The notes: a model not told the origin generated them from the letters alone. DNA of 64,000 nt from a virus (IMGVR_UViG_3300025889_000070), one strand, 5' to 3'. Counted from the first letter of the stretch, positions 1-64,000 are shown. Numbers and translations are program-made.

Positions 1-134
1 TAAAACTAGAAGATGCTGGTATTGTTTACGAAACTGGTCCTTTTACTGAAAGTCATTGGAAGGACTGTCAGAAACTACCTAACGATTGGTATGTCGCTAC
101 TCAGAGTATTGAATCGTTTGGTGTGTTGAAGTAG
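1..134 (+). CDS. C-terminal part (5' truncated by window edge) of a probable Sm/LSm(Hfq)-like fold protein
   Basis: Frame from nt 3 reads KLEDAGIVYETGPFTESHWKDCQKLPNDWYVATQSIESFGVLK*. (V)KLEDA resembles the end of Sm1 (LVLEDA); WYVATQSIESF fits the register of Sm2 (LFIRGDNIVLI). Not in the ORF track. Confidence 0.5.
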   Translation, partial: KLEDAGIVYETGPFTESHWKDCQKLPNDWYVATQSIESFGVLK

Positions 135-151
135 TCTTGTTGACGATAACA

Positions 152-367
152 ATGATGTTCCAAACAAAGACAATTAAGACTAGGACTGGGTATAGGTCTA
201 GGCCTTGGTCTTGGTCTAGGTCTAGGTCTTGGTCTAGGTCTAGGTCTGGATCTTGGTCTATGTCTTGGTCTAGGTCTTGGTATGGGGCTTGGTATGGGGC
301 TTGGTCTGGGGCTTGGTCTAGGTCTGGGTCTTGGTCTAAGTCTTGGTCTAGGTCTGGGAGTAATTGA
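152..367 (+). CDS. Ser/Arg/Trp/Gly-repeat basic peptide 1 (71 aa)
   Basis: MMFQTKTIKTR leader, then (S-R/W/G)n, ending GSN*; stop overlaps next ATG (TGATG). Confidence 0.65.
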   Translation: MMFQTKTIKTRTGYRSRPWSWSRSRSWSRSRSGSWSMSWSRSWYGAWYGAWSGAWSRSGSWSKSWSRSGSN

Positions 368-453
368 TGTTCCAAACAAAGAGAATTAAGACTAGGTCTA
401 AGTTTGATTTTGGGTCTAGGTCTAGGTATTGGTCTAGGTATGGGAGTAATTGA
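367..453 (+). CDS. Ser/Arg-repeat peptide 2 (28 aa)
   Basis: MFQTKRIKTRSKFDFGSRSRYWSRYGSN*; GGGAG SD upstream; TGATG coupling at both ends; below ORF-track cutoff. Confidence 0.65.
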   Translation: MFQTKRIKTRSKFDFGSRSRYWSRYGSN

Positions 454-653
454 TGTTCCAAACAAAGAGAATTAAGACTAGGACTAGGTCTGGGTATAGG
501 TCTAGGTCTGGGTATAGGTCTAGTTCTGGGTATAGGTCTAGGTCTGGGTCTTGGTCTTGGTCTAGTTCTGGGTATAGGTCTAGGTCTGGGTCTAGGTCTG
601 GGTCTTGGTCTAGACCTTGGTCTAGGCCTGTGTCTTACTCTGGGAGTAATTGA
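453..653 (+). CDS. Ser/Arg/Gly/Tyr-repeat peptide 3 (66 aa)
   Basis: MFQTKRIKTR leader, (SGYRSR)n core, GSN*; GGGAG SD; TGATG coupling. Confidence 0.65.
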   Translation: MFQTKRIKTRTRSGYRSRSGYRSSSGYRSRSGSWSWSSSGYRSRSGSRSGSWSRPWSRPVSYSGSN

Positions 654-787
654 TGTTCCAAACAAAGAGAGTTAAAACTAGGTCTGGGGTTAGGTCTTGG
701 TCTGGGTCTGGGTCTTGGTCTTGGTATGGATCGCGGGTAGAAAAAGATAATTGGGTCTATAATCTACCTAAGAACTACTACGAATAA
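653..787 (+). CDS. Ser/Trp/Gly-repeat peptide 4 (44 aa) with unique C-terminus
   Basis: MFQTKRVKTRSGVRSWSGSGSWSWYGSRVEKDNWVYNLPKNYYE*; followed by GAGG SD and the ATG at 798. Confidence 0.6.
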   Translation: MFQTKRVKTRSGVRSWSGSGSWSWYGSRVEKDNWVYNLPKNYYE

Positions 788-797
788 GAGGAATAGG

Positions 798-1040
798 ATG
801 AAAATATTTGATCTTGAACAAGAGATTATGAAGGCTTGGCATGTCGTAGATGACATCCAACTTCTTAATGAGAATGTCATGGAAACAGATATGTCTACTG
901 ACGATATTGCTAATGCTCTTCTTGGATTAGAAAAGCTGTACAATATGAGATTTGAAAAGGTTTTTAATACGTTTGAAGAAGTCTGCAAAGAATATCATGC
1001 AATGAGGAAACAAAATGAAAACGATTACACTCAGAGTTGA
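798..1040 (+). CDS. hypothetical phage protein
   Basis: 80-aa ORF, GAGG SD. Confidence 0.7.
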   Translation: MKIFDLEQEIMKAWHVVDDIQLLNENVMETDMSTDDIANALLGLEKLYNMRFEKVFNTFEEVCKEYHAMRKQNENDYTQS

Positions 1041-1158
1041 AGATTGCGACCAAGTTGTCATCGACGATCTGAAAGATTCTTATCATTTGAGCAATCAGTT
1101 TGATAGGGATGAAAATGAATCCAATGGAGAAAAAATATGCTTATTAGTACTAGCGTAG
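1015..1158 (+). pseudogene. Internally deleted, frameshifted paralog of 1441..1671
   Basis: First 24 codons encode the same MKTITLRVEDCDQVVIDDLKDSYH; then a jump to AAAATGAATCCAATGG, matching the 3' end of the intact copy out of frame. Confidence 0.7.
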
Positions 1159-1376
1159 ATGTAGATGTAGATGTAGATTTAGACGATTTTGACGAAGACG
1201 ACCTTATAGACGAACTTGAAAGACGTGGGTTTTACGTAAGCAAGCATAAGCCACATATCGAAGTCTTAGACAAAGAAGCTCTACAATTTTTGCTGGATCT
1301 GGTTGACAAACAGACCGAAACGTGGTATACTCGTAGAGTAAGAGAAAAATTACTGGAGATATTGTGTGGTAATTAA
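1137..1376 (+). CDS. hypothetical acidic protein (VDVDVDVD from GTAGAT repeats)
   Basis: 79-aa ORF. Confidence 0.65.
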   Translation: MLISTSVDVDVDVDLDDFDEDDLIDELERRGFYVSKHKPHIEVLDKEALQFLLDLVDKQTETWYTRRVREKLLEILCGN

Positions 1377-1432
1377 ACACGAACCACTGTTTAACACTCA
1401 ACGGGGTTGCGAACTCTAATCCAACAAAGATG
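1366..1432 (+). pseudogene. Nonsense-mutated remnant paralogous to the N-terminus of 2620..2892
   Basis: VIKHEPLFNTQRGCEL*SNKD aligns ungapped to MIKHEPIFDTDKICEHYSKKD; TAA at the TAT position. Confidence 0.7.
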
Positions 1433-1440
1433 AGATGAGG

Positions 1441-1671
1441 ATGAAAACGATTACACTCAGAGTTGAAGACTGTGACCAAGTTGTCATCGACGATCTGAAA
1501 GATTCTTATCATAGGAACAATCGGTTTGATAAGGTTGACTGTTCAAATGACGTTCTTGAGCCAGACTTTGAGTTACTCAAGGCAATTCTAACTGTGTTAG
1601 CATACTATATGCCGCATGAGGATTATGAAGAGTGGGTTAAAATGAATCCAATGGTGAAAGAAAATGACTGA
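1441..1671 (+). CDS. hypothetical phage protein
   Basis: ORF; GAGG upstream; overlaps next ATG. Confidence 0.7.
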   Translation: MKTITLRVEDCDQVVIDDLKDSYHRNNRFDKVDCSNDVLEPDFELLKAILTVLAYYMPHEDYEEWVKMNPMVKEND

Positions 1672-1987
1672 TTATAATCCTGACAATTGGGTTGTTATTA
1701 AAATGAAGTGTGATGATCCTCATTATCGTGTGCTCGCTGGTTGGAGCGGTGGATACCTTGACGGCGACAGTTGGCGTATGAACAGTGGCATTACTCGTGT
1801 AGAGGATGCCGGTGATAGATTTAACTTCTATGGATCAACTGGCAGTTGCTATAGTTGCGGTAAAGAGAGTTATACTCTACGCAACAACAATGCTCACATT
1901 TGGACACAGTTGCAAGAACTATACGGTGATAAAGTTGAAATGATGCCAGAAGAAACAGACTGGCTAGGCATGGATTGGATTATTTGA
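1664..1987 (+). CDS. conserved hypothetical phage protein (YRVLAGWSGGYLDGDSWRMNSG)
   Basis: 107-aa ORF; motif recalled from myovirus hypothetical proteins. Confidence 0.75.
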   Translation: MTDYNPDNWVVIKMKCDDPHYRVLAGWSGGYLDGDSWRMNSGITRVEDAGDRFNFYGSTGSCYSCGKESYTLRNNNAHIWTQLQELYGDKVEMMPEETDWLGMDWII

Positions 1988-1994
1988 GGCGATT

Positions 1995-2618
1995 ATGAAA
2001 GTTAAAATAGGATCTTATCCAAACAGACTCCGATCTCGTGTTTATGAGAACTATATGAGCAAGAAGTATGGTTATGTGAATTGGCCCAATGAGCATTCAC
2101 GATTTGAAAACACACTTGAATGGGTGGAAGATCGTATGCAAGATGTTTATAATGTGTTTAACTGGATTTGGTTTGATCGACGCACACAAAAAGTAAAAGT
2201 GCGTATTGATCCATGGGACACATGGAGTATGGATCATACTCTTGCTCCTATTATTTTGCCTATGCTAGTACAATTAAAGGAAACCAAGCACGGTGCTTCA
2301 CATGTTGATTTGGAAGATGTACCCAAGGAACTACACGGTAAGAAACTTACCAAGAAGCAGAAAGAACAGGGCGATGTAGATGACAAACATTTCGAACGCT
2401 GGGATTGGGTCCTGAACGAAATGATTTGGGCTTTTGAACAAAAGTGCCGTGACCACTGGGAAGAAGATTATTACGGTCCATTTATCGAAGGTGAAGATGA
2501 CGGAATCTTAGGCGGACATTTTGAATGGACCGACGACGAAGGTAGACAGAAACATCAAGAAAGAATGAGCAATGGATTTAGACTGTTTGGAAAATATTTT
2601 GAATCGCTATGGGATTGA
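1995..2618 (+). CDS. conserved hypothetical phage protein (Trp-rich)
   Basis: 207-aa ORF, GAGG SD. Confidence 0.75.
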   Translation: MKVKIGSYPNRLRSRVYENYMSKKYGYVNWPNEHSRFENTLEWVEDRMQDVYNVFNWIWFDRRTQKVKVRIDPWDTWSMDHTLAPIILPMLVQLKETKHGASHVDLEDVPKELHGKKLTKKQKEQGDVDDKHFERWDWVLNEMIWAFEQKCRDHWEEDYYGPFIEGEDDGILGGHFEWTDDEGRQKHQERMSNGFRLFGKYFESLWD

Positions 2619-2619
2619 A

Positions 2620-2892
2620 ATGATGATTAAACACGAACCAATTTTTGATACTGACAAGATTTGCGAACACTATAGCAAGAAAGATGGTGAACTATTACAT
2701 GATTTTGAAACCCAACAAGTTCAGAGATTGATAGACTATCTTGACGTTGTTAAGACTCCACACAGTGATGCATTTGATATGCCAAAATTGCACAATGATT
2801 TTAAGAAGTTTTATCAACAGTACGATGTTAGAAGAAATAAAAACTTTTCAAGTACTTTTGCCAGTCTCAGTAACTGGTACGAAACGCTGTAA
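2620..2892 (+). pseudogene. Apparent in-frame chimera: MIKHEP... N-terminus fused to the C-terminal tail of a phage radical-SAM-family protein
   Basis: First 22 aa are paralogous to the 1366 remnant; the rest (QRLIDYLDVVKTPH...DFKKFYQQYDVRRNKNF) resembles phage twitch/radical SAM C-termini (recognition from memory). Confidence 0.5.
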
Positions 2893-2900
2893 CGATAAAT

Positions 2901-4478
2901 ATGGTTATGGATATTGTAATTTGTAGTATTCCGCGAATGAGTATATATTATCCGCCAGCCGCCCCTGCACTAATCAAAGCAAGTGTACAAGCAGCTGGCT
3001 ACACTGCAACGACCGTTGACTTTGTGATTCAGTTCCATGACAAATACTTTGGAACACCAATGTGGGATCAACTTGATCAATGGCTAGTCCTTGAAACAAA
3101 TGATCCTGAATCCTATGCAATCATGAAACAAGAAGCTGATCAGTGGGCAGATCAAATGTTATCACTATCACCTAAGTGGATAGGCATAAGTGTTTTTAGT
3201 TTTGAAAGTCACAAAATAGCAAAGTTACTTTGCATTAGTATCCGTAAAAAAAGCACTGATGTAAAAATTGTCCTCGGCGGTGCTGGACTAAGCGGGGATG
3301 TATATGATGTAGGTGCTCAGTACAGAAACAACAACCTCTGCGATGAAATTATCACTGGTGACGGTGAGGCCAGTATCATTGAACTACTACGAGAAACCTA
3401 CAACGGAAAATTTGATCGATTGGATGATCTAGATCACTGGCCGCATGCAGACTTCAGTGATTACGATTTGGACTTGTACAAAGCAAACAAGCAACGCAAA
3501 AATGATATACCAACAAACAAGATGGATGTGTGGCAAGGATATGGCAATGCCTGGTATCGTAGCGACGAGATACTCACACTGCCATTGGTAGGATCAAGAG
3601 GATGTGTGCGCAAGTGTTCATTCTGCGACATTCCGCATTTGTGGCCCAAGTATAAAACTCGCAGTGCAGAAAATATTGCACAAGAAGTTATTGCACAGTA
3701 TGAGCAACATAACGTGCAGCGTTTTCACTTTACAGATAGTTTGATAAATGGCAATCAAAAGAATTTTCGTAACTTGGCGGAAATACTCAGCGAATATAGA
3801 ACACGCACAGGCGCAGACTTTACTATTACAGGACAGTACATTTGTCGTAGCGAAGAACATGAAAGTCAAGAATACTACAATCTATTGAGCAGTGCAGGCT
3901 TTAAAATTCTTGAAATTGGAATTGAAAGCGGCAGTGAAGCAGTGCGCTGGCATATGGGTAAAAAGTTTACCAATCACGACGTGGATGTACTATTGGAGAG
4001 ATTGCACAAGGCTGATATGAAGGCTGTGCTATTGTTTATTGTTGGATACCCAACCGAGACCATTGAAGACTTTCACCACACAATGGACATGCTAACAAGA
4101 TATCAGCCCTATGTAGAAAGCGGCACAGTGGTTGAAGCATGTCTTGGCGGAACTCAACACATCGATCCCAATAGTGCTTTAGGTAAAGATCCTCATATCG
4201 TTACCAGTATTGATAGCAAAGGCAACGTAGATTATTTTAATTGGACATACAGTAAAAATACAGAACTAACATTTAAAGAACGCATTAGACGTAGACTTGT
4301 TGTCATGGAACATGCACAAAGTCTAGGATATTTAAGCCCAACAAACAATCAAGAAATTGCAATTCTAAGAAAAAGATGGAAGAACGTCAATGAAACTAAC
4401 AATACAACTGCGAACAATGACTGCCTTGCAGCGCGGCCCGAACTTGCGCACCAGGGTCAACAAGCAATTACTGCATGA
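2901..4478 (+). CDS. Cobalamin-binding (class B-like) radical SAM protein
   Basis: N-terminal PPAAPALIKA...IVLGGAG B12-binding-like region; SRGCVRKCSFC CxxxCxxC; FTDSLING, IGIESGS, LFIVGYPTE. Confidence 0.85.
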   Translation: MVMDIVICSIPRMSIYYPPAAPALIKASVQAAGYTATTVDFVIQFHDKYFGTPMWDQLDQWLVLETNDPESYAIMKQEADQWADQMLSLSPKWIGISVFSFESHKIAKLLCISIRKKSTDVKIVLGGAGLSGDVYDVGAQYRNNNLCDEIITGDGEASIIELLRETYNGKFDRLDDLDHWPHADFSDYDLDLYKANKQRKNDIPTNKMDVWQGYGNAWYRSDEILTLPLVGSRGCVRKCSFCDIPHLWPKYKTRSAENIAQEVIAQYEQHNVQRFHFTDSLINGNQKNFRNLAEILSEYRTRTGADFTITGQYICRSEEHESQEYYNLLSSAGFKILEIGIESGSEAVRWHMGKKFTNHDVDVLLERLHKADMKAVLLFIVGYPTETIEDFHHTMDMLTRYQPYVESGTVVEACLGGTQHIDPNSALGKDPHIVTSIDSKGNVDYFNWTYSKNTELTFKERIRRRLVVMEHAQSLGYLSPTNNQEIAILRKRWKNVNETNNTTANNDCLAARPELAHQGQQAITA

Positions 4479-4896
4479 AGTTGACGACTTACAGGCAGAT
4501 ACCGAGTTAGAATTAGAATTTGATCCTCAAGATGCAAATCAACTTGTAATAGAACATTGGGGCAAGTACCCTATGCACATAGCTCCTGGAGAAGATATTG
4601 CATGCGAAGTTGTTAGCATAAAGTTTGATGGCATTCAGATTCATCGTAACTTGTTATACACAGCAGAATTTTATCCAAATTGGCAATACAGTGATGCGCC
4701 CAACATTGTATCAGATAGTTGTTACATAGGATATAACGGCGTATGGAGTTTGGTATTTCCCCGAGATCCTATAGGTTGGACCCTTGACTATATTGAAAAA
4801 GAAATGTTTGACTTGGGAACTGATTACAATCATCAAGAAATAGGTGATGATATAGGTGCCCAAGACTTGGCAGATTTCAAGAAAGATTTTTTTTAG
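4390..4896 (+). CDS. hypothetical protein
   Basis: 168-aa ORF overlapping the radical SAM 3' end. Confidence 0.7.
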   Translation: MKLTIQLRTMTALQRGPNLRTRVNKQLLHEVDDLQADTELELEFDPQDANQLVIEHWGKYPMHIAPGEDIACEVVSIKFDGIQIHRNLLYTAEFYPNWQYSDAPNIVSDSCYIGYNGVWSLVFPRDPIGWTLDYIEKEMFDLGTDYNHQEIGDDIGAQDLADFKKDFF

Positions 4897-4929
4897 TCAC
4901 AACACTTTAAAGCATTAAGTACTGGTACG

Positions 4930-5421
4930 ATGAGCTATAATTACAACAGCAGTGAGCCAATCAAAATTGCGCTTGCTGACCTAAACCCACGCGAACGTGA
5001 ACTGCTAACAGAAAGCAAAACATTTTGTATGTATCCTTGGATACACCTACATGCATATCCGACAGGCGAAGCATATCCTTGCTGTCATGCAGAAATGGGT
5101 GTTGGGCAGGTGGGAAACTGCAAAAACAATACCATGCAGGAGATTTGGAACAGTCCGGAGCAAAAACAGTTGCGTGTTGACATGCTAACTGAACAGCACA
5201 ATCCTGCTTGTGGACGCTGTTACGAGCAAGAAAAATCAGGTTTCTTTTCAGGCCGTCAAAGTGCAAACAAACACCACGGACATCACATTGACAGAGTGTT
5301 TGAAACACAAGCAGACGGTGGCTATGATGACTTTGAAATGACCTATTGGGATATTCGATTTAGTAATCTATGCAATTTAAGTTGCAGAAGGGTATACGGA
5401 TATTACTCCGAAACAAATTAA
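4930..5421 (+). pseudogene. Truncated SPASM/twitch-domain radical SAM protein
   Basis: FCMYPW, PCC, IWNS, CGRCY (twitch/SPASM), then DIRFSNLCNLSCR breaks before the third Cys and ends VYGYYSETN*. Confidence 0.8.
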
Positions 5422-5551
5422 AGAGATACAAGTATTTATGGACGAACTAAGCGAGTATAGTCCAATTCGCTGGGGATTTAATAACTTTATTAATTATTGG
5501 GAAGATGCAACATACGAGGAATTCAAAAATGGCACGGATGAAGGTTGTTGA
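5390..5551 (+). pseudogene. Headless C-terminal remnant of an unrelated ORF
   Basis: GYTDITPKQIKEIQVFMDELSEY...EGC* is open in another frame from the junction, with an in-frame TAA at 5378 and no start before it. Confidence 0.5.
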
Positions 5552-5675
5552 ACCATTACCAGAACCTATGTATTGCTGGTGCGTAGATTATTGGATCAAA
5601 GTACAGCACTGGCAAAATTCAATGGATCCAGAAATGCTTTGTAGGTTATTTGCAGCAACAGTTTTATTGCAATGA
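5538..5675 (+). CDS. small hypothetical protein (45 aa)
   Basis: MKVVEPLPEPMYCWCVDYW...; overlaps remnant stop. Confidence 0.5.
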   Translation: MKVVEPLPEPMYCWCVDYWIKVQHWQNSMDPEMLCRLFAATVLLQ

Positions 5676-5686
5676 ATAAATAGAAT

Positions 5687-5908
5687 ATGACTCATGAGGA
5701 TTACACTGTTGGATGTGTGACATTTCCCAAGACAAAAGAGGGTTATATTAACTTCCTAAAAGCTCAGCGTGATTATCTAATAGGAAGAAGAGCCACTATC
5801 AGATCAACAGTGCTAACAAATGTATATTATCCAGGTGAATATGAGAGAAATGGACCAATGGTAATACCTATAAAAAAAGATAAATATACAAATGGGCGTA
5901 AAAATTAA
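5687..5908 (+). CDS. hypothetical protein
   Basis: 73-aa ORF after an ATAAATA motif. Confidence 0.6.
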   Translation: MTHEDYTVGCVTFPKTKEGYINFLKAQRDYLIGRRATIRSTVLTNVYYPGEYERNGPMVIPIKKDKYTNGRKN

Positions 5909-6161
5909 TGAATCAACTGAAGTTCAAATCCCTTTAAAATTAGTTGTTGGCATAATATTTGCTATTATTTCTGCATCTTATTTTGTTTTTCATATTGAAG
6001 AGCGCATTGACTTTTTGGAAATGAAGTTAGAAAAATTTGCAATGCAATTTGAAAACTACAAAGCGCAACCCAGTAGAGGACATACCGAAATTGAAGTTCT
6101 CAAGACACAACTGGAAAATATACAAAAACAGATAGACTACATTTCTCAAGGAAAAAAATAA
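5892..6161 (+). CDS. single-TM plus coiled-coil membrane protein
   Basis: LVVGIIFAIISASYFVF hydrophobic stretch; ATAAATA at 5880. Confidence 0.7.
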   Translation: MGVKINESTEVQIPLKLVVGIIFAIISASYFVFHIEERIDFLEMKLEKFAMQFENYKAQPSRGHTEIEVLKTQLENIQKQIDYISQGKK

Positions 6162-6163
6162 TA

Positions 6164-7078
6164 GTGATTAACGCAGATGAAAACAAAGAAGCAGAAAAGA
6201 AAGAAGACGAAGGCGTAGAAGTTGGAGTCAGTAACGATTTCACTGCTGGAAGACCTGCTGAAGAACAAGCTCATGTAGGTACTGGAGCAGAAGCAAATGC
6301 AAATACTACAATTGCAGGGGTTGACTTAGAAGCACACGCAGGCGCTGAAGCACACGCTGGTGCAGGTACAGAAGTGACTAATACTACTGTTGCCGCAAAT
6401 GCAGAAGCAGTTGTTAGTGCAGAAGCAGGCGCAAGTGCCTCCTACGGTGATACCACAGTAGAAGCTCACGCAGGTGCAGAAGCACACGCAGAAGCAGGCG
6501 CACAAGCAGGTGTAAGTGGCGGCAATGCATATGCACAAGCAGGTGCAGAAGTTGGTGCAAGTGCAGAAGCAAGTACTAGTGTTAGTCAGCAAGTAGGGGA
6601 TGTAGAAGTTAAAAACGAAACATCAGTACACGCAGAAACAGGCGCAAGTGTTGGTGCTGATGCACAAGTTGGCAAAGACGGTGTAGCAGGACATGCTGGC
6701 GCACACGCAGGCGCAAGTGTTGGTGTAGATAACACAACTAGCGCATACGACAGCAACGGCAATGGTGGATCAGCAACTGCTGGTGTTAGTGTTGGAGTAC
6801 AAGCAGGCGCAGAAGTAGGCGGCGGAGCAACTATGGATGATGGTGTTGCCACTGTTGGTGTTAGCGGAGAAGTTGAATTGCTAGTAGGAGTTGATGTTGA
6901 CCTAAGCGTTAGCGTAGATACAAAGCCAGCACAAGAAGCAGTAGTTGATACTGCTAATACAGTAGCAAAAGAAACTACAAAAACCGCAGACAAAGTTGTT
7001 GATACAGCAAAAGACACTGGTAAGAAAGCAGGCGATGCTATCTCAAAACCATTTAAGAAAGTTAAGAAACCCTGGTAA
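6164..7078 (+). CDS. Ala/Gly/Val/Glu-rich repeat protein with amphipathic C-terminus
   Basis: (AEAHAG/ASVG)n alternating pattern; Lys/Thr-rich repeats at the end. Confidence 0.8.
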   Translation: MINADENKEAEKKEDEGVEVGVSNDFTAGRPAEEQAHVGTGAEANANTTIAGVDLEAHAGAEAHAGAGTEVTNTTVAANAEAVVSAEAGASASYGDTTVEAHAGAEAHAEAGAQAGVSGGNAYAQAGAEVGASAEASTSVSQQVGDVEVKNETSVHAETGASVGADAQVGKDGVAGHAGAHAGASVGVDNTTSAYDSNGNGGSATAGVSVGVQAGAEVGGGATMDDGVATVGVSGEVELLVGVDVDLSVSVDTKPAQEAVVDTANTVAKETTKTADKVVDTAKDTGKKAGDAISKPFKKVKKPW

Positions 7079-7103
7079 TACTTTTACAAAACTACATATA
7101 ATA

Positions 7104-8234
7104 TTAAAGATTTAAATCTTTAATATTATCTTCCAGTTCCTGCCAGCAACGATTAGCAAATCCATTATAGAACCAATTATAGTTATGTTCCAGTATGGGT
7201 TTCATTTTTTCTCGCATTGCTTCACATTCATCTAAATCCATATCAGCCACACGATTTACAATGTCTGCTACCGCTTGTAATCGTTGGTCTTCGTCAACAA
7301 TGTTATCGTAGTCTTCGCTCCAGAAATCTTTAAAGGTTTTAAATCCATAACTCCGTAGATATTTTAATGCTCCACTTCCGCACAGTAGCACAAATGGCTG
7401 TTTGAGAACCATGGGTTTGAATATTTTTTCCGTTAAATGAACTCGATCAATCATTGTTTCTGCTACAACGTGTAGGAAACTTGTAGCCCAGGGCGTGTAC
7501 ACAAACTGACTCTTGTCCTTATCATGATATCTAATAGCAATTTCAGCACTGCTGTTGGTGTGTTCATCAAAACTACTAGGCATTACTGTATTACTTGGAA
7601 GGATTTCATTTATACCTCGCTGGGTATAAGGATCCTTGTCAAGTAAACTGTAAATTCCTTTGTCGGTTTCTATTAGATTTAAGAACTTGATTCTATATTT
7701 CCTTAGATCGTCAACAAGTCTAGTCGCACAAATAAATCTGTGTTCAATGGGTTTATAATCTGTGTATAACTTAATTCCATTATATAGTCTATACCAGTGT
7801 TCTGCTGCTAGCACACCATTACCAAAAAAATGTACGGGTGTACAATTATACTGGTTAAGTTGATCAATTTCCCGGGATATTTCGCTGTGTAGTACTAAAT
7901 AATTCCATTTAAAATTTGGCACCATAGTAGTTGAATCTTCTATGAACTTCTTTGTAGTCTGCCAAAATATGTCATCTAGATCATAAAATATGGGTTCAAA
8001 GCTGTGATTAACAAAATATAAAATATATTTTATATTTTCATTAAATGATATAATATTATTTAACTTTTTTAATTGTACGTACATTCTTCCGTCATTTTTC
8101 CAATGATTAACTATATGATCCTGACTACTGTCAAATCTATAATTGTTGGCAAAGATTCTGAATACACTATCATCTATATACGTTTTGTTTATAGTGTCCA
8201 GTATTTTATGATTTATATATTCTATGTCTTGCAT
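7104..8234 (-). CDS. phage protein with glycosyltransferase-like C-terminal motif
   Basis: TEKIFKPMVLKQPFVLL...LKYLRSYGFKTFKDFWSEDYD, reminiscent of the GT10-like SEK motif family. Confidence 0.55.
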   Translation of the reverse strand: MQDIEYINHKILDTINKTYIDDSVFRIFANNYRFDSSQDHIVNHWKNDGRMYVQLKKLNNIISFNENIKYILYFVNHSFEPIFYDLDDIFWQTTKKFIEDSTTMVPNFKWNYLVLHSEISREIDQLNQYNCTPVHFFGNGVLAAEHWYRLYNGIKLYTDYKPIEHRFICATRLVDDLRKYRIKFLNLIETDKGIYSLLDKDPYTQRGINEILPSNTVMPSSFDEHTNSSAEIAIRYHDKDKSQFVYTPWATSFLHVVAETMIDRVHLTEKIFKPMVLKQPFVLLCGSGALKYLRSYGFKTFKDFWSEDYDNIVDEDQRLQAVADIVNRVADMDLDECEAMREKMKPILEHNYNWFYNGFANRCWQELEDNIKDLNL

Positions 8235-8249
8235 TGTATAAGTATTAAT

Positions 8250-9143
8250 ATGCGTATATTATCCAATAATGAATGGGATCCACTAAAAAATGTTATTGTT
8301 GGTTCAGCAAACTTTGCAAATTGGCCTGTTAGTTGTCCTGATTTTAGAAAGCAGGAACAAACAACAACCTGGAAAGAAACACCATTGCCATCAGGTCCTG
8401 TAAGAGATACTATTATACAGGAAGCCAACCAGGATTTACAATACTTATCTGATGCTTTAACCAGTTTGGGAATAACAGTATACAGGCCCAGCGATATAGA
8501 CTTTCAAGACCGAGATGGTTTTTATAACTATTGCCCCAGGGACAGATTACTCATAGTGGGAGATACCATAATTGATGCTCCCATGGCCTATGCTTGCAGA
8601 GATCTGGAACGTGAAGCATACGACTTTTTACCTGATAATTGGATAAAGCCCATGGGTCGCTGGGATGCTGCTAACGTTTGTAGGTTAAACGATGATCTTC
8701 TGTATCTCGTAAGTGAAAGTGGAGATCTAGCAGGCTATAAATGGTTGCGTGATTTTTTTCCTAGCAAAAGAGTTCATCTGGTGGAGTGCTACAGTGGTGT
8801 TCATATTGACAGCACCATCGTTCCAGTTAGGGAAGGACTGGTTGTCCTAAACGCTCTACGTATTACAGAAGACACTGTTCCAGTGCCACTTAAAAACTGG
8901 GACAAGATCTGGATACACGAACCTACTTATCAACCTTTTGTTGATTATCCATATGCTAGTAACTGGATAGGTATAAACTTTTTAGTAGTAGATCCCAGCA
9001 GCGTGATTTGCGATCCCAAACAGGAGTATTTAAGACATCAATTAGATAAGTATAATGTAGATAGTTGGGGAATAGACTTAAGGCATAGTAGAACACTGGG
9101 TGGCGGACATCATTGTGTAACACTGGACCTACACCGCGAATAA
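8250..9143 (+). CDS. Amidinotransferase (glycine/inosamine-phosphate amidinotransferase family)
   Basis: NEWDPLKNVIVG, YCPRD, DAAN, HIDST, GGGHHC: catalytic Asp, His and Cys present; start moved to ATG 8250. Confidence 0.9.
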   Translation: MRILSNNEWDPLKNVIVGSANFANWPVSCPDFRKQEQTTTWKETPLPSGPVRDTIIQEANQDLQYLSDALTSLGITVYRPSDIDFQDRDGFYNYCPRDRLLIVGDTIIDAPMAYACRDLEREAYDFLPDNWIKPMGRWDAANVCRLNDDLLYLVSESGDLAGYKWLRDFFPSKRVHLVECYSGVHIDSTIVPVREGLVVLNALRITEDTVPVPLKNWDKIWIHEPTYQPFVDYPYASNWIGINFLVVDPSSVICDPKQEYLRHQLDKYNVDSWGIDLRHSRTLGGGHHCVTLDLHRE

Positions 9144-9165
9144 ATAATAATAAAGGGTTAGAGTA

Positions 9166-9852
9166 TTGGATACAATAGAATATTTTTTAAACAACATTAA
9201 CATTAGCGTGTTCAATAAAAGCAGCCAAGTTAAAGCAAAAACTTTTACAGATCTTTTTAGCGTAGATCACAGACCAGAGCTAAAAAATACCTATCTAGTA
9301 ATAGGTAAAAACATTGTTAGCCATGGATTACAACAACTTGGGTTTGATGTTACCATAGCAGCTGGAATAGACAAATCTTTTTCGGTAGAGGACGCCGTAA
9401 ATACAGGAAAAACCTGGGATTATGTTATTGCGCCGGACGAATACTTTGTAAACTTTCAATCAGAACGTGAACAGGTAGATCATATTTTTAAACTTTGTAA
9501 CCTAGCAAGCAAGGGTCTATTTACAACGCTAAAAGATTATAAGAACATGCATGTTAGTCAAAGATTTTTCCAGGATCCTTTTGAAGTAAAACAAGATGAC
9601 GGCAACAGTGTTATTATTAGAAAGCGTGACTGGAATAGCAATGATAAACAACAGTGGACACAACGAGATTATATTATCAAGAATAATGAATTAATTATTA
9701 GTGATCCAGTTCAATGCAGAACAATGTATTTTAAACAGCTAGCAAAGTTTAGTCATGATGCTGGCGCTAAGACATTTCAAGTAGAAAAGAAGCAGATGTA
9801 TAAACCACTTTTTAGTAAAACCTTTGAGTATATAGTATACATAAGCTTCTAA
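9166..9852 (+). CDS. hypothetical protein (possible degenerate methyltransferase fold)
   Basis: 228-aa ORF after ATAAATA (9140); WDYVIAPDEYF weakly motif-like. Confidence 0.6.
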   Translation: MDTIEYFLNNINISVFNKSSQVKAKTFTDLFSVDHRPELKNTYLVIGKNIVSHGLQQLGFDVTIAAGIDKSFSVEDAVNTGKTWDYVIAPDEYFVNFQSEREQVDHIFKLCNLASKGLFTTLKDYKNMHVSQRFFQDPFEVKQDDGNSVIIRKRDWNSNDKQQWTQRDYIIKNNELIISDPVQCRTMYFKQLAKFSHDAGAKTFQVEKKQMYKPLFSKTFEYIVYISF

Positions 9853-9866
9853 ACAAGGAGCAATCA

Positions 9867-10829
9867 ATGAGCGCACAAGCAGCGTTTAAAGACAGTTTAG
9901 ATGAACAAGTTAACAACCTACTAGAAAGTTATGTAAAGGATGTTGTTAATCGTAACTTTTACCTGATTAACAAACACTTAACAGAGCGTATTGATCAGGT
10001 TTTAAAAGCAAGTATTAGTGAAAAAATAACGGACTGGGAATTTCCTGAGTGTAGTATACCCAGCACCAGTATTAATTGGCAGGATTTTCGTCTTTCTACT
10101 TCAGCAATTCAAGGATATAAAAACCTAACCGGAGTAGAGGATTTAAGTAATAGTGTAGAACTTACTATTCTTGACGGTGCTGTTGTTGCAGAAAACAGTA
10201 TAGTTACAAAACATGTTAGCACTGACAGTTTAGAGGTTGCTAGTGAACTAAAGCTCAGTGACCTTACATTTAACAGTTTAAGAGATAGAATAGTTAATAC
10301 TATTAATATTCCTGAAATTCCTAAAATTCCTGAACAAAAGGACTGGAGTTTTAAAATAGCTGAACTAGATGCTAAAATAGAAGTTAATCAAAGTCGTCAA
10401 GAGCATCTTAGGCAACTAGAAGTAAGCGGAGAAGCACTACTCAGCGATGTACTTTATACTACACCTGGCAACAAACGTGTGGGAATAAACACTTTAGACC
10501 CCAGTGATGCTTTAACTGTCTGGGATCAGGAAGTTGAAGTAGTAGTTGGCAAGCATGCTAATCAACAGGGATATGTGGGTACAAGACGCAGACAGGATCT
10601 AAATATAGGCGCCAATAATAAAGTAGGTATTGTCATAACCAGCGATGGTAATGTTAGGATAGATAAACTTAGGTTAATGGGTAGAACAATTTCTGAAAGT
10701 GACAGTGTTCCAGGGTTTGCTGCTAAGACTGGAGACATTGTTTTAAACAGCAAACCAAAACCAGGAGCATACATTGGCTGGATTTGCTTGGATGGTATAA
10801 AGTGGTCAGGGTTTGGAAAAATAGAGTAA
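9867..10829 (+). CDS. probable virion/tail-associated protein
   Basis: RVGINTLDPSDALTV tail-type repeat; C-terminal GDIVLNSKP...YIGWIC...WSGFG motif; AGGAG SD. Confidence 0.6.
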   Translation: MSAQAAFKDSLDEQVNNLLESYVKDVVNRNFYLINKHLTERIDQVLKASISEKITDWEFPECSIPSTSINWQDFRLSTSAIQGYKNLTGVEDLSNSVELTILDGAVVAENSIVTKHVSTDSLEVASELKLSDLTFNSLRDRIVNTINIPEIPKIPEQKDWSFKIAELDAKIEVNQSRQEHLRQLEVSGEALLSDVLYTTPGNKRVGINTLDPSDALTVWDQEVEVVVGKHANQQGYVGTRRRQDLNIGANNKVGIVITSDGNVRIDKLRLMGRTISESDSVPGFAAKTGDIVLNSKPKPGAYIGWICLDGIKWSGFGKIE

Positions 10830-11488
10830 TGAGTGTGGCATTTTGCATAGGTAATGGCGAGTCTAGGCAGGGTTATAACGTCGATAATCTAGCACAGTAT
10901 GGCAAAGTTTATGCTGCTAATGCTTTCCACCGAGACTTTACACCACATTATTTAATTTGTTGTGATCAAAGAATGGTAGACGAGGCACTGCTGAATAAAA
11001 ACTATTTTGGTCCTATCTTTACTAGGAAAAAATGGATAAGCAGATATTCAAGTCCAAGAGTAAAAGCATTACCAGATTTTAGCTGGAAGGAAGATCAAAA
11101 ATGGCAACAAAGTTTTCACTGGGGCAGCGGCTTACATGGCGTTCATCTAGCATGTAAACAAAAAAGCAAAGTTATAGTTTGTGTTGGTCATGATTTATAT
11201 GGCATAAAAGGAAAACACAACAATATTTACAAAAGCACAAATAATTATTTAAATGAGACTGAGCCAGCGGTTGATCCTAGCTTTTGGATAAAACAGTTCT
11301 TGCTATTATTTCAGGAATTTCCAGACATTCAGTTCTATATGTGTCAAACAAATGCTAGCACCTGGTTTATACCAGAAAATTGGCCTAATCAGATAGTAAC
11401 AAATATTAGCCCTAGTTGTTTTCAGATTAGGCGTAATGTATATATTCATGAATTAAGTGAGATACAAAATGAGCTTTCTAGGACCTAA
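10829..11488 (+). CDS. DUF115/Maf-like or sialyltransferase-like fold protein
   Basis: AFCIGNGESR, YAANA, LICCD, WGSG, VCVGHDL motifs. Confidence 0.55.
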   Translation: MSVAFCIGNGESRQGYNVDNLAQYGKVYAANAFHRDFTPHYLICCDQRMVDEALLNKNYFGPIFTRKKWISRYSSPRVKALPDFSWKEDQKWQQSFHWGSGLHGVHLACKQKSKVIVCVGHDLYGIKGKHNNIYKSTNNYLNETEPAVDPSFWIKQFLLLFQEFPDIQFYMCQTNASTWFIPENWPNQIVTNISPSCFQIRRNVYIHELSEIQNELSRT

Positions 11489-11924
11489 TGGACAAATACT
11501 TATAAGCCACAGAGGCAATATTTCTGGCAGAATTATTGACCAGGAAAATGATCCTGCATACATTCAAACTGCTCTAGATCAGGGGTATGAAGTAGAAATA
11601 GATGTATGGGTTAAAGAAGACACCAGTGGTATATTTCTAGGTCATGATGCACCGGAACATTTTGTAAAAATAGATTTTGTTAGACAACCAGGTCTATGGT
11701 GTCATGCCAAAAACTTTTTAGCATTAAACAATTTACTAAGTTTAAATGTTCAGTGTTTTTATCACAGCAATGATAATTACACTCTTACCAGCACAGGATG
11801 GATCTGGGCATATCCTGGCCAGCCAGGAAATAAAAGAAGTATAGCAGTAATGCCAGAATGGTACGATACTGACGTAACTAAATTTGGCGGCATATGCAGC
11901 GATGTGATTGAGAAATATAAATGA
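11469..11924 (+). CDS. Glycerophosphodiester phosphodiesterase-like (PLC-like) small protein
   Basis: LISHRGN...GYEVEIDVW...LGHD...LWCHAKN. Confidence 0.7.
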   Translation: MSFLGPNGQILISHRGNISGRIIDQENDPAYIQTALDQGYEVEIDVWVKEDTSGIFLGHDAPEHFVKIDFVRQPGLWCHAKNFLALNNLLSLNVQCFYHSNDNYTLTSTGWIWAYPGQPGNKRSIAVMPEWYDTDVTKFGGICSDVIEKYK

Positions 11925-13294
11925 CTGTTAAACTTGTAGTATTTGATTTAGATGGTGTGCTTATTGATAGCAAGCAAATACATTTTGAAGCTCTCAACCG
12001 CGCTCTAGGTACTGAATATGCTATAAACATTGAAGAGCATTTAAGCACCTACGATGGATTACCTACACGAACAAAACTAAATATGTTAACAGAACGTCGT
12101 GGCTTGCCCACTGATAGACATGCTGACATAGCTAGAGCCAAACAACGTGCTACAGTTGAAATTCTTAAAGAAACAATAACGCCTAGATCTGATTTTATTG
12201 ATATGTGTAGAGAACTTAAAGATCGTGGCTATATGTTAGCTTGTGCTAGTAATGCTGTTAGAGATACTGTTAAAATGAGTTTACTACAACTGGGTTTAGT
12301 AGAGTATTTTGATTTCTGGTACAGCAATGAAGATGTGGCACTGGGGAAGCCACACTTTGAAATGTATTTCAAATGTATGCTTAAAGCAAACGCAAAGCCC
12401 AGTGAGACACTTATTATAGAAGATAGTCATATTGGCAGACAGGCTGTGCTAGATGCTGGTTGTCATCTACTAGCAGTGGTAGATACACAGGATGTTTATT
12501 TAAGCAAAGTACTGGATAAAATAGAGGAAGTTGACACAGCCCCCAAACATAGTATACCATGGAAGAGTAAATCAATGAACGTATTAATACCCATGGCCGG
12601 AGCAGGCAGTAGATTTGCCGAAGCTGGCTACACATTTCCAAAACCTCTTATTGAGGTAGGCAACAAGCCTATGATTCAAGTTGTAGTAGACAACTTGAAT
12701 ATAGATGCACATCATATTTTTATAGTGCAGGAAGAGCATTACGAAAAGTATAATTTAGAAACAGTTCTTAATTTAATCAAGCCAGATTGCACTATAGTTA
12801 AAGTAAATGGTATAACAGAAGGCGCTGCCTGCACAACACTACTAGCAAGGGAGTATATCGACAATGAAGAGCCACTGGTTATCGCAAACTCAGACCAATT
12901 CGTGGAATGGAACTCAAATGAAGTCCTCTACGCTTTTAGTACTGAAGGAGTGGGCGGAGGCATACTCACTTTTGAAAGCACACACCCAAAATGGAGTTAC
13001 GCTAAAACAGATGAAAACGGATGGGTTACTGAAGTTGCTGAAAAACAGCCTATTAGCAACAATGCCACTGTTGGCGTCTATTATTATGCACATGGCTGTG
13101 ATTATGTTGCTAGCGCAAATAGGATGATAGAAAAAGACATACGTACCAACAATGAGTTTTATGTATGTCCTGTGTATAACCAGTTTATAGAAACTGGTGG
13201 AAAAGTTAGAATAAAACAAATAAATCGTATGTGGGGACTAGGTACGCCAGAAGATTTAACTAACTTCATGGCTAACTATACAGGAGCATACTAA
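11921..13294 (+). CDS. HAD phosphatase fused to NDP-sugar/polyol nucleotidyltransferase
   Basis: VFDLDGVLIDS, GKP, IIEDS (HAD); LIPMAGAGSRF...PKPLI, ANSDQ, GLGTPEDL (NTP transferase). Confidence 0.9.
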   Translation: MTVKLVVFDLDGVLIDSKQIHFEALNRALGTEYAINIEEHLSTYDGLPTRTKLNMLTERRGLPTDRHADIARAKQRATVEILKETITPRSDFIDMCRELKDRGYMLACASNAVRDTVKMSLLQLGLVEYFDFWYSNEDVALGKPHFEMYFKCMLKANAKPSETLIIEDSHIGRQAVLDAGCHLLAVVDTQDVYLSKVLDKIEEVDTAPKHSIPWKSKSMNVLIPMAGAGSRFAEAGYTFPKPLIEVGNKPMIQVVVDNLNIDAHHIFIVQEEHYEKYNLETVLNLIKPDCTIVKVNGITEGAACTTLLAREYIDNEEPLVIANSDQFVEWNSNEVLYAFSTEGVGGGILTFESTHPKWSYAKTDENGWVTEVAEKQPISNNATVGVYYYAHGCDYVASANRMIEKDIRTNNEFYVCPVYNQFIETGGKVRIKQINRMWGLGTPEDLTNFMANYTGAY

Positions 13295-13674
13295 TGTCAA
13301 TTTATACGAATAAATACACAGTCACAGGAAAAATGATAGCAGACTTTGGCAGCGCCACTGGAGATATGAATCCAGTTCATTTTGATGAAAGTTATGCTGC
13401 TAAAACCAGATTTAAGAAACCAATAGCACACGGCATGCTCACAGCCGGATTAATTAGCGCAAGTTTGGTAGATTGCTTTGGTGAAGGCACAATCTACGTT
13501 AGCCAACAACTAAATTTTAAAGCACCAGTTTACTACAAGGATGAAGTAGACATTGTCTTTGAAGATATTACAGAAATTACTAATTCTAGTAAAGTGAGTT
13601 TTACAGCAAAAGCATTTGTAGGCGACACTCTAATTCTAGAAGGTACAGGCACAGTTATTCCAGGCGATAGATGA
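13294..13674 (+). CDS. MaoC/PhaJ-type (R)-enoyl-CoA hydratase (hotdog fold)
   Basis: GDMNPVHFDESYAAKTRFKKPIAHGML; FKAPVY. Confidence 0.9.
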   Translation: MSIYTNKYTVTGKMIADFGSATGDMNPVHFDESYAAKTRFKKPIAHGMLTAGLISASLVDCFGEGTIYVSQQLNFKAPVYYKDEVDIVFEDITEITNSSKVSFTAKAFVGDTLILEGTGTVIPGDR

Positions 13675-13865
13675 ATACTATTGATAAAATTACCAATAGT
13701 CGCAAGCCTAAATTAGTAGTAAACAAAAGAGGTTAATATATTTGTATTTTTATATTAAAATATAAAAATGTTTGTATTTTTATATTAAAATATAAAAATG
13801 TAGTTGAAGGCTGGGCCCTAATAATTAAGGGTAATCCTCACATGGTGGTTGACACAACTCACTAG
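13671..13865 (+). pseudogene. Possible pseudogene with in-frame TAA and a 30-bp tandem duplication
   Basis: ATGA-coupled start; MNTIDK...NKRG*YICIFILKYKNV(CIFILKYKNV)VEGWALIIKG...*. Confidence 0.35.
13741..13800. repeat. Exact 2 x 30-bp tandem repeat, each unit holding an 11-bp inverted repeat
   Basis: TTTGTATTTTTATATTAAAATATAAAAATG x2; ATTTTTATATT-AA-AATATAAAAAT. Confidence 0.95.
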
Positions 13866-13876
13866 TATGTTACAAT
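13849..13876 (+). promoter_or_regulatory. sigma70-like promoter
   Basis: TTGACA-N16-TACAAT with extended TG, directly upstream of uvsE. Confidence 0.7.
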
Positions 13877-13882
13877 TAATAC

Positions 13883-14935
13883 ATGAGAATAGGATTCGCA
13901 TGTAAGTATTTTCATCCAGATCGCAGTCTTAAGAAGAAGCTTCTGGAAGAAATCGAACGGCCGTTAAATGAACGGTCAACTACAATTACCTGGTTAAACA
14001 GACAGACACAGGATGTAGCAGAGCAACGTCTCTGGGATATCATGGTGCATAATATCCAGGGGATAGAAAATTTAGTTAAATACGTGGGGAGTTTACCAGA
14101 TGATTTACGCATGGTCCGCATTGGAAGTAATATCCTTCCTGCTTATACTGAGCCTAACTGGCGTTACTATTGGCAAGAACCTAGTGTTCAGAGGTATTGT
14201 GAATCCCAGTTTGCTCGCGTGGGTGAACTCGCAAGGAGTCTTGATGTTCGCCTCAGTTTTCACCCTGGTCAGTTTGTTGTTTTGGCAAGTGATAAGCCTG
14301 ATGTTGTAGATAGGAGCATTGAAGAATTTGAATATCACACGGACATGGCCCGTTGGATGGGTTTTGGCAAACGTTTTCAGGACTTCAAGATCAATGTCCA
14401 CATCGCGGGTAGAGCCGGTCCAGCCGGTATACAAAGCGCACTTAGAAGACTCTCGCCTGAAGCAAGGAACACCATTACCATTGAAAACGACGAAATCAGC
14501 TGGGGAGTCGACGCAAGCCTCCAGCTTGAAAAAGATCTCGCTTTGGTGCTAGATATTCATCACCATTGGTGTCATAGTGGAGGAGAATACATAAATGCAG
14601 ATGACGATCGTGTTAAGCGTATTATTAATAGTTGGAGGGGTGTGCGCCCTGTTATTCATTATAGTGTTAGCCGTGAAACGCATACAGAAGGACATAGACG
14701 AGATGTGCGACCTGATTATACGGCACTCGAATCAGCTGGATTAAAACGCGGTAAACTCAGAGCACACAGTAATACATACTGGAACGATGCGTGTAATGAG
14801 TGGGCATGGCAGTTTACTGAGGATTTTGACATTATGTGCGAAAGTAAATACAAGCAAGTAGCAAGCATTGACTTCTACAATCGCATGACAGGAAATACAG
14901 TAGATGCCACACATAGGGATCATAGGCGCAGGTAA
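13883..14935 (+). CDS. uvsE: UV DNA damage endonuclease (UvsE/UvdE)
   Basis: RIGFACK, RLSFHPGQF, INVHI, TIENDE, VLDIHHHW, IHYS, RAHS, DIMCESK. Confidence 0.92.
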   Translation: MRIGFACKYFHPDRSLKKKLLEEIERPLNERSTTITWLNRQTQDVAEQRLWDIMVHNIQGIENLVKYVGSLPDDLRMVRIGSNILPAYTEPNWRYYWQEPSVQRYCESQFARVGELARSLDVRLSFHPGQFVVLASDKPDVVDRSIEEFEYHTDMARWMGFGKRFQDFKINVHIAGRAGPAGIQSALRRLSPEARNTITIENDEISWGVDASLQLEKDLALVLDIHHHWCHSGGEYINADDDRVKRIINSWRGVRPVIHYSVSRETHTEGHRRDVRPDYTALESAGLKRGKLRAHSNTYWNDACNEWAWQFTEDFDIMCESKYKQVASIDFYNRMTGNTVDATHRDHRRR

Positions 14936-15932
14936 TATTGGTTCAACAATCTACGCTTATTTAAAAAAGAAATATAAAAATATAGCCATTGCTGATCAGA
15001 GAACTGGTAATAACATAGAACTTGTAAATTTTAGCAATACCAAGGAACTAACCCAGTTCATTGCTGATAAAGATTTAATTATTAATGCTGGTCCTTATCA
15101 CTATAATCGCAATATAGTAGATATTTGTTTTCATAAAAACATTGCTTATTTTGACTTAACAGAAGACGTAGAAGTTACAAATTACATTAAGAGTTTTGAC
15201 TATCAATCTGCTTTACTTGCGCCACAATGTGGATTAGCGCCTGGTGCAATAAACATTATTGCTAGTGATCTAGCTAGCAAACTAGATGAAGTGTACAAGT
15301 TAAAATTAAGAGTAGGAGCTCTGCCTAGATTTGTTAGCAATGAGATGAGCTATTACTTGACCTGGAGCACTGAAGGTCTTATTAATGAATATTGTAATCC
15401 ATGTGACACATTATATCAGGGTAAGCTGGTTAAAGCTCAACCACTTGACGGCTTAGAAAACATTTTTATAGATGGAATACAGTACGAAGCATTTAATACC
15501 AGTGGCGGTGTTGCTACTATGTGTGAAACATATGCCGACAAAGTACAGGATCTTAATTACAAAACCATAAGATATCCTGGTCACTGTGAAAAAATGAAGT
15601 TTTTGCTTAATGACTTAAACTTAAAATCCAACAAAAAAACATTTGTAGATTTATTTAATCAAGATGTGCCATATACAACTGACGATGTTGTTGTCATATT
15701 CGTAAGTGCTCAGGGTAAAATTGGTGACAGATTACAAGAACTCACGTATACTCAAAAGGTATACGGGGATAGTGATTATAGTGCTATTCAAAAAACAACT
15801 GCTGGTGGTGTTTGTAGTATTGTAAACTTATATGTTGATGATAAAATTCAACAAACTGGATTTTTAAATCAAGAAAATGTAAGTTTTGCAGACTTTACTA
15901 GCAATACATATGGAAGCATATATTCAATTTAA
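14904..15932 (+). CDS. Saccharopine dehydrogenase / lysine 6-dehydrogenase family oxidoreductase
   Basis: GAGNIG Rossmann motif, YFDLTED, CGLAPG, RVGALP, WSTEGLINEY, TIRYPGH. Confidence 0.88.
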   Translation: MPHIGIIGAGNIGSTIYAYLKKKYKNIAIADQRTGNNIELVNFSNTKELTQFIADKDLIINAGPYHYNRNIVDICFHKNIAYFDLTEDVEVTNYIKSFDYQSALLAPQCGLAPGAINIIASDLASKLDEVYKLKLRVGALPRFVSNEMSYYLTWSTEGLINEYCNPCDTLYQGKLVKAQPLDGLENIFIDGIQYEAFNTSGGVATMCETYADKVQDLNYKTIRYPGHCEKMKFLLNDLNLKSNKKTFVDLFNQDVPYTTDDVVVIFVSAQGKIGDRLQELTYTQKVYGDSDYSAIQKTTAGGVCSIVNLYVDDKIQQTGFLNQENVSFADFTSNTYGSIYSI

Positions 15933-16032
15933 AAAGTTAATTTAAATCAAACAAGTATTACAAGCAGACAAAGAGCATTAACGTTAATTATTATACTGAG
16001 ATGCCTTTAGCACAGGGCGTTAAATTTGATTT

Positions 16033-17109
16033 TTAAAGTAAATTAATCTGCCTTTGATTAAAGTCTGAATCACTCCAGCAATACTGGTAACAACAAGACT
16101 CGTCTGAAGTTTGTATTTTGTAGACATCTAGATGTTTTGATAATAGAAACTGCACAGTATTAGCTACATCAGTTTTAAAACTCTTGTTTAAATTAACTTG
16201 TGCTACCAATGGATGCCCGATAGTTAACGCTGGGTCTTCAGGATCCCAGCCATGTTTTTTAAGCCACACAACAAATTTATCGATTTCCCCTTGGTGCCAG
16301 GGATGGCCTTTGCTAGACTTACTCCAACTAATATCAAAATCTGCACTTGCTTCTATCTGTGGGCGCAAGGACGTGGTTACTAATTCATTAATGTTAACAT
16401 CGCCTTCGTCTTTGAACACTTCCCAATGAGTTTTGCTTACTGATTTGTTAACACCAACGTAAACTTCTCCCAGGCTTCTGTGCAAGGTGTTTACTCCAAA
16501 TAACTCGTAATCTTTTTCTGGATCTAGTTTAAACCTTGGTGTGTTTAAGAAACAAAATAACTGATTATACTGTACCCATTCTGGAGCGTATTGTCTTTTC
16601 CTTTCTGACAAGACAAAACTTTCAAGTTCGTGACACAATAAATTTAATTTTCTTATGCAGAGTTTAATTCTAGGATCAGCTAACTTGTAGTAAGAGCTTA
16701 TGTTTCTGCTATGTCCTTGTAAGTCTTCAAAATATCTATGAAGCCAATTTGTTTTGTCATGTATTAACTTATGTCCCGGCTTGTTATAACCAACTTCCCC
16801 CTCAGTAATAACTAACTCTGGCAAAAATTTATCGTCTATAAAATAGGGAGTTATTCCTCGACTTTGCCAATCAAAACAGTTTATTTGTGATATACAGTCA
16901 TTAATTTCACTACAAATATATTCTAAATTGCGATCCTCAAAACCCATCCAGTGATAGTTTTTTTCTAAATGAAGTCCGCTTTTCAGTGTAGTATTTAAGT
17001 GTGTTAACCATTTCTCACTAAGCGAATTATCTACAACGTCAATGTATACATTGTGCAGTTCACCAATTTTATTTCTAAGAGATATTGTAATTTGATCTAG
17101 TATTTTCAT
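16033..17109 (-). CDS. conserved hypothetical phage protein
   Basis: 358-aa ORF (LNLLCHELE, GKxHWEVFxDE-like). Confidence 0.75.
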   Translation of the reverse strand: MKILDQITISLRNKIGELHNVYIDVVDNSLSEKWLTHLNTTLKSGLHLEKNYHWMGFEDRNLEYICSEINDCISQINCFDWQSRGITPYFIDDKFLPELVITEGEVGYNKPGHKLIHDKTNWLHRYFEDLQGHSRNISSYYKLADPRIKLCIRKLNLLCHELESFVLSERKRQYAPEWVQYNQLFCFLNTPRFKLDPEKDYELFGVNTLHRSLGEVYVGVNKSVSKTHWEVFKDEGDVNINELVTTSLRPQIEASADFDISWSKSSKGHPWHQGEIDKFVVWLKKHGWDPEDPALTIGHPLVAQVNLNKSFKTDVANTVQFLLSKHLDVYKIQTSDESCCYQYCWSDSDFNQRQINLL

Positions 17110-17112
17110 TTT

Positions 17113-17146
17113 AAAAAAATGGGGCTTCCGCTACGCAGTTGCCCCA
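17113..17146 (-). terminator. intrinsic terminator
   Basis: TGGGGC/GCCCCA stem with inner CTGC/GCGG, followed by 7 T on the minus strand. Confidence 0.7.
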
Positions 17147-17149
17147 GTT

Positions 17150-17270
17150 ATAGAACTTCCAGTTTTTATGATATGTTGGCCTATTATTTCAACATATGAC
17201 AGTGGTTTATTTGGCACTGCCTCCCGACGTTTAACCGTTCTTACTGTCTCTGGTCCTCTAGGAAGTATAA
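17150..17270 (-). ncRNA. candidate structured RNA between a stop codon and the terminator
   Basis: ACTTCC/GGAAGT closing stem, GACAGT/ACTGTC, ATATGTTG/CAACATAT; no ORF. Confidence 0.4.
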
Positions 17271-17274
17271 TTAT

Positions 17275-17562
17275 TTACTTCTTAGAACCAGACTGGTTAA
17301 CAAAACCATAAAACTTTTCTGCTGCTTCAAGGATCTTGTCAGCACCAGGAATTTCTGGATATTCGATCTTGGTTACCAGATCTTCATCCTTCTTTTCAAC
17401 AGCAATGGTCCATGCACCAAACTTAGAATGGTAATCATTCCAAACATGATCCTTGGCCATTTCGAGAATCTTAGTGCGAATCTCGTAACCGTTTTTGTTA
17501 AAGTTTACTTGGGGAATAAATGCTTTCGCAGCCTGTGCGAAATCTTCGGGTGTTTTAAACAT
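17275..17562 (-). CDS. conserved hypothetical phage protein (GYEIRTKILEMAKD)
   Basis: AGGAGA SD before ATG 17562; ATAAATA at 17615-17621 (minus). Confidence 0.75.
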   Translation of the reverse strand: MFKTPEDFAQAAKAFIPQVNFNKNGYEIRTKILEMAKDHVWNDYHSKFGAWTIAVEKKDEDLVTKIEYPEIPGADKILEAAEKFYGFVNQSGSKK

Positions 17563-17625
17563 AATTTTTCTCCTGTATGTTTGTGTGTGTGTTATGTTGC
17601 ACTGCAACATTTTTTATTTATCATA

Positions 17626-17699
17626 TGGTGGAGAATAGGAGAGTCGAACTCCTGATTCCAGAATGCAAATCTAGCGTGATCCCACTTCACCAATTCCCC
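17626..17699 (-). tRNA. tRNA-Ala(UGC)
   Basis: GGGGAAT/ATTCTCC acceptor with G3:U70, anticodon TGC, TTCGA T-loop, encoded CCA. Confidence 0.93.
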
Positions 17700-17740
17700 A
17701 CAATTGTATTATATGATATTATTATTTATTTCGCAATATA

Positions 17741-18466
17741 TTATGCAGCCATTTTATTGAGTCGCCTAACAACAGCACGGTTACCCGCGTGTTTGTCTGC
17801 TGCCTTACGCATGCAGGTTTCAAAGTGACGTACGTCTTTGACAATCTCACGAAACCGATACTGGTAGTCAGTATTACCAATCATACGAAACTCTAGGAAG
17901 CCATCGTCAGATTGTTTGCCAAAGTTAATAGCACTGTATTTTTCTTCGAGTTGGGCACTGGTAAGACCCCACTGTTTGATATAGTCTATCAACTTGCAAG
18001 GTTTATTTTTGAGATTATTATAATACCGTGCCTGCTGACGAATCTTGCTATTATGTGGCAAACAGTACATCTGCTTGCTACGTTTATAACGTCGTGCTAC
18101 AGACTCGTCGTCGACAAGCGTAACCAACTTGGCAGGATCAATACGTTTAGTGGCCTTGCTACCAATATCCATGTTAATATGTAAGCCAGTGGTAGTATTA
18201 GTTTCCACAGGGTTCTCACGCATGAATTTTAGTACCGCATCTAGCATCTTTAAAGCCTTGCTTAAACGCATTGGCGGGCTAATAAGTTCACAGGAGTTGG
18301 TATACGAATGATGTTTACGTGTCTGGATGCTAACATCGAAGTCTAGTTGCCAGGTACTGTATCCTGGACCGTTTTCTACTTTAATTCCATATTCTGTTAA
18401 TTTTTGGGTAACTTGCTGGTCTGACATAGAAGTAGCAAACTCAAACTCAAAACCCACAGTAGCCAT
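17741..18466 (-). CDS. Putative amidoligase (COOH-NH2 ligase type)
   Basis: VGFEFEF, DVSI, ELISPP, TGLHIN, KYSAINF, LEFR; AAGGAG SD. Confidence 0.8.
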   Translation of the reverse strand: MATVGFEFEFATSMSDQQVTQKLTEYGIKVENGPGYSTWQLDFDVSIQTRKHHSYTNSCELISPPMRLSKALKMLDAVLKFMRENPVETNTTTGLHINMDIGSKATKRIDPAKLVTLVDDESVARRYKRSKQMYCLPHNSKIRQQARYYNNLKNKPCKLIDYIKQWGLTSAQLEEKYSAINFGKQSDDGFLEFRMIGNTDYQYRFREIVKDVRHFETCMRKAADKHAGNRAVVRRLNKMAA

Positions 18467-18495
18467 GCACATCGCTCCTTTGCTGCAATATACGT

Positions 18496-18564
18496 ATATT
18501 AGCATGGATTACACATGTGTCAACCGTTAGATATGGTTGACAGGGTAAAAATAAGTGTTATACT
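18496..18564. promoter_or_regulatory. Back-to-back divergent sigma70-like promoters
   Basis: Minus: TTGACA-N16-TAATAT (18523-18496). Plus: TTGACA-N16-TATACT (18537-18564). Both have extended TG. Confidence 0.75.
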
Positions 18565-18595
18565 CATTAAAGTTGACATTATAGAGGAGAGTACA

Positions 18596-18844
18596 ATGTC
18601 CAAATTTACTATCCAGCAGCAAGTTTTTCTGTTTTTAGGGGAGCTCACTATCAACCCTAACGTTCCCGCAAGTGTGCAAGAGGATGCCCTAGCGTTACAA
18701 ACAAAAATGGGGGATTATGCTAGTATGCAACTGCCCTACTGTCCCAGCGAGGAGGAGTTTGTAGCAGTATATACAGGACAAGCAAAAAAGCACCCCTGTG
18801 CCACGCTAAATCCCAAACTATATATGTATACACACAAGGACTAA
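18596..18844 (+). CDS. hypothetical early protein
   Basis: GAGGAG SD, ATG 18596. Confidence 0.65.
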   Translation: MSKFTIQQQVFLFLGELTINPNVPASVQEDALALQTKMGDYASMQLPYCPSEEEFVAVYTGQAKKHPCATLNPKLYMYTHKD

Positions 18845-18850
18845 CCCCTT

Positions 18851-18882
18851 AAAAGTGCTGCATTTTTTGCAGCACTTTTTTT
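18851..18882. terminator. bidirectional intrinsic terminator
   Basis: AAAAGTGCTGCA/TGCAGCACTTTT plus T run. Confidence 0.8.
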
Positions 18883-18893
18883 GTCTGTTTTGG

Positions 18894-18921
18894 TTGACTA
18901 TATGCGTATTCGTGCTATTAT
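18894..18921 (+). promoter_or_regulatory. early promoter
   Basis: TTGACT-N16-TATTAT, preceded by TGC. Confidence 0.8.
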
Positions 18922-18951
18922 ACATTATAAGTTGAAATTGAGGAGCAGACA

Positions 18952-19302
18952 ATGACTAACTTAACTGAAGATATGGTTGCTGGCGTAGAAACCCTGGTAG
19001 AGACTGCCAAGGCTGACTACCGTAACTGGATGGGCCGTACGGCGGGTGGCAATACTGATGTTCGCAAGAACATGATCGCCGAGTATGAAGGCGACATCCG
19101 TTACCAGGCTGGTAGCAAGTACATCAAGGTCATCCAGCGGAACAGTGTCCACAGTTTTATCGTTAACACTGACAAGGACAAGAAGTTTCGCAAGGGTGAC
19201 ATCCTCAAGCCAGCTGGCTGGGCAGCGCCTGCTCGTAACTTTGCCCGTGGCAACGTGCTTGATGGTGACTTTTCAAACATTCGTTGGACAGGAGCCCTTT
19301 GA
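18952..19302 (+). CDS. conserved myovirus early protein (KGDILKPAGWAAPARNFARGN)
   Basis: GAGGAG SD; motif familiar from T4-like phages. Confidence 0.8.
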   Translation: MTNLTEDMVAGVETLVETAKADYRNWMGRTAGGNTDVRKNMIAEYEGDIRYQAGSKYIKVIQRNSVHSFIVNTDKDKKFRKGDILKPAGWAAPARNFARGNVLDGDFSNIRWTGAL

Positions 19303-19466
19303 TGGAAAAAATTGTCCGTTGTTGTATTTGCCAGGAACTTGTGCATTTTTTAAAAAGTCACAATCCCTGGCCTATAAATACAAAGCCTGAATCAAGGTGC
19401 TGTGGAGATTGCAATTACGAAGTTGTTATTCCCAGACGTATTCAACAGATGTCATCGGGAGTATAG
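19302..19466 (+). CDS. small Zn-finger-like protein
   Basis: CCIC...HNPWP...RCCGDC; TGATG coupling. Confidence 0.7.
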   Translation: MEKIVRCCICQELVHFLKSHNPWPINTKPESRCCGDCNYEVVIPRRIQQMSSGV

Positions 19467-19467
19467 C

Positions 19468-19554
19468 ATGGACACGGATCTTAAACTCATGGCAATTATG
19501 TTTGTAGCAGGTTTTACTACAGGATGTCTAGCCATGGTCCAACTGGGGTTGTAA
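19468..19554 (+). CDS. tiny membrane peptide (28 aa)
   Basis: MDTDLKLMAIMFVAGFTTGCLAMVQLGL*, filling the gap exactly. Confidence 0.5.
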   Translation: MDTDLKLMAIMFVAGFTTGCLAMVQLGL

Positions 19555-19555
19555 A

Positions 19556-20053
19556 ATGGATACCTTGATTTTGCTTGCCAGAACGTTTGCCAGCCGTGCC
19601 CATCGTGGGCAGGTTCGCAAATATACTGGTGAGCCTTACATCAACCACCCTGTAGAGGTGGCTGACATTGTTCGCAGGCATAATGGCAGTCCAGAGATGA
19701 TTGCTGCTGCCTTGCTGCACGATGTTGTTGAGGACACTGATGTGACTCTGGATGACATTCGCAGCGAGTTTGGTGAATCTGTGGCGAACTTGGTAGCAGA
19801 TCTCACTGACGTTAGCCGACCTGAGGACGGCAATCGTGCTACAAGAAAAGCCATGGACAGGGAACATACTGCCCAGGCCAGTGCTGCTGCTATGGTTATC
19901 AAGGCTGCTGATTTGATCAGCAATACGAGCAGTATTGTAGAGCATGATCCCAGTTTTGCCAGGGTTTACCTCAAAGAAAAGCGGGCTCTGCTGGATGTTA
20001 TGTTTAAGATCAAGCATCTGGACATCTGGAAAGAAGCAGATAGTATGCTGTAA
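19556..20053 (+). CDS. HD-domain (p)ppGpp hydrolase-like protein (SpoT-HD/Mesh1/SAH family)
   Basis: AHRGQVRK..GEPYINHP, AALLHDVVEDT, IKAADLISN. Confidence 0.85.
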   Translation: MDTLILLARTFASRAHRGQVRKYTGEPYINHPVEVADIVRRHNGSPEMIAAALLHDVVEDTDVTLDDIRSEFGESVANLVADLTDVSRPEDGNRATRKAMDREHTAQASAAAMVIKAADLISNTSSIVEHDPSFARVYLKEKRALLDVMFKIKHLDIWKEADSML

Positions 20054-20058
20054 AACGG

Positions 20059-20086
20059 TTGACTATCTGCTGTTCCATGCTATTAT
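20059..20086 (+). promoter_or_regulatory. early promoter
   Basis: TTGACT-N16-TATTAT, preceded by TGC. Confidence 0.8.
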
Positions 20087-20110
20087 ATAAGCATGATAAA
20101 GGAGCGTGTA

Positions 20111-20344
20111 ATGCAAGTAGGCGATCAAATTCAGCTCAAAGGTGTGAGCAAACACGGTAAGAATCGTATCCAGCAGTTTGGTACGGAGTTTTGGGTCAGC
20201 GAGATCCGTGACCGTATTCAGACAACCACTCACCGTTCGCTGCCAGGACCTTTTGCAATGGTGTTTAGCCCCGCGGGGGACCATCGTTGGATTGCTGTAA
20301 ACAATGATCCAGATTTTGAAATAATCTTACCGGAGAGCTTTTAA
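20111..20344 (+). CDS. hypothetical early protein
   Basis: AAGGAG SD. Confidence 0.7.
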   Translation: MQVGDQIQLKGVSKHGKNRIQQFGTEFWVSEIRDRIQTTTHRSLPGPFAMVFSPAGDHRWIAVNNDPDFEIILPESF

Positions 20345-20345
20345 T

Positions 20346-20462
20346 ATGATGAATATTTTTTTACGTTGGTTACGTCAGCTGTTCAGAGAGAAGAGCTCTG
20401 GCGCCGCTGATAACAATGTCCGTAGATATAAAAATATGGAGCATGAGGATCTATTGAAATGA
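20346..20462 (+). CDS. small hypothetical protein (38 aa)
   Basis: MMNIFLRWLRQLF..., filling the intergenic gap. Confidence 0.5.
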   Translation: MMNIFLRWLRQLFREKSSGAADNNVRRYKNMEHEDLLK

Positions 20463-20468
20463 GTTATC

Positions 20469-20708
20469 ATGAGCAGCAAGTATAAGCCCAGGTATTTCAA
20501 AGTGCCAGACATGAAGACTCAAGGTCATTTCCTAGTAGGGTTCGAATGGGACATCACTGGTAGCACTGGCAACAGTTACACCATTGAGTTGCATGATCAA
20601 GGACTGGAGTGCAGTTGCCCAGGCTTTGGCTGGCAGGGAAAATGCAAGCATGTTAAGGCACTGGCTCACAGATTAACCACTGACAATTATCCGAGGTACC
20701 AAGTATGA
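20469..20708 (+). CDS. SWIM-type zinc finger protein
   Basis: CSCPGFGWQGKCKHV (CxC...CxH). Confidence 0.8.
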   Translation: MSSKYKPRYFKVPDMKTQGHFLVGFEWDITGSTGNSYTIELHDQGLECSCPGFGWQGKCKHVKALAHRLTTDNYPRYQV

Positions 20709-20915
20709 ACACCGTTATTACCCTGGTTGCTATTGCTTTTCTTGGACAAGCAGAGCCTCTTAAGACATATCCTGCTGCACCTGGTGCTTATGCACAGTGC
20801 AAGGCTGACGCCCATGGGCGGCAAGATTACCAAATTAGGTCCTGAAGAGTGCAGTGAAGAAGACTTCTTCAACGTCTGGAAGCGGCGTAAGCCTAAGTCT
20901 AAATCTGAGGACTAA
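20705..20915 (+). pseudogene. Two overlapping short frames, probably a deletion chimera
   Basis: 20705-20845 signal-peptide-like ORF; second frame GGKITKL... resembles NGGKITVC in 43227..43403 but lacks the N-terminus. Confidence 0.4.
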
Positions 20916-20968
20916 TTAGATATCAGGGAAGCCTATAGTACTAATTAAAATAGATAAATAAACTTGCA

Positions 20969-21075
20969 GGGCCGTTTCAGACCCGGGGATAATAACGACG
21001 CTTAGTGGAACCTACCACTTTTAATGTGTATTGCACATAACGCCGCCCCTAATTGAGTTTATTCTCTGAGCGTTA
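20969..21075 (+). ncRNA. candidate structured leader RNA upstream of the desaturase operon
   Basis: After ATAAATA (20954): GGGG/CCCC enclosing AGTGG/CCACT and ATGTG/CACAT hairpins; ACGCTTAG/CTGAGCGT alternative stem. Confidence 0.45.
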
Positions 21076-21121
21076 ACAAGCATTGATTTATATGTTATAT
21101 AATGTGACTGGAGAAACTAAA

Positions 21122-21886
21122 TTGAGCGAACACTTTAAAAAAATTATCATACCACTGCATATACTATCGTTGTTGTGTATACCTTATTTTTCAACAAACT
21201 ACATCATACCATTCCTAGTAGGATGGGTGTTAATATCTGGATTTGGTATTGCTATAGGTCAACACAGATACTTTTGTCACAATTCATTTAAGACATATAA
21301 AGTTTTCCATATTTTACTTGGATGGCTGGCTTGTCTAGGATCACAAGGATCAACTATATTTTGGAACGCCGCACATGCTAACCATCACGGAGAGGCTGAT
21401 ACAGAAAATGACGTACACTCTCCGTTACATGGAACATGGAATGCATATTGGGGATGGATACTAAATCTTGACCCAAAGAATGTTCCAATGAAATACAGCA
21501 AGAGATTAATTAAAGATTCCTACCAAAAATGGTTACATCAAAACTATTATAAAGTGGTGTGGGGTAGTGTAGCAATATTTGCAGTGCTTAATTTCCTTGC
21601 TGTGGGCGATATGTATCTAACCTTGTATGGGATGATATTGCCAATGACTTGGTCAACGCACCAAGAACCAATAATAAACATCTTTGGTCACATTAATAAT
21701 TTTGGATATAGAAACTATAATACGCTAGATAACAGTACAAACAGCAGGTTACTTGCAATGCTAACTTTTGGACAATGTTACCATAATAATCATCACGCCA
21801 ATCCACACCGATATAACTTCGGGTCAAAATGGACAGAGTTTGATCCAGCAGTCCCATTGGTCATGTTAATTAAGAAGTATTCATGA
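21122..21886 (+). CDS. Delta-9-type membrane fatty-acid (acyl-CoA/acyl-lipid) desaturase
   Basis: His boxes HRYFCH, HANHH, HNNHH; DVHSP, DNSTN; TM segments; GGAGA SD before TTG 21122. Confidence 0.9.
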   Translation: MSEHFKKIIIPLHILSLLCIPYFSTNYIIPFLVGWVLISGFGIAIGQHRYFCHNSFKTYKVFHILLGWLACLGSQGSTIFWNAAHANHHGEADTENDVHSPLHGTWNAYWGWILNLDPKNVPMKYSKRLIKDSYQKWLHQNYYKVVWGSVAIFAVLNFLAVGDMYLTLYGMILPMTWSTHQEPIINIFGHINNFGYRNYNTLDNSTNSRLLAMLTFGQCYHNNHHANPHRYNFGSKWTEFDPAVPLVMLIKKYS

Positions 21887-21959
21887 AGCATAATATCTAT
21901 ATCTTTTATAAAGTGTGCTGCGGAACAAAAAATGCAAAAGTATTGGAGAAAATAGAAAA

Positions 21960-22976
21960 ATGTCCGATGTAGTTAAGACAGTATCAGAGTATGTTGATAA
22001 CGTATTAATTCCAAATGAGGATAAAATTCCTACAGATTACCTTGATGAATTTATTAGGATGGGATTTTTTAGGATTGGTCACAGCGAGCAATACGGCGGA
22101 TTAGGGCTGTCGTTAAGAGATCAGATACTCCTTCAAATGCAATTTGGCCGCACGAAATTAGGGTTTCGTAATCAGTTTAGTACAACTACAACACTTGCAT
22201 CTGGGTTGCTTGATCAATTTGGCGAAGCAGAATTGTTAGAGCAAGTTAATAACGGTACTGTTATTTCAATGGCATATACTGAACCTGAAAAGACATCGTC
22301 AACAACATATGAACGTGTCGACGACAATAGCTGGAAGATCAATGGATCAAAACTTTACATTAGTAACTCTCCCCTTGCTACATGGTTTATCGTGTTTGCA
22401 AGCGGCACCTTTTTTCTTGTTCATAAAGACCAAGTTGAGATTGGCAATCCACATGTTAAAATGGGACAGGAAGAAAATCCTGTAGCTGACGTATATTTTA
22501 ACGATTCAATTTCGACTAAAATGTTAGGACAGGAAGGCCGTGCATTACCCCTTGCTGAAGGTGCATTTACACGGGGTAGATTAATTGTTACTGCCGTGTC
22601 GGTTGGAATGTGCATGCGAATGTGTGACGAAATGGTAGCATATGCTAAAGCAAGAAACGTATTTCAGCATCAGTTAGTGCAAGGACTTATTGCTGATAGT
22701 GTTGCTAAAACTTATGCGGCAAAAGCAACGGTAATTGAAGCAGCAACTAACTTCTCTCCTCTATCCTCAAGTTCAGCTAAGTTGTTTTGTACCAATGCTG
22801 CTTGCCAAGTAGCAGACAATGCTGTGCAGGTTCTAGGTGGATACGGTATTATGAGAGGTCATATAATTGAGCAATTTTATCGTGATGTTAGAGTCATGCG
22901 GTTGTATGAAGGCACAGATGAGATACAAAAATTAAACATCGCAAAGCATTTTAAAGAGGGAATCCTAAATGAGTAA
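21960..22976 (+). CDS. Acyl-CoA dehydrogenase
   Basis: YTEP, INGSKLYISNS, KMG, GR..V, FQHQLVQ, AVQVLGGYG, RLYEGTDEIQK. Confidence 0.92.
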   Translation: MSDVVKTVSEYVDNVLIPNEDKIPTDYLDEFIRMGFFRIGHSEQYGGLGLSLRDQILLQMQFGRTKLGFRNQFSTTTTLASGLLDQFGEAELLEQVNNGTVISMAYTEPEKTSSTTYERVDDNSWKINGSKLYISNSPLATWFIVFASGTFFLVHKDQVEIGNPHVKMGQEENPVADVYFNDSISTKMLGQEGRALPLAEGAFTRGRLIVTAVSVGMCMRMCDEMVAYAKARNVFQHQLVQGLIADSVAKTYAAKATVIEAATNFSPLSSSSAKLFCTNAACQVADNAVQVLGGYGIMRGHIIEQFYRDVRVMRLYEGTDEIQKLNIAKHFKEGILNE

Positions 22977-23427
22977 TATTCCAGACGGTTTTGAACCAAT
23001 TACGTCAAGCCATCCTTTTGGAGCAATGGTTGGGCCGCTATATCATAAAAAAACTGGCAACGGCCTAGATGATTGGGTCAGAGGATTTTTAGTAGAGAAG
23101 AAACATTGTAACCGTATTGGGTTTTGTCATGCAGGAATGCTTAGTTTTTTTGGAGACGTTATTCTTGGACAAAGTTTTTGGAATCACGGCCACGGGCCAT
23201 GTGTAACGATGCGTATTGACAACGAGCATATTTGGCCAGTTAAACACGGTGATTGGATTCAAGGAAATAGCAAAATTATTAAATTAGAAGGCGACGTGGA
23301 AAATCATAACGGAATCGTGCATATTGAAGCACAATCGTTTGTAGGGCATCATAAAGTTATGATAAATCACGGAGTCCACCGACAAATTAATAGACGAGAA
23401 GGCGCCTGGGACGATTTCCCAAAATAA
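22969..23427 (+). CDS. PaaI-type hotdog thioesterase
   Basis: PFGAMVGPLY, HCNRIGFCHAGML...D. Confidence 0.75.
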   Translation: MSNIPDGFEPITSSHPFGAMVGPLYHKKTGNGLDDWVRGFLVEKKHCNRIGFCHAGMLSFFGDVILGQSFWNHGHGPCVTMRIDNEHIWPVKHGDWIQGNSKIIKLEGDVENHNGIVHIEAQSFVGHHKVMINHGVHRQINRREGAWDDFPK

Positions 23428-23437
23428 GGAGACACAT

Positions 23438-23538
23438 AGGATAGACTATGGGAGATGAGAAAGCACTCCTAAACATGCAATTGACGATATCCAAAGGATA
23501 TTAACGCCGTGGACAAGACACGGGGTATTGCTATTCCT
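23438..23538 (+). ncRNA. candidate multi-stem structured RNA
   Basis: AGGATAG/CTATTCCT, TGGGAG/CTCCTA, GCAAT/ATTGC, ATATCC/GGATAT and CCGTG/CACGG nested within 100 nt. Confidence 0.45.
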
Positions 23539-23571
23539 CAAGCATCCAAAACTATAGAACAGGAGATCACT

Positions 23572-24306
23572 ATGGATAGTATTAGCAGAATTGAAATGCA
23601 CGAAAAGCTGGGTACCTGGCACTTTGATTACAACTCGACAGAACAAGACTACGAAGTATTTGGTAAGGTAAACGCACCAGATGATTGGTGGGATGCCGCC
23701 CTACAAGACGCACTAAGCAAAGCGGACTTCTTTCCAGCTGACTATGCTTCGATGATTCCAATTATTGACGACGAAGATGAATCGTTAGGCAACCTTAGTA
23801 AGATGAGTTTGATTCACGATCTGCGTCAGATCAACGCCAAGCCGGATGACTTGTGGTGGGAACGTTTCACTATCAACGACACGTTTATGTTTTGGAAGCT
23901 GGGCGAAGTTCTCAAGCTAAAAGAGTTCGAAGTTCGTATGACTCAACAGCAACCACAGGACGGAGTGTATCTACACATTGACCACCCACGTAACCAGATT
24001 TACTCAAAGCCAAACACAGACTACACAGATATTGAAGATGCGTTTAGTGACAAGAACTACAAGAAGTTCATTATTCCGGTGCATGACTTTAAGCCAGAGC
24101 ACGTGATGATCTGGGGCAACTCACCTGTGCAGCCGCTAAAGCGTGGCGAGATCTTTAGCTGGAAGGCAGGTGTGCCGCACTTTACCACTAACTTTGACAC
24201 AGGGTATCGCTATGCAGTTATGGTGCACGGCGTTTATGATCCGGAGTTCTTCAAGGAAACATTTAACTACCCAGAGACTATAAAATATACGGAGTTCGAG
24301 ATATGA
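23572..24306 (+). CDS. 2OG-Fe(II)/cupin-type oxygenase-like protein
   Basis: LHID (HxD) and distal PH...N...RYAVMVHG; AGGAG SD before ATG 23572. Confidence 0.65.
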   Translation: MDSISRIEMHEKLGTWHFDYNSTEQDYEVFGKVNAPDDWWDAALQDALSKADFFPADYASMIPIIDDEDESLGNLSKMSLIHDLRQINAKPDDLWWERFTINDTFMFWKLGEVLKLKEFEVRMTQQQPQDGVYLHIDHPRNQIYSKPNTDYTDIEDAFSDKNYKKFIIPVHDFKPEHVMIWGNSPVQPLKRGEIFSWKAGVPHFTTNFDTGYRYAVMVHGVYDPEFFKETFNYPETIKYTEFEI

Positions 24307-24551
24307 AAATTGCACTTGAAATTGGTGACGTGTACACAGATCTGCTGGCAAACTTTCGGAGCGCAAAAACCTACAAGGTGACAATGAATCACGACTGGAA
24401 GTGGGGCCACATCGTTCAGATTAACGGGACCGTGTTGGTGAAATACAAGGCTGGAACAATGTATGAATACGCAGAAAAGCCTGTTGTCAATGTCTCACAC
24501 ATGGGAGTAATGGATGGTACTGCACTAGTCATCACTGTAGAAAGATGCTGA
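24303..24551 (+). CDS. small hypothetical protein (cupin-like beta strands)
   Basis: ATGA-coupled ORF. Confidence 0.6.
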   Translation: MKIALEIGDVYTDLLANFRSAKTYKVTMNHDWKWGHIVQINGTVLVKYKAGTMYEYAEKPVVNVSHMGVMDGTALVITVERC

Positions 24552-25654
24552 TAAACACCTCCGACGATATGTACTGGAAGGTAGACAACAAGATTTTCTA
24601 CAACAAAATTCTTGCAATAGCTGAGTCAAAAAGCACTAAGAAGCCAATTCAGTTTCATTTCTACGACAACCACCTAAATAAAAACTGGGAAGATCTAACA
24701 GGAATTCTTAGTTGGGATGATATACTGAAGCAGCGATGCCTTGAGCTTCGCGAAAAGCATAGCTACATTCGGTTATGGTACAGCGGCGGGCGCGACAGTT
24801 ATCTAATTCTCAAAGCATTTACAGACAACAATATTGTTGTGGACGAGGTTACAGTACTGGACTACAACTACAAGGATGCTGAATACAAACACATCATCAA
24901 GTATCTCAAAAAGAACAAGCACCTGTATCCTACAGTTAAGAAGATAACCAGTGTGCAGTTCGACCTGAATATAATGCAGACCGTTTTTGCAAAGAACTGG
25001 GAGACAAGCGCAAGAGCAACTAACTGGCTACCAATTCCACCAATGGGCGAGATCTGCAATCACAACTTTAAGCACGGCTGCAACGTAACGGGTATTGAAA
25101 AGCCGCGGCTATATTTTGATAACGGTAAAATCTACTCAACTATGTATGACGTTACAGTGCTTTCATGGGTCGGCTGCGATAATCACGAGCCGTTCTATGT
25201 TAGCGATAACGTGCCCATCTACCAGTATCAGACCTGGCATCTTGTTCACTACTTAAAGAACAAACCTGAGATTATAGCAATGTTTGATAGCGACTTAAAC
25301 AAAAACTTGTTTACAGCGCCCGCAAACCTGCTAGACTTTACATGCTTGTACTACAAAGCTGCAGAGGGATCCTTGCGCACTGAATATGCTGATCTAGTGA
25401 TGGGTGTTCCGTATGCTAAGAAGGCATTCTCGGACGGATTAAAGTCCAATAAGTATTTGGATATCACAAGATGCTGGGAAGATCATTATCCAGAAATATA
25501 CAAAAGATTCAACAACGCGATTATAAATGTAACGGAAGATCATCGAGAATACTTTCGTGAGGATAACGTAACTGTTCCAACTGCAATCTCCAGCAAAATG
25601 AGGTATATCGATGAAAAGGTCTACCTACCCAAATTTGCACAAGAATTTTATTAA
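24545..25654 (+). CDS. PP-loop adenine-nucleotide alpha-hydrolase-like protein
   Basis: IRLWYSGGRDS; GIEKPRL. Confidence 0.65.
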   Translation: MLINTSDDMYWKVDNKIFYNKILAIAESKSTKKPIQFHFYDNHLNKNWEDLTGILSWDDILKQRCLELREKHSYIRLWYSGGRDSYLILKAFTDNNIVVDEVTVLDYNYKDAEYKHIIKYLKKNKHLYPTVKKITSVQFDLNIMQTVFAKNWETSARATNWLPIPPMGEICNHNFKHGCNVTGIEKPRLYFDNGKIYSTMYDVTVLSWVGCDNHEPFYVSDNVPIYQYQTWHLVHYLKNKPEIIAMFDSDLNKNLFTAPANLLDFTCLYYKAAEGSLRTEYADLVMGVPYAKKAFSDGLKSNKYLDITRCWEDHYPEIYKRFNNAIINVTEDHREYFREDNVTVPTAISSKMRYIDEKVYLPKFAQEFY

Positions 25655-25742
25655 CAGGGCATTGTTAAGTACAGGAGCAGGCTTAGATGAATATTGCTGA
25701 CAGACCTTTAACTACTGATGTACCTCAATATAAGGTGGCGTA

Positions 25743-26081
25743 ATGAGCGAAGACTGGAAAAACATACCTCTCTGTTATCATGTTACTGTAAACATAGACT
25801 ATACATACTTGTGGTTTTTCCACAAGTATTTAAGTTTAGATTTCTATATATTTAGAAGTTTAAATAATCTAGAAGAAGAACTTCAGTATCATTGTGATGC
25901 TTTTGTAAGAAATGCTAGTCTTATATACCAGATTGGAGGAAGCGTAGACTTAAATTACGTTGCTGATCCAGTAAAAGAAGAAGATCTACCTTTTGATCCA
26001 AGCAATAAGCAAGAAAGAGATCATGAAGAATTAAATAAGTATTGGTACAAAATTACTGAATTTCAACGGCAACTTGGGTGA
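25743..26081 (+). CDS. hypothetical protein
   Basis: 112-aa ORF, coupled to a tiny ORF 25687-25743. Confidence 0.65.
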   Translation: MSEDWKNIPLCYHVTVNIDYTYLWFFHKYLSLDFYIFRSLNNLEEELQYHCDAFVRNASLIYQIGGSVDLNYVADPVKEEDLPFDPSNKQERDHEELNKYWYKITEFQRQLG

Positions 26082-26371
26082 TAGTGAATATGCTGTATGA
26101 CGAAAAATGTTTGGACGCCATACAAAACCCTAACATGATGGTGCCCTGGTATCTCATGGCAGCATATGCTTACTACGAAGAGGATGATCCTATTCTCTGT
26201 GATAGTTTATTTGACGCCATGGCCAAACGTATGTTAGAGTGCTGGGATACTACAAAACACTGGCACAAGGATCTAATAACAGTGGAGGACTTACAAGCAG
26301 GTACCCTGTTAAACAGGAACTATCCTAGTAGAGTCATAAACGCTGTTAAATCTTTGCGGTCAGGTAAATAG
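26078..26371 (+). CDS. Stand-alone NAD-dependent DNA ligase N-terminal (Ia)-like domain
   Basis: AYAYYEEDDPILCDSLFD resembles YYxxDxPxxxDxxYD. Confidence 0.6.
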   Translation: MIVNMLYDEKCLDAIQNPNMMVPWYLMAAYAYYEEDDPILCDSLFDAMAKRMLECWDTTKHWHKDLITVEDLQAGTLLNRNYPSRVINAVKSLRSGK

Positions 26372-26400
26372 CAATAACTGCTAAAAAGGAGGGTGCGTTT

Positions 26401-26586
26401 ATGTCTGTGGATTCACGTGATTACATTGTATTAACAGGCTCAAAAGAATTACTCAATGAAGTAGAATATGATAAAGAATTACCTTATCCGTGGGATACAC
26501 AAGACATAGAACACAATCGTAGAATAGTTAAAGAATACCTAGAATTCAGACACAACAGCATTCAGAATAAGATCCAAAACGGGTAG
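26401..26586 (+). CDS. hypothetical protein
   Basis: GGAGG SD. Confidence 0.6.
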   Translation: MSVDSRDYIVLTGSKELLNEVEYDKELPYPWDTQDIEHNRRIVKEYLEFRHNSIQNKIQNG

Positions 26587-26611
26587 TCTGTAATGTGTAA
26601 GGATTTAGTAC

Positions 26612-27172
26612 ATGCAAAAAATGTTGGAACCCTTCCAACTGTTCGATTCGGCACGATGTAAAGAAATAATCGAGCTAGCTAGATTAAAAAAATTACAGTC
26701 TGGGCGGATAGGTTACGGTACTATTCCAGTGGAAGATGCAAAGATAAGAAAAAATCATGTTACTTTTTTGGAATTTGATACTAAAACACGCGGTTTGATG
26801 TGGGATCTTCTCTTACCTTATATAAAGGATCATGAAATAAAATATCTAGAACATCCATATCAGGTTAGCAATTATAGGCCCGGGGAGTTTTATAGTTGGC
26901 ATCAGGATTATACACTGAATAGTAGAAGACGGAAACGAATAGCAACATTAACATGCACATTACAAACAGCACCTGGTGCTATTATTGAAACAAGAAACGG
27001 TAACTTTAATCTGGGTGTAGGCCAAGCAGTGATATTTCCTGCTGAACTTAAACATAGAGCAACAGCGCCAACCAGTGGTGAACGCTGGTCTTTTACAGTT
27101 TGGAGTTGTGTTGCTAAAACTGATGCTGAACTAAATGAAGATATTATTGCTCTTAAGGGCAAAAACGGTTGA
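26612..27172 (+). CDS. 2OG-Fe(II) oxygenase (PKHD/prolyl-hydroxylase type)
   Basis: YRPGEFYSWHQD, VIFPAELKHRA, GERWS. Confidence 0.85.
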   Translation: MQKMLEPFQLFDSARCKEIIELARLKKLQSGRIGYGTIPVEDAKIRKNHVTFLEFDTKTRGLMWDLLLPYIKDHEIKYLEHPYQVSNYRPGEFYSWHQDYTLNSRRRKRIATLTCTLQTAPGAIIETRNGNFNLGVGQAVIFPAELKHRATAPTSGERWSFTVWSCVAKTDAELNEDIIALKGKNG

Positions 27173-27196
27173 CTTCAGCCCTAGACGTGCTATTAT
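27169..27196 (+). promoter_or_regulatory. early promoter
   Basis: TTGACT-N16-TATTAT, preceded by TGC. Confidence 0.8.
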
Positions 27197-27220
27197 ATAT
27201 GTATGTTGAGGAGCAAGGAA

Positions 27221-27337
27221 ATGCGTAAAGTTCGTGTAGCCAAAGATCTGTTTGTTAAGGACAGCCCGTACAAGCCCAGAGTTGTTCGCAACAAAAAGGC
27301 CTATTGTCGTAAACTCAAGCACAAGGGATCTTGCTAA
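27221..27337 (+). CDS. Small basic ArfA-like peptide (38 aa)
   Basis: VAKDLFVKDSPYKPRVVRNKKAYCRKLKHK; GAGGAG SD; missed by the ORF track. Confidence 0.55.
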   Translation: MRKVRVAKDLFVKDSPYKPRVVRNKKAYCRKLKHKGSC

Positions 27338-27762
27338 TGGCTCGCCCTAACAAGCTGCAGAAGTTTGTACAGCGTAGTAACATGTTTGATGGAAACTATG
27401 TTGCTACACAGGAATTTGCTGATGAGACCTACGAGGTGCTCAACTGTTACATCTTTGACAACGGTTTAGAGCCCTGCCCAGTAAATGTGCGCCGTACTAG
27501 AGGTGTTTGGGGTATGTGCGACGGGTGTGTGGAGAATGATGAGTTCCGTGTGCATGAAATTACTCTCACTAATAAGTATCCTTTCCGTGCTATGTTTGTA
27601 GCAACTCTAGCACACGAGATGGTTCATCAATTCCAGTGGGACGTACTCAGCAACGAGCGTTGGGAACAGGGCAAAGAGCCCGTAATGAGTCACGGTCCCA
27701 GTTTCTTCGCTTGGCGGCCAGTGCTTGCTGAATACAACATTCCTCTTACAAAATCATTTTGA
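27337..27762 (+). CDS. SprT-like zincin metalloprotease
   Basis: TLAHEMVH (HExxH) and SHGPSF. Confidence 0.85.
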   Translation: MARPNKLQKFVQRSNMFDGNYVATQEFADETYEVLNCYIFDNGLEPCPVNVRRTRGVWGMCDGCVENDEFRVHEITLTNKYPFRAMFVATLAHEMVHQFQWDVLSNERWEQGKEPVMSHGPSFFAWRPVLAEYNIPLTKSF

Positions 27763-27769
27763 GCTAAAA

Positions 27770-27865
27770 ATGGTATATTTACAAACTGCTATTATCAGTG
27801 TTGGCATTGGTTTTGCTGGGGGATGGATTACTGGCAAAAGTTTACTCAGCTTTTTATTTCAATGA
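27770..27865 (+). CDS. tiny membrane peptide (31 aa)
   Basis: Hydrophobic; ATGA-coupled to tilS. Confidence 0.5.
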   Translation: MVYLQTAIISVGIGFAGGWITGKSLLSFLFQ

Positions 27866-28464
27866 TTCATCTTAGTCAAAAACTTCCTGATCATGTTGGC
27901 GTTGCTGTTAGCGGCGGCGCAGACAGCATGGCAGTTCTAGACTTTGTTCGCAGGAAGCATACCGTAACTGCTTATTTTTTTGATCACCAAACTTATTCGA
28001 GTAGTTTGGGACTGTCTACAGTAAAAAATTACTGTGCTGAGAATGACATTTTTGTTAAAGTTGGTACCTTCGCCAAGGATAAAACTAAAAAAGAAAGCCT
28101 GGAAGAGTACTGGCGAAATCAGAGATATACTTGGTTAAATCAGCAGCCTGATACAATTATTACTGCTCATCATCTAGATGATTGTGTGGAAACCTGGATT
28201 TGGGGCGCATTAAACGGAAATCCCAGACTGCCAAAAACCCAGATTAAAAATATTATTAGACCTTTTTTGACAACAACAAAGCAAGATCTGGTTGACTGGT
28301 GTAATAAAAATAGTATATTATACTATGAAGACGCTACAAACACAGACACTAGATTTACCCGTAACTACATTAGACATGAACTTATGCCACATGCCCGAAA
28401 GGTAAATCCAGGATTGGCAAAAGTTGTGAAGAAAAAGTTAGTAAAGGAATATATGGTCCCATAG
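27862..28464 (+). CDS. tilS: tRNA(Ile)-lysidine synthase (minimal catalytic domain)
   Basis: VAVSGGADS, RNQRY, TAHHLDD..ET, IIRPFL, EDATN..TRNYIRH. Confidence 0.92.
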   Translation: MIHLSQKLPDHVGVAVSGGADSMAVLDFVRRKHTVTAYFFDHQTYSSSLGLSTVKNYCAENDIFVKVGTFAKDKTKKESLEEYWRNQRYTWLNQQPDTIITAHHLDDCVETWIWGALNGNPRLPKTQIKNIIRPFLTTTKQDLVDWCNKNSILYYEDATNTDTRFTRNYIRHELMPHARKVNPGLAKVVKKKLVKEYMVP

Positions 28465-28531
28465 CTCAATTGGTTAGAGCACCCGACTCATAATCGGTAG
28501 GTTCTCAGTTCAAGTCTGAGTGGGACCACCA
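28455..28531 (+). tRNA. tRNA-Ile2(CAU), lysidine type
   Basis: Anticodon loop CTCATAA, paired G1:C72 (not initiator), C4:G69 and C5:G68, A73, CCA; close to E. coli ileX from memory. Confidence 0.85.
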
Positions 28532-28537
28532 AAATTT

Positions 28538-28612
28538 GACCCCTTCGTCTAGCGGTTAGGACAACGGCCTTTCACGCCGTAAACACGAGTTCGATTCTCG
28601 TAGGGGTCGCCA
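28538..28612 (+). tRNA. tRNA-Glu(UUC)
   Basis: GACCCCT/AGGGGTC acceptor, anticodon TTC, CCA. Confidence 0.93.
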
Positions 28613-28618
28613 AAATAT

Positions 28619-28693
28619 GCGGGTATCGTATAAGGGCTATTACCCAAGTCTTCCAAACTTGAGATGTCAGTTCGAGTCTGACTATCCGCTCCA
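28619..28693 (+). tRNA. tRNA-Gly(UCC)
   Basis: GCGGGTA/TATCCGC acceptor, U73, anticodon TCC, CCA. Confidence 0.93.
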
Positions 28694-28709
28694 ACTAAAT
28701 ATTATTAAC

Positions 28710-29264
28710 ATGATTGGTTTACGAACATTAATCCTTAATTCAAATTACATGCCAATAAGTTTTTTTCCTTTACAAACAATACCAGTAGAGGATGCTATTA
28801 CGCGAGTGTTTAAGGGTAGTTGTCATGTTGTATTTGAGTATGATAGGAAAATTGCTCATCCTACACTGGATATGTATTGGCCTAGTGTGATTGCTAGAAC
28901 AAAAAATACAAAAATACGGCGGCATATAAGATTTCAACGTGATACTGTATATTATAGAGATCATGGCAAATGTCAGTATTGCGAAAGTGAATTAGAAATA
29001 TATACTAGTACCTATGATCACGTAGTTCCAAGAAGCCTAGGCGGAGATCATTCCTGGGAAAATGTAGTAACTGCTTGTAGATCTTGTAATAGCAAAAAAG
29101 GAAATCAGTTACCAAAAGGTGATTTTTTACCAATACGGAAACCATATAAACCAAACTATTGGCAACTCTTGGAGGCAAGAAAACTGTTTCCTATATATAT
29201 AGATCATCCTAGTTGGAGTGATTTCCTTTTTGATTGGCAGTCAGATATTTTGGTTCGTGGTTGA
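28710..29264 (+). CDS. HNH endonuclease
   Basis: RDHGKCQYC, TYDHVVPRSLGG, WENVVTACRSCN.KK; start corrected to 28710 because the track start lies in the tRNA. Confidence 0.9.
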   Translation: MIGLRTLILNSNYMPISFFPLQTIPVEDAITRVFKGSCHVVFEYDRKIAHPTLDMYWPSVIARTKNTKIRRHIRFQRDTVYYRDHGKCQYCESELEIYTSTYDHVVPRSLGGDHSWENVVTACRSCNSKKGNQLPKGDFLPIRKPYKPNYWQLLEARKLFPIYIDHPSWSDFLFDWQSDILVRG

Positions 29265-29290
29265 CAATCTGGTAAATAATATGCTATTAT
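29261..29290 (+). promoter_or_regulatory. sigma70-like promoter for tRNA-Thr
   Basis: TTGACA-N18-TATTAT, preceded by TGC. Confidence 0.65.
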
Positions 29291-29301
29291 AATAGAACAA
29301 T

Positions 29302-29377
29302 GCCGGCGTAGCTCAGTTGGTAGAGCAGGGGTTTTGTAAACCTCAGGTCGGGAGTTCAAGTCTCTCCTCCGGCACCA
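29302..29377 (+). tRNA. tRNA-Thr(UGU)
   Basis: Anticodon TGT, canonical D and T arms, CCA; C6:U67 mismatch. Confidence 0.92.
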
Positions 29378-29402
29378 TTTTAGATTGTAAAGGTTACGAA
29401 AA

Positions 29403-29669
29403 ATGAAAAAATCGTTAGTAATTATTGCAGTATTAGTTCTCGGTGCTTGTGCACCTGGAAACCTATGGACTAACAGTGGTTCCAACGGTAAAGCAGAATA
29501 TGCTTATATTGGTTGCCACAAGGTAGTTGAAAATCCAGCTAAGACAGGAGAAATAGCATTTGGGCCTTTTGGTCTAGGTACCTGGACTTCTGGTGATCAT
29601 GTGTTCTTCAAGCAGGTGAGCAAAGACGGAACAGTTAACAAGCTAGCTACTGGAAAGCCTTGTGACTAA
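29403..29669 (+). CDS. lipoprotein
   Basis: Signal peptide with lipobox VLGAC. Confidence 0.7.
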   Translation: MKKSLVIIAVLVLGACAPGNLWTNSGSNGKAEYAYIGCHKVVENPAKTGEIAFGPFGLGTWTSGDHVFFKQVSKDGTVNKLATGKPCD

Positions 29670-29878
29670 TGTCTATAAAAAACGGTATTAGGGGTAACCT
29701 AGATACTCTTATGGATAACAGTGACTGGGCGCTTATTTTTGATTCTACTGGCAAGATTAAAGGTATCTTTATACCTGATTCTGCCGGCGAAGATGCTGAA
29801 ATACCTTTTCCAATCCTGCAAATTTTAAATCAAGAAGGCATTAACATAGACGATGTTGATGAAGTAATGTTACACTGA
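29669..29878 (+). CDS. hypothetical protein
   Basis: TAATG-coupled ORF. Confidence 0.65.
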   Translation: MSIKNGIRGNLDTLMDNSDWALIFDSTGKIKGIFIPDSAGEDAEIPFPILQILNQEGINIDDVDEVMLH

Positions 29879-30333
29879 TGAAAAAAATTATTATCTTTGT
29901 TGTAGCTTTTCTTATTGCTCTAATTCAACCATATGTGATTAAGTATAGCCATAGTTTTGAAGTAAGCGGCAGTAGTAGAGTTCCTACTATTGTTCCTAGA
30001 GACCAAAATCTCAGGGATCCACAGTATGTTTCAGCTAGAGTAATCAGTGCTGAACCAGCCTATAAGGTTGTTTATTACAACAATGCTGGCTTGGTTTGCG
30101 GACACGAGCAAGTTCCAATTAACACAACAGACAACAGAAACTTTCTACAAAAGATCCTGTTCCCTAGAGGTCCAGTGTACACTGAAACTCAGTATAACTG
30201 CTACAACACGCCGGGTGCACAAGAACAACGAGTATTCGCTGGTTACATGGTAACTTTTGAGCATCTAGGTAATCATTACCAAAGATTAGTGGATCACCAT
30301 CCAGGAAAATATATCAGAATTTTAATAAAATAG
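29878..30333 (+). CDS. exported protein, YcfJ-like beta domain
   Basis: N-terminal hydrophobic helix; ARVISAEP...C...C...GYMVTFE pattern. Confidence 0.5.
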   Translation: MKKIIIFVVAFLIALIQPYVIKYSHSFEVSGSSRVPTIVPRDQNLRDPQYVSARVISAEPAYKVVYYNNAGLVCGHEQVPINTTDNRNFLQKILFPRGPVYTETQYNCYNTPGAQEQRVFAGYMVTFEHLGNHYQRLVDHHPGKYIRILIK

Positions 30334-30384
30334 GTTGATTAGTTTTACAAAGTTTAGTATAATAATTATATTGTAAACAACTGA

Positions 30385-30579
30385 ATGGAGGCTATTATGG
30401 CCACTGTAACTAACGATCTCGATTATGCTGCTAACGAAGCTGTCTTTGGGTTGCAGCTCAGTTTTAACCAGGCTGTCCGGTTTGTGTGTCGAAACGCCAA
30501 AGTGGACAATAAGACAGCTAAACATGCTCTCGAAGCTGTAATGACTGGATACAAAGAGAGCAACATGACAGGTGAGTAA
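30385..30579 (+). CDS. hypothetical early protein
   Basis: GGAGG SD; TTGATT-N17-TATAAT promoter at 30335-30363. Confidence 0.7.
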   Translation: MEAIMATVTNDLDYAANEAVFGLQLSFNQAVRFVCRNAKVDNKTAKHALEAVMTGYKESNMTGE

Positions 30580-30835
30580 CATAGGAGTAGGGCCAAACTA
30601 TACAGTTGATAACGTTGTCGATGCTCGGGCAGAATTTAATGCCCGGGCGTTGATAGCACAAGTAGAACAACGTTTAAAAAAATATGGTGATCTGGAAAAA
30701 TATGATGTTTACTGTGAATGGTTTGAAGACACTGGTCCAAACTTTGATTATGAAATATGGCTACGTGATCGCACTGACGACAGTCGCATTGGCCCTTTTG
30801 ATGTTAAAAATCTAGCTAGGAATGATAACATATAA
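30572..30835 (+). CDS. hypothetical protein
   Basis: coupled ORF. Confidence 0.6.
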   Translation: MSNIGVGPNYTVDNVVDARAEFNARALIAQVEQRLKKYGDLEKYDVYCEWFEDTGPNFDYEIWLRDRTDDSRIGPFDVKNLARNDNI

Positions 30836-31064
30836 GCGACTATATAATTATGCTAGCATAATAGAGTATTTGCATAATAATGTAGAACATTGCACCCGCA
30901 GATTCCAGGGCGCCGAAATCCAACCAAAATACCTTAGTACGACAGCACAACGTGTTCTTTACGAAGGTAAAACAGGATTATGGGCCGTAGAAATGCGTGG
31001 TCCGCATATGTATGTAAGTTGTAAAGATCCTGAGTTAGAGTTATTGATAAGGTTAAAATTTTAA
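30822..31064 (+). CDS. hypothetical protein
   Basis: coupled ORF. Confidence 0.6.
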   Translation: MITYKRLYNYASIIEYLHNNVEHCTRRFQGAEIQPKYLSTTAQRVLYEGKTGLWAVEMRGPHMYVSCKDPELELLIRLKF

Positions 31065-31065
31065 T

Positions 31066-31158
31066 GGTGAGATGCCTGAGAGGTCGAAAGGAGCGGTTTG
31101 CTAAACCGTCGTACGTTTAAAAGGCGTACCGTGGGTTCGAATCCCACTCTCACCGCCA
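31066..31158 (+). tRNA. tRNA-Ser(GCU)
   Basis: GGTGAGA/TCTCACC acceptor, G73, anticodon GCT, long variable arm, CCA. Confidence 0.93.
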
Positions 31159-31165
31159 GTTTAAT

Positions 31166-31240
31166 GCGGGCGTAGCTCAGTGGTAGAGCGCAACCTTGCC
31201 AAGGTTGATGTCGTGAGTTCGACTCTCATCGCCCGCTCCA
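31166..31240 (+). tRNA. tRNA-Gly(GCC)
   Basis: GCGGGCG/CGCCCGC acceptor, anticodon GCC, CCA. Confidence 0.95.
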
Positions 31241-31381
31241 GAATGGGGTCACTACCTAATAAGTGCGTTATGGACAATTGTTAGTCCAAGGGTCAAACAA
31301 AGTCAAAAATATATCGACTACAAAGGGTAGTTAATATAGAATGATTAATGTAGTAACAATCTATTACAAAAGGAGAAATCA

Positions 31382-31648
31382 ATGACCACTACAGTTACAA
31401 CCACCAAGCAGGATCGTGTTCTTGCTGCTCTTAAGTCAGGCCAGGAACTAACTGGCAAGCAAATCGAAGCTCGTTTTGGTGTTGGCAATGCCCGCGCCAC
31501 AGTATCAGCTCTTCGCATGAAGGGTTTTGCTATCTATGCTAATGAAAGTGTAGATACCAAGGGTCGTGTTAAGAACAAGTATCGTCTTGGCACACCAAGC
31601 CGCGCAGTAGTTGCTGCAGGCTATCGTGCACTAGCAGCGGCCCAGTAA
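31382..31648 (+). CDS. winged-HTH DNA-binding protein
   Basis: VLAALKSGQELTGKQIEARFGVGNARATVSALR; AAGGAG SD. Confidence 0.75.
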   Translation: MTTTVTTTKQDRVLAALKSGQELTGKQIEARFGVGNARATVSALRMKGFAIYANESVDTKGRVKNKYRLGTPSRAVVAAGYRALAAAQ

Positions 31649-31677
31649 GGTACACCTGAAAGGCTAGCTAGTGTTGG

Positions 31678-31701
31678 GGAGGGGGACGACTGTCCCCCTC
31701 C
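31678..31701. terminator. GC-rich hairpin (terminator or processing site; lacks a U tract)
   Basis: GGAGGGGGAC-GACT-GTCCCCCTCC. Confidence 0.5.
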
Positions 31702-31722
31702 ATATCATGATAAATAACAACA

Positions 31723-31941
31723 ATGCCTAAACAAGATTTTATAGAATACAAAGGTAAGGTCACTAAAGTAATACCTGGTGGTAAATTCTTAGTACAACTA
31801 GAAAACAATCATAATATTACAGCTCATTTAAGTGGGAAGATGCGTCTTAATAAAATAAATGTACTAGAGAATGATACAGTAATAGTTGAAGTTACACCCT
31901 ACGACATTACACAAGGAAGGATTGTTTACAGACAAAAATGA
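31723..31941 (+). CDS. infA: Translation initiation factor IF-1
   Basis: AHLSGKMRLNKINVLEND.V.VEVTPYD...GRIVYR. Confidence 0.93.
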   Translation: MPKQDFIEYKGKVTKVIPGGKFLVQLENNHNITAHLSGKMRLNKINVLENDTVIVEVTPYDITQGRIVYRQK

Positions 31942-32123
31942 GTACTTCTGAAAAGTTTATTTGTAAGCATACTGGCAGAATTTACGGATACGAAGACTGC
32001 ACTGGTTATTTAGATCCAGACTTTGTACCTAAGTGCAAATGTAACAGTGTTTGCGTGTATAATGTGGTAGATAATTGTGAATGTGGCTCTAAAATACTAT
32101 ACCATTATGGAGTTCAATATTAA
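31938..32123 (+). CDS. small Cys-rich protein
   Basis: CKC..C...CEC. Confidence 0.55.
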   Translation: MSTSEKFICKHTGRIYGYEDCTGYLDPDFVPKCKCNSVCVYNVVDNCECGSKILYHYGVQY

Positions 32124-32452
32124 TGGATATTATTAAACTAACTGATTCTGCTAAGAAATATATTACCAGTGTAGCAAAAACACAGGAAAAACCCTATGTT
32201 TGGTTTGGTGTTGACGGCGGCGGATGCAGTGGTTTTACCTATAAATGGGACTTCACAGATGCGGTAGATGAGGGTTTTGTTATAGAATGCGGAGATGGCA
32301 TAAGCCTAATCGTTGATAAGGTAAGCGAAATGTATGTCTTAGGTAGCACAATAGACTACGTAACAGAACTAAGCGGCAGTTTCCTTAAAGTTATTAACCC
32401 ACTTGCTGACAGCAGTTGTGGTTGCGGTGAAAGTTTTAATGTAAAATTCTAA
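32123..32452 (+). CDS. iscA: A-type Fe-S carrier (IscA/SufA/ErpA, HesB family)
   Basis: GGGCSGFTY, NP...SCGCGESF. Confidence 0.9.
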   Translation: MDIIKLTDSAKKYITSVAKTQEKPYVWFGVDGGGCSGFTYKWDFTDAVDEGFVIECGDGISLIVDKVSEMYVLGSTIDYVTELSGSFLKVINPLADSSCGCGESFNVKF

Positions 32453-32477
32453 TAAATACCATAAACAAGGACGGTTT

Positions 32478-34976
32478 ATGGTAGCACCAGTTTGGGTCAC
32501 TCCCCCAGGAACACTAGGCACTATAGTTGAAGAAGAATTTTATCAGATTCAACTGAATGCCAGTAACGCAGACACTTACGAACATCTAAGTGGCGAGCTA
32601 CCTGCTGGCATACGCATCACTATCAACGGTAAGTGCGAAGGCTTCCCTAAAAATATTGATTATATCCAGGGTGTTCCCAAAGCAGTTAATCAAGATAAAA
32701 CAAGTCAGTTTACTGTTAGAGCAACCAGTGATGATGGTTTTGTGGCGGACAGAGTTTTCAAACTTACTGTTACAGGTCCGGATGCTCCAGTAATAAACAA
32801 ATTGCCAGCAAGCAATCTTGGTAGTTATTTTGATGGCGATCAAGTAAGTGTACAATTAACAGCCACGGATGCTGATACTGCTGATACACAAACCTGGAGA
32901 GTTCTAGCAGGAGAATTTCCAGCAGGATTAACACTGAGCACCAATGGCTTAATAAGTGGATGGATAACACCACTGCCAACAGAAACTGGAGACAGTGGCT
33001 GGGATGTTAATAACTTTGATATAGGTAGTTTTGATTTTACTACAATAAGTAGGAGTGTTACTTACAAGTTTACTGTAGAAGTCAAAGACAACGGCGGGTT
33101 AACGCATACCAAAGAATACACCATGTTTGTTGCTAGCAGAAATACTCTAACAGCAGACACTAATTTGTATACAGCAGATTCTTATGCGTCAACTGTTAAT
33201 TCAACTTCAATTGAAAGTAAAATAACTGCTGATGCTGAAAATAAAAGGGTACCCTATTTGATTACCAAACCCACAGACTTTGGTGAAATTTTACATGATA
33301 ACTATTATAGTTTCCAGTTTGTAGGCAAAGATTTTGACGAAGATATAATTGAGTATACTATTACTACAGGCGCTGGACTTGGATTTGATGCACCTGGAGT
33401 TGGCTTTGACAGTGCAGGATTAGACAGAGGCGACTTAGAATTACCCCCTGGCATGGTGTTAAATACACAGTCAGGTTGGCTAAGTGGTTATGTTCCAGCA
33501 CAAGCAGCAACTAAAAAAGATTATAAGTTTGCCATTGCTGTAAGAAAGAAAAACTACCCTGAATATATAAGTGAATTAACCTTCTTTACGCTTACAATCA
33601 TAGGCAATGTAGCTGGTGTAGTTACTTGGCCCAGCGCCAATTTGGGAACAATAGATACAGGCGCTTTAAGTGAATTGGATGTTATTGCTAAAATCAACAA
33701 CAACAAAACAGTTAAGTATGAACTTAAAACTGGTTATGCTAACAGACTGCCACAGGGTTTACGCCTAGAACAAAATGGGTTAATTACAGGCAGAGTTAGT
33801 TTTGAACATTTTATGGTTGATACTGGAACAACTAGTTTTGATAAAAATAATACTCAGGTGAGTGAAACAACCTTTGAACGAAAGTACTCATTTACTGTCA
33901 GGGCCTACAGCGACGATCTTACCATAGATACCTTTACAACATTTAACATTACACTAAAACCCAGTAGCTTTAAGCCTTATGAAGCACTTTATGCAAAAGC
34001 TCTGGTTAACAGTGCACAAACAGACATCTTCAATACATTAATTAATAACACAGATGATATTGATCCAGATAATGTTTACAGACTTGGTGACTTAAATTTT
34101 GGCATCCAAAAAAATATTAGAGCCCTAGTAGCCAGTGGTTTAAAACCAGCCAAGTTAACAGATTATGTAGAAGCCATGGCTTATAATCATCATAATAATA
34201 CACTACGGTTTGGTGGTTTACGGGTAGCTACAGCTTACAAATCTGATGCGAAAACTAAACGATATGAAGTAGTTTATGTTACTCTAGTAGATAAGAGCAT
34301 GGGTACTGATCCTACAACTAAATTACCAAAAGCAGCTAAACAGCGAATTGACCTACAAAAACAGCAAAGCATTACTGCAATGACAGGTTTTAATAAACCA
34401 ATAACTGTAGATAGCTGGCAAATGAGTGTGGACAGCGGCGCATTTACTGCTGAAGAACACAATTATAGATATGCTTATCCTAATGCTATAGAAAATATGC
34501 GTGAACGTATTAAGACTGGTGTTGGGTATGCTGTGCTTGAAAGACTAACACTACCACAGTGGATGCAGGACAAACAACTAGATAATGCAGGAGAGATACT
34601 AGGTTATACACTTGCTGTTCCGCTTGTATACTGCAAACCCGGCACAGGTAAAAAAGTTGCTTTCCTAATAAATCAACGCATAACAAATAGTAGTATAGAT
34701 TTAAAGAAAATTAGTTTTGAAGTAGATAGATTTATACTTGATAATAATTTAAGTCAGCATTATAATAAAACAACAAATGCTTGGGCAGTATCAAATCAAA
34801 CTACATTTGATTTAGCAAAAATTGAAACTACACTGGATGGAGACGGCACAAGGTTCTTTGCCAGTGTAGACGTTTATGCTGATCCAGATCAAAATGATCA
34901 ATATTTAAAGTTCCCAAAACGAGATATCTTCCACTATGAACGTGCAAGTTCAGGATTTGAATATAATATTAGTTGA
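32478..34976 (+). CDS. Virion structural protein with Ig-like (He_PIG) repeats, baseplate wedge-like
   Basis: Repeated G.LP.GL.L...G.I.G; late motif ATAAATA at 32452. Confidence 0.7.
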   Translation: MVAPVWVTPPGTLGTIVEEEFYQIQLNASNADTYEHLSGELPAGIRITINGKCEGFPKNIDYIQGVPKAVNQDKTSQFTVRATSDDGFVADRVFKLTVTGPDAPVINKLPASNLGSYFDGDQVSVQLTATDADTADTQTWRVLAGEFPAGLTLSTNGLISGWITPLPTETGDSGWDVNNFDIGSFDFTTISRSVTYKFTVEVKDNGGLTHTKEYTMFVASRNTLTADTNLYTADSYASTVNSTSIESKITADAENKRVPYLITKPTDFGEILHDNYYSFQFVGKDFDEDIIEYTITTGAGLGFDAPGVGFDSAGLDRGDLELPPGMVLNTQSGWLSGYVPAQAATKKDYKFAIAVRKKNYPEYISELTFFTLTIIGNVAGVVTWPSANLGTIDTGALSELDVIAKINNNKTVKYELKTGYANRLPQGLRLEQNGLITGRVSFEHFMVDTGTTSFDKNNTQVSETTFERKYSFTVRAYSDDLTIDTFTTFNITLKPSSFKPYEALYAKALVNSAQTDIFNTLINNTDDIDPDNVYRLGDLNFGIQKNIRALVASGLKPAKLTDYVEAMAYNHHNNTLRFGGLRVATAYKSDAKTKRYEVVYVTLVDKSMGTDPTTKLPKAAKQRIDLQKQQSITAMTGFNKPITVDSWQMSVDSGAFTAEEHNYRYAYPNAIENMRERIKTGVGYAVLERLTLPQWMQDKQLDNAGEILGYTLAVPLVYCKPGTGKKVAFLINQRITNSSIDLKKISFEVDRFILDNNLSQHYNKTTNAWAVSNQTTFDLAKIETTLDGDGTRFFASVDVYADPDQNDQYLKFPKRDIFHYERASSGFEYNIS

Positions 34977-35009
34977 TAAATAATAATGTTCCCATGGAGT
35001 TAACAAAGT

Positions 35010-35741
35010 ATGGCTAGTAATATCAATGCAAATAACATAGACGGTACTTATCCTATCGCAGGCCAGGACAATGATAGTCAGGGTTTCCGGGATAACTTTA
35101 CTAATATCAAAACAAACTTTACAAATGCTAAGTCAGAGATTGAAGATCTCCAGAGCAAGGTAGTTCTAAAGAGCGCTTTGACAGGCACTAGTTTAAGCAA
35201 TGCTGGCGGCGGCTCTATTATGAGCGATTTCCGTTTCCAGGACATGAGCGAAACTAGAGTAGCAAAAGGAACAACGTCTGGTACAGTAACATTTGATTAC
35301 ACTGGCGGTGGTTATCAAACAGTAACAACCAGTGGCAGCATCAGTCTATCATTTAGTAATTTTAGTGCAAGTGGCACACTTAGCAGACTAAGAGTAGAAA
35401 TTACAGTAGCAAACGTTGCTCACACTGTTACACTACCTAGTAGTGTTACTATTGGTGCCAACACACTACAAGGCATCGTTCCAGCAACAAAAGTTATTAC
35501 ATTTGACGCTATCGGAACATATATTTTTGAATTTACAACAGATGATGCTGGTACAACAGTAGCAGTAAATGATCTTACTCGCAGTCGCGTAAAAGCAGAC
35601 GTTCGCACCCCAGCTAATATTGGACAGAGTGGCGACGTAGCAGGGCATGTAACAGTGGATAGCAGTTACATTTATGTTTGCACAGGCACATATGACGGTT
35701 CAACCGTTATTTGGAAACGTGTGGCAGTAAGTGCATATTAA
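35010..35741 (+). CDS. Virion structural protein (baseplate/fibre-associated)
   Basis: YPIAGQDNDSQGFRDNF..IK.NF..AK.EI; C-terminal SYIYVCT...WKRV; ATAAATA at 34976. Confidence 0.65.
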   Translation: MASNINANNIDGTYPIAGQDNDSQGFRDNFTNIKTNFTNAKSEIEDLQSKVVLKSALTGTSLSNAGGGSIMSDFRFQDMSETRVAKGTTSGTVTFDYTGGGYQTVTTSGSISLSFSNFSASGTLSRLRVEITVANVAHTVTLPSSVTIGANTLQGIVPATKVITFDAIGTYIFEFTTDDAGTTVAVNDLTRSRVKADVRTPANIGQSGDVAGHVTVDSSYIYVCTGTYDGSTVIWKRVAVSAY

Positions 35742-35756
35742 ATTAAGGGTTAAACA

Positions 35757-36269
35757 ATGACTGAATATGGACCAAACTTTTTTAGAAAATACCTAGACAT
35801 TTTAGAAGCAACAACTGGTGCACAGGATGCAGAGGCAGCAGAAATACTCGCTCAGAAAATAGCAAAAGCTGGCAATACGGCTGCAGGTAAAAACATGCAA
35901 GATACTGCAATGGCAGATGTGATGCAGGGTGGACAGACCCTTAACCAAACACTAGGAAGCAAAGGTGCAGCTAATTTACCCGGAGTTACTCCTCAGGTTC
36001 AAGCAGATGCTCGAGCTGCTGCTGCCCAACTACAACAACAGCAACAAGCAGCCATGGCTACTCCAGGCGCAGGCGTTGGCGCCGTACTTCGTGGACGAAA
36101 AACTAGTGCAACAATGGGTAGTCAGCCTTACGGGTCTAAGGGCGAAATTGATATTGGCGCACAAACCGAATTAGATAAAGCTCAAGCACAAGCTAAGGCA
36201 AATCAACAGCGCAGAGCTGCCGCCGCATCCCAAAACCAACTTAATAATCAAGGCGGCGATTATAATTGA
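35757..36269 (+). CDS. Gln/Ala-rich low-complexity protein
   Basis: Follows the structural genes. Confidence 0.6.
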   Translation: MTEYGPNFFRKYLDILEATTGAQDAEAAEILAQKIAKAGNTAAGKNMQDTAMADVMQGGQTLNQTLGSKGAANLPGVTPQVQADARAAAAQLQQQQQAAMATPGAGVGAVLRGRKTSATMGSQPYGSKGEIDIGAQTELDKAQAQAKANQQRRAAAASQNQLNNQGGDYN

Positions 36270-36313
36270 CTTTAAAGACTCCTGTAGTATAATAAGTGCT
36301 ACAGGAGTTTTTT
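36266..36313 (+). promoter_or_regulatory. Promoter embedded in a 14-bp inverted repeat (terminator/promoter overlap)
   Basis: TTGACT-N16-TATAAT; AAAGACTCCTGTAG/CTACAGGAGTTTTT flank the -10 box. Confidence 0.7.
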
Positions 36314-36314
36314 T

Positions 36315-36650
36315 ATGACAGATTTAAAAGAAATTAGACTATTCTTTGAACCAAAATTAGGCACTATCGTAAATCATAGCCAGATGTTCAACCACTACGC
36401 TAGCCATTGGTTAGATGGGTTTGACGCAGAGTGGGGTGGTAGTATCAGTATGGATGCTGGGCAAAAAGTACTAAAAATCTTTGAACCAGTGTACCAGTTT
36501 ATACTTCGCAATCCATCAGTGGCCTGTAAACTCTATTTAGAAGAGTACATCAGTAGAAATACTTTAATTGGATATTACGTTCACATGTACACAAGAGAAC
36601 TCAACAAAAACTTTCAACACTATAAGGTATTTGGAAATGAAGCAGATTGA
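36315..36650 (+). CDS. hypothetical protein
   Basis: AGGAG SD. Confidence 0.65.
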   Translation: MTDLKEIRLFFEPKLGTIVNHSQMFNHYASHWLDGFDAEWGGSISMDAGQKVLKIFEPVYQFILRNPSVACKLYLEEYISRNTLIGYYVHMYTRELNKNFQHYKVFGNEAD

Positions 36651-37047
36651 TCTAAACAAATATTCAGAATTTGTAGATGCTGTTACCAGCAAAGAAAGCA
36701 AAGACAACAATAACTTTTCTTATCGTTGGACTACACTGGTTAATCAACGTGATGCCAACTTGCCACGATTGGTTACAGCCGCCCTAGGGCTCACAGCAGA
36801 AGGCGGAGAGTTTACAGAAATTGTTAAAAAGATTGTATTCCAGGGCAAGCCATTGGATGATGACAATATTTTTCACATGAAGCGTGAACTAGGAGACATC
36901 ATGTGGTATTGGGCAAATGCTTGTATGGCACTGGATTTAGATCCAAATGAAGTGATTGCTGAAAATATAAATAAATTAAAAGCACGTTATCCAGGTGGTG
37001 AGTTTGATGCTTACTACAGCGAAAACAGAAAAGATGGAGATCTATGA
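36637..37047 (+). CDS. MazG-like NTP pyrophosphohydrolase
   Basis: GLTAEGGEFTEIVKK, ELGDIMWY, N..KL..RYP. Confidence 0.88.
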   Translation: MKQIDLNKYSEFVDAVTSKESKDNNNFSYRWTTLVNQRDANLPRLVTAALGLTAEGGEFTEIVKKIVFQGKPLDDDNIFHMKRELGDIMWYWANACMALDLDPNEVIAENINKLKARYPGGEFDAYYSENRKDGDL

Positions 37048-37502
37048 AAGTATTAATATTTGGCTTACCAGGGAGCGGAAAAACTACCCTGGCACGGCCT
37101 TTTGCTGAACTAATTGGCGGCGTTCATATAAACGCAGATCAAACAAGAAAAAAATACAATGACTGGGATTTTACGCCAGAAGGACGTATTAGACAAGCAC
37201 AGAGAATGAGACATCTAGCAGACGGTGTTGTACTGGCTGGTAAGGTAGCAGTAGCAGACTTTGTTTGTCCTACTGAACACGCAAGACAGGAATTCGATCC
37301 AGATTTTACTGTATGGATGGATACTATTAAAAAATCTCAGAGTGTAAATGGACCAGCAGCGTCTGGAAGTACATTTGAGCAAACTGATAAGATGTTTGAA
37401 TCACCACCTAAATGTGATTACCATGTCAGCGAATGGTTTTTAGATACAAATGAACAACTATTACGAGTAGTAAAAACCTGGATGGAGCGAAACAATGTTT
37501 GA
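37044..37502 (+). CDS. APS-kinase-like P-loop kinase
   Basis: GLPGSGKTT, NAD..R, DFVCPT. Confidence 0.75.
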   Translation: MKVLIFGLPGSGKTTLARPFAELIGGVHINADQTRKKYNDWDFTPEGRIRQAQRMRHLADGVVLAGKVAVADFVCPTEHARQEFDPDFTVWMDTIKKSQSVNGPAASGSTFEQTDKMFESPPKCDYHVSEWFLDTNEQLLRVVKTWMERNNV

Positions 37503-37905
37503 TTGGAAGAAGCCAACTACACAAATGCTGGGTCGCTGGCAACCCTGGCATGATGGACATACAGAACTGTTTAAAAGAGCCCTTGCTGAAACAGGACAAG
37601 TATGTATTATGGTACGCGATGTAGGTGGCATTATTGGAACCGACGCTGGAGATAATCGTACAACAGACCAAACAGACAATCCCTTTGACATGGTTACTGT
37701 AATACAGAATATCGAAGCTGGATTAAAAACTTCAGGCTTTACAAGAGGTGTAGAATATACTATAATACAAGTACCAAACATTGTAGATATTAGTTATGGC
37801 AGAGGTGTTGGTTATACATTCACTGAGCATGATCTAGGTAAAGAAATACATGATATTAGCGCAACCAAAATTCGTGCAAAGATGAGAAAACAAGGCAATC
37901 TTTGA
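37495..37905 (+). CDS. Cytidylyltransferase-like (HIGH) nucleotidyltransferase
   Basis: GRWQPWHDGH, ISATKIR. Confidence 0.8.
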   Translation: MFDWKKPTTQMLGRWQPWHDGHTELFKRALAETGQVCIMVRDVGGIIGTDAGDNRTTDQTDNPFDMVTVIQNIEAGLKTSGFTRGVEYTIIQVPNIVDISYGRGVGYTFTEHDLGKEIHDISATKIRAKMRKQGNL

Positions 37906-38150
37906 TGCATCCCCTGGCACCAGATTTTTCAGACATGTCAGATGATGTCTTAAATGAAAATTTAAAAAAACTTCATACAAGATTAACTCAAGCATATAGA
38001 TCAGGCTCTCCTGTGGTTCCACAAATACAAATGCTTTTAGATGATTATACTGAGGAGCGGCGCCGCAGGGATAAAGAGTCCTTGGATAAAATCATGGAAA
38101 AAAGTAAAGAAAGTGGTAACGACTGGGACGACATTATTGATATTGGATAA
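37905..38150 (+). CDS. hypothetical protein
   Basis: coupled ORF. Confidence 0.7.
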   Translation: MHPLAPDFSDMSDDVLNENLKKLHTRLTQAYRSGSPVVPQIQMLLDDYTEERRRRDKESLDKIMEKSKESGNDWDDIIDIG

Positions 38151-38153
38151 ACG

Positions 38154-38783
38154 ATGATTACACTTAAACATAGATTTTTAGCAACTGTTATCATAGATGG
38201 ACAAATTTTACCTAATAGCTGGGAAATGTGCTTGAACATGATACCCAATCACAATGATCGAGCACAGGACATAAGCATTGTTACTGACAGGGTAAATGTT
38301 TGGATTGAAAGCATGCTGGATAATAGCATGTTAGTAGGTCCCAAGGATATGATTACACTCAGAGAAATGACCAGTCCATTCACTATAGGAGTTCATCCAC
38401 TACCGGATGAACCCTATGATAGAATACTTGCTATTTGCTTGTATACCAAGATTAGTAGTATAATGGAAAAGAAAATGTTTATTGACAGTATCTGGTTAGA
38501 AAGTTATCAGAGCGAAGGCATTAGTCACACATACACCAGTGAAGATGGTGATGTTGAACTATTGAGGCAACTAGTTGAACCTGGTGATGAAGAGTTTGCT
38601 GAATATTGGTATAGAAAAGACCCAGTGTTTTTTAGAGTGGATATTGAAGGTATACAACTCAAAGAACAAACCTGGCACGATCTAGGATTTGGGCTAGGTG
38701 AAAAATCAGATAGTAAGGTTGTTCCCTTTAACAAGTTCAAACCAAGAATTATTCCAGGTGACAAGGGAGATGATATTGGGTAG
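38154..38783 (+). CDS. hypothetical protein
   Basis: 209-aa ORF. Confidence 0.7.
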   Translation: MITLKHRFLATVIIDGQILPNSWEMCLNMIPNHNDRAQDISIVTDRVNVWIESMLDNSMLVGPKDMITLREMTSPFTIGVHPLPDEPYDRILAICLYTKISSIMEKKMFIDSIWLESYQSEGISHTYTSEDGDVELLRQLVEPGDEEFAEYWYRKDPVFFRVDIEGIQLKEQTWHDLGFGLGEKSDSKVVPFNKFKPRIIPGDKGDDIG

Positions 38784-39288
38784 TTTAGACAGCTATGGCA
38801 GGCAGGTATATACTGAGAAAGATATTATAAACTTGTTATATACTAATCCTGGTGTTAATTTACGCAGTTTAAACATACAAGATGTAGATCAATTTAATCG
38901 TGCCAGTGAAATACTTTATACTGGCTATAAACTTGAAAAGACAAAGGATTTAGAGTGTACGCCCACAGAGTATCATAAACTTAATCAACAAAACTGGCAT
39001 ATGCCAGCAGAATACAAGGAACTAGATATAGCAAAATGGTGTTTAGACCGTTGCACACATACAGAACAATTACAGCGAGTTGGTGCAGAACTATTATTAT
39101 ATCAGGAACGTAACCTATTCCCACTGTTACAGTTCCTGCTTTATATGGTTGACATCATGCGTGAAAATAGTATAATATGGGGAGTAGGCCGTGGAAGTAG
39201 TGTAGCAAGCTATGTACTATACCTTATAGGGATACACAAAGTAGACAGTTTATACTATGATTTAGATATAACAGAATTTTTAAGATAA
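38770..39288 (+). CDS. DNA polymerase III alpha (DnaE)-like fragment
   Basis: EL..Y...YL...VD..REN.I.WGVGRGSSVASYVLYLIGI.KVD...Y.L....FL; stops before the PDID motif. Confidence 0.8.
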   Translation: MILGSLDSYGRQVYTEKDIINLLYTNPGVNLRSLNIQDVDQFNRASEILYTGYKLEKTKDLECTPTEYHKLNQQNWHMPAEYKELDIAKWCLDRCTHTEQLQRVGAELLLYQERNLFPLLQFLLYMVDIMRENSIIWGVGRGSSVASYVLYLIGIHKVDSLYYDLDITEFLR

Positions 39289-39321
39289 ATATTATATGCG
39301 TATATTATAGGAGTTTAATCT

Positions 39322-39783
39322 ATGGCAAAAAGAACATATCGATCAGCACAGGGAAAACAGCTTGATTTGGGTGCTATATTAAGTCAAAACGAAAATGTGC
39401 CGGCACTGGGAAATATGAATGTAAATGCCCGCGGAGACGAAATTGCTCCTGACGGAACTATTACCAAAACACGTGAGCAGGTTATGCGTGAATATCATGA
39501 CATGAGTAATACTCAAATTCCCCAGGATGATCGTATTCCTGAAAGTGCTGAAGACACATGGCAGGACTGGGAACCAAGAATAGAACAAGAGCTTGTAAAA
39601 ACTAGCGAGCTAGCTACTGAAGATGTTGAAGAAGCGGCACCAATTGAAGATGTAGTAGAAAAACCAGTTGAGACTAAACCAAGTGCAGGACTAGCAAGTG
39701 CAGTTGCCGCAGCAAGAACAGTTAAATCAACTGTGATAAACAGGGAAGAGCCCAAAGAAGTATCAGGAGTAACCAGACTGTAA
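39322..39783 (+). CDS. conserved late protein
   Basis: YRSAQGK..D...GNM.VNARGD; ATAAATA at 39285. Confidence 0.7.
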   Translation: MAKRTYRSAQGKQLDLGAILSQNENVPALGNMNVNARGDEIAPDGTITKTREQVMREYHDMSNTQIPQDDRIPESAEDTWQDWEPRIEQELVKTSELATEDVEEAAPIEDVVEKPVETKPSAGLASAVAAARTVKSTVINREEPKEVSGVTRL

Positions 39784-39784
39784 A

Positions 39785-40147
39785 ATGCCAGTATCTATTA
39801 CAAACGTAACAGGAACTTTTAAGCCACTACATGCTGGCGTTCTTGTTAGACAGATGAAGTTCGATCAAATTACTACCAAGGGTGGTATTATTATTCCCGG
39901 AGACGACGGAGAACTACGAGGTATCCATCCGCGCTGGGCAGAGGTTATTGCTATTGGACCTGAGCAGGAAGACGTTACGGTTGGGCAGTGGGTTCTAGTA
40001 GCACATGGTCGCTGGAGTAGGGGATTCAATCTCAACGGAGAAACTTGTAGAACTGTGGATCCCAAAGACATCCTTATGGTCAGTGATGATCAACCTCAAG
40101 AAGATTTTACACCTCCAACAATGGGACACACTAACAATGCTAGTTGA
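39785..40147 (+). CDS. groES: Co-chaperonin GroES-like
   Basis: FKPLH..VLV, TKGGIIIP, AEVIAIGP, VGQWVL. Confidence 0.85.
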   Translation: MPVSITNVTGTFKPLHAGVLVRQMKFDQITTKGGIIIPGDDGELRGIHPRWAEVIAIGPEQEDVTVGQWVLVAHGRWSRGFNLNGETCRTVDPKDILMVSDDQPQEDFTPPTMGHTNNAS

Positions 40148-40322
40148 TATGCCACCTACTGCTGACGCAGGACTGCAAAATGAAATTCTAAAACGCAATG
40201 TTTATGAATTACAAAAGCAACTCACAGAGGCAAACAAGCGTATTAAAGAGTTACGAGAAGAACTTTATATTACAAGTCAAGAATTGACAGAAGCACAAAA
40301 TCTGTTAAACTATAATAGATAA
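40137..40322 (+). CDS. small coiled-coil protein
   Basis: YELQKQLTEANKRIKEL. Confidence 0.55.
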   Translation: MLVDMPPTADAGLQNEILKRNVYELQKQLTEANKRIKELREELYITSQELTEAQNLLNYNR

Positions 40323-40340
40323 CTTTTCTAAGAGGCAACA

Positions 40341-41258
40341 ATGAAAGAACTCTGGACTGAAAAGTACAGGCCGGACACACTTGATGGTTATGTGTTTCGT
40401 GATGATGCCCAAAAGCATCAGGTCGAAGGATGGATCGCCAGTGGTATGATCCCGCATTTGTTGTTTAGTGGGGCACCTGGTGTAGGCAAGACTACACTTG
40501 CAAAGATCCTTGTCAAGCAACTCGGAATAAACGATTTAGACGTGCTGGAGATCAATGCCAGTCGTGAGAACAGTGTAGACAATGTGCGTGAACGTATCAC
40601 TAACTTTGTAGCAACTATGCCTTTTGGTGAATTTAAAATAGTACTACTTGATGAAGCAGATTACATTTCGCCAAACGGACAGGCAGCATTGCGTGGTGTT
40701 ATGGAAACGTATAGCAGCACCGCACGTTTTATCCTAACTTGTAACTATCCTAATAAGGTTATTCCTGCGCTACACAGTAGATGTCAGGGCTTTCATATCG
40801 AGAAGATTGATACCACAGAGTTTACAGCACGTATTGCTACGGTGTTGGTAACAGAAGGCGTTGAGATTAATCTGGACACGCTGGACAGTTATGTAAAGGC
40901 TACATATCCTGATCTACGCAAGTGCATCAACCTAGTGCAGATGAACAGTGTAGATGGCAAACTAGTACGTCCACAGGAATCAGACAGCGCAATGGCTGAC
41001 TACAGGCTAGCAGTTGTTGACTTGTTTAAGGAAGGCAAACTGTTAGAAGCACGTAAACTACTGTGCAGTCAGGTACGTGCAGATGAAATGGATGAACTGT
41101 TTCGCTGGATGTATGACAATCTAGAACTGTGGAGCGACACACAGGAAGGCCAGGATCAAGCAGTGCTAATCATTGCTAAGGGCCTGCGTAACATTCCAAT
41201 GGTAGCGGATCAAGAGATCAATTTATCGGCTACGCTTATTGAGTTGACTCAGATATAA
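40341..41258 (+). CDS. Clamp loader subunit (T4 gp44/RFC-small type AAA+)
   Basis: WTEKYRP, GAPGVGKTT, INAS, LDEAD, SRC; promoter TTGACA-N16-TAAACT at 40284-40311. Confidence 0.93.
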   Translation: MKELWTEKYRPDTLDGYVFRDDAQKHQVEGWIASGMIPHLLFSGAPGVGKTTLAKILVKQLGINDLDVLEINASRENSVDNVRERITNFVATMPFGEFKIVLLDEADYISPNGQAALRGVMETYSSTARFILTCNYPNKVIPALHSRCQGFHIEKIDTTEFTARIATVLVTEGVEINLDTLDSYVKATYPDLRKCINLVQMNSVDGKLVRPQESDSAMADYRLAVVDLFKEGKLLEARKLLCSQVRADEMDELFRWMYDNLELWSDTQEGQDQAVLIIAKGLRNIPMVADQEINLSATLIELTQI

Positions 41259-41865
41259 ACTTATACATGTAACGTGTCATAATACTCTGACGTAAATTGC
41301 AGGGTATAGGATCACATCTATGCCATGCAAATTCATCCACACGCATTAGCCAACTCAAGTTTGGTGTAAATGGTAACCGTTTTATTTCCTGATCATTTTT
41401 GTCAGTAAGGCTTGTTCCCCAATGTTCTCCTCCATCACAGTACACATAAACTTGCCAAGCCAGATTCATAGTATAACCATCGTAGTGATTATGAACACCA
41501 TAGCCAGCATAGTCTTCCCAGAGGCTACTAGTAGTCCAACGATCACCAGCATACTCTAATCCTTGTAAACCATAAACTGCCTGTTGTATCTCTGTATGCT
41601 CCATAATGTTCAAGTAGTATTCCTGCCAAAAATCTATAGTGCCTTGCTCGGGTATGTAGATAGCACGATTTTGGTTAAATTCAGTGGGATTTTTACGAGT
41701 TTTATGGGTACCCATATCAGGCCAATTCTGCTTACAAAGTTCAAATAGCTCAGGATCTAGCGTATCTTCCAGGACAACATGCCAGTAGGGTTCCCATTCA
41801 ACAGTGGCTTGTTGTATTTTTGCAACAGTATATTTTCTATATTTTTCCCAGAAAATGGTAGACAA
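41236..41865 (-). CDS. 2OG-Fe(II) oxygenase-like protein
   Basis: HYD...WQVY...G.GTS...AWH...R.S. Confidence 0.65.
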   Translation of the reverse strand: MSTIFWEKYRKYTVAKIQQATVEWEPYWHVVLEDTLDPELFELCKQNWPDMGTHKTRKNPTEFNQNRAIYIPEQGTIDFWQEYYLNIMEHTEIQQAVYGLQGLEYAGDRWTTSSLWEDYAGYGVHNHYDGYTMNLAWQVYVYCDGGEHWGTSLTDKNDQEIKRLPFTPNLSWLMRVDEFAWHRCDPIPCNLRQSIMTRYMYKFISESTQ

Positions 41866-41886
41866 AAGTGTATCCTGTGCTATTAT
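41859..41886 (+). promoter_or_regulatory. early promoter
   Basis: TAGACA-N16-TATTAT, preceded by TGC. Confidence 0.7.
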
Positions 41887-41924
41887 ATAAGAGTAAGTTT
41901 AACAAGGACCAAAAGGATCAGTAC

Positions 41925-42662
41925 ATGGCCCGCTTCGATTACAATACTACTTATCCTCTCCGTGATGTAATGGCCGCGAGTGTGATGGCCTATCGCATTA
42001 ACGATGATCAGTATGTTACTCATACTATTCCGGACGATACTTGGAACAGTTCGGAACAATCCGATTTTCGTATCAAGTATCAGGCTAATAAGCACCTGAT
42101 GCTGTACAGCATTACAGACGCTACTCCGCCAGCAACACTGATGCATCCCAAAGTCAACTATTATTTTGACAACGTCGCTGACGACGAAGACTTTGCTGTG
42201 GCTGATGAAATTATCAGTTACTATACTGGGTTGATGTTCAAAGCTATTGGGGGCAAGATTAACGAGTTTGAAGAGCGAGTGCTTGCTCTTGTTAAGGCTG
42301 GCGAAGTTCGCGCCAGTGATTTTGGTATCGTTGCTAGCCTGCCCAAAAGTTACTACCGCAGTCTTGAACGTGACCGTGTTGAAGAGCAACAGCGTGAGCT
42401 CAGCGATTCCAGTGAGTATGTTGGCACTGTTGGACAGACTGTGGATCTAGACATTGAGATCATGCGGTTTAACTACATCCAGAAACTTAACTGCTATGTG
42501 GTCAATGCTCAGGCATCTGGAAATCTTGTTGTGTTCTTTACTAGCAATGAAGATTTTAACGGCCCAGATAAACTCAAGATTCGTGGTCGTGTTAAGCGGC
42601 ACCAAACCAGCAACTACCACGGCGGTAAGGAATCCGTTCTCAACTATGTTAAGAGGATCTAG
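41925..42662 (+). CDS. Early protein with C-terminal OB-fold
   Basis: SEYVGTVGQ...L..RGRVK.H...T.LNYVK. Confidence 0.7.
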   Translation: MARFDYNTTYPLRDVMAASVMAYRINDDQYVTHTIPDDTWNSSEQSDFRIKYQANKHLMLYSITDATPPATLMHPKVNYYFDNVADDEDFAVADEIISYYTGLMFKAIGGKINEFEERVLALVKAGEVRASDFGIVASLPKSYYRSLERDRVEEQQRELSDSSEYVGTVGQTVDLDIEIMRFNYIQKLNCYVVNAQASGNLVVFFTSNEDFNGPDKLKIRGRVKRHQTSNYHGGKESVLNYVKRI

Positions 42663-42664
42663 TT

Positions 42665-42958
42665 ATGGACAAAGTTTTTATGCTGCTATTCAGTTTTGTG
42701 CTCGCCACCCCAGACGGGCCCAGGGACGAAGTACTTCATGTCTACAGTGCTAAACACTTTGTTAGCAAAGAAGCATGTGAAGAAACATTAAGTAACTGGA
42801 GTTACCTGATCAAGAATGGAGCAGTTACCCAGTTAAATAACATGCTCAAAGAAGGATATGAGGTAAATCTTAAGGGTGTGGTTTGTGCTGAACAGCCTCC
42901 TAAAATTGAGGAAAAGTCAGCACCAGCCAAAAATGACGTGTCCGGTAACAGGGACTAG
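42665..42958 (+). CDS. exported hypothetical protein (2 Cys)
   Basis: N-terminal hydrophobic segment. Confidence 0.65.
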   Translation: MDKVFMLLFSFVLATPDGPRDEVLHVYSAKHFVSKEACEETLSNWSYLIKNGAVTQLNNMLKEGYEVNLKGVVCAEQPPKIEEKSAPAKNDVSGNRD

Positions 42959-52685: not shown

Positions 52686-53490
52686 TGATTTAGGTTATTT
52701 TAAACGATCAGCAAATTATTCAGACAAGTATAGTGGAATGGATTGTTTAGAAAAATGTACGGATAAGGAATGGTTTAAGAATTATCCTATACAGGACTTT
52801 GATTATAAATTTAATAGTTGGGGTTTTAGAGGACCAGAATACAATCAATATATTAGCAAACCGGTTAATATATGTCTGGGAGACAGTTTTACTGTTAATG
52901 TAGGCGGTCCTATAGAACACAGTTGGCCTAGTTTGTTACAAGAAAAGTTTGATATTCCATGTTTGAATTTAGGAATGGACGGGGCTGGTAACGATAGCAT
53001 TAGATTAGTTTATGATCGTGCCTGCAAATTATTTGATGTTCAAAAAACTTTTGTAGTATATTCTTTTTTTCATAGACGCTTAGAAAATGGCAGGTTTATG
53101 AGTGAACCACATGAACATATAGATAACATAATTTATTTTGAAAAAAACTTTATAAATGACACATATTTTAATTTTATTCCGCCATGGTGTTGGACAGATG
53201 AAGAATTAGATTATATTAGTAGCCGATCTAAATTTTATATAAATTTAAATTATAAATCTTGGAACGATACTTTAGATAGGCAATATTGTTACAGAGAACA
53301 ATATAACCAGCTAAAGGGCGCTGATTGGCCTACATATGATGAATTCTTAGCGGGCGCAGATCCACATCCAGATGTTTATACTCAAGAATTTAGATTACGA
53401 ACTAACTTATATAGTAACAGGGACGGGTTTCACCTTAGTTTAGAGGGAAACCAAAAATTAGCCGACAACTTATACGAACAAACTAAATAA
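52675..53490 (+). CDS. SGNH-like hypothetical protein
   Basis: NSWGFRG, LGDSFT, NLGMDGAGN, DGFH...GN. Confidence 0.65.
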   Translation: MLINDLGYFKRSANYSDKYSGMDCLEKCTDKEWFKNYPIQDFDYKFNSWGFRGPEYNQYISKPVNICLGDSFTVNVGGPIEHSWPSLLQEKFDIPCLNLGMDGAGNDSIRLVYDRACKLFDVQKTFVVYSFFHRRLENGRFMSEPHEHIDNIIYFEKNFINDTYFNFIPPWCWTDEELDYISSRSKFYINLNYKSWNDTLDRQYCYREQYNQLKGADWPTYDEFLAGADPHPDVYTQEFRLRTNLYSNRDGFHLSLEGNQKLADNLYEQTK

Positions 53491-53547
53491 AGACGGTAAC
53501 GCAGACTGCGGTCTAGTTCACCGACTATCTCAAAAAAGGAAAACATC

Positions 53548-54078
53548 ATGTTACCCCGTAGACATTTCTTTACGGGTGTGCCTGGTAGTCGCTGGAGTGG
53601 CGTTAGCCAAGACATAGAGTCAAGCAAACTCTACGACACATCAGACCGCACCCCCCAAAGAACATACACTCATAACCAATATTCCGGACATGTGGGTGCC
53701 TATTTTGGCGCCGGCATGGAATTCCCTGCTAGTTTGGATCCAGCTATCCTAGATGCTCCATATACAGGTTCGGGATGTCGTTTACATAAAAGTCACGAGT
53801 GGGCTTATATGTTGGATGACATCACCAACACATATCCGGACTGTTGGATAACTTTAATTTACAGACCTGATGCTGCCAGTTTTGAATGGTGGAAGCAGGC
53901 TGGTGGTTGGAATATAAGTTATCCTAATTATGACTTTTATGTGGATGATGCTGGTATGCAACACCATATAAAGCTAATGAACGAAGCTATATTAGAGTTT
54001 TCTCATAGCCACAATTTAGTATGGCACCATATAGCAAAACACGCAGATATATTAAAAACAACATGGAAACAATCCTAG
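53548..54078 (+). CDS. sulfotransferase-like/P-loop protein
   Basis: FTGVPGSRWSG; AAGGA SD; preceded by CTAAATA and a structured leader. Confidence 0.5.
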   Translation: MLPRRHFFTGVPGSRWSGVSQDIESSKLYDTSDRTPQRTYTHNQYSGHVGAYFGAGMEFPASLDPAILDAPYTGSGCRLHKSHEWAYMLDDITNTYPDCWITLIYRPDAASFEWWKQAGGWNISYPNYDFYVDDAGMQHHIKLMNEAILEFSHSHNLVWHHIAKHADILKTTWKQS

Positions 54079-55487
54079 CACTACTAGTAGGAACTCTTTA
54101 CGGACTTGTGATTGGTATAATACCAAGCGCGGGCGCGACTACTGGTTTGGTTGCACTTTTTGGTGTGATACATTACTTTGTTAGTGAGCCATATTTAGGA
54201 GTAGTTTTTCTAATGGCAGTGGTTGCAGCAAGTACAACAGGTGATAGTTTTACAGGTATACTACTAGGCATTCCAGGTGCTAACAGCGCAGCCGCTACAA
54301 TGGTAGATGGCTTTCCACTAGCACAGCAGGGCCGTGCAAGTTATGCTATCAGTGCAGCAGTTACTACAAGTACAGTTAATGGATTGCTTTGGGGATGTTT
54401 AGTTTTCATGTTGCTTCCCTGGTATAGCAATTTGTTAATGATATTGGGTATACCTGAACTGTGGGCGTTTATAGTTCTCGCTCTTGCTACGGTTGGTTTT
54501 GTAAGTAACAGTTATTGGATTAGAAGTTTAGTTGCTATTTGCGCAGGAATATTTCTAGGACTAGTGGGCGTAGATCCTACAAATAACGAACCTAGGTTTA
54601 CACTGGGTTGGTTCTATTTGCAAGATGGACTACAATTGATGCCAGTAGTTGCTGGTTTGTTTGCAGTACCAGAATTAGTAGCAGGATTAAAGCGTACAAG
54701 TACAGCACGTATTGTTCGTAATGAACTTTGGCAAGGAGTACGTGCAACCTGGCAGCATCGTTGGCTAGCATTGCGTGGTGGTTTTATAGGTGCATTTATT
54801 GGATTGTTACCTGGACTTGGTGGCGCAATGGCGGACTGGATGGCATATGGTAGTGCTGTGGCAGCAAATCCAAAAGAACAGTTTGGTAATGGTAACATCA
54901 AAGGCGTCATAGGACCAGAAGGTGCTAACAATGCACAAAAGGCAACGTCAATGATTCCTACTGTGTTGTTTGGTATTCCAGGTGCTCCGTTTGCCGCAGT
55001 GTTAATGGCATTGTTCATGTACCTAAACTTTGAACTGGGCACGCCAGATATAGCAGCAGACACAGAATTTTTCTTTAGTCTTGCGTTTGGTTTTCTATCA
55101 GCAACAGTACTAGTAGCAATCCTGTGTTTAGTTTTTATACGAACTATCACACGTATTTGTACAGTACCTTACAAGTATTATTTCCCAGTACTATTGTTAG
55201 TAATAATTTGGGCAAGTATGCAGTACACGGGCGGATGGGAAGATTTTGCAGTATTGGCAGCATTTAGTTTATTAGGCATACTATGCAAAAACTATAAGTT
55301 TAGCAGACCAGCACTTCTAATGGCGTTTATACTCGCTAACAAGATTGAGAGTTTTACCCTACAACTCACAAGTCTTTACACAGTAGGGGATTTAATAACG
55401 AGACCTATATTTATGGCAGTGATGCTGTTTACTGTAGGTATCTTCGCATATAGTTTAAAGAGGAAAGGATCTATAGATTATGCGTAA
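54063..55487 (+). CDS. tctA: Tripartite tricarboxylate transporter permease TctA
   Basis: GIPG...AAATMVDGFPLAQQG, GPEGANNA, PT..FGIPG; multiple TM segments. Confidence 0.9.
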   Translation: METILALLVGTLYGLVIGIIPSAGATTGLVALFGVIHYFVSEPYLGVVFLMAVVAASTTGDSFTGILLGIPGANSAAATMVDGFPLAQQGRASYAISAAVTTSTVNGLLWGCLVFMLLPWYSNLLMILGIPELWAFIVLALATVGFVSNSYWIRSLVAICAGIFLGLVGVDPTNNEPRFTLGWFYLQDGLQLMPVVAGLFAVPELVAGLKRTSTARIVRNELWQGVRATWQHRWLALRGGFIGAFIGLLPGLGGAMADWMAYGSAVAANPKEQFGNGNIKGVIGPEGANNAQKATSMIPTVLFGIPGAPFAAVLMALFMYLNFELGTPDIAADTEFFFSLAFGFLSATVLVAILCLVFIRTITRICTVPYKYYFPVLLLVIIWASMQYTGGWEDFAVLAAFSLLGILCKNYKFSRPALLMAFILANKIESFTLQLTSLYTVGDLITRPIFMAVMLFTVGIFAYSLKRKGSIDYA

Positions 55488-56529
55488 AATATTTTTAGCA
55501 CTCGCAGTTATGCTATTTGCAACACCAGCACTAGCAGACTACACACTTATTGTACCACAGAAGCCAGGCGGCGGTACAAGTGTTTGGGCACAGATTGTTG
55601 CCACAGAATGGGAAAAGCACCTAGGTGAAAAGATTGTTATCCGGCACATTCCAGGTGCTCGTGACATACCAGGATTCAATGCTTTTCATAATGAACTACA
55701 AAAAGACCCAAAGATCATTATGGTATCACATGGAGGCAACGGAGTAAGTTTTCTACAGGAAAAAGTAGACTACAATTATGCTGAATATGATAGCGTAGGA
55801 CTAATGAACTTGGATATTATTTCCGGTATTCGTAAAGACTACAAGGCTGGCGATAAAATTAAGTTTGCAGCAGGATCAGGCATGGTACCAGAAGGACTTG
55901 CTATCGCACAGTTGCTATGTGGCAACCTTAAGAGTATTGATGAATATGCAGCATGCTTTAAGGATAAGGTTACATGGGTACCTGGCATGAGCGGTGGGCA
56001 GCGTAGACTGGCATTCAAGCGTGGCGAGCTCAATGGCACTAGAGAGAATCCAGCAGCATACAAAAAGCACGTTGAATCAAATCCTGATGCGACGTTGTGG
56101 TTTACACACGGCATTCTACAAAAGGATGGATCACATGCTGACGATCCAAACTATCCCGGCTACCAGTTCGAGATCTTATTTGAGAAGCGTTGGGGTGAGA
56201 AGCCCGACAATGTGCTCTATCCTGCTTATAAGCTAGTAAAGAGTTTCCGTGACGGATTACAAAAAGCACTATGGGTAAGCAAAGGTAATCCTAACCGTGA
56301 TCATCTAGTCAAAACACTTACAGCAATGACCCGTGATCTAGATAGCATATCAGCTATTCAGAAAAAGGTAGGCGAGTATGACTGGGTAATTGGCAATGCT
56401 GGCAATGCTCATCGCGATACATTAATGAGTTTTGTAACTGAATCTGCGCTAAAAACACTAGTAGATTTTAATACCCAGGCATTTGGTTTAAAGAGTGTTT
56501 ATAAACCTGAACTTATTCATGGAAAGTAA
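55480..56529 (+). CDS. TctC/Bug-family periplasmic solute-binding protein (divergent)
   Basis: Signal peptide; LIVP..PGGGT, IPGA. Confidence 0.7.
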   Translation: MRKIFLALAVMLFATPALADYTLIVPQKPGGGTSVWAQIVATEWEKHLGEKIVIRHIPGARDIPGFNAFHNELQKDPKIIMVSHGGNGVSFLQEKVDYNYAEYDSVGLMNLDIISGIRKDYKAGDKIKFAAGSGMVPEGLAIAQLLCGNLKSIDEYAACFKDKVTWVPGMSGGQRRLAFKRGELNGTRENPAAYKKHVESNPDATLWFTHGILQKDGSHADDPNYPGYQFEILFEKRWGEKPDNVLYPAYKLVKSFRDGLQKALWVSKGNPNRDHLVKTLTAMTRDLDSISAIQKKVGEYDWVIGNAGNAHRDTLMSFVTESALKTLVDFNTQAFGLKSVYKPELIHGK

Positions 56530-56537
56530 TATAAATA
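56530..56537 (+). promoter_or_regulatory. T4-type late promoter (representative)
   Basis: TATAAATA; (A/C)TAAATA also precedes genes at 5880, 9140, 20954, 31710, 32452, 34976, 39285, 46340, 53483 and on the minus strand. Confidence 0.7.
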
Positions 56538-56561
56538 CACTTATATAACAGGTGTACCACT

Positions 56562-57092
56562 ATGGATATTAAAGAAATTGTTGAAAACACTAAAAAAGTT
56601 TACATGAGTGACTCCAGTTTGGAGTTGCTCATGGACTTTGAACGTGTACTTGATGAGGTAGATTTATACGCTTTTAAAAACTGGAAGCGGGGCGAACTTG
56701 TAGAAGGACCAATCAAACACAAACACTGGGTAGAGTGTACATTTATGTACCCAAGTAAACTAATGCCAGACCCAGATGGCGGCAAGCGACTTTTGGGGTA
56801 TAACGCTATTATTGAGTACAAGAAAGACAAGCTCAAGACTCCAGTTAAAGTAGAAGATTATAGTGATTTTAGACCTGGTACAAAGAAACCAAAACTAAAA
56901 GAAGATCCAGTATGGTTAGTAAAAGTAAAACTGCCAGTTGAACTAGTTAAAGATACACAAGAAGGTTTTGTGGAACTTGAAGGCAAAGATATAGACTTAT
57001 CAGATCTGGACCAAGCATATGACCAGGGCTTAGAAGGCGGCGGTGACATCATGAACCAACAGCAAGTAGCAATGCCCGGAGCAACACAATGA
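56562..57092 (+). CDS. conserved phage protein
   Basis: LMDFERVLDE.DLYAFKNW..GELVEGP. Confidence 0.75.
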   Translation: MDIKEIVENTKKVYMSDSSLELLMDFERVLDEVDLYAFKNWKRGELVEGPIKHKHWVECTFMYPSKLMPDPDGGKRLLGYNAIIEYKKDKLKTPVKVEDYSDFRPGTKKPKLKEDPVWLVKVKLPVELVKDTQEGFVELEGKDIDLSDLDQAYDQGLEGGGDIMNQQQVAMPGATQ

Positions 57093-57637
57093 CCCAGCTA
57101 GCTGAAGGTTTGGAAAGAGACGATTTACAGGACAGAGTTGAACCCAAGGTTCACTTTGATGAGTTTGCTCCTAAAATGGGAACTGATGATCAAATTATCG
57201 TTAGTAGCTTTATGGTAATGGGTCAACAGGTAGCGTATGATTTGGAAAACTTTTTAGAAAAAGGTTACCCCTGGATACTGGATGCTGAAACCAGTGCTGG
57301 CGAGAAAGAGCCCGGGTATTACATTGTGTTTGTTGAAGCAGAACGCAGAACCAGTTTTCCAGAAAAGTTTATGAGCTTAATCAGTGACTTGGAAAATATC
57401 ACTGGCATTAAACCCAGTGACTGGATTATGAAATATTATCAGGGCACACGGCGCGATCCTAAATACAAACTTACGACACAGAACATTAGCACACATGTTC
57501 CACTGAGTCCTAGAAAATATAGACAAAATAAACAAAGTGAAAATATGTTAGAAAGCATGTTAAACATAGCAAGAGTTCCACGAAGAAAAGGTGACACACA
57601 TGAATTTAGACAATCTAAGAAAACAGCTAGAAATTGA
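57089..57637 (+). CDS. conserved phage protein
   Basis: IDE..PKMG.D-like motif; coupled ORF. Confidence 0.7.
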   Translation: MTQLAEGLERDDLQDRVEPKVHFDEFAPKMGTDDQIIVSSFMVMGQQVAYDLENFLEKGYPWILDAETSAGEKEPGYYIVFVEAERRTSFPEKFMSLISDLENITGIKPSDWIMKYYQGTRRDPKYKLTTQNISTHVPLSPRKYRQNKQSENMLESMLNIARVPRRKGDTHEFRQSKKTARN

Positions 57638-58040
57638 CGAGGGTGTTGTATACGAAGTTTATCTTGACCATCTTGGGTACCCTACTTTTGGTATCGGTCA
57701 TCTGGTTACGGAATCAGACCCAGAGAATGGACTTGCAGTGGGGACCCCCGTTGATGCTGACAGAGTCGCTGAAGCCTTCGAGTCAGATATCCAATCAGTC
57801 TTGTCAGATTGCGACAAACTTTACTCAGACTTCGCCGATCTGCCAGAAGAAGCTCAAGAAATAATTGCTAACATGATGTTTAATCTTGGGTATCCTCGAT
57901 TATCAAAGTTTGTTGGAATGAAAAGAGAAGTAGATGCCAGGAACTGGAATGAAGCTGCCAATGAAATGGTGGATAGTCAGTGGTATCGTCAAGTAGGTGC
58001 AAGAGCTGAAAGACTTGTAGAGAGAATGAGAGCTATTTAG
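57600..58040 (+). CDS. T4-type lysozyme (GH24 endolysin)
   Basis: DEG...Y.D.LG..T.GIGHL; NM.FNLG; S.WY.Q...RA.RL. Confidence 0.92.
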   Translation: MNLDNLRKQLEIDEGVVYEVYLDHLGYPTFGIGHLVTESDPENGLAVGTPVDADRVAEAFESDIQSVLSDCDKLYSDFADLPEEAQEIIANMMFNLGYPRLSKFVGMKREVDARNWNEAANEMVDSQWYRQVGARAERLVERMRAI

Positions 58041-58049
58041 AGAGCATTA

Positions 58050-58511
58050 ATGGGATTAAAACTCGCTGGTATAATGTTAGTACTAATTCTGGCTATGTCT
58101 GGCATAGGCTATTGGTACTACAACGACACGCAGGAAAAAATGCGTATTCTTGTTGCTAATGAAGCAAAGGCTACAATAGCTGCTCAAACAGCAGAAGCAG
58201 CAACTAAAGCACTACAAGAAAGTTATCAGCGCATGAGCAAGGAGTTAAATCGTGTTAATGACGAGTTTGCAGAGGCAAGAGCAAATAATAAAGTTCTTAC
58301 TAGCAAACTTGCTAAACACGATCTAGCTGTACTGGCAGAGAAAAAACCAGATTCTGTACAACGCATTATTAATAGTGCTAGTGCTAAAGTATTAAGATGC
58401 TTTGAGATTGAGAGTGGTTCAAAATTAACGGAGGCAGAAAAAAATGCTAAGTCAGGCAAAGCGTTCAATTCGGAATGTCCTTGGCTTTGGCCTGGTGCTA
58501 GCAAGCCTTAG
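58050..58511 (+). CDS. Rz-like inner-membrane spanin
   Basis: N-terminal TM helix, coiled coil, two C-terminal Cys; follows the endolysin. Confidence 0.7.
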   Translation: MGLKLAGIMLVLILAMSGIGYWYYNDTQEKMRILVANEAKATIAAQTAEAATKALQESYQRMSKELNRVNDEFAEARANNKVLTSKLAKHDLAVLAEKKPDSVQRIINSASAKVLRCFEIESGSKLTEAEKNAKSGKAFNSECPWLWPGASKP

Positions 58512-58914
58512 TGCTTGCAGTAGTCCTAGAGTACTAGAGGTAAGTGCCAAGCCAGTTGAAATACCCAAACTTACTCTGCCCAAAGCAGACGTTCTTAATT
58601 TTGCTAGTAAAGAAGTAGAATGGCATGTAATTACGCTGGAAAATTATCAAGCAGTTTTTGATGAGATAAAAAAGTCCGGCAGACCTATGACACTGTTTGC
58701 ACTCACAGATAAGGGCTATGCTAACCTTGGCGAAAATTTAAGTAGTATAAGAGCATTTATAGAACAGCAAAAAGCTATTATTATTGCCTATGAAAACTAC
58801 TATAAAGAAAGTGATAAAGCAATCAAAGATGCTAATAAAGAAATAGAAAAAAGCAAGGAAGATCTTAAAAAAAGTGCTGAGCCCAGCTTTAGCTTAAAAG
58901 GATTGTTCAAATGA
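58444..58914 (+). CDS. Rz1-like outer-membrane lipoprotein spanin
   Basis: Lipobox LSAC, Pro-rich stretch, overlaps the 3' end of Rz. Confidence 0.7.
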   Translation: MLSQAKRSIRNVLGFGLVLASLSACSSPRVLEVSAKPVEIPKLTLPKADVLNFASKEVEWHVITLENYQAVFDEIKKSGRPMTLFALTDKGYANLGENLSSIRAFIEQQKAIIIAYENYYKESDKAIKDANKEIEKSKEDLKKSAEPSFSLKGLFK

Positions 58915-59099
58915 CTATAGACGGCGGGACATATGTTGGTACATCAGGAGCAAACTCACACTGTAATAACTGTGGTCATCCCAGTCACTGTGGTGTGCCA
59001 CTCTATGAAGATTCCTGGTCAGCCTACGGAAAGAGACTGGGCAGAATAGAAATCTGTAAAAATTGTACATGCTCTGAGTGCTCTAATGAAACAAGTTAA
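58911..59099 (+). CDS. small Zn-binding protein
   Basis: CNNCGHPSHCG...CKNC.C..C. Confidence 0.6.
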   Translation: MTIDGGTYVGTSGANSHCNNCGHPSHCGVPLYEDSWSAYGKRLGRIEICKNCTCSECSNETS

Positions 59100-59282
59100 A
59101 TGTGGGAACAATATAGTATATCTTATAGTAGAGGGCTAAGTTATTATACTTACTTAGCGATGCGTGATAGCGTTTATAGAATTCATGAGTTATTTAATAA
59201 AAAGATAGAGATGTACGATTCTCTCTACATGATTAAAATAATAAGCTATAGAGAATTGCAAAATTATTACAAAATAGGATAG
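59100..59282 (+). CDS. hypothetical protein
   Basis: 60-aa ORF filling the gap. Confidence 0.4.
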   Translation: MWEQYSISYSRGLSYYTYLAMRDSVYRIHELFNKKIEMYDSLYMIKIISYRELQNYYKIG

Positions 59283-59286
59283 TAAA

Positions 59287-59682
59287 ATGAAAAAGTTTTT
59301 ATCAACAAGTTTAGTTTTAGTATTTTTATCGGGATGTGCTCTAACTGATGTAATACCCAGTTTTTGGGACGACAACCAAAGTTCACGTATAGTGGATGTT
59401 TATGTTAAAGCAACAAACATGGATTGTAAACAACCACACCTATCTCAGGTAACCAGCATTAGAGACGACTTACAGTGGTTCAAGCTATACAGTGAAAGCA
59501 AGGGCTGGCTACAGCGAGATGTTCTAAAACTTATTAAACCCATGCAGGACACTGTAGAGGATTTTTATAAGCGCAGTAAAGAAAAGCAGGGCAGCGAAGC
59601 CTATTGTGAAATTAAAAAGAAACTATTGATCAAACAGAGCAAAGACAGTGCTCAGGCAGTACTAGGAAGGTATGACTTATAA
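59287..59682 (+). CDS. lipoprotein
   Basis: Lipobox LSGC. Confidence 0.75.
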   Translation: MKKFLSTSLVLVFLSGCALTDVIPSFWDDNQSSRIVDVYVKATNMDCKQPHLSQVTSIRDDLQWFKLYSESKGWLQRDVLKLIKPMQDTVEDFYKRSKEKQGSEAYCEIKKKLLIKQSKDSAQAVLGRYDL

Positions 59683-59942
59683 TGGAAAAACTAAATGAAG
59701 CAGTAAATGATTTAAAGGCTTTAATTGACAATGGTCCAGATTGGGCTAGCGAACGGGCGAAGATTGCGCTAGATTTATTTGAACAAGTAAAAACAGGTAG
59801 CATAAGCCAAAGCGAGTACGATGAATTATTAGAAGATTTAGTTCGTACAGATAAGCTAGATGAACTAGCCGACGATCTAAATACAAAAAATAATCTAGTA
59901 GCAACTGTAATGGTGCTAAAGAACTTTGCTAGTCTAGTTTAA
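59682..59942 (+). CDS. hypothetical protein
   Basis: TAATG-coupled ORF. Confidence 0.7.
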   Translation: MEKLNEAVNDLKALIDNGPDWASERAKIALDLFEQVKTGSISQSEYDELLEDLVRTDKLDELADDLNTKNNLVATVMVLKNFASLV

Positions 59943-60019
59943 TAAAAAAAATTTTTGTAACTTTTTTGTAACACTCTATAAGTTAAATAACTAGGAACAA
60001 CAGATGGAGTTTTTTAAAT

Positions 60020-60979
60020 ATGGAACTAGTTACAATATGGATGGCCGTGGGATTTCTCATGGCAGCATACAGTGTTATCGCTAACGACAGTGTACAAACA
60101 CTGGGCACTTGGATAGCCAGCAATCACGAGCGTTTTTCTTGGAAAATACTTTGGGCCGCCGCTAGTGCGGTTTTATTATGGGCATTATGGTATGGGTGGT
60201 ATACCTCAGGAGGAGATATTAGTTATGGACGTTTAACTAAGATCCCATTTCAAGAGATATACTGGTACCATGCTGTAGCACCGGGAATATTGCTTTTATT
60301 AACACGAGTAGGCGTACCAGTAAGTACGTCCTTTTTAGTTTTAAGTGCATTTGCAACTAGCTTTGTGCTTGAAAAAATGCTGATGAAGTCAATAATGGGT
60401 TATGCATTAGCGGCTGTTAGTGCTTATGCTCTATGGCATATTATTAGCAGAATAATTAATGAAAATCGATCAATGGGAGATCATTGGAGTCGTCCTTATT
60501 GGCGAACCGCGCAATGGGCCACAACTGCTCTATTATGGTGGACTTGGCTGAGCCATGACATGGCTAATATTGCGGTGTTTCTACCTAGGCAGATCCCATG
60601 GGACCTAATGATTGTTATTAGCATAGTATTTGTAGCATTGCTAGGCTTTATGTTCCGCGAAGGCGGTGGTAAAATCCAGGACATTGTTTTGGAAAAACAA
60701 ACCACACGTTACATTAGATCAGCAACACTAATTGACTTAGTATACTTGGTTATACTATACTTCTTCAAAGAATTAAATTCAATACCAATGTCAACAACAT
60801 GGGTATTCGTAGGCTTGTTAACAGGGCGTGAACTTGCTATTGCTCACGTTAGGAACACTAAAATGAAACAGGTGTTCCCAATGGTAACAAAGGACTTTAT
60901 CAAGATGATGATTGGACTTGGTGCTAGTGTTGGCATTGTATTATTCATCCATTACCTGGTAGTGCCCAACGGCTGGTAA
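60020..60979 (+). CDS. PiT/PHO4-like phosphate transporter-type membrane protein
   Basis: Duplicated signature IANDSVQ / SHDMAN resembling GANDxAN; PVSTS and PMSTT repeats. Confidence 0.6.
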   Translation: MELVTIWMAVGFLMAAYSVIANDSVQTLGTWIASNHERFSWKILWAAASAVLLWALWYGWYTSGGDISYGRLTKIPFQEIYWYHAVAPGILLLLTRVGVPVSTSFLVLSAFATSFVLEKMLMKSIMGYALAAVSAYALWHIISRIINENRSMGDHWSRPYWRTAQWATTALLWWTWLSHDMANIAVFLPRQIPWDLMIVISIVFVALLGFMFREGGGKIQDIVLEKQTTRYIRSATLIDLVYLVILYFFKELNSIPMSTTWVFVGLLTGRELAIAHVRNTKMKQVFPMVTKDFIKMMIGLGASVGIVLFIHYLVVPNGW

Positions 60980-61041
60980 TAAAATAACAGTGTAACTAAT
61001 TATGTTATTGTTCTGACTAAATATTGTTGAGGAGCAATTCA

Positions 61042-61479
61042 ATGTTAACACCAGACCAAGCAGCACAACAAATCACAGAATTTTTAATGCCGTTTATAGG
61101 CATGTTAGTGATGATTATTATAGCCATGATGATTAAAGACTGGGCTATGAAAGTAGCCAAGGGAATGGCTTTTGCCTTTAACAAAAGTTTTAGCGAAGGT
61201 GATAAAGTTATACTGGATGGAGAACGTGCCCTAATAGTTAAAATAGGCATGACTCAAACAGTGTTTGGAATTACTAAAAAAGGCGGAGAGTGGGATGGTG
61301 ACTATGTTTGGCGATATGTTCCTAATGAAAAAATCAGCGGATTGAAACTAGAAAAGGTTATTTTCGATCCTAGACCTATTCACAATGAACAACATATAGC
61401 AGTTAATAATGAGCTTATTAATAAAAATAGAGAAACTATCGAGGAGTTAAAAAATGGAAGAGCAACCAGTAAAACATAA
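61042..61479 (+). CDS. MscS-like membrane protein (TM plus beta domain)
   Basis: F..GD.V..DG....I..IG...T...VPN..I; GAGGAG SD. Confidence 0.6.
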   Translation: MLTPDQAAQQITEFLMPFIGMLVMIIIAMMIKDWAMKVAKGMAFAFNKSFSEGDKVILDGERALIVKIGMTQTVFGITKKGGEWDGDYVWRYVPNEKISGLKLEKVIFDPRPIHNEQHIAVNNELINKNRETIEELKNGRATSKT

Positions 61480-61789
61480 GATTGAACTAGAAGTAGATGT
61501 GTCTGCTACTGAAAACATAGTTGAACCAAACAAATATCAGGGTATAATTGATCTGGCAAAAGCAGTAGATAGCTGGAGAATATTTCCTAGAATCTTTATT
61601 ACAACTTACATTTATTTACTCTACAAGGTTGTGATCTGGTTTATGGCACTACCGGATCCGAACATGAACCAAGCAGGACTAGTAAGTGTGGTAGTTGGTG
61701 CTGGAGCAGCCTGGTTTGGTTTGTATACAAATAGTAGCAAAAAGTTTGATACTCCGTCAGCAAGTATGCCCACGGTCGCAAAAAAGTAA
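61454..61789 (+). CDS. 2-TM holin-like membrane protein
   Basis: DSWRIFPR, two hydrophobic helices, basic tail. Confidence 0.55.
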   Translation: MEEQPVKHKIELEVDVSATENIVEPNKYQGIIDLAKAVDSWRIFPRIFITTYIYLLYKVVIWFMALPDPNMNQAGLVSVVVGAGAAWFGLYTNSSKKFDTPSASMPTVAKK

Positions 61790-61795
61790 TAACAG

Positions 61796-61823
61796 TTGAC
61801 AACTAGGTTTTTAGTTGTATAAT
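61796..61823 (+). promoter_or_regulatory. sigma70-like promoter
   Basis: TTGACA-N16-TATAAT upstream of the J-protein gene. Confidence 0.8.
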
Positions 61824-61830
61824 TATATAT

Positions 61831-64000: not shown

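Follow-up and report, generated by a model that had tools for sequence, protein, structure and literature searches.

A two-part phage module combining a predicted acidic Sm-fold protein with tandem Ser-X dipeptide-repeat micro-genes

Introduction

The eukaryotic proteins SmD1, SmD3, SmB and LSm4 carry Arg-Gly tails. Polycationic dipeptide repeats are represented by the poly-GR and poly-PR products of C9ORF72, which are hexanucleotide-encoded and are reported to bind RNA and low-complexity proteins (PMC10637751); binding to RNA is likewise established for RS/RGG regions. TLP-2 is an orphan glycofibril from pond water without a known gene (bioRxiv 10.1101/2025.09.30.679562). On the side of the folded proteins, the GoF/MotB.1/Frd.2 family of phage T4 (PMC12152347) and the marine protein 3BY7 are small proteins from phages or putative phages that have LSm-like folds.

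The locus reported here lies at the beginning of the window, i.e., the whole stretch of 64,000 nucleotides that was analyzed from the virus record IMGVR_UViG_3300025889_000070. It is one copy of a two-part phage module, in which the gene of an acidic protein with a predicted Sm fold is accompanied by one to about ten tandem micro-genes encoding peptides that alternate Ser with a variable residue (Ser-X). The module is widespread in phages and unannotated, and no description of the pair was found in the literature or the databases searched, in agreement with an earlier note on this DNA, made from the sequence alone, whose author knew of no such module in phages. Once the module is recognized, a microsatellite that recurs in phage metagenomes is accounted for and a frequent mis-annotation can be put right; the module is also a candidate for a step of phage replication or host takeover.

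Organization of the locus

The window begins inside the gene of the Sm-like protein, the 3' end of which (43 codons and the stop codon TAG) occupies positions 3-134 on the plus strand. This C-terminal fragment is identical over its length to the corresponding part of a relative, P0002, which in turn shares 88% identity with another relative, P0001. The full-length protein, recovered from relatives (loci L001 and L096), has 85 amino acids.

Four Ser-X repeat peptide genes follow on the same strand, at positions 152-367 (71 amino acids), 367-453 (28 amino acids), 453-653 (66 amino acids) and 653-787 (44 amino acids). The length of the first is counted from the first of two consecutive start codons (ATGATG); this ATG at position 152 lies 17 nt past the stop codon of the Sm-like gene and has no obvious Shine-Dalgarno site. 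The start codons of the second, third and fourth genes overlap the stop codons before them, all three joins reading TGATG (a TGA stop codon, the A of which opens the next ATG), and a GGGAG Shine-Dalgarno sequence is located 6 nt 5' of every internal ATG. In gene order, the predicted peptides start with the leaders MMFQTKTIKTR, MFQTKRIKTR, MFQTKRIKTR and MFQTKRVKTR; behind the leader, Ser alternates mainly with Arg, Trp or Gly and in some places with Tyr, Lys or Met, and in the fourth gene the repeat core degenerates into the non-repeat tail RVEKDNWVYNLPKNYYE. ORF analysis confirmed the chain as the earlier note had described it with respect to the number and lengths of the ORFs, the TGATG overlaps, the GGGAG sites and the common leader.

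The repeat cores form a tract of TCT-NGG hexamers from position 180 to 729 on the plus strand, which is broken by the junction units; Tandem Repeats Finder reported period-6 arrays at positions 180-626 (73.8 copies) and 681-729 (8.2 copies). Each junction unit consists of the GGGAG Shine-Dalgarno sequence, the TGATG stop/start and the leader codons. The units at positions 356-397 (plus strand) and 442-483 are identical, whereas the third, at positions 642-683, differs at two bases, so that the 42-bp junction described as invariant in the earlier note holds for two copies and the term is slightly overstated for the third. A 27-nt junction core occurs three times, as compared with zero occurrences expected from shuffled sequence. 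A promoter and terminator scan performed no better than on shuffles, and a near-identity DNA search with window positions 1-4500 against 50,697 phage records yielded no match.

Coding status of the repeat genes

In an array of GGTCTN, four frames out of six are open by construction, and the openness of a frame is therefore no proof of coding. The open readings of the plus strand are Ser-X and Gly-Leu and those of the minus strand are Pro-Arg and Asp-Leu/Gln, with the variable base of GGTCTN being synonymous in the Gly-Leu and Pro-Arg frames. Because the window by itself cannot fix the frame, the decision was based on a comparison of relatives, namely eight IMG/VR contigs with the common leader and 80 loci retrieved via the upstream protein.

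Among the related loci the Ser codon varies by lineage (TCT, TCG, TCA or AGC/AGT) and the hexamer is fully rewritten between lineages (GGTCTN, GGTCGN, GGTCAN, GGAGCN), the Ser-[R/W/G] meaning always being kept. These switches break the other readings, with AGC converting the antisense reading into Pro-Ala and TCA introducing antisense TGA stops, and both the antisense (Pro-Arg)n and the +1 (Gly-Leu)n readings are thereby ruled out. In two distant arrays (L009 and L012) the junction nucleotides differ, but the stop codon, the overlapping ATG and a basic leader (MYTKRNKVRS and MITRRNLWRS) are retained in the Ser-X frame. The same applies to the leaders of the relatives in general, whose nucleotides diverge while the basic-aromatic pattern persists. 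At three loci (L003, L004 and L096) the Sm-like gene is separated from the peptide genes by an insertion of three unrelated genes, and the first peptide gene there has its own AAGGAGG Shine-Dalgarno sequence. A fusion of the Sm-like gene to the repeat tail by read-through or frameshifting was considered and rejected, because the frame relation is not constant from locus to locus and translation of the peptides has start codons of its own.

The codons for X are nearly always NGG (AGG/CGG, TGG or GGG). We read this regularity as the probable footprint of rapid unit turnover around the single Trp codon, since Trp can only be encoded by TGG and Arg and Gly are one mutation away from it. The sole lineage without Trp (L084) uses NGC and TAC codons, with Tyr in place of Trp.

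It might be objected that the array is an untranslated DNA or RNA repeat, e.g., a protein-binding array or a structured RNA, which is merely gene-like. The openness of four frames by construction, the regularity of NGG at the nucleotide level and a codon usage atypical for the phage of the window are in line with such an element; in the long genes of the window, TCT, AGG and GGG account for 5%, 13% and 7% of their codon families, respectively, as compared with 84-90% in the peptides. However, the hexamer changes between lineages with the Ser-X alternation, the start codon, the ribosome-binding site or overlap and the leader all being kept, the NGG regularity is explained by the Trp codon and dropped in the Trp-less lineage, and a search of window positions 1-6000 against Rfam (E ≤ 1) yielded no match. 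An untranslated repeat thus appears extremely improbable. Judging from the Ser-codon switches and from the leader, start codon and Shine-Dalgarno sequence or stop/start overlap conserved across relatives, we take the plus-strand Ser-X ORFs to be real and usually translationally coupled genes, as the earlier note had assumed. Their codons, rare elsewhere in this phage, may limit the yield of peptide.

Features of the upstream protein

In searches with the sequence of the Sm-like protein, no Pfam family was found at E ≤ 0.1, PHROGs and PADLOC yielded no match, and a profile search of the PDB sequences returned nothing below E 0.78. The Sm1/Sm2 signature (Pfam LSM, PF01423) was absent in the Pfam and PDB profile searches, and neither Pfam nor NCBIfam showed a match to the Hfq family or an Hfq-type Sm2 motif. 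A weak NCBIfam match to MM0924 (E 0.002) was far below the cut-off, and an archaeal LSM cluster was reached in the Atlas only at rank 92 (score 0.83).

The AlphaFold2 model of P0001, calculated from a 74-sequence alignment, has a pLDDT of 95.2 and comprises an N-terminal helix followed by bent strands, in accordance with the Sm fold, in which such a helix precedes a strongly bent antiparallel sheet of five strands. The best 50 matches of a Foldseek search of the PDB were all Sm/LSm proteins (TM 0.55-0.67). VIA-align, a structure search independent of Foldseek, assigned Z 10.0 to the archaeal SmAP1 (1loj) and Z 6.7-7.4 to Hfq; 33 chains reached Z ≥ 8 (residues 5-85), and all 27 of these that were among the matches listed are proteins or domains with the Sm/LSm fold. 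Because the pLDDT of the model, the Foldseek matches and the VIA-align scores agree, an Sm/LSm fold is predicted for the upstream protein with high confidence, as had already been suggested for the fragment in the window. The protein probably forms a ring. Natural tandem duplicates of it exist (P0122 and P0148), and the model of one of them, a single chain, has a pTM of 0.65.

A conserved canonical nucleotide pocket was not found among the 74 relatives: the loops L3 (residues 38-40, between strands 2 and 3) and L5 (residues 75-77, between strands 4 and 5), as assigned from the strand order of the model, are the least conserved segments, and it is there that column entropy is at its maximum (2.52 and 2.57 bits, respectively). 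The most conserved parts are strand 5 (IESFG, with the invariant Glu79) and Y28, Y30 and G32; the complete set of invariant or near-invariant residues is Y28, Y30, G32, V50, T53, G54 and E79. Of the relatives, 89% carry a net negative charge, opposite in sign to the peptides. With an acidic protein and pocket loops that are its least conserved segments, RNA binding by the Sm-like protein is less secure than assumed in the earlier note, which had read the module as an RNA chaperone together with a system for condensates or nucleic-acid compaction.

These features also bear on a more conventional explanation, according to which the protein would be an RNA-chaperone ring of the Hfq/SmAP type and the peptides accessory RNA-binding tails or regulators that need no contact with the ring. 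The fold, whose match to a UMP-bound archaeal SmAP reaches Z 10 (Hfq about Z 7), agrees with this explanation, and so does the reported link of another LSm-like phage family, that of T4 GoF, to mRNA stability (PMC12152347). Neither the lack of Pfam LSM or Hfq matches nor the variability of L3 and L5 and the prevailing negative charge would be expected of such a chaperone, however, and we regard this explanation as rather unlikely.

Properties of the peptides

Peptides of the module are about 35-95 amino acids long; a set of 68 distinct ones has a median length of 64 amino acids, a mean net charge of +9.7 and a composition dominated by Ser (39%), Gly (15%), Arg (14%) and Trp (11.5%). The Ser register is occupied by Ser to 86%, and X is Gly (33%), Arg (25.5%) or Trp (25%) in an order that is near random. 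The leaders follow the pattern M-x-x-[K/R]-[K/R]-x-K-[Y/F/W]-R; stated more broadly, Met is followed by one to three residues, a cluster of Lys/Arg, an aromatic residue and Arg. The peptides have no export signal. When a peptide was used as query, a search of 5.8 billion proteins gave one match and the Atlas search no usable match. The peptides do not qualify as RS domains of SR proteins, in which runs of Arg-Ser dipeptides adjoin an RNA-recognition domain and a dedicated kinase phosphorylates them, given that Arg accounts for 25.5% of X, that no domain is attached to them and that the kinase PrkA is not conserved with the module.

A composition of this kind could point to host-directed toxic polycations, with the acidic Sm-like protein serving as their chaperone or antidote until release. 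Shut-off of the host, or damage to it, would be caused by binding to rRNA or ribosomes, or at membranes as in the case of Arg/Trp antimicrobial peptides. Cationic lysis peptides are known from phages; the charge of about +10, the 11.5% Trp and the acidic partner would suit such a role, as would the rapid turnover of sequence and copy number, which is typical of host-interaction genes. Moreover, binding to native RNA, rRNA among it, is reported for Arg-rich dipeptide repeats (PMC10637751). The Ser in every second position, on the other hand, keeps their hydrophobicity far below that of Arg/Trp antimicrobial peptides in the case of the phage peptides, and most loci place the module within replication rather than lysis modules. 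On balance we hold a toxic function to be unlikely, though deserving of consideration.

Linkage and distribution

Among related loci with at least 150 nt downstream of the Sm-like gene, a Ser-[R/W/G] run was detected within 1 kb downstream and on the same strand in 68 of 69; the exception (L076) has a three-unit remnant. The controls gave 0/63 upstream and 0/63 on the opposite strand. The family is thus linked to such peptides across phages, as the earlier note had anticipated; a non-Sm fold and a lack of linkage were the computational findings it had named as speaking against its reading, and what was found is a predicted Sm fold and this linkage. The start of the peptide gene overlaps the stop of the Sm-like gene in 33 of 66 loci, and in a further 22 the two are 0-25 nt apart. 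At most loci there is a single peptide gene; some have three to ten, and the window has four.

One search assigned 546 clusters (90% identity) to the Sm-like family, a second one 408 representatives (50% identity), and at least 227 of its IMG/VR loci were confirmed. The phages that carry it measure from 34 to over 150 kb and span a range of G+C contents. The pair of Sm-like and Ser-X genes also occurs in MAG contigs and in two Nitrospinales chromosomes, the copies in the latter having decayed repeat cores. A search of phages with the Sm-like protein retrieved a single uncultured record (MW202825), in which the gene is unannotated.

The reverse search with the pattern (TCTNGG)6 returned many unrelated simple repeats, namely pure SW, SR and SG runs in large proteins, and the pattern alone is therefore not diagnostic. 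The true micro-genes obtained in this way mostly have the Sm-like gene adjoining and occasionally have it downstream. In a few cases a true Ser-X gene has no Sm-like gene nearby; one record of this kind encodes it elsewhere (E 1e-40), and one Ser-X gene without a local Sm-like gene is located between a primase-helicase and a DNA polymerase.

A cassette with an 88% identical Sm-like protein and the same leader is present in a 53-kb phage rated 100% complete. The occurrence of the cassette in this phage and in the much larger phage of the window, together with the atypical codons in the window, fits a mobile cassette. Breaks in the assembly are frequent at the arrays, with 19 of 80 contigs terminating no more than 500 nt past the Sm-like gene, and gene callers miss the arrays or call antisense ORFs.

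Genomic neighborhood

Clustering of the neighbors at 80 loci revealed no conserved neighbor other than the peptide gene. Recurrent neighbors are genes for replication, recombination and nucleotide metabolism (e.g., primase-helicase, Sak4-like annealing protein, Cas4-like exonuclease, ThyX, dCMP deaminase and DUF932). The small neighboring genes that were scanned had no match in Pfam, NCBIfam or PADLOC.

Small, fast-evolving genes of the early region with variable copy number and a place on a mobile cassette would also be compatible with an anti-defense decoy, in which the Trp repeats flanked by Ser/Gly, or the polycation as such, bind and block a host defense protein or its nucleic-acid guide, for example by mimicry of the Gly/Ser-Trp hooks that bind eukaryotic Argonautes. 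The SWS/GSW composition does resemble GW-type motifs. Nevertheless, there was neither a PADLOC match nor a conserved neighbor, to our knowledge Trp-binding pockets are not established for prokaryotic Argonautes, and we consider a decoy quite improbable.

The phage of the window encodes a T4-type clamp loader, seven tRNAs and a PrkA-YeaH-SpoVR trio. A Ser kinase of the PrkA/YeaG family had led the earlier note to suggest phospho-regulation of the system; a gene of this family is indeed present at position 46372, but PrkA is missing in five further phage records with the module, of which one is 100% and another 90% complete. The link to the kinase fails because PrkA is not conserved with the module.

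Two radical SAM genes are located 2-4 kb downstream of the module in the window, namely a B12-binding radical SAM gene (positions 2901-4478) and a twitch/SPASM fragment (positions 4930-5421). With such enzymes close by, the peptides might be ribosomally made precursors of modified peptides that these enzymes mature, or scaffolds in which Ser is phosphorylated or glycosylated. The layout of the genes is alike, with a conserved leader, a variable core and several copies, and each repeat in the (X-Ser)n core of the TLP-2 glycofibril carries a modified Ser, although its variable residue is small enough to be modeled as Ala (bioRxiv 10.1101/2025.09.30.679562). Among the five other module-bearing records, however, radical SAM is absent from three, one of them the 53-kb genome rated 100% complete; in the remaining two it is encoded far away from the module, and PrkA is missing from all five. 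No conserved maturase or recognition protein was found beside the peptide genes among the 80 loci; the leader comprises only about 10 amino acids, and an export signal is lacking. Modified-peptide precursors were rejected as a general explanation, since no enzyme is a conserved neighbor and radical SAM is not conserved, and we judge this origin of the peptides to be very improbable.

Proposed mechanism

Our preferred reading is that an acidic Sm ring docks polycationic peptides, which in turn bind nucleic acid; we give it a little less than an even chance. The docking role is suggested by the complementary charges and by the pattern of conserved residues. The peptides would be disordered polycations, the Arg and Trp side chains of which, spaced by Ser, would bind polyanions, with RNA or single-stranded DNA as the most likely targets. 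The ring would chiefly not be an RNA binder via the canonical pocket and would instead dock the peptides, probably via the conserved leader. Docking would generate a ring with several basic tails, i.e., a split counterpart of the eukaryotic Sm cores with Arg-Gly tails, and at an early stage of infection nucleic acid could be chaperoned, coated or condensed by this complex. Slippage of the hexamers would lengthen or shorten the array, and single-base changes in NGG would toggle between Arg, Trp and Gly.

We propose more tentatively, and with some doubt, that the module is a split RNP-like device in which the acidic Sm ring loads Arg/Trp dipeptide-repeat microproteins as multivalent stickers. 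In early infection, RNA or single-stranded DNA would be coated, annealed or condensed by such a device, or host ribosomes would be jammed by it, and the hexamer array, by expanding and contracting rapidly, would tune its strength. If this proposal is true, Sm cores with Arg-Gly tails, and also Arg-rich dipeptide-repeat toxicity, would have a viral, prokaryotic counterpart in the module. If the peptides are made, they would represent a new class of genetically encoded dipeptide-repeat microproteins and provide a natural minimal system for Arg/aromatic sticker polymers with a folded partner.

Comparison with known systems

The best structural matches of the upstream protein are the archaeal SmAP and bacterial Hfq proteins, which likewise are small single-domain Sm-fold proteins of about 70-85 amino acids. 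They differ in that no match exists at the sequence level, that neither is known to have partner repeat peptides and that the residues of the RNA pocket are unconserved in the phage family. The GoF/MotB.1/Frd.2 family of T4 has no detectable sequence kinship with the Sm-like family, and no T4 protein was among the best BFVD matches of the Sm-like protein; the marine Sm-like protein 3BY7, which is not detectably related in sequence either, reached only Z 6.8 at 7% identity. In the accessible part of PMC12152347, a repeat-peptide partner is not mentioned for the GoF family.

With the C9ORF72 products the phage peptides have in common that they are polycationic dipeptide repeats encoded by a hexanucleotide. 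The former are pathological and arise by non-canonical translation in human cells, whereas the latter are encoded by regular genes under selection, with ribosome-binding sites and start codons, and have Arg in only about a quarter of the X positions. Precursor arrays of modified peptides resemble the locus in that several small genes lie in tandem, the variable core being preceded by a conserved N-terminal leader, but the phage locus has no conserved maturase and its core is a compositional repeat without a defined motif. TLP-2 shows the same primary-structure grammar as the phage peptides; nothing links the two, and the likeness is a lead only.

The nearest analogy to the phage peptides is provided by the Arg-Gly tails of the eukaryotic Sm/LSm proteins, as an analogy rather than a demonstrated homology of the tails. 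In the phage module the Sm-like part is acidic, lacks the Sm1/Sm2 signature and has unconserved pocket loops, the two parts are separate, coupled genes, and the repeat is Ser-X with Trp as the third major residue. What both systems share is the combination of an Sm fold, predicted in the case of the phage protein, with a basic, low-complexity dipeptide repeat rich in Arg and Gly.

Codon usage

The repeat peptides of the window, which follow the Sm-like gene and carry Ser-[Arg/Trp/Gly] repeats, use TCT for 89% of their serine codons, whereas AGT and AGC together make up 75% of the serine codons in the long ORFs across the window, which also encodes a tRNA-Ser(GCT) (31066-31158). By this difference in codon choice, the composition of the cassette is foreign to the phage that carries it.

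Organization of the module in related loci

In the related locus L096, an insertion of three small genes with a higher G+C content (5929-6574) separates the peptide array from the Sm-like gene; such an insertion is also present in L003, L004, L018 and L019. Arrays located after this insertion have their own AAGGAGG site upstream and a terminator-like hairpin 3' of the array. The order is inverted in some lineages (L120, L146, L217 and L201), where the Ser-X gene comes first and the Sm-like gene follows immediately 3'.

Genomic context

Two small ORFs located 3' of the module, at 1015-1158 and 1435-1671, have almost identical N-termini (MKTITLRVEDCDQVVIDDLKDSYH...), the former breaking off at 47 aa, and the pair looks like a local duplication within the small genes of this region. 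A B12-binding radical SAM gene (2901-4478) neighbors an ORF of 163 aa (4930-5421) that matches the NCBIfam model of the N-terminal twitch-domain radical SAM proteins (E-value 9e-42), with the match covering only positions 1-126 of the 398 model positions. This ORF stops exactly at the onset of the radical SAM cysteine motif (CNLSCRR...). It may represent a truncated or frameshifted gene, or else a stand-alone twitch/SPASM domain. An ORF of 304 aa (6164-7078) is of very low complexity (Ala, Gly, Glu, His and Val) and contains AHAGAEAHAGAG-like repeats; it yielded no match in Pfam or NCBIfam, and long overlapping ORFs are found antisense to it.

The window further encodes a set of host-like functions that is unusual for a phage, comprising seven tRNAs, a clamp loader of the T4 type (40341-41258), the PrkA-DUF444(YeaH)-SpoVR trio (46372-51053), a TctA-family transporter (54021-55487) and a ClpA/B-like AAA ATPase (62679-63998).

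Repeat arrays

The array repeats evidently interrupt metagenome assemblies, and copy numbers are therefore underestimated: the assembly of locus L009 contains N gaps inside its arrays (6650-6750 and 7110-7210), and the contig ends within 500 nt 3' of the Sm-like gene in 19 of the 80 IMG/VR loci retrieved via the Sm-like protein.

Arrays with TCG as the serine codon, found 3' of the Sm-like gene in L051, L040, L092 and L041, read as (Gly-Arg)n in the +1 frame. This reading was taken as coincidental because it is not conserved across the other lineages; the (Gly-Arg)n sequence is similar to the tails of Sm proteins.
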